DNA of 27,738 nt, taken from positions 1-27,738 of the forward strand of contig JAUXJL010000001.1 in assembly GCA_030624805.1 (NCBI GenBank), in the 5' to 3' direction. The stretch is from Acidimicrobiia bacterium. Lineage in GTDB: Bacteria > Actinomycetota > Acidimicrobiia > Spongiisociales > SHLN01. Under the pieces are notes generated by a model that saw only the letters and a program-made list of their open reading frames with translations, did no database searches and was not told where the DNA came from. Of the stretch, positions 1 through 27,738 are shown piece by piece; the stretch's first letter is position 1; each line of letters starts with the position of its first letter. A program made the translations under genes and the position numbers.

Positions 1-423
1 ATACGGGGTGCCGAGCTCTCCGCTCGCGACTTGCTGGCGTATCGCCCTCATGGCGGGGTCATAGCGTCTTTGGAAACCCATCTGAACGGGGATTCCGGCC
101 CCATCGGCGGCGGCAACGGCCCGGCGGGTGCTTTCCAGGTCGAGGGCGATTGGCTTCTGACAGAAGGCGGTGATGCCCGTCTGCGCCGCCTGGATTAGGA
201 AGCGGGCGTGGGTGTCGGTCGAGCTTGCGATGATCACGCCATCGACGTCTCGGAACGCATCTTTCACAGCAACTCCGTTGGCGAAGGCGAAGTCGCTCGC
301 GACCTGCTCTGCTCTGCCAGGAACCACGTCGGCGATGCGGAGGGATTCCACCTCCGACAGCCCGCTCAACACCCGAGTGTGGTGGCTGCCGATTCGACCG
401 GCGCCGATGAGGCCTAGCCGCAC
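1..423 (-). CDS. iolG: Gfo/Idh/MocA oxidoreductase, myo-inositol 2-dehydrogenase-like; N-terminal 141 codons, runs off the left edge
   Basis: Not in the ORF track; translated by hand from GTG at 423-421, preceded by AGGAGG: MRLGLIGAGRIGSHH...DGVIIASSTDTH...AFCQKPIALD...VQMGFQRRYDP. Has the Rossmann GxGxxG and IolG-type GFQRRYD motifs and sits beside iol genes. The exact substrate is not provable from sequence. Confidence 0.85.
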   Translation of the reverse strand, partial: MRLGLIGAGRIGSHHTRVLSGLSEVESLRIADVVPGRAEQVASDFAFANGVAVKDAFRDVDGVIIASSTDTHARFLIQAAQTGITAFCQKPIALDLESTRRAVAAADGAGIPVQMGFQRRYDPAMRAIRQQVASGELGTPY

Positions 424-548
424 ATTCCCTCCTGAGGAGCACACGGCCGCCCTAGAACGTCCGCAGCCAGGAAAACTACCAGCTATCTCGGTCTTCGCTC
501 TGGTCCACCTCGAGGTCTAGTGACGGGTTTCGCGAGCTTGGTTTTCGG

Positions 549-577
549 TTGCAATGCAGAGAGGATCTACGTATCTT
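549..577 (+). promoter_or_regulatory. sigma70-type promoter for the ABC transporter operon
   Basis: TTGCAA (549-554), 17-nt spacer, TATCTT (572-577); about 80 nt upstream of the GGGAGG RBS and ATG 659. Confidence 0.55.
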
Positions 578-658
578 TCGACCTATCCGGGGGTGCCCAA
601 ATCCAGATTATGGAAGAGGAGACCCTCACGCTACTTACCCACTCGGGAGGGAAACGAA

Positions 659-1660
659 ATGAGACGATTCAAATGGCTGGCCGTAGTGCTGGCCCTCGCG
701 CTGGTAGCAGCTGCGTGCGGCGACAGCGACAGCGACGACACGACCACCACCGCAGGCGATACACAGACCACCGACACGGTTGACCTGACCCAGGGAGGCG
801 ACCTGACCTTCCACATGGTCACGCATAGCGACGACGGACCGTTCTGGTCGGTCGTAAAGCGCGGCATGGACGACGCATGTGCGGCGGTGCAAGTCGCTTG
901 TGTGTGGTCACCTTCGGTGAACACACCGGAGAAGCAGGTGCAGGATATCGAGGCGGCGATCACTGCCGGCTCGGACGGTATCGCCATCTCGCTCGCCAGT
1001 CCCGACCAGGTCGGCCCGGCCGCCGAAAAGGTTGTCGCGGCAGGGATCCCGCTGTACACCCTCAACTCGGGTCTCAACCAGTACAAGGCACTCGGGGCCG
1101 TAACCCACATCGGTCAGACCGAGTTTGTCGCCGGTCAAGGCGCCGGTGAGCGCTTTAGCGCCCTTGGTGTTACCCACGTGCTGTGCGCCAGGCAGGAGCA
1201 GAGCAACGTGGGCCTCGAGGAGCGTTGTGAGGGTCTCGCCGACACGTTCAGTGGAACGGTGTCAAGCGAGTTCGCCGGTGTTGACCAGGACGTTCCTGCC
1301 CAGGAGGCGAGCATCGCCGCTCTGCTGGCCGCAGATACGTCCATCGACGCCATTCTCGGAGTGGGTCCGATCATCGCCATCTCGGCACTCAATGCCAGCG
1401 AGACGGCAGGCCGCGGAGCTGCCATCGGCGGCTTCGACCTGACCCCTGAGCTGCTCGACGCAATTGAGGCAGGCACGGTCGCCTTCACGGTCGATCAGCA
1501 GCAGTACCTCCAGGGGTACCTGCCGATCATCCTGATGTTCTGGCATGCCACGAACCAGAACACCGCCGGTGGTGGTCTTCCGGTCCTGACCGGTCCCGGG
1601 TTCATCACTCCGGACAACGCCACCGCGGTCAAAGAGCTCTCGGCGGCAGGCACTCGATAA
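659..1660 (+). CDS. sugar (probably inositol) ABC transporter substrate-binding lipoprotein, RbsB-like
   Basis: Start moved from 554 to ATG 659, which has the RBS GGGAGG and gives signal peptide MRRFKWLAVVLALALVAAA-C (lipobox) followed by a D/T-rich linker. The periplasmic-binding fold is supported by FWSVVKRG, IGQTEFVAG, GGFDL and TVDQQQYLQGY. Confidence 0.92.
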   Translation: MRRFKWLAVVLALALVAAACGDSDSDDTTTTAGDTQTTDTVDLTQGGDLTFHMVTHSDDGPFWSVVKRGMDDACAAVQVACVWSPSVNTPEKQVQDIEAAITAGSDGIAISLASPDQVGPAAEKVVAAGIPLYTLNSGLNQYKALGAVTHIGQTEFVAGQGAGERFSALGVTHVLCARQEQSNVGLEERCEGLADTFSGTVSSEFAGVDQDVPAQEASIAALLAADTSIDAILGVGPIIAISALNASETAGRGAAIGGFDLTPELLDAIEAGTVAFTVDQQQYLQGYLPIILMFWHATNQNTAGGGLPVLTGPGFITPDNATAVKELSAAGTR

Positions 1661-1685
1661 CCGATTGATCGACAACCGGTTGGAA

Positions 1686-1721
1686 GGGCCGCCCGTCAGC
1701 GCTTAGGCTGGCGGGCGGCCC
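1686..1721 (+). terminator. GC-rich stem-loop between the binding-protein and permease genes (partial terminator or mRNA stabiliser)
   Basis: GGGCCGCCCGTCAGC / GCTTAG loop / GCTGGCGGGCGGCCC forms a 15-bp stem with one G-U pair, followed by CGCGTTTTC. Confidence 0.7.
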
Positions 1722-1763
1722 CGCGTTTTCGCGGGTAACCCGGCTCCACAAAAGGGAGGTCTC

Positions 1764-3677
1764 GTGGCAACCGATGTCGCAACTGCCGACGTTCCAGCGT
1801 CAGTTCCCGACGAGCGGTTGGCGTATCGAGGCCCGATTCAACGGCTGCTCGTGCAACCTGAGATCGGCGCGCTGGTCGGCGCCATCGCCATCTGGGTGTT
1901 CTTTTGGGCGGTCACCGTTCCGTTCGGAACCGCAGGGGGAACTGCCAACTGGCTGGACGTGGCCGCCACACTCGGCATTATGGCCGTTGCGGTCGCCATG
2001 TTGATGATCGGGGGCGAGTTCGATTTGTCGGCCGGGGCCATGACCGGAGCGACCGCCATTCTCGTAATCATGCTCGTCAAAGACACCGGTGAGCTCGGTG
2101 GAGCCGGGTTGAGCCTGTGGATCGGCATACCCCTGTCTCTGGTCCTAGCGCTCGGCATCGGTTGGTTCAACGGCACTCTGGTCGAACGAACCGGCCTTCC
2201 CAGCTTCATTGTCACCCTGGGCGCGTTCTTCGTCATCAAAGGCGCCAAGCTCGGGTTCGCCAAGCTCTTCTTCGAGACTATCCAGGTGGGCCGCATCGAC
2301 GAAGGGGCCGGATACGACTTCTGGCGGAAGATCTTTTCGGCGGTGTGGACTCGCAATGATCACATCTTCAATTCCCGGGATATCTTCTACGTCGGTTTGC
2401 TCATCATCGGTGGAGTAGCGATCCTCGTTGGGCTCTTGGAGCTGACGTATAAGCGCCGGACCCCCTTCAACCTCGGCGGTCTGCCTATTACCGGAATCGG
2501 AGTCGCCGCCGGCCTCGTCGGGCTCTTTGCCCTCCACGCTACGGATGGGATCGCGGCCAACTTCATCTGGGCGGCCGTGATGGGGGCGGGCGTTGCCATC
2601 GGCGCATACGGAATCGCCCTATGGCGATTCGAGCCAAACCAGGACCGCGGAAGGCTGCAACTATCGAGCGAGGTGCTCCGCTTGGCCGGCATTGGAACCG
2701 GATTGCTGGCACTTGGTGTCGTCTTGGGGCTGATCCTCGACTCCGCGCCAAAGATCGAAGATAGAGAAATTGTCAACATCTTCTTCTTGCTGACCGAACA
2801 AGGGCTGCGTGCCATTCTCTTCGTTGGGCTTGCCATCGCGGGCCTTGTTGTGTTGTTGATTGCGGCCAGCCGGGCCAAGAAGAGTTCCGATACCAGCGGC
2901 GCCGCCCTCTCCCTCTACACCGCCCTGGGAGTAACCGTGCTGGCCTTCATCATTCGATCGGAAGCCGAGGCCCCCAAATTTCGGACCGAGCTGTTCTCAG
3001 CGTTGCTTCTCATCGCCCTCGTGATGGCTACCTGGGCGGTCGTGGGTTTGTATTTCGCTCAAAGAAGGGGTCCGGACCCGGCGGCAGACCGGCTCGGGCG
3101 TTCATTGGCCATCGGCGGGGTCCTGCTCGCCACTCTCGGCGTTGTGGTCCGGCTGCTCTTCACGAAAGATTCGGAACTGGCGACACTGGTCGGACAGACC
3201 CAGTTCCGAATTTCGATCCTATGGTTCATAATCGCGGCGGCTGTCGCCACGTGGATACTGGCCCGCACCAGGTTCGGGAGCTGGACGTTCGCCGTCGGCG
3301 GAAGCAAGAGTGCGTCCCGCCAGGTGGGTGTCCCGGCGGCTCGCACCAAGACCCAGCTCTTTATGATCGTGTCAGGCGCCGCCTGGCTGGTCGGTATGCT
3401 GCTGGCTTTCCGACTCAACACGATCCAGGCCAGCACCGGCGACGGAAAGGAGTTCGAGTACATCATTGCCGCGGTCGTCGGCGGGACCCTCCTCACGGGA
3501 GGTTACGGCACGGCAGCAGGCGCTGCCATCGGCGCCCTGATCATGGCCATGTCACAGCAGGGGATCCCGTTCGCCGGTTGGAACTCCGACTGGAGATTCG
3601 TGTTCCTCGGCTCCATCTTGCTGTTGGCGGTTCTGGCAAATAACTACATACGAAAGACGGCGGAGGCAGCGTCATGA
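1764..3677 (+). CDS. sugar ABC transporter permease (RbsC/BPD_transp_2 family) with a large internal hydrophobic insertion, 637 aa
   Basis: RBS GGGAGG before GTG. Motifs [30 protein letters not shown] and [14 protein letters not shown]. Confidence 0.92.
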
Positions 3678-4540
3678 GCGAACCGGCACTCCTCGAGCTC
3701 GAGGAAATCTCTAAGCATTACGGCAACATCATTGCCCTCACCGGGGTGACAACCTTGGTCAATGCCGGTGAGGTGACGTGTGTGCTGGGTGACAACGGTG
3801 CCGGAAAGTCGACCTTCATCAAGATCATCGCCGGCGCCCACCAGCAGAGCGAGGGCACCCTCAAAGTTGAGGGCGAAGAGGTGATGTTCGAGTCACCCCG
3901 CGACGCGCTCGCCCTCGGTATCGCCACTGTATATCAGGACCTGGCGGTGGTCCCGCTCATGTCGGTGTGGCGCAATTTCTTCCTGGGATCAGAGCCGACC
4001 AAGCGCATCGGTCCGTTCAAGTGGATCGACAAGGAAAAAGCGTCCAGGGTCGCCAAAGAGGAGATGGCCAAGATGGGCATCGACATCCGCGACACCGAGC
4101 AAGCCGTCGGAACGCTCTCCGGTGGTGAGCGGCAGTCGGTCGCCATCGCCCGTGCCGCCTACTTTGGCGCCAAGGTGTTGATCCTCGACGAGCCGACCTC
4201 TGCTTTGGGAGTAAAACAATCCGGCGTGGTGCTCAAGTACATTCTCGAAGCCCGCAACCGGGGTCTCGGTGTGATCTTCATCACCCATAACCCGAACCAT
4301 GCCTGGCCGGTGGGTGACCGCTTCTTGATTCTCAACCGCGGCAAATCGATGGGCAACTTCGCCAAAGACGAAATCACCCGTGACGAGCTCATCATGATGA
4401 TGGCCGGCGGCGCCGAACTCGAAGAGCTCACTAAGGAGCTGGAGACTGTCGCCGCCGGCGACGAGGCACTGGCTCACCTCGCAGAGGAGTTCGCCGAGGA
4501 AGTCGAAGTGCTCGAGGATCGGACCCACGACGACGAATGA
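3674..4540 (+). CDS. sugar ABC transporter ATP-binding protein (single NBD)
   Basis: Walker A GDNGAGKS, signature LSGGERQ, Walker B ILDEPT, H-loop ITHN. ATGA overlap with the permease. Confidence 0.95.
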
Positions 4541-5472
4541 GGGTCTGGTTGACCGGCGGAACCGGCTTCGTCGGGAGCAACATCGTCCATGAGGCAGTGG
4601 CCGCCGGTCACGAGGTCCTCACCACGGTAAATCGGTTTCTTCCGGAAGGTTCCCTGGGCTACGAAACCGACCGCGTCGACATGACGAACGCCGCGGCAGT
4701 GACTGACAGCGTCGCAGTCTTCAAGCCGGACGTGGTCATCCACTGCGCCATTCTCAACGACTTCGGTCGGATGTATACAGATCGTCGGGCTTCCTGGGAC
4801 GCTTATGTGGGAGCCACTCGCCATTGTGCTGGGGCGGCCGAAGCTGCCGGTGCGTGGTTCATTCTGGTGTCGACCGATTGGGTATTCGACGGCACGCAGG
4901 GAGGCGCCGACGAAGACACTCCACCCAATCCGGTCAACCTGTACGGGGTGCTCAAGGTTGCCAGTGAAATGGTTGCGCTCGAGCGGGGTCAGGCCGTGGC
5001 TCGAGTTTCCGGCGTCAACGGCATGCACCGGGCCAGGCCGGATTCGCCGCGAGCCCAGGATCCGGGATTCGGTTACTTCGTCGCTTCGATCGTCGACGCT
5101 CTCTCCGGGGACAAGCCGTTTGTGGTGTGGGAGTCCGACGACATCAACATGATCGCCACCCCCTCGCTCGCAAGCCAGTGTGCCGAGCTCATGTTGCGCA
5201 TCGGCGAACGCCGACTCGGTGGTGTCTTTCATTGCTGTGGGGCCGACTCCCTTGGACGCATGGAGCTCGCCCGGCTGACCTGCGAGGTTTTCGACCTCGA
5301 TCCCGTGCTGCTCCGCTCCCAACCCCCCGATCCGGCTCTCATGCCGGGCGTTCCGGTGCCGTACGACACGTCAATCACGGCGCCGCGCACTGCAGCCCTG
5401 CTCGACCATGGGCCCTCGCCGGTACGGACACTGCTCGAGCGCTTTCGCGCCGAGTACGAAGCAGCTGTCTGA
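4537..5472 (+). CDS. RmlD-like extended SDR (NAD(P)-dependent reductase/epimerase)
   Basis: [20 protein letters not shown] and PVNLYGVLK (YxxxK) match the dTDP-4-dehydrorhamnose reductase family. ATGA overlap with the ATPase. Confidence 0.85.
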
Positions 5473-5493
5473 TCCGACCGATACGCTGCCTTG

Positions 5494-6180
5494 ATGGGTC
5501 ACTCCGTACCAATGGATCGCACGCTAGTTCCGGTCACTCTGTGTCTCGTCTTGCTGGCCGCTGGTTGCTCGGGTTCGGGCGGGCCAAGCGCAGAGGAGCT
5601 GGCGCCGTCCGTCGGGCGGGTCACAGGTGAAGCCTGCTTTCGAACTGTCGAGGGCGGCGCGGTGCTGGTCGGGGAGGGTCTCTACATCACCAACGCCCAC
5701 GTGATCGCCGGCGTCGGGGCCGGCCTGCGGGTACGGGTGCCGGGAGCTGGGGAGGAGGAGGCAACAGTGGTCGGATTCGACCCCGAACGCGACCTGGCGT
5801 TGCTGACGGTGCCGGTTTCGACAGGAACCCCTTTTCCCTTCGGGTCCGCAGACACCGGTGACCCGGGAATCATCGCCGCAGTGACGACCGACCTCGAGGT
5901 GGAGCTCATCGAATATGAGGTCTTGCGGCGAATCGTTGCCACCGGCGACGACATCTACGGGGAGGGTGATGTCGAGCGGCAGGCCATTGAGATCGCGGCC
6001 GACGTCAGCTCCGGAGTGTCCGGCGCCGGCCTGATAAACCACGACGGTGAGCTGGTGGGGGTGGTGTTCGCCGAGTCAAAGACCCGGGAATCGACCTACG
6101 CAGTGGATACAACGGAAATCCGAGCCTTCATTGCCGAGACCGATTTGGCCACAGAGGTGGCGGCGGGCCGGTGCGGGTGA
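5494..6180 (+). CDS. trypsin-like (S1C, MarP-like) serine protease, probable lipoprotein
   Basis: Triad motifs TNAHV, RDLALL and GVSGAG; lipobox-like LLAAG-C. Start is ATG 5494 (6 nt after TACGCT) or ATG 5512. Confidence 0.8.
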   Translation: MGHSVPMDRTLVPVTLCLVLLAAGCSGSGGPSAEELAPSVGRVTGEACFRTVEGGAVLVGEGLYITNAHVIAGVGAGLRVRVPGAGEEEATVVGFDPERDLALLTVPVSTGTPFPFGSADTGDPGIIAAVTTDLEVELIEYEVLRRIVATGDDIYGEGDVERQAIEIAADVSSGVSGAGLINHDGELVGVVFAESKTRESTYAVDTTEIRAFIAETDLATEVAAGRCG

Positions 6181-6209
6181 GTTCGTCTGGAGGCCCGGCG
6201 GCTGGGTTC

Positions 6210-7331
6210 TCAGGAGTCGGCGATCGTCGCCCAACCGCGGTCCGCGGATGACCGGAGGATGGCGTCGACCACACGTTGGACTTCCCAAGCTTCGCGAAAG
6301 TCTGGCCAGGGTGGAGGGTTCGTTGCCATCATTCCCTCCACCAGGTCTCGTACTTCGATCACCTTGAGGTCATTGAAGCTGAGCTGGTGGCCAGGCGCCG
6401 GTGTGAAACTGGCGAAGTCCTGGTGAGCGGGTCCGGCCAGGATCAGCTTGAAGCCCTCCCTTCCCCTTGGCTGATCGGTCGTGTATAGGTGCAGTTCATT
6501 GAGTCGCTCGAAGTCGAAGTAGAGCGACCCGGCGGTGCCCCACACTTCGACGCCGATCGCCATCTTGCGGCCGGGCGCGATCCAACTCGCTTCCAGCGTG
6601 CCTTTCGCTCCGTCCTCGAAGCGTATAAGAGCCCGGAACTGGTCGGCGACCTCGACCGGGCGCATCTCGCCGTCGAGTTCTCGCTGAGGGATCACGATGT
6701 CGCGGTCGGCGGTAACGGATTCGATCGGGCCGACCAGGTAGCGGGCCATGGAGATGATGTGGCTGCCGAGGTCGGCGGTCACGCCGTCACCGGAGTGGGG
6801 ATCGAAGCGCCACGGATTTACCAGTGTCTCCGGATCCAACATGTAGTCCTCGAAGTGCCAGCCGCGCATGGCGAAAACCTCACCGATCTCGCCACCCTCG
6901 ATGATCTCCTTGGCTAACGCCGTAATGGGGTTCTTCAGGTAGTTGAAACCGGTCATAGTCCGGATCCCGGCTGCCTCGGCCGCATCGACCATTCGTTTTG
7001 ATCCGGCAGATGTGGGTGCCAATGGCTTTTCGCAATATACGTTCTTGCCTGCTTCGATCGCCGCCAATGCCATTTCCTCATGGAGGAGGTTGGGGGCCGT
7101 GATATCAACGAGGTCGATGTCGGGGTCTGCGACAAGCGCTCGCCAGTCCCCGGTCGTGCGACTCGCGCCTAGAGCCTGCCCGGCGATCCGAGCCGTCTCC
7201 TCATCGATGTCGGCGAGCATTTCGAGGCTGGGGGTAGCAGACAAGTCGAAAACCGAGGCGGCGGCCCGAAATGCCGCGGCGTGAACCTTGCCCATGTAGC
7301 CGCTGCCGATCATTCCGATTCTCAAGGGCAC
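6210..7331 (-). CDS. Gfo/Idh/MocA oxidoreductase (cyclitol/sugar dehydrogenase)
   Basis: IGSGYMG, DPDIDLVDITAPNLLH, CEKP, GFNYLKNP, DLGSH and PAPGHQLSFNDLK. Confidence 0.92.
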   Translation of the reverse strand: MPLRIGMIGSGYMGKVHAAAFRAAASVFDLSATPSLEMLADIDEETARIAGQALGASRTTGDWRALVADPDIDLVDITAPNLLHEEMALAAIEAGKNVYCEKPLAPTSAGSKRMVDAAEAAGIRTMTGFNYLKNPITALAKEIIEGGEIGEVFAMRGWHFEDYMLDPETLVNPWRFDPHSGDGVTADLGSHIISMARYLVGPIESVTADRDIVIPQRELDGEMRPVEVADQFRALIRFEDGAKGTLEASWIAPGRKMAIGVEVWGTAGSLYFDFERLNELHLYTTDQPRGREGFKLILAGPAHQDFASFTPAPGHQLSFNDLKVIEVRDLVEGMMATNPPPWPDFREAWEVQRVVDAILRSSADRGWATIADS

Positions 7332-7368
7332 GCCTATCTCTCTACCCGACTCGAGGTCGGAACCCTGC

Positions 7369-7722
7369 TTACGAGGCCCCCCAATACCCCTGCACCCCGG
7401 GGAATTCGCGCCAGATCTGGCCGTCCTCGTTGAAGACGAGTACGTCGTAGACCTGCACCGATCCGGCGGCTGTCTCGACTGTGGCTTCCCATATCAGGGA
7501 GGGAGCCGAGTCCTGCATTTGATCGAGTGAGACGAGTCGATAGCTTCGGTGGGCTGCAAGCAGGCCGACCAGGTAGGCCCTGATCTCGGCCGGGCCGCGT
7601 GCGACCCCAAGGAACCTCACGACTTCAGCGTCATCCGCGTATTGCGAGACGAGCGATTCCACGTCGCCCGCCTCCATCAGCTGCATGCGCTGTTTGAAGA
7701 ACTCTTTGCTATCGATGGTCAT
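7369..7722 (-). CDS. SnoaL/NTF2-like fold protein, 117 aa
   Basis: GDVESLVSQYADDAEV...RGPAEIRAY...DVLVFNEDGQI pattern is typical of SnoaL-like domains. Co-oriented 37 nt upstream of the dehydrogenase. Confidence 0.75.
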   Translation of the reverse strand: MTIDSKEFFKQRMQLMEAGDVESLVSQYADDAEVVRFLGVARGPAEIRAYLVGLLAAHRSYRLVSLDQMQDSAPSLIWEATVETAAGSVQVYDVLVFNEDGQIWREFPGVQGYWGAS

Positions 7723-7844
7723 TGAAACCTCCGACCAGGATTGTATCGAGCACTCCGGTGAGTGCCGTTGTGGAAAATCATCGGACGAGGTCGAGCCGTG
7801 GTGGGTATTGTCTCCTGTCGGCCGCGCGAAGAAGAGGCAGCCAG

Positions 7845-8735
7845 GTGATCAGCCAAGACCAATACCTCGATCTCATTGAGACACGAGCACAACGTCCCGC
7901 GGCAATTGACGACGCGGCCCAGGCCCGGGTCCGGCGCAGTCATATCGACGATGGCCGCGGGCTCCTGCTGGTCGCCGCCGACCACACCGGCCGTGGGATT
8001 GTCGGTGCAGGCGACAATCCGCTCGCGATTGGAGACCGGCGGGACCTGCTTTCCCGAATCGTCACTGCACTGGCCCATCCGGCGGTCGACGGGGTTATGG
8101 CAACGGCCGACATTGTCGAGGAGCTGTTGTTGTTGGGGGTGCTCGACGGGAAGGTGGTGGTCGGGTCAATGAACCGGAGCGGGATCCTCGGTTCGGCCTG
8201 GGAGCTCGACGATCGGTTCAACTGTTATGACGCCGAAGGAGTGGCCGGGTTCGGTCTGGACGGTGGGAAGATGCTCATGCGGATCGACCTGGAGGACCCG
8301 GGAAGCAACTCGACGATTGTGGCTTGCGGGGAGGCGGTGAGCGAGCTCGCTCGGGCCCGGCTCATGGCGATGGTCGAGCCCCTCCCCTACGCTCGGAACG
8401 GTGGACGATCGCGTCTGGTCACCGATGTGGAATCGCTCGTTCGTGCCATTTCGATTGCTTCTGCCCTGGGTTCGACCTCCGCCTATACGTGGTTGAAGCT
8501 TCCGGCGGTGGAAGGCATGGAACAGGTGATGGCTTCCACGTCATTGCCAACGCTGTTGCTCGGTGGAGATCCCGGTGACGATCGTGATGCTGTGTTCGAG
8601 CGCTGGGAGGTGGCGCTTGCCATTCCCCAGGTGCGAGGCCTGGTAGCGGGTAGATCGATCCTGTACCCGCCGGACGACAACGTCACTGTCACGCTGGACG
8701 TGGTTGCCGGTTTGATGGGCCGAGCCAGTGCCTGA
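7845..8735 (+). CDS. class I (TIM-barrel) aldolase, Cgl0159-like; probable 2-deoxy-5-keto-D-gluconate 6-phosphate aldolase role
   Basis: Start moved to GTG 7845. Motifs AADH.GRG, VDGVMATADIVEEL, GSMNR.G...ELDDRF, GGKML, AYTWLKLP, LPTLLLGG and GRSILYP; directly upstream of iolB as in actinobacterial iol clusters. Confidence 0.8.
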   Translation: MISQDQYLDLIETRAQRPAAIDDAAQARVRRSHIDDGRGLLLVAADHTGRGIVGAGDNPLAIGDRRDLLSRIVTALAHPAVDGVMATADIVEELLLLGVLDGKVVVGSMNRSGILGSAWELDDRFNCYDAEGVAGFGLDGGKMLMRIDLEDPGSNSTIVACGEAVSELARARLMAMVEPLPYARNGGRSRLVTDVESLVRAISIASALGSTSAYTWLKLPAVEGMEQVMASTSLPTLLLGGDPGDDRDAVFERWEVALAIPQVRGLVAGRSILYPPDDNVTVTLDVVAGLMGRASA

Positions 8736-9576
8736 TTTGTTTCGTCCGGCAGGAACTCTCGCGACCGGGGCCGACTCCGTTCTGATTGATTGTGCCGTCG
8801 CCGGCTGGGATTACGCGGGCCTGCAGGTGTTTCGATTGGCACCCGGCGAGATCCGCCTGTTCCAGTTGGAGGGCGTTGAGGCGGCTCTCCTTCCACTCAC
8901 CGGTGAGGCGAAGGTTGACATCGATCAGGTCAGCTTTTCGCTGGCGGGGCGGTCCGACCTGTTCCGGGAGCGGACCGACTTCGCCTTCGCACCGCTCGAT
9001 TCTGAGCTGCGGGTTGGGTCGAAGAAGGGGGGCGAATTCGCCCTCTGTACAGCAGTTGCAACAACTCGCCTCGAACCCGTTCATGTGCCGCGAGAGTCGG
9101 TTGAAGTTGAGGTGCGTGGTGGGGGTGTCGTGACCCGCCAGATCAACAACTTCATGGCAGTCGACAGCTTCACGGCCGATGCTCTCATCGCGGTCGAGGT
9201 CATCACCCCGGAGGGGAACATCTCGTCGTACCCGCCTCACAAACACGACGAGACCTCGGAGGTCGAAACTCAGCTCGAGGAGATCTATTACTTCCGGATT
9301 GACGGACCTGAGGGTTTCGGGCTGTTCAACGCCTATGCCGCCGACGGCAGCTTCAGTGAGACGATGGTGGTTCGCGACGGCGACGTGTTCCTCGTGCCAA
9401 GGGGATTCCACGGTCCGGCGGTGGCGTTGCCCGGTTACCACATGTATTACTTGAACGTGATGGCAGGCCCTGAGCGAGTGTGGCGGTTCACCGATGACCC
9501 GTCCCACCTATGGCAGCGGGCCGTCATCGATTCGCAGTCCCCGGATCCCCGTCTTCCCCTCGATTCGGGCAGCTGA
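8728..9576 (+). CDS. iolB: 5-deoxy-glucuronate isomerase
   Basis: SSYPPHKHD, LEEIYYF, LVPRGFHGP and YYLNVMAGP; overlaps the aldolase stop by 8 nt. Confidence 0.93.
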   Translation: MPDLFRPAGTLATGADSVLIDCAVAGWDYAGLQVFRLAPGEIRLFQLEGVEAALLPLTGEAKVDIDQVSFSLAGRSDLFRERTDFAFAPLDSELRVGSKKGGEFALCTAVATTRLEPVHVPRESVEVEVRGGGVVTRQINNFMAVDSFTADALIAVEVITPEGNISSYPPHKHDETSEVETQLEEIYYFRIDGPEGFGLFNAYAADGSFSETMVVRDGDVFLVPRGFHGPAVALPGYHMYYLNVMAGPERVWRFTDDPSHLWQRAVIDSQSPDPRLPLDSGS

Positions 9577-9584
9577 CCTGGAGT

Positions 9585-10565
9585 TCAGCTGGCGAGGATT
9601 GAGTCGATCACCGTCATGTTGGCGATGGCATCGTCGATCGGTACCGGGAGGGGTGTGTCCTCCAGAACGGCGCGGGCAAAAAGCTCAGCCTGGATCGTGT
9701 ACTGGTCGACCGGATCGAACGTAACCGTTTCGGTGTCCGGTGCTGCCGGGGGATCCCCTCCCCGGCTCAGGAAGATTCGACCTGGGTGGTCGGACGGGTT
9801 ATTGAACGGGACCGCTACCTCGATATGGCCGTTGCTACCGAAGATTTGGGCCCGCTGGTACTCCTCGGCGCGAATGGAGCACGTAAAGCCGGCCTGGCCA
9901 CCTCCCGGGAACTCGAGTATCGCTGAGGTCATCGTGTCGATTCCCATTTTCTCATCGCGATGGACGGCTGCTTCTATGCGGATCGGCTCGGCCTGAAACA
10001 GCATGCGGGAGAGGTTGATGCTGTAGCAGCCGATGTCCATGAGGGCGCCGCCTCCGTTTTCCCTGCGGTTGCGAATGTTCTCGGGGTCATCGTTGAAGAA
10101 ACTAAACCAGCTCTGGACGGCCTGGAGCTCACCGATGGCTCCGGCGCGAATCAGTCGGACTGCTTCCACCCACATGGGATGGTGCCGGTACATGAAGGCT
10201 TCGGCCAGCTTGACGCCGGCCTTTTCACAGGCATCGGCCATGAGACGGGCCTCGCCGGCTGTCATGCCGAGTGGCTTTTCGCACAGCACGTGTTTGCCGG
10301 CCGCAGCCGCCCTGACGGTCCATTCGGCGTGCATGTCATTGGGAAGCGGGATGTAAACAGCATCGACATCGTCGGCGTTCAACAACTCCTCGTAGGTGCC
10401 GTAGGAAGTAGCGATGCCAAGTTGTCGGGCGGCGGCTCCTGCCCGGTCGGCGTTTCGCGATGCAATGGCGACTACTTCGCAGTTCTCTGCCTGCTGTGTC
10501 GCCGGGGTCACTGTGTCCATTCCGATGTTGGCCGTGCTCAGGATTCCCCACCGGAGGGTGCTCAC
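9585..10565 (-). CDS. Gfo/Idh/MocA oxidoreductase (xylose/dihydrodiol dehydrogenase-like clade)
   Basis: LRWGILSTANIG, DAVYIPLPNDMH, CEKP, EAFMYRHHP and GGGALMDIGCY. GTG start. Confidence 0.93.
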   Translation of the reverse strand: MSTLRWGILSTANIGMDTVTPATQQAENCEVVAIASRNADRAGAAARQLGIATSYGTYEELLNADDVDAVYIPLPNDMHAEWTVRAAAAGKHVLCEKPLGMTAGEARLMADACEKAGVKLAEAFMYRHHPMWVEAVRLIRAGAIGELQAVQSWFSFFNDDPENIRNRRENGGGALMDIGCYSINLSRMLFQAEPIRIEAAVHRDEKMGIDTMTSAILEFPGGGQAGFTCSIRAEEYQRAQIFGSNGHIEVAVPFNNPSDHPGRIFLSRGGDPPAAPDTETVTFDPVDQYTIQAELFARAVLEDTPLPVPIDDAIANMTVIDSILAS

Positions 10566-10630
10566 GACGGTTGCTCTGTTCTTGTCGCCGGCGCTCGCGG
10601 CCGCGCCGGCTTCGTGTACACGGTTGGCAT
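10562..10630 (-). CDS. candidate 22-aa small ORF/leader peptide MPTVYTKPARPRAPATRTEQPS
   Basis: AGGAG RBS (in GGGAGGAGACACT-ATG); its TGA overlaps the GTG of the 9585-10565 gene (GTGA). Too short for the ORF track. Confidence 0.4.
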   Translation of the reverse strand: MPTVYTKPARPRAPATRTEQPS

Positions 10631-10759
10631 AGTGTCTCCTCCCGGGCGCCGAAATGTGTCCCCCAGGCGCCGTTGTCAGAGAAACTACCGCGTTGGAACC
10701 GGCCGATCCGCCCTACACTTGTGGAACACACCACCCGAACAGGATGTTTGACTCTCACG

Positions 10760-11071
10760 ATGAATGAACCCACCTTGGCGCACGACGCCCCCGAGGAGAC
10801 CCGAGTTGCGGCCGCCGACGGATCGGCGACCGAAGTCGCGGTTGCTGATGTCGACATGGATGCACTGCTCGAGACCATCGAGTACATCCGGCCTGCGCTG
10901 CAAGCCGACGGTGGCGATCTCGTGCTGTTGGGCGTCGACGGCGGCACTGTCAACCTGCAGATGGTTGGCGCGTGCGGGGGCTGCCCGATGTCGATGATGA
11001 CCCTCAAAGCGGGCATCGAACGCATCATGTTCGACCGTGTTTCCGGTGTGACCGAGGTTAATGCCATCTAG
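10760..11071 (+). CDS. NifU C-terminal/Nfu-type Fe-S cluster carrier
   Basis: IRPALQADGGD...GACGGCPMSMMTLKAGIE contains the Nfu CxxC motif. Start is ATG 10760 or 10856. Confidence 0.9.
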   Translation: MNEPTLAHDAPEETRVAAADGSATEVAVADVDMDALLETIEYIRPALQADGGDLVLLGVDGGTVNLQMVGACGGCPMSMMTLKAGIERIMFDRVSGVTEVNAI

Positions 11072-11072
11072 T

Positions 11073-11078
11073 TAGTCT
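11073..11078 (+). promoter_or_regulatory. -10 element of a leaderless meaB transcript
   Basis: TAGTCT, 6 nt before GTG 11085; no RBS. Confidence 0.45.
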
Positions 11079-11084
11079 CGGTCT

Positions 11085-12023
11085 GTGCCCGATACTGAGG
11101 ATCTCCTGACCGCAGCCACCGCCGGTGATCGGCGCGCTCTCGCCAAGCTGTTGACTGTCATTGAACGCGGGGACGAGGACTCCCGGAGCCTGCTCGCAGC
11201 CGTCTATTCCAGCAGCACCGGCGCCCACATCGTTGGGGTGACCGGGCCGCCGGGAGCAGGTAAGAGCACACTCGTGAACGAGCTCGTCGGCCAGATCCGG
11301 GCCGGCGGCGCCGAGGTGGCTGCGTTGCTGGTCGATCCGTCAAGTCCCTTTAGCGGTGGCGCCATTCTCGGCGACCGTATCCGCATGCAGGACCGGGTTC
11401 TGGACTCCGGGGTGTATGCCAGGTCGATGGCGAGCCGCGGTCAATTGGGTGGAGTATCGGTGGCTGTGCCGGGGGCAGTCATTTTGCTCGATGCGGCGGG
11501 TTTTCCATACATCATTCTCGAAACGGTCGGGGTTGGGCAAGCCGAGGTCGCCGTCGTCGAGAGCGCCGACACCACACTCGTCGTCCTCAACCCGGGGTGG
11601 GGTGACAGCATCCAAGCGGCCAAGGCCGGCCTGCTCGAGATCGGTGACGTGTTCGTAGTGAACAAGGCAGACCGGCCGGGAGTGGAATCAACCGTTGCCG
11701 ATCTCAACCACATGTTGCACGAGGGGTCTGAGCGGGCCTGGACCCCTCCGGTGCTGACGACGGTCGCCAAAAACGGTTCTGGTGTGGCCGAGTTGTGGAC
11801 GGCCGTTCAAAGCCATCAGAAGCACCTCAGTGAGGAGGGGAGTCAAACCGCAGAGCGCCGGGCTGAACGCGATCTTCGAGCCGCCATCGCCGAACTAGTC
11901 GGTCGCCGCGCTTCTGCTCACGTTGAGGACTCCGCCATGGTGGAAGCCGTCGCCGACGTGGCGGCTCGTCGGATCGACCCGTGGACGGCGGCCGAGCGCC
12001 TGCTCGGTAACCTGCCCGTATGA
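11085..12023 (+). CDS. meaB: MeaB/ArgK GTPase (acyl-CoA mutase chaperone)
   Basis: GPPGAGKS, VDPSSPFSGGAILGDRIRM, RSMASRG, ETVGVGQ and NKAD. Confidence 0.95.
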   Translation: MPDTEDLLTAATAGDRRALAKLLTVIERGDEDSRSLLAAVYSSSTGAHIVGVTGPPGAGKSTLVNELVGQIRAGGAEVAALLVDPSSPFSGGAILGDRIRMQDRVLDSGVYARSMASRGQLGGVSVAVPGAVILLDAAGFPYIILETVGVGQAEVAVVESADTTLVVLNPGWGDSIQAAKAGLLEIGDVFVVNKADRPGVESTVADLNHMLHEGSERAWTPPVLTTVAKNGSGVAELWTAVQSHQKHLSEEGSQTAERRAERDLRAAIAELVGRRASAHVEDSAMVEAVADVAARRIDPWTAAERLLGNLPV

Positions 12024-12781
12024 GTCTCGTGCAGTTCAGTGTCGACGAAAACGTCGCAATTATCCGCCTCAACCGTCCCCCCGTGAATGCGCTCAATGCT
12101 GAGCTGGTCGGCGACATCGCCGCAGCAGTTGGCGAGGCAGGCCACCCGAGTCTCAGGGCTGCTGTCATAGCCGGCGACGATCATTTTGCGGCCGGGGCCG
12201 ACATCAAGGAGTTCGGGGCCGTCTTCGAGAGCGAGGGCGAGGATGAGCTTGCGGCCGATTTGAGCAGAGCCGTTTCGAGGTTCGAGCAGCTCGACAAGCC
12301 GACAATCGCGGCAGTTACGGGCTTCGCTCTCGGGGGTGGGCTCGAGTTGGCGATGGGCGCCGACTTCCGGTATCTCGCTGTCGACGCCCAGGTGGGTCAA
12401 CCCGAGATCAAATTGGGGATTATCCCAGGTGCGGGTGGCACCCAGCGGCTGGTCCGGATCGTTGGATGGCAAAGAGCGAAGGAGCTGGTGTTGTCGGGAC
12501 GCACGGTAGGGGCCGCCGAGGCCGAGACGCTCGGCCTGGCCGACAAGGTACTCCCTACCGATGAAGTGTTCGGGGCTGCCGTTGAGGATGCCAAGCTCTG
12601 GGCGACCGGTCCTACCCGGGCGATTGCGGCCGCCAAGCGAACCATGCTGGCCGGGTTCGGAATTGAGGCCGGCCTCGACGCGGAGATCATCGAGTTCAAA
12701 TCGCTCTTTTCGAGCGCTGACGCCCGCGAAGGTGTTCAGGCGTTCATTGAGAAACGTGACGCCGACTTCTCGGGGAGCTGA
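12020..12781 (+). CDS. enoyl-CoA hydratase/isomerase family protein
   Basis: LNRPPVNAL, FAAGADIKEF, GGGLELA and QPEIKLGIIPGAGGTQRL (both catalytic Glu present). ATGA overlap with meaB. Confidence 0.93.
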   Translation: MSLVQFSVDENVAIIRLNRPPVNALNAELVGDIAAAVGEAGHPSLRAAVIAGDDHFAAGADIKEFGAVFESEGEDELAADLSRAVSRFEQLDKPTIAAVTGFALGGGLELAMGADFRYLAVDAQVGQPEIKLGIIPGAGGTQRLVRIVGWQRAKELVLSGRTVGAAEAETLGLADKVLPTDEVFGAAVEDAKLWATGPTRAIAAAKRTMLAGFGIEAGLDAEIIEFKSLFSSADAREGVQAFIEKRDADFSGS

Positions 12782-12984
12782 TGTTCAGATCCGGAAGCAC
12801 CTCCGATCTCATGCCGTGGGGGGCGGCCCTGTTCCTGGCGGTGCTGCTGATCGGCGTGGGAAGGCGGGCCGCCGCCAATGGATGGGAAGCCGTGACAGCG
12901 CTGTCGAGCCTCGCCTGGATGGTCGGGTATGTGTTGGCCGCCGGAGTGATAGGCCAACGCGCCGCCACAGAAGTCCGGGACTAA
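12781..12984 (+). CDS. small hypothetical membrane protein with two hydrophobic helices, 67 aa
   Basis: TGATG overlap with the hydratase stop; fills the gap to iscS; hydrophobic segments WGAALFLAVLLIGVG and LSSLAWMVGYVLAAGVIG. Confidence 0.55.
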   Translation: MFRSGSTSDLMPWGAALFLAVLLIGVGRRAAANGWEAVTALSSLAWMVGYVLAAGVIGQRAATEVRD

Positions 12985-13010
12985 CCCGTCCGCTCGCGCC
13001 CCTAGTGAAA

Positions 13011-13016
13011 TAGGAT
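13011..13016 (+). promoter_or_regulatory. -10 element of a leaderless iscS-mnmA transcript
   Basis: TAGGAT, 6 nt before ATG 13023. Confidence 0.5.
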
Positions 13017-13022
13017 CACTCG

Positions 13023-14152
13023 ATGCTCTACCTCGATCATGCAGCCACCACCCCGATGCGACCGGAGGCCTGGGAGGCGCTTTCGGAGTTCAAAGAGGTG
13101 TACGGCAATCCCTCCGGGGTCCATGCCACCTCCCGCGCCGCCAAGAACAGGCTGGAAGTTGCTCGGGAGCTGGCGGCAGACCTTTTGGGAGCGCAACGGA
13201 CCTCCGAAATCGTGTTCACTGCCGGCGGGACCGAAGCCGACAACCTCGCAGTGGTCGGCGCCGCGCTCGCGACCGGCTCACCAGGTCACGTGGTCGTGTC
13301 GGCGGTCGAGCACAAGGCTGTGCTCGAATCAGCGGGCTTCGTCGACCGGCTCGGAGGGCACGCAACGGTCGTGCCGGTCGATGGCGACGGGCTGGTTGAT
13401 CCCGCAGTGGTGGCCGCCTCGGTTAATCCCGACACGACGGTCGTATCCGTGATGACTGCGAACAACGAAACCGGCACACTTCAACCAGTTGCCGAAGTGG
13501 CCGAGGCCGTGCGAGCGGTCAATCCCGCCACCCTGGTCCACACCGATGCCGTCCAGGCTTTCATTTCGGAGCCGGTCAAGGTTGACGCCCTCGGCGTTGA
13601 CCTTCTCTCGCTGGCAGGCCATAAATTTGGCGGCCCAAAAGGTGTTGGCCTGCTGTACGTCCGCGATGGTGTTCGGCTCGAGCCGGTCGTCCACGGTGGC
13701 AGTCAGGAGATGGGACGCCGGGCCGGCACTCATAACCCAATGGGGATAGCCAGCATGGTGGCCGCCATGAAGGCAACCGTCGCCGACCGGGCCGCCTTTC
13801 GGAGGCGGGTCGCTGACGTCCGCGACACGTTCGAGGCCGATTTGGCGGCGGCGGTCCCGGGGTTGGCAGTTAATGGTTCGCTCGATCGACGGCTAGTCCA
13901 GCATTCGCATCTCGGGTTCCCCGGCCACACGTCCGAGACGCTGCTCATCCGGTTCGATCAGGCGGGTTTAGCGGCCGCGGCCGGATCAGCCTGTCAGAGC
14001 GGGGCCGTCGAAGTGTCACACGTCCTGGCAGCCATGGGTATGGGGGAGACGGAGGCCGCTGAAGCAGTCCGCTTTAGTTTCGGATGGACCAGCCAGCCCT
14101 CCGACGCCAAGGTCGCCGCCAAGATCGTCACCGAAGTGCTGGGCGTCCTGGC

Positions 14153-14156
<4 letters not shown>
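13023..14156 (+). CDS. iscS: cysteine desulfurase (IscS/NifS family, MnmA-associated)
   Basis: YLDHAATTP, YGNPSG, HTDAVQA, SLAGHKFGGPKG (PLP Lys) and GSAC (catalytic Cys). Confidence 0.95.
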
Positions 14157-17845
<3,689 letters not shown>

Positions 17846-17898
17846 CAACACCGCTCCGTCCTCGAAAACCAGCAGCCACATCCCGAGGCCGGCCGCCT

Positions 17899-18774
17899 CT
17901 ACATTGACGCACCGGCCAGGTCACCGAGAAAGTCGAGGAGGAGCCGGTTGACTGGCTCCGGTTGCTCCTGCTGGGTCCAGTGGCCGCAATGCTCGACCGT
18001 CTCCACCCGGAGATTGGGTATCCAGCGGTCCATCCCGACAACCAATGACGCGGGAAGAACCGGGTCGGAGTCGGCGGCAATCATCATGACCGGAACTATG
18101 ACCGGAGCATTGGCAAGGTGCTCGGTGGCAGCGGAGTTGGCGTCGATGTTCCGGTAGTAGTTGGCCGGGCCGGTGATGGTGCCGGCTGTGAAGGCGTCCA
18201 CGTATACCTGGAAGTCGGCCTCGGTCATGAACTCCGGGTTGGAGGCCCCTCCCCGGTAGAAGCCGGCCAGCTTCTCGGCAGGCTCCGGGGTGAACCAACC
18301 TTCAGCCACACCTGGCTCCTGCAGCATTAGGACGTACCCGAAACGGTTGGACAGGTGCTCACGGATGTACTCGATTGTGGGGAAGGCGGCACAATGGCCC
18401 CGATAGGGCACGTTTAGAGATACCAGGCGCTCGATGCGTCCCGGGTGCGCCACAGCTGCCGCCCAGGCGATGATGGCACCCCAGTCATGAGCGACCAGCG
18501 CGACCTTTTCATACTCGAGGGCATCGATCAGGCCGATGAAGTCGTCGACGAGTGTGAGCAGACCGTAGGCCTCGACCTCGCTCGGCTTGTCCGAGGCCCC
18601 GTATCCGCGCAAGTCGGGCGCGATTGCGCGGAAACCGGCTTCCGCCAGGGCCGGGAGCTGGTACCTCCACGAGAATGCCAGCTCGGGGAATCCGTGCAGC
18701 AGGACAACGGGATAGCCGGTGCCGGTTTCGTCTACCGAAAGCTCAATGCCGTTGGTGGGTATCCGCCGGCTCAT
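17899..18774 (-). CDS. alpha/beta-hydrolase, epoxide hydrolase (EphA-like)
   Basis: HGFPE oxyanion motif, APDLRGYG, AHDWGA (nucleophilic Asp), ANYYRN, DPVL and GHWTQQE (His). Confidence 0.88.
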   Translation of the reverse strand: MSRRIPTNGIELSVDETGTGYPVVLLHGFPELAFSWRYQLPALAEAGFRAIAPDLRGYGASDKPSEVEAYGLLTLVDDFIGLIDALEYEKVALVAHDWGAIIAWAAAVAHPGRIERLVSLNVPYRGHCAAFPTIEYIREHLSNRFGYVLMLQEPGVAEGWFTPEPAEKLAGFYRGGASNPEFMTEADFQVYVDAFTAGTITGPANYYRNIDANSAATEHLANAPVIVPVMMIAADSDPVLPASLVVGMDRWIPNLRVETVEHCGHWTQQEQPEPVNRLLLDFLGDLAGASM

Positions 18775-20582
18775 GTCGGGCTATCCAATCCCAGAGCAGC
18801 TTCGGCCCCGTCGAGGGTCTGCCCTCCGCTCAGAACCGGAGCAAAACGGTCGCCAACGGCTTCGAGGCGTTTCCATATGGTTTCGATGGTGAACAGGTCG
18901 GGAGTCAGGACTCCCACCTCCTCCCATGCGAGGGGTGTGGATACCGGTGCCCCCGGCCGCGGTCGGACCGCGTAGACAGACGCGATGGTTTTGCCTCCGA
19001 CGTTTTGATTGTGGTCGATGAAGACCTTGCCCGCTCGCCGGGGGATGTCCCATTCCATCGTGACATTGGTCGGATCGGCGGCCGCCATCAAACGTCCCAC
19101 CGTCTCGACGAACCGTCGGACTCGGCCGTAGTCATGAACCGGATCGAGCGGCACGTAGATATGGAGTCCGGTGGCTCCGGATGTCTTCGGGTAGCCCCGC
19201 AGGCCGAGATTGTCCAGGGCCACTTTGATATGTAGAGCCGTGTCGACAACCTGATCCCAGCGGGCACCGTCGGCCGGGTCGAGGTCAAAGATCGCGAAAT
19301 CGGGCCGTTCGACCGAGTGAATCCGAGACAGCCAAGGATGGATCTCGATGCATCCCATGTTGGCAAACCACATGAGCGAGGGGCGGTCCGGGGCGGTACA
19401 GAATTCGATGGCTCCACCCCTCACTTCGGAGTGGATCGGTGCCACCGGCATCCAATCCGGTTTATGGGATGGAGCTTGCTTCTCGTAGAAGAACTCGCCT
19501 TCAGCACCGTCGGGAAACCGTGCCATCACGATGGCCCGGTCCTCCAAGTGGGGAAGGAGCACGGGTGCAATCGAGGCGTAGTACTGAATGAGGTCGCCTT
19601 TGGTGTATCCGTCGGGGAAGAAAGGTTTGTCAGGATTGGTGACCCGGAGTGGGTGCCGGAGCCGGGTGGCCCGGTAACTTCCGGCTTCGTTGACGATGGC
19701 GAGGGGAGAGGGGAAATCAACGGCACCAGACCCGAGAGGTCGGGCGTTTGGCTCCAGCTGCTCGGATGAGGCGAAAGCCGCTCCTACGTCCGCCCAGACG
19801 GCCTGGTGGCTATTGTCGTCCCGAGACTCCGAGACAATGGTGAGATCGACGTCGAATTCGGCCGCGGCCTCGACGACCGGCTCAACCGGGTTTGAGCCCT
19901 CCCCGTACGGCACGTGTTTGATCTCGCCGCCCGGCCCGAAGGAGTTGTGGCTGTAGTGGGTGTGAAGCGGCTGCAGCTTCCAGGCCGGGAACTGGTCGAA
20001 GAGAAATGAATACACAGACCGCACCGACTCCAGATCTACGAGGCGTCCGTCGGTTGTGGCGTGTACGTGCGCCCAGTCCACAACCGGACGTACCCAGGGG
20101 AACTCTGCCGCCAACAGGGCGATGTCTCCGAGATTTCCGAAGGCGTTGGCGGTTCCGGTCGTCTCCAGGCCCAACACCACTCCGAGATCGCGGATCTTGC
20201 CCGCGATGGAATCGAGTGCTTCGACCGCGGTCGTGAACAATTGTTCTGAGGTTCGGTCCCGGTCGTGTCCCGGGTGCACCACCACGATCGACGCTCTGAG
20301 CTTGGCGGCCAGCTTCATCGTGTGCTCGACAGCTGCTCGGGTTTTCTGGTACCGATCTGGCTCTTCGATGGTGAGTATTGCGAAGTAAGGCGCGTGCACC
20401 GAGAGCCCGAGGCCACGTTCGGCCGCCAACGCACCAAAGGAGGAACAGCGCGCCTCCTTCCATGGGAATCCCCTGGTAAACGCCAACTCGAATGCGGTGT
20501 GGCCCTGCTCAACAAGATTGTCAAGGAAGGCCTCGTCATCGTTATCAGTCGGCAGGGTCGATATCCCGAAGGAGATGGCCAT
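18771..20582 (-). CDS. fusion protein, 603 aa: N-terminal endonuclease IV-type (AP_endonuc_2 TIM-barrel) domain plus C-terminal LigD/Prim-Pol polymerase domain
   Basis: Start moved from 20690 to ATG 20582 because the upstream gene stops at 20587. N-half motifs: SVHAPY, VVHPG, LGLETTG, VVDWAHVH, LHTHYS, GEIKH, VSES. C-half motifs: TNPDK, YTKGDLIQYY, RFPDG, FDLDP, KTSGATGLH, FIDHNQN, YAVRPRPGAPVSTPLAWEE. Confidence 0.9.
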   Translation of the reverse strand: MAISFGISTLPTDNDDEAFLDNLVEQGHTAFELAFTRGFPWKEARCSSFGALAAERGLGLSVHAPYFAILTIEEPDRYQKTRAAVEHTMKLAAKLRASIVVVHPGHDRDRTSEQLFTTAVEALDSIAGKIRDLGVVLGLETTGTANAFGNLGDIALLAAEFPWVRPVVDWAHVHATTDGRLVDLESVRSVYSFLFDQFPAWKLQPLHTHYSHNSFGPGGEIKHVPYGEGSNPVEPVVEAAAEFDVDLTIVSESRDDNSHQAVWADVGAAFASSEQLEPNARPLGSGAVDFPSPLAIVNEAGSYRATRLRHPLRVTNPDKPFFPDGYTKGDLIQYYASIAPVLLPHLEDRAIVMARFPDGAEGEFFYEKQAPSHKPDWMPVAPIHSEVRGGAIEFCTAPDRPSLMWFANMGCIEIHPWLSRIHSVERPDFAIFDLDPADGARWDQVVDTALHIKVALDNLGLRGYPKTSGATGLHIYVPLDPVHDYGRVRRFVETVGRLMAAADPTNVTMEWDIPRRAGKVFIDHNQNVGGKTIASVYAVRPRPGAPVSTPLAWEEVGVLTPDLFTIETIWKRLEAVGDRFAPVLSGGQTLDGAEAALGLDSPT

Positions 20583-20586
20583 GGGC

Positions 20587-20988
20587 CTACTGCACCCGGA
20601 AGGTCCAGGCATAGGAGCCGGAGTCGGGAAGGCCGGCCGGTCGCTCCCACTCGATCCGGATCTCGTGGGTGCCAGGGGTCCAGTGCTCAATGAAGCGACC
20701 GGGAGCAGGCTCCCACGTGAACCGGGTGGTACCCGTCTGGATCCCGATCACGATCGGTGAGATGCGAATCCCGTCGACAAATAACACGATCTCGTAGCCG
20801 ACTCGCATGTCGATCTCGAGGGCCGCCTGGCGTATGACTGAGTTGTTGGGGATCGGAAGGACCCTTTCGACAGGCTCGGGGAGTGATGACTCCCTACCGG
20901 ATGGGCTGAAGGCAACGGCGAACCAGACGACGGCAATCAGTGCCAGCCCCAACCCGGTATAGAGCAATCGGTAGGTGGTGTCCTTCAT
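20587..20988 (-). CDS. membrane-anchored hypothetical protein with a probable Ig-like/CopC-like beta domain, 133 aa
   Basis: N-terminal TM helix, then a beta-rich domain ending GTHEIRIEW...SGSYAWTFRV. The fold call is by resemblance only. Confidence 0.65.
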   Translation of the reverse strand: MKDTTYRLLYTGLGLALIAVVWFAVAFSPSGRESSLPEPVERVLPIPNNSVIRQAALEIDMRVGYEIVLFVDGIRISPIVIGIQTGTTRFTWEPAPGRFIEHWTPGTHEIRIEWERPAGLPDSGSYAWTFRVQ

Positions 20989-20995
20989 CGATGGG

Positions 20996-21043
20996 ATGAT
21001 ACGGGGGCCGGGCAGTTGTCACCCGGGCCGCTCCAGGTAACGT
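20996..21043. promoter_or_regulatory. back-to-back leaderless promoters
   Basis: Minus strand: TATCAT (21001-20996), 7 nt before ATG 20988. Plus strand: TTGTCA (21016-21021), 16-nt spacer, TAACGT (21038-21043), 6 nt before ATG 21050. Confidence 0.6.
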
Positions 21044-21049
21044 CTGTCC

Positions 21050-22192
21050 ATGCACCTCAATCCCATCCTGTCGGCCATGGGTGGATATCCGCTCGCCGAG
21101 ATTCAGATGCGAGCCCGGTCACTTCGGGCGGCGGGTAAGCCGCTCATCGACTTCTCAATCGGTGATCCCCGCGAGCCAACCCCTTCCTTCATTCCAGAGG
21201 CACTCAAGCAAGCGGTTCCAGCCGTTTCGCAGTATCCGACCACGGTCGGCCTCCCCGAGTTACGAAGAGCGATTGGCGACTACCTGGCCCGTCGTTTCCA
21301 GGTCTCGGTCGATCCGGACACCCAAATCATTCCGACCTCCGGCGCCAAGGAGGCCATCTTTCATACACCGTTTGCGTTTGTCGAACCGGGTGCCGGGCAC
21401 GGAGTGGTATTCGGGAGCCCGGCCTATCCGGTATACGAACGCGGGGCTCGGTTCGCCGGGGCCGTCACCGACCCCATTCCTCTGAAGGGGGATTTTGTCC
21501 TGCGAGCGGCTGATATCAGCGACGAGAGTTGGGAGCGGGCCCGGCTCGTTTGGTCGTGTTCCCCGCACAATCCGACCGGCTCGATTACGACGACGACCGA
21601 GTTGGCGGCCCTGCTCGAGAGGTGCAGGGAGGCCGGGGCCGTGTTCGCGTCCGACGAGTGTTATGTGGACGTGTATGAGCACGATCCCCCCGGTTCGGTG
21701 CTGCAAGTGGCCGGTCCCGACCTGGCGGGCACGCTCGCCTTTTACAGCTGCTCTAAGCGGTCCGGGATGACGGGATATCGGAGTGGCGCCATCATCGGAG
21801 ATGCCGAGGCCATCGCGGCGCTCATCGATCTTCGGGCGAGTGCCGGAGTGGCACCGCCCGAGTTTGTGCAGGCCGCCGCGGCGGCGGCCTGGTCTGACGA
21901 TGAGCACGCGGCAGAGCGCCGGGCCGTGTTCACGGCCAAGCGAGCGGTGCTCCGGAAGGCATTTGAGCAGCTAGCGCTTCCTGTCGTCGGTTCCACTGCT
22001 GCGCTGTATTTGTGGGTGGCGGTGGCGGACGATGTTGCTGTGAGCCTCCAGCTGCTCGAACAAGGCATTGTGGTGTCTCCCGGCCGGGCGTTCGGGCCCG
22101 GGGGAGAGGGATACATTCGACTGGCACTGGTTCCCAGCCTCGAGGAATGCGAACAGGCCGTTGATGTCCTCGTAGAGTGTCTCGACGTATGA
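21050..22192 (+). CDS. dapC: PLP-dependent class I/II aminotransferase, probable N-succinyldiaminopimelate aminotransferase
   Basis: DFSIGDP, GAKEAI, AYPVY, CSPHNPTG, SDECY, SCSKRSGMTGYRSG (PLP Lys) and YIRLAL; coupled to dapD-dapE. Confidence 0.85.
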   Translation: MHLNPILSAMGGYPLAEIQMRARSLRAAGKPLIDFSIGDPREPTPSFIPEALKQAVPAVSQYPTTVGLPELRRAIGDYLARRFQVSVDPDTQIIPTSGAKEAIFHTPFAFVEPGAGHGVVFGSPAYPVYERGARFAGAVTDPIPLKGDFVLRAADISDESWERARLVWSCSPHNPTGSITTTTELAALLERCREAGAVFASDECYVDVYEHDPPGSVLQVAGPDLAGTLAFYSCSKRSGMTGYRSGAIIGDAEAIAALIDLRASAGVAPPEFVQAAAAAAWSDDEHAAERRAVFTAKRAVLRKAFEQLALPVVGSTAALYLWVAVADDVAVSLQLLEQGIVVSPGRAFGPGGEGYIRLALVPSLEECEQAVDVLVECLDV

Positions 22193-22995
22193 CCGACCGT
22201 GAGCTGATCGAAGCCGCCTACGCAGACCTCGAGAAACTGAGCGAGGCCAAAGAAGCTGTGACCCGCACTATCGCGGCGCTCGACGAGGGCCGGGTGCGGG
22301 TCGCCGAGAAGCTCGACGGAGAGTGGGCCGTCAACTCGTGGGTGAAAGAGGCGATCCTGCTGTATTTCCGGCTGAGCGAGGTCAAATCGATTGAGGTCGG
22401 TCCTTTCGAATACTTTGACAAAATCCCCACCAAACACAACCTCGAGCAGGCCGGCGTACGTGTCGTCCCGCCCGGTACGGTGCGATATGGCGCTTTCTGT
22501 GAGCCCGGCGTGGTCGTGATGCCCGGCTATGTGAACATCGGTGCGTACGTCGGCACCGGCACCATGGTTGACACATGGGCCACGGTTGGCTCCTGCGCCC
22601 AGATCGGACGCAATGTTCATCTTTCCGGCGGTGTCGGCATCGGAGGTGTGCTCGAGCCACCCGGGGCGCGGCCGGTCATCGTTGAGGACGGGGCCTTCAT
22701 TGGGAGCCGCTCGATCCTGGTGGAAGGAGTGGTGGTTGAGGAAGGAGCCGTCCTCGGCGCCAACACCACCATCACTTCCAGCACCCCGATCATCGACGTA
22801 ACCGGCTCTGAGCCGGTTGAGACGCGCGGCCTGGTCCCGGCCGGCGCGGTGGTTCTGCCGGGTACCCGTCCCAAGCAGTTTCCGGCAGGCACCTATGACC
22901 TCCAGTGTGCGCTCATCGTTGGAAAACGCTCGGCGTCGACCGATCGTAAAACCTCTCTCAACGATGCCCTTCGCACCTTCGAGGTGCCGGTGTGA
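22189..22995 (+). CDS. dapD: 2,3,4,5-tetrahydropyridine-2,6-dicarboxylate N-succinyltransferase
   Basis: Start moved to ATG 22189 (ATGA overlap). VNSWVKEAILLYF, DKIPTK, VRVVPPGTVRYGA, VNIGAYV, MVDTWATVGSCAQIG and hexapeptide repeats. Confidence 0.95.
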   Translation: MTDRELIEAAYADLEKLSEAKEAVTRTIAALDEGRVRVAEKLDGEWAVNSWVKEAILLYFRLSEVKSIEVGPFEYFDKIPTKHNLEQAGVRVVPPGTVRYGAFCEPGVVVMPGYVNIGAYVGTGTMVDTWATVGSCAQIGRNVHLSGGVGIGGVLEPPGARPVIVEDGAFIGSRSILVEGVVVEEGAVLGANTTITSSTPIIDVTGSEPVETRGLVPAGAVVLPGTRPKQFPAGTYDLQCALIVGKRSASTDRKTSLNDALRTFEVPV

Positions 22996-24044
22996 CTCCG
23001 GCCGAGACCCTGGCCTGGCTCGTTGATATTCCCTCCGAAACCGGCGACGAGGGACGCATTGCGACTGCCATTGCCGAGCGCCTGCTTCCGACGATTGGGC
23101 CAGGAGTCGAGCGGATTGGCAACAGCCTGGTGGTGGGACACCGCGGCGGGCACCCCCTCATTTCGATGTATGGCCACACAGACACCGTCCCGTCTCAGGG
23201 TCAAGGTCCTGCCTCTGTTGTGGACGGGCGCCTCGCCGGGCTTGGCTCGTCTGACATGAAGGCCGGCCTGGCCGTCATGATCCACCTGCTGGAAGACGAC
23301 GCCGTCCAGTCCTCGTCGCTCTTTGACGTTGTCGGCGTGTTCTATGCCGCCGAAGAGGGCCCGCAGGATGGCAACGAGCTCGAGGCCGTCTTCGAACATG
23401 CCGGCTGGCTGGACGAATCCGAGCTCGGCATCATCCTGGAGCCAACCGACCTCAACCTCGAGCTGGGCTGCCAAGGTGTCATCAATGCCCAGGTTTCTTT
23501 TTTGGGCACCTCCGCTCACAGCGCTCGGCCCTGGCTGGGTGAGAACGCTGTGACCAGGGCCGCCGAGTGGCTGCAGGCCATCGGCCGACGCCGGCCAGAG
23601 CCGATCCTTGTCGGCGGGTTGGAGTTCAAGGAAGTCATGTCGGTGACACGAGCGAATGGCGGTATTGCCAACAACATCATTCCTGCCAGATTCGAATGTA
23701 ACGTCAATTACCGCTTTGCGCCCGACAAGACGGTCGACGAAGCCAAAGCGAAACTCGCCAAGGCGTTATCCGGTGTCGATGAGTATGCGATCAGCGATGC
23801 GGCTCCTGCCGGCCGCGTAGCCGCCTCAAATCGTCATGTGGAACGTCTGGCCACCCTCACGGGCGCAGAGGAGCACCCCAAACAGGGCTGGACCGACGTC
23901 GCCCGGCTCTCGGAGAGAGGTATCCCGGCCATCAACTACGGCCCGGGCGAGGTTGCCAAGGCTCACAGAGTTGATGAGTCTGTCCCGCTCGAAAACCTCG
24001 ATGCCGCTTTTGGTTATCTCAAGCGGTTCTTGACCGAGCAGTAA
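22992..24044 (+). CDS. dapE: succinyl-diaminopimelate desuccinylase (M20 family)
   Basis: GHTDTV, SDMKAG, AEEG, LEPT, GCQG, AHSARPWLGENA, GWTDVAR and AHRVDE. GTGA overlap with dapD. Confidence 0.92.
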   Translation: MTPAETLAWLVDIPSETGDEGRIATAIAERLLPTIGPGVERIGNSLVVGHRGGHPLISMYGHTDTVPSQGQGPASVVDGRLAGLGSSDMKAGLAVMIHLLEDDAVQSSSLFDVVGVFYAAEEGPQDGNELEAVFEHAGWLDESELGIILEPTDLNLELGCQGVINAQVSFLGTSAHSARPWLGENAVTRAAEWLQAIGRRRPEPILVGGLEFKEVMSVTRANGGIANNIIPARFECNVNYRFAPDKTVDEAKAKLAKALSGVDEYAISDAAPAGRVAASNRHVERLATLTGAEEHPKQGWTDVARLSERGIPAINYGPGEVAKAHRVDESVPLENLDAAFGYLKRFLTEQ

Positions 24045-24166
24045 TGCCACACGTGTTCTGGTCGCTCAGCTGCCGTCGCCGCGTGTAGTGAACTGAGATT
24101 CAGCCTCTGGCGAGGGGTTCGACTGCTCGAGGTCGGCTGGTGGCGTACTACTACCATTGCCGCCTC

Positions 24167-24457
24167 ATGCCGGTTGACATTGATATTGGAAAGGTTGCTC
24201 GACTGGCTCGTCTGGCGCTCAGCGAGGACGAACTCAACCGTTATCGCCAGCAGTGCGAGGTGGTGCTCGAGCACGCGGCCCGGGTACAAGCGCTCCCGAC
24301 CGATGGAGTGACCGGTACATCCCACCCATTGCCCCGAACCAATGCGTTCCGGGACGACATTGTCACCGAGTGTCTAGATCGCGAGGAGGTGCTCGCTCAG
24401 GCGCCTGAACGTGACGGCGACTATTTCCTTGTGCCCAGGATCCTCGACGAACAATGA
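24167..24457 (+). CDS. gatC: Asp/Glu-tRNA amidotransferase subunit C
   Basis: Start moved to ATG 24167. KVARLARL, TSHP, NAFRDD, APERDGDYFLVPRIL. Confidence 0.93.
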   Translation: MPVDIDIGKVARLARLALSEDELNRYRQQCEVVLEHAARVQALPTDGVTGTSHPLPRTNAFRDDIVTECLDREEVLAQAPERDGDYFLVPRILDEQ

Positions 24458-25932
24458 CCGACCTTGCCGATCTCACCGTGACCGGTGCGGCCGCCGGGCT
24501 GCGGGCCGGCGAGTTCAGCTCGGTCGACCTACTCGAGGCCGTGCATCGGCGGGCCGCGATGACCGAAGCCAACTTGCACGCTTACTTGAGCATCGACCGG
24601 GACGGAGCAGCCCGGGCTGCGGTTGGGGCCGACAGTGCGTTCAAATCGAATACGGATCTCGGTCTCTTGCAGGGCATCCCCGTGGCCCTGAAAGACAACA
24701 TGGTTACCCGCGGCCTGGAAACAACGTGTTCCTCGAAGATACTTGCCGGGTATCTCCCGCCCTATGACGGCACTGCCGTCAGCAGGCTGCGGGAGGGGGG
24801 AGCGGTCATATTCGGGAAGACCAATCTCGATGAGTTCGCCATGGGATCGTCGACCGAGAACTCGGCCTACGGGCCAAGCCGCAACCCGTGGGACCCCGAG
24901 CGGGTGCCGGGCGGCAGTTCGGGGGGGTCGGCGGCGGCGGTGGCGGCCGGGTCGGCGCTCGTCGGATTCGGAAGCGACACGGGAGGGTCGATCCGACAGC
25001 CGGCGGCGTTGTGCGGGATCGTAGGGATGAAGCCGACCTATGGTCTGGTGAGCCGATATGGGCTCATCGCCTTTGCATCGTCGCTCGACCAGATTGGACC
25101 GCTTACTCGAACGGTGGAGGATTCGGTGGCGGCTCTCGAAGTTGTCGGGGGTTACGATCCGGCTGACTCGACGAGCTATCCCGGGGACGTTCCCGATTAC
25201 CGGGCCGGGCTCGAATCTGGCGTAGCCGGGCTGCGGGTCGGGGTGGTCAGCGAACTAAACGGTGAAGGTATCGACCCGGAGGTGCAGGCTGGCGTTGACC
25301 AATGCATTGCGGGGCTCGAGCAGGCCGGCGCCTCGATCGTCGAGCTTTCGTTGCCGTCCATCGAATACGCGCTCTCGGCCTATTACCTGATTGCGCCTGC
25401 CGAGTGCTCGGCCAACCTGGCACGGTTCGACGGAGTTCGGTACGGGTTACGCCGCCGTGGGGAAACCGTTGAAGAGATGATGTCCACGACGCGAGCCGAT
25501 GGGTTCGGACCTGAGGTCATCCGGCGGATCCTGCTCGGGACCTACGCTCTCTCTGCCGGCTACTACGACGCCTTTTATGGCCAGGCGCAGCGGGTTCGGA
25601 CTCTCATCATCCAAGACTTCCAGGCCGCCTACGAACAGGCAGATGTGCTGGTTTCTCCAACCAGTCCCACGACCGCTTTCCAGCTTGGCGATCGCACCCA
25701 GGATCCGCTCTCGATGTATCTGTCCGATGTATGCACCATCCCGTCAAACATGTCGGGCGATCCGGCCATCTCGGTTCCGATTGGCCTCGATGGGGCCGGG
25801 CTCCCGATCGGCTTTCAGGTCATGGCCCCCGCCCTCGGCGAGCCGCTGATGTTTCGGGTGGCCGCTGAGGTGGAACGCCAGGCCGGCTTCGAAGCCCGTG
25901 CCACTCACGCCACTTCAGAGGTGGTGACGTGA
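24454..25932 (+). CDS. gatA: Asp/Glu-tRNA amidotransferase subunit A
   Basis: ALKDN, GKTNLDEFAMGSSTENS, PGGSSGGS, GSDTGGSIRQPA and LARFDGVRYG. Confidence 0.98.
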   Translation: MTDLADLTVTGAAAGLRAGEFSSVDLLEAVHRRAAMTEANLHAYLSIDRDGAARAAVGADSAFKSNTDLGLLQGIPVALKDNMVTRGLETTCSSKILAGYLPPYDGTAVSRLREGGAVIFGKTNLDEFAMGSSTENSAYGPSRNPWDPERVPGGSSGGSAAAVAAGSALVGFGSDTGGSIRQPAALCGIVGMKPTYGLVSRYGLIAFASSLDQIGPLTRTVEDSVAALEVVGGYDPADSTSYPGDVPDYRAGLESGVAGLRVGVVSELNGEGIDPEVQAGVDQCIAGLEQAGASIVELSLPSIEYALSAYYLIAPAECSANLARFDGVRYGLRRRGETVEEMMSTTRADGFGPEVIRRILLGTYALSAGYYDAFYGQAQRVRTLIIQDFQAAYEQADVLVSPTSPTTAFQLGDRTQDPLSMYLSDVCTIPSNMSGDPAISVPIGLDGAGLPIGFQVMAPALGEPLMFRVAAEVERQAGFEARATHATSEVVT

Positions 25933-27371
25933 CCTACGAACCTGTCATCGGTATTGAGACTCACGTTGAGCTCACGACGGAGTCGAAGATGTTTTGCGGG
26001 TGCGCAGTCGGATTCGGCGCGCCCCCGAACACCAACGTGTGCCCCGTCTGCCTCGGACTGCCGGGAGCCCTTCCGGTTGTAAACGGCCGGGCGGTCGAAT
26101 TCGCCATGGCCATCGGGCTTGCCCTCAATTGCTCAATCGCCCACCAGTCGGTTTTTTCGCGCAAGAACTACTTCTATCCCGACATGCCGAAGAATTACCA
26201 AATCTCGCAATATGACGAGCCGCTCTGCATAGGTGGCTACCTGGACGTACAAACAGGCTCCGAAACACGCCGGATCGGCATCACTCGAGTCCATATGGAA
26301 GAGGACACGGGAAAGAGCATTCACGTCGGTGAGGGCGGGCGAATCTCCGCAGCCAGCCATTCGCTCATCGACTTCAACCGGGCAGGTGTGCCGTTAATGG
26401 AAGTCGTCTCCGAGCCCGACATCCGTTCGGCTGAGGAGGCGCGGGCATTCGTCGCGGAGCTGCGCGGCGCAGTGCTCCGGCTCGGTGTATCGGATGCCAA
26501 GCTCGAAGAAGGAAGCATGCGCTTCGATGCCAACGTCTCGCTTCGGCCCAAAGGTACCGAGCCGTTCGGCACCAAGGTCGAGGTCAAGAACATGAACTCG
26601 CTGCGCTCGCTCCAACGGGCCCTCGAGCACGAGATCGATCGCCAGGCCGCGCTTCTCGAAGCCGGGGACTCGGTGCTGCAGGAGACACGTCACTGGGACG
26701 AAGCGGCCGGGACAACCTTGGGGATGCGGTCGAAGGAAGAGGCCTTCGACTATCGATACTTTCCAGAGCCGGATCTCGTCCCGGTCGAGGTGGACGACGC
26801 ATGGAGAGATCGGGTCGGCGAAGCGATCCCGGAGCTGCCCGCCCAGGCCCGGGCCCGCTATCTCGAAATGGGGCTCGATCCAACCGCGGCCGGTCTCATC
26901 TCCCGTGACGTCGCTTTCGGCGCGGTGTTCGAGGACGCGGTCGCAGCGGGAGGCGTTTCCCAGACGGTGGCAAACTGGCTCACCGGCGAGGTCACGGCCC
27001 TGCTACGTCGTTCCGAAACGCCCTTGGCGTCCAGCCCGATCGACGGAGCAGCACTCGCCGAGCTGTCCGGAATGGTGGATGCCGGGCGGCTGTCGGCGTC
27101 GGCTGCCAAGGACGTTCTCGCTGGAGTAGTCGCCGGAGAGGGGAACCCGGCTGAGGTTGCCCGGGCTCGTGACCTCGTTCAGGTCTCCGATATCGCGGCC
27201 CTCGAGCCGATAATCGATGAAGTCCTGGCCGGCAATGAGGAGGCGGTCGGCAAGCTCCGGAGAGGCGACGACAAAGTAATCGGCTTCCTGATTGGGCAGG
27301 TGATGCGCGCAAGCGGCGGCAAGGCCGACCCGGCGGTGGTGAGAGGGATCATCAAAGACAGGGTCAGTTAG
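25929..27371 (+). CDS. gatB: Asp/Glu-tRNA amidotransferase subunit B
   Basis: VIGIETHVEL, RKNYFYPD, HMEEDTGK, NRAGVPLMEVVSEPD, EVKNMNS, DYRYFPEPDL and the Yqey-like tail GQVMRASGGKADP. Confidence 0.98.
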   Translation: MTYEPVIGIETHVELTTESKMFCGCAVGFGAPPNTNVCPVCLGLPGALPVVNGRAVEFAMAIGLALNCSIAHQSVFSRKNYFYPDMPKNYQISQYDEPLCIGGYLDVQTGSETRRIGITRVHMEEDTGKSIHVGEGGRISAASHSLIDFNRAGVPLMEVVSEPDIRSAEEARAFVAELRGAVLRLGVSDAKLEEGSMRFDANVSLRPKGTEPFGTKVEVKNMNSLRSLQRALEHEIDRQAALLEAGDSVLQETRHWDEAAGTTLGMRSKEEAFDYRYFPEPDLVPVEVDDAWRDRVGEAIPELPAQARARYLEMGLDPTAAGLISRDVAFGAVFEDAVAAGGVSQTVANWLTGEVTALLRRSETPLASSPIDGAALAELSGMVDAGRLSASAAKDVLAGVVAGEGNPAEVARARDLVQVSDIAALEPIIDEVLAGNEEAVGKLRRGDDKVIGFLIGQVMRASGGKADPAVVRGIIKDRVS

Positions 27372-27373
27372 TC

Positions 27374-27738
27374 GTGGAGCCTGTGTTGGGGCCTGACAGG
27401 CTCACCCAGGATGAGGCCCGGGAGCGGGCGCGATTGATAGCAGATGTTGAGTACTCACTCACCCTCGAGCTCGTCGCAGGGGCCAAGACCTACGCCGGTG
27501 ACTGCACCATCCAATTCGGATACGACGGGTCCGACCCCACCTTCCTTGACTTCACCGGCTCCGTCATCGAAGCGTTCATCGTCAACGGGATCGAACGTGA
27601 GCCGGGGTGGAAAAACCACCGGATCGAGCTAGGCCCCGACTGGCTCGAGCCGGCCAACGAGATACGAGTTCGCTACGTCAACGAATATGACCACTCAGGT
27701 GAGGGTTTTCATCAGTTCGTCGATCCTGAAGATGGCGG
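27374..27738 (+). CDS. pepN: aminopeptidase N (M1 family), N-terminal fragment running off the right edge
   Basis: Not in the ORF track; hand translation from GTG 27374: MEPVLGPDRLTQDEARERARLIADVEYSLTLEL...FLDF...VNG...NEIRVRYVNEYDHSGEGFHQFVDPEDG, matching the actinobacterial PepN N-terminus. Start codon uncertain. Confidence 0.85.
   Translation, partial: MEPVLGPDRLTQDEARERARLIADVEYSLTLELVAGAKTYAGDCTIQFGYDGSDPTFLDFTGSVIEAFIVNGIEREPGWKNHRIELGPDWLEPANEIRVRYVNEYDHSGEGFHQFVDPEDG

Follow-up and report, generated by a model that had tools for sequence, protein, structure and literature searches.

The window analysed here (a whole stretch of 27,738 nucleotides from an acidimicrobial contig) contains a gene in which an endonuclease IV (EndoIV)-like TIM barrel is joined in a single chain to a LigD-type primase-polymerase domain (PolDom). 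This fusion is one real gene, widely conserved in marine Acidimicrobiia. Its product is probably a DNA end-processing enzyme with two modules and no ligase domain; the barrel would clean 3' ends and the PolDom would fill, leaving the sealing to a separate ligase. The preliminary description of this DNA knew of no account of such an architecture, and none was found in the literature that we searched.

One gene, common within its order

The whole fusion ORF (P0001) lies on the reverse strand at 18771..20582, and its translation gives 603 residues plus the terminal stop, with no internal stops. The ATG at 20582 is the correct start, since the N-termini of the orthologues coincide with it and the upstream ORF terminates at 20587. 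One unbroken ORF of 603 aa with two domains had been proposed in the preliminary description, and this was borne out by the translation and by Pfam, which finds both domains. A cluster search recovered the two of them in more than 120 protein clusters of ~600 aa from independent assemblies, and contigs from four independent marine sediment metagenome runs matched the window with zero indels. One piece of these contigs covers 19637-19787 without an indel, and with it the linker (nt 19652-19773) across which the preliminary description wanted continuity confirmed. An assembly chimera or a frameshift is ruled out by the >120 clusters, the same-order genomes and the indel-free metagenome contigs.

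Full-length matches to the fusion were found in 28 out of 37 same-order genomes (first sample) and in 49 out of 61 (second sample), and in none of the 114 genomes sampled from other orders of the class. The architecture is, then, common within the order, and its homologues are not always two separate genes. There is also a fusion in the reverse order, PolDom-barrel, in a genus (g184) of another actinomycetotal lineage. All the catalytic residues that the preliminary description had named for the EndoIV and PolDom parts are found at the positions given. Among 26 orthologues (58-83% identity) the invariant ones include H63, Y66, H103, E140, D169, H172, E220, H223 and E252 in the barrel, and N316, K319, K328, R355, P357, D433, D435, K466-T-S-G469, H474 and D523 in the polymerase half, the exception being H207/H209, where many orthologues have Gln. 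A Pfam search gave no DNA_ligase_A_M match in the fusion protein, and its 247.7 bits against TIGR02776 (DNA ligase D; cut-off 373.2) come from the polymerase part only. Databases wrongly call this protein an 'NHEJ DNA ligase', although it has no ATP-dependent ligase domain.

The surroundings of the gene are much less conserved than the gene itself. Immediately upstream, a 133-aa ORF with an N-terminal hydrophobic stretch (20587..20988, reverse strand; no Pfam family) has its stop 4 nt ahead of the fusion ATG, and it stands beside the fusion only in a genome of the same genus (G138, 71% identity). Downstream, the start of an alpha/beta-hydrolase gene (17899..18774, reverse strand; Abhydrolase_1, E 1.8e-33) overlaps the fusion stop, an adjacency kept only within the genus. 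A conserved operon with these two genes was rejected, as the arrangement is restricted to the same genus and three other loci have unrelated neighbours; no conserved partner gene was found next to the fusion across the loci compared. Two genes off, and convergent with the fusion, there is a NAD-dependent LigA (15228..17258, forward strand; Pfam DNA_ligase_aden, OB, HHH and BRCT), a possible sealing partner. No LigA was found near the fusion in the three other loci examined, i.e., this proximity is not conserved. The preliminary description was right that the window holds neither Ku nor an ATP-dependent ligase, and neither Ku nor a ligase was seen adjoining the fusion in the same-genus locus or in the three others.

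The polymerase half and its phosphoesterase-bearing relatives

The C-terminal half (residues 311-579; 18846..19652, reverse strand) matches Pfam LigD_Prim-Pol over residues 327-579 (E 1.5e-87) and scores 239.9 bits against NCBIfam ligD_pol TIGR02778 (PF21686 counterpart), above the cut-off of 214.7. Its PDB sequence matches are Prim-PolC (190 bits), the M. paludicola Pol (188) and LigD PolDoms (134-136), and Foldseek of this half against 6SA1 gave an E-value of 7.8e-25. With the polymerase catalytic set present (D433, D435 and D523, KTSG at 466-469, and H474), together with the 5'-phosphate pocket region (TNPDK at 315-319 plus K328), this half is a LigD-type PolDom, catalytically intact to judge by its residues.

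Its identification as a Prim-PolC was rejected on three grounds. Firstly, it has no Loop 3 (residues 313-333 in M. smegmatis Prim-PolC), the alignment comprising Prim-PolC residues 11-293 only and the fusion ending 13 residues later. Secondly, the fused clade groups in the tree with LigD-type PolDoms, outside the Prim-PolC clade; ligase-adjacent PolDoms, the source genome's second PolDom included, form a separate clade (support 100). Thirdly, the true orthologue is elsewhere in the source genome, as a separate protein that aligns with 6SA0 (290 bits) from residue 4 to 337, Loop 3 included, and whose gene adjoins that of a LigC-like ligase. Thus, of the LigD/Prim-Pol polymerase announced in the preliminary description, the LigD-type PolDom stands, above threshold, but orthology to Prim-PolC does not. 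The place of the longer Loop 3 extension of Prim-PolC is occupied by a C-terminal tail conserved in the orthologues, FAPVLxGGQxLxxAExALG (residues 580-603; 18774..18845, reverse strand), in which F580, L584, G586, G587, Q588, E594 and G598 are invariant.

Outside the order but within the class, the best relatives of this PolDom are proteins of 530-583 aa that have no ligase and combine an N-terminal 3'-phosphoesterase (PE) with a C-terminal PolDom (G124, G100, G021 and G009), and one PolDom-PE protein (G016) forms the sister branch of the fused clade (SH-aLRT 89, quick tree). In size (~540-600 aa) and in N-to-C order, the fusion is matched by PE-PolDom proteins from other orders of Acidimicrobiia. 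What it has in common with these and with LigD is a PolDom that passes the ligD_pol threshold and is linked to a module for 3'-end healing, a role that we infer for the barrel of the fusion. Compared with LigD, the fusion has no ligase domain, and the module is an EndoIV-like TIM barrel instead of the PE beta-barrel. The earlier guess that the barrel replaces a phosphoesterase module agrees with the matching layout and length of the PE-PolDom relatives and with the PolDom-PE sister and, by these comparisons, the barrel stands in the slot of the LigD 3'-phosphoesterase. The replacement is architectural and not strict, because PE coexists with the fusion in some genomes. Within the order, 8 genomes have both. 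When the order genomes are divided into the 50 that match the fusion protein and the 11 that do not, PE occurs in nine of the former and six of the latter (counts that are confounded by phylogeny). The reverse-fusion genus has a standalone PE alongside its fusion. A strict anti-correlation between fusion and PE was not seen in the order genomes.

The endonuclease IV-like barrel and its linker

The N-terminal half (residues 1-273; 19764..20582, reverse strand) matches Pfam AP_endonuc_2 over residues 21-261 (E 1e-30), and when it was aligned by hhalign with Nfo proteins from the class (16 sequences) the probability was 97.7%. It has the TIM-barrel fold of EndoIV (Nfo/Apn1; E. coli 1QUM/2NQ9, T. 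maritima 2X7V/4HNO, M. tuberculosis 5ZHZ), and the T. maritima and E. coli enzymes rank best by TM-score in Foldseek of the barrel model (4HNO, 2X7V, 2NQ9 and 8RLY with E ~1e-11, TMt 0.75-0.80 and rmsd 3.2-3.7; TMt 0.77-0.80 for 4HNO, 2NQ9 and 8RLY). Eight of the nine metal ligands align with those of Nfo (H63, H103, E140, D169, H172, H207, H223 and E252), as does the DNA-stacking Tyr, which is Tyr66 in the H-A-P-Y motif, invariant in the 26 orthologues and kept in 93 of 102 standalone relatives. The column of the Nfo Asp (D-R-H) holds Ile221, with the invariant Glu220 one residue upstream, and the Zn2 ligand column (H207) holds Gln in many orthologues; because of these two features, the metal site of the barrel may differ from that of Nfo. 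Other differences from EndoIV are an identity of ~17-20% and the presence of H-x-H and E-x-x-H instead of H-x-N-D and D-x-H. With 30.4 bits against nfo TIGR00587 (cut-off 129.65), the barrel is below the curated Nfo threshold. Its sequence marks it as a divergent EndoIV paralogue in which the EndoIV-specific metal ligands are kept. The EndoIV-type domain of the preliminary description is therefore supported by fold, ligands, hhalign and Foldseek, but not by its scores, which are far under those required for Nfo.

It is very improbable that the barrel is something other than a DNA nuclease, be it a sugar isomerase/epimerase, a CbiR-like small-molecule phosphodiesterase or an altered DNA-binding or scaffold domain. 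The Pfam family is indeed a broad one of xylose-isomerase-like barrels, tagatose and psicose 3-epimerases have Foldseek E-values near those of EndoIV, there are weak CbiR matches, and the solved relative MJ1311 (3WQO), itself a weak match (E 2.6e-6), was deposited as a 'D-tagatose 3-epimerase-like protein'; the Gln found at H207/H209 and the housekeeping neighbours of standalone relatives go in the same direction. However, sugar 3-epimerases have TM-scores of 0.58-0.68, and both TM-score and rmsd favour EndoIV, the opposite of the grouping with sugar isomerases/epimerases that the preliminary description had mentioned as speaking against its assignment. The best NCBIfam match of every barrel relative tested is nfo. 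In addition to Tyr66, the invariant residues include H63, H103, H172 and H223, which are present in EndoIV and absent from sugar epimerases; with E220, they belong to the EndoIV-specific metal sites 1 and 3. Moreover, the barrel is joined to a repair polymerase in two fusion orders, the barrels of both falling in one clade (18 sequences, SH-aLRT 89), and it fills the slot of a DNA 3'-phosphoesterase.

Among divergent archaeal EndoIV homologues, a barrel that shares only ~13% identity with the Nfo of E. coli can still be an AP endonuclease if it retains the His and Glu ligands, as the fused barrel does; of two P. furiosus proteins, PfuAPE PF0258 is active and PF1383 inactive (PMC2770678). The subfamily of the fused barrel includes members from Bacillota, Chloroflexota and many archaea. 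The gene context of standalone relatives was discarded as a clue to function, their neighbours being uninformative housekeeping genes: aroQ/pepP/efp in Bacillota and a lipid-synthesis transferase, a HerA-like ATPase or a NUDIX protein in Desulfurococcales, with no DNA-repair genes seen beside them at the loci examined.

Between the two domains, the linker (residues 274-310; 19653..19763, reverse strand) carries a conserved motif, R281-P-L-x-S-G-x-V-x-F-P291 (nt 19710-19742), with R281 and P291 invariant and S285 and G286 nearly so, and the alignment of a PolDom-only orthologue (G086) to the fusion starts at residue 281. A linker of ~40 aa had been noted before and is present, but it is no loose tether, having a conserved motif and modelled beta-strands (280-282, 295-299 and 302-305, at pLDDT 78-89). 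The AF2 model of the fusion protein (pLDDT 87.2, pTM 0.85) suggests, because the linker is ordered in it, that the two domains are held in a fixed arrangement.

Companion repair genes and the predicted clean-and-fill function

Of the 37 same-order genomes, 35 have a separate, full-length and near-canonical nfo. None was found in the source MAG (72.6% complete), where its absence is probably an assembly gap. Unlike EndoIV itself, the fused barrel has a regular nfo alongside it in these genomes, and the fusion as a replacement of Nfo was rejected given those 35 genomes. Against TIGR00587, relatives' fused barrels reach 26-45 bits and the separate nfo genes of those genomes 96-145 bits, which also speaks against a barrel standing in for Nfo.

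A single-chain base excision repair (BER) enzyme, with AP-site incision as the main act and the polymerase filling afterwards, would replace Nfo and Prim-PolC and be no NHEJ factor. We find this improbable, in spite of the EndoIV-like site with Tyr66, of the retention of the fusion in a genus without Ku (g16, see below) and of the excision repair by EndoIV, Prim-PolC and LigC known from the literature, in which the series FPG, EndoIV 3'-phosphatase, Prim-PolC and LigC was reconstituted and EndoIV was the best partner (PMC5663958). The near-canonical nfo of the order argues against it, as do the true Prim-PolC orthologue and LigC-like ligase of the source genome and the absence from the fused PolDom of Loop 3, which serves Prim-PolC as its element for short gaps. 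Furthermore, AP incision leaves a 5'-dRP, whereas the PolDom pocket takes a 5'-phosphate, and the dRP lyase of LigD resides in the ligase domain (PMC4770248). Because incision leaves a 5'-dRP and the fusion has no such dRP-lyase-bearing ligase domain, 3'-end cleaning of gaps with a 5'-phosphate fits better than the 'incise and fill' of the preliminary description. Fpg/Nei glycosylases, found in the source genome, G138, G078, G126 and G013, would be a candidate source of suitable gaps.

Of the 50 order genomes that match the fusion protein, 42 have Ku, usually beside a ligase, and the fused PolDom is the sole PolDom found in G013, as it is in the genus with the reverse fusion, each with Ku and ligase. 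These data, the clustering with LigD-type PolDoms and not with Prim-PolC, and the PE-PolDom sister proteins would agree with a polymerase dedicated to Ku-dependent NHEJ, whose barrel would clean dirty double-strand break ends like the LigD PE and whose product would be sealed by the Ku-adjacent stand-alone ligase. This role is unlikely, as the co-occurrence with Ku is weak evidence among kin that are not independent, the fusion was never beside ku or a ligase in the loci examined, and high-quality genomes carry it with no Ku found: G028 and genus g16 (G078, G126 and G170; 95-100% complete), where ATP ligase and PE were not found either. For the earlier claim of BER and not Ku-dependent NHEJ the data point both ways, most carriers having Ku and a single genus, g16, keeping the fusion with no Ku or ATP-dependent ligase found. 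As to the separate genes that the preliminary description proposed to look for, nfo is near-universal, Ku is present in most carriers and a LigC-like ligase is found in the source genome.

We favour, then, the clean-and-fill enzyme. The barrel would be an EndoIV-type metallo-phosphodiesterase, likely with a three-metal site, that strips 3' blocks (3'-phosphate, 3'-unsaturated aldehyde or 3'-phosphoglycolate) to leave a 3'-OH, and possibly incises AP sites too, also with a 3'-OH product. The PolDom would dock on the downstream 5'-phosphate and elongate the 3'-OH over a short gap, and the nick would be sealed by a separate ligase, either LigA, the LigC-like ligase or a Ku-associated one. Substrates, step order and hand-off within one polypeptide are in this scheme predictions. 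In evolutionary terms, the barrel would have taken the PE slot of the sister PE-PolDom proteins. Ku would not be required, and Ku-dependent end joining would probably be served as well where Ku is present. A more ambitious version, which we put forward only tentatively, is that this enzyme and LigA alone might constitute a complete repair of 3'-blocked single-strand gaps (perhaps breaks) without Ku or ATP ligase, as in g16, the barrel having displaced PE and the fixed domains channelling the 3'-OH.

The closest functional parallel is the mycobacterial set of EndoIV, Prim-PolC and LigC1 (PMC5663958; PMC7442782), with an EndoIV-type 3'-OH, a fill by a 5'-phosphate-bound AEP and a separate ligase, as proposed for the fusion. 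The mycobacterial set consists of three proteins held via LigC, whereas here nuclease and polymerase would be on one chain; it uses Prim-PolC and Nfo, while the fusion has a non-Prim-PolC polymerase without Loop 3 and a divergent Nfo paralogue. In B. subtilis spores, ligD is epistatic with nfo (PMC4770248). The basis for pairing these activities had so far been mycobacterial pull-downs with in-vitro reconstitution and this one Bacillus spore epistasis test, and the fusion provides natural comparative evidence for a working partnership between an EndoIV-type end cleaner and a repair polymerase of the AEP type. There is also a systematic misannotation, with thousands of such proteins labelled 'non-homologous end-joining DNA ligase' in which the ligase domain is absent. 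For 3'-end healing, the LigD toolkit would have interchangeable modules, some proteins using a PE beta-barrel and this one an EndoIV-like TIM barrel, and a barrel subfamily widespread in Bacillota, Chloroflexota and many archaea gains a testable function.

The fused protein and its distribution

The reading frame at 18771-20582 (reverse strand) translates into 603 residues followed by a single terminal stop and carries two Pfam domains, AP_endonuc_2 (residues 21-261, E 1e-30) and LigD_Prim-Pol (residues 327-579, E 1.5e-87), so the uninterrupted frame claimed in the preliminary description stands. A mechanical ORF list places its start at a TTG at 20690; we have adopted the ATG at 20582, since every orthologue in the alignment opens with the M-I/A-x-F-G-I-S motif found there and the preceding ORF (133 aa) stops at 20587, 4 nt ahead. 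Against the NCBIfam models, the C-terminal half scored above the curated ligD_pol threshold (239.9 vs. 214.7 bits), and the N-terminal half reached just 30.4 bits, below the nfo cut-off of 129.65. The catalytic and 5'-phosphate-pocket residues proposed earlier for the polymerase domain (PolDom) are all invariant among orthologues. Both catalytic modules are intact and, joined by an ordered connector, form a single conserved chain. Its homologues are named "non-homologous end-joining DNA ligase," "bifunctional NHEJ protein LigD," or "TIM barrel protein" in the source databases; the LigD and NHEJ ligase names are a systematic misannotation, as Pfam and NCBIfam searches found no ligase domain in the fusion.

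Among 5.8 billion proteins searched, over 120 clusters, their members about 600 aa long, contain both Pfam domains, with 59-83% identity to the fusion, and derive from NCBI, JGI, ENA, and Logan assemblies of Acidimicrobiia. Within a sample of 151 genomes of this class, full-length matches appeared in 28 of the 37 genomes of the order Spongiisociales and in 0 of the 114 from other orders. A second sample of the order (61 genomes, E <= 1e-90) gave matches in 50, namely 49 two-domain proteins and one polymerase-only orthologue (G177). These 61-genome tallies take in one unpublished genome (G157), and the 401-genome tallies of the phylum given below take in five (G186, G230, G268, G297, and G496); individual claims are independent of all six. 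Metagenomes of marine sediment and seawater also contain the window stretch, in runs from about 10 studies. Contigs from four of these runs show substitutions and no indels against the window, and one piece is gap-free over 19637-19787, which takes in the linker singled out earlier for checking. The fusion is real and conserved.

The polymerase half and its relatives

In PDB searches the fused PolDom matched M. smegmatis Prim-PolC (5OP0/6SA0, 190 bits), the M. paludicola NHEJ Pol (5DMU, 188 bits), and the LigD PolDoms of Pseudomonas aeruginosa and M. tuberculosis (134-136 bits). A second PolDom, a true Prim-PolC orthologue, is encoded on another contig of the same genome (C295; L002:1333-2730, reverse strand), convergent with a 343-aa LigC-like ligase (L002:125-1156, forward strand), and aligns with Prim-PolC at 290 bits over residues 4-337, Loop 3 included. 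The fused PolDom aligns with Prim-PolC residues 11-293 only, and the protein ends 13 residues further on; the alignment shows no counterpart of Loop 3, the element for short gaps at residues 313-333, and a conserved tail, FAPVLxGGQxLxxAExALG, stands at its place. In the PolDom tree, the ligase-adjacent domains, including the second gene, form their own clade (support 100), and the fused domains form another (support 96) among LigD-type PolDoms. The separate orthologue, the missing Loop 3, and the tree position together rule out the fused PolDom as the Prim-PolC orthologue; nor is the fusion LigD, as it has been named. The ORF of the second PolDom, as listed, has some 130-160 extra N-terminal residues with no Pfam match, perhaps the result of a start called too far upstream.

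Outside the order, the fused PolDom is matched best by two-domain proteins of 530-583 aa (G124, G100, G021, and G009), with a LigD 3'-phosphoesterase domain (PE) at the N-terminus, a PolDom at the C-terminus, and no ligase, and the sister of the fused clade is a 694-aa PolDom-PE protein (G016, L062:2186-4270). The endonuclease IV (EndoIV)-like barrel occupies exactly the position of the 3'-end-healing domain of these nearest relatives, in agreement with the earlier proposal that it replaces the phosphoesterase, and this is the strongest argument for 3'-end processing on behalf of the polymerase. The last 189 residues of the G016 protein give a faint ATP-ligase-domain match (E 0.046), and the protein may be a LigD whose ligase module has decayed.

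Two genomes have the orthologous PolDom alone, nested within the fused clade: G086 (L019:3260-4246, linker motif kept from residue 281, with an unrelated cadherin-like protein encoded upstream) and G177 (L067; G177:C8:362226-363095). These look like secondary losses of the barrel. Another frame of 611 aa (G123, L071:133-1968) has a PolDom at residues 333-593 preceded by 333 residues with no Pfam family match even at E 1, which are either a further novel domain at the "healing" position or the product of an ORF called too long in GC-rich DNA.

The endonuclease IV-like barrel

The closest solved structures by sequence are the EndoIV enzymes of T. thermophilus (3AAM, E 1e-4) and M. tuberculosis (5ZHZ), and a profile search placed MJ1311 (3WQO), 5ZHZ, and TTHB071 on top. 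When 16 canonical or near-canonical Nfo (EndoIV) proteins of the same class were combined into a profile, the barrel profile matched it with a probability of 97.7% (E 1.6e-12, 224 columns). In a 130-sequence alignment the Nfo ligand and stacking-tyrosine columns hold H63, Y66, H103, E140, D169, H172, H207, H223, and E252; Ile221 aligns with the Asp of the Nfo D-R-H motif, one residue after an invariant Glu220, and His209 stands where the Nfo H-x-N-D motif has Asn. H63, H103, H172, and H223 are invariant, and are present in EndoIV and absent from one-metal sugar epimerases; H207, the ligand that the epimerases also have, is replaced by Gln in many fused orthologues. An AlphaFold2 model of the fusion built with 26 orthologues (mean pLDDT 87.2, pTM 0.85) was compared with the PDB by Foldseek, and its barrel is nearer to T. 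maritima and E. coli EndoIV (TM 0.75-0.80, rmsd 3.2-3.7) than to tagatose/psicose 3-epimerases (TM 0.58-0.68, rmsd 4.3-6.9), with similar E-values for both.

At codons 207-209 (window 19956-19964), Gln replaces both His207, a Zn2-type ligand, and His209 in much of the fused clade (PLQAQFTDN vs. PLHTHYSHN), and the two His are kept in the window's own genus and in standalone relatives. The metal site may have been altered during the family's evolution.

An exhaustive phmmer search (E <= 1e-10) returned 341 cluster representatives related to the barrel, mostly standalone proteins of 260-290 aa, with a common H-x-H / E-x-x-H signature; nfo was the top NCBIfam match of every relative tested, each time below threshold. 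They come from Desulfurococcales, methanogens, Archaeoglobaceae, DPANN archaea, Clostridia, Negativicutes, and Anaerolineae, and a long branch (support 100) parts them from canonical Nfo. Judged by sequence, the barrel is a member of a distinct subfamily, and by the curated threshold it is not an Nfo. Its initial placement in an archaeal-style Nfo group was roughly right, although the subfamily is as much bacterial as archaeal. We found no characterized member. Among the EndoIV homologues of Pyrococcus furiosus, PF0258 is an active AP endonuclease with only ~13% identity to E. coli Nfo, and its paralogue PF1383, which lacks two His and a Glu, is inactive (PMC2770678); the fused barrel keeps all three residues.

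A separate full-length nfo was found in 35 of the 37 genomes of the order in the class sample (model positions 3-277, 96-145 bits, vs. 26-45 bits for fused barrels), ruling out the fusion as the cell's Nfo; by these scores the barrel is an extra paralogue. G138, of the same genus as the window, has both genes. In the window's own genome, a 72.6%-complete MAG that gives no evidence of absence, the sole nfo-like match is the fusion itself.

Repair context and proposed role

The window contains no Ku or ATP-dependent ligase, as first reported, and neither ku nor a ligase gene adjoins the fusion there or at three other loci. LigA lies 1.5 kb away in the window and is absent from the vicinity at the other loci examined, and the coupled arrangement of 133-aa ORF, fusion, and alpha/beta hydrolase is common to the same genus only. 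Upstream (13023-17845) the window encodes a cysteine desulfurase-like aminotransferase, an MnmA-type tRNA 2-thiouridylase, LigA, and a HAD hydrolase, and beyond the fusion an aminotransferase, a DapD-like succinyltransferase, and an M20 peptidase, all ordinary housekeeping genes.

In the 61-genome sample, Ku was found in 48 genomes, at least one ATP-dependent ligase in 57, and PE in 15. The distribution bears both ways on the initial view of a base-excision-repair enzyme rather than one for Ku-dependent NHEJ: the fusion is kept in G028, where Ku was not found, and in three genomes of genus g16 (G078, G126, and G170; 95-100% complete), where Ku, ATP-dependent ligase, and PE were not found, but of the 50 genomes with a match, 42 have Ku. 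The only PolDom found in G013 belongs to the fusion, and a Ku-ligase pair is also there. Three genomes of the order without the fusion (G038, G110, and G142) have a classical LigD-type locus in which matches to PE, ligase, and PolDom cluster beside ku, within one frame of 848-869 aa in the latter two. The fusion coexists with Nfo and Prim-PolC/LigC, and is kept without Ku.

A reverse fusion, PolDom-barrel (600 aa, P0129/P0271), occurs in genus g184, small-genome Actinomycetota, and was found nowhere else in 401 genomes of the phylum. Its barrel falls together with the fused barrels of the order in one 18-sequence clade (SH-aLRT 89). It is the sole PolDom found in g184, whose genomes also have Ku with an adjoining ligase, a canonical nfo (253 bits), and a standalone PE. 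One contig of this genus (G285:C34:46391-73525) carries ku, ligase, a weak nfo-like barrel (29 bits, 273-aa frame), and canonical nfo within ~27 kb. In this reverse-order lineage the 600-aa gene is split into overlapping ORFs of 255 and 345 aa, the break falling inside the PolDom (L043:4001-5802; L044:4001-5802; G507:C104:42392-44190); since at least three independent assemblies show the split, the copy is frameshifted or pseudogenized, or possibly subject to a programmed shift.

Regarding mechanism, the barrel would strip 3' blocks to leave a 3'-OH, the gap would be filled by the PolDom while it is anchored on the 5'-phosphate, and a separate ligase would do the sealing. We prefer 3'-end cleaning over AP incision as the coupled step, because of the gaps left by Fpg/Nei-type glycosylases, the fate of 5'-dRP, and a reconstituted pathway. 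Such glycosylases are present in the window's genome, G138, G078, G126, and G013, and produce one-nucleotide gaps with 3'-phosphate and 5'-phosphate, as bound by PolDom. Incision by EndoIV yields a 5'-dRP. In LigD this is removed by the ligase domain (PMC4770248), which the fusion lacks, making the "incise and fill" scheme first put forward less favored. The sequence of FPG, EndoIV (as 3'-phosphatase), Prim-PolC, and LigC has been reconstituted in vitro (PMC5663958). In its action the fusion would resemble both the mycobacterial pairing of EndoIV with Prim-PolC and the PE-POL part of LigD.

Full-text searches, with most subscription journals outside their coverage, found no description of the barrel-PolDom architecture, in line with the initial impression. 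To it we have added the presence of a regular nfo alongside the fusion, a separate Prim-PolC orthologue in the same genome, the PE-PolDom sister architectures, the reverse-order fusion, and a lineage that has the fusion and in which Ku and ATP-dependent ligase were not found. We regard the fusion as a genuine, uncharacterized variant of the LigD/Prim-Pol repair toolkit, whose distribution suggests that it may serve both single-strand gap repair and Ku-dependent end joining.
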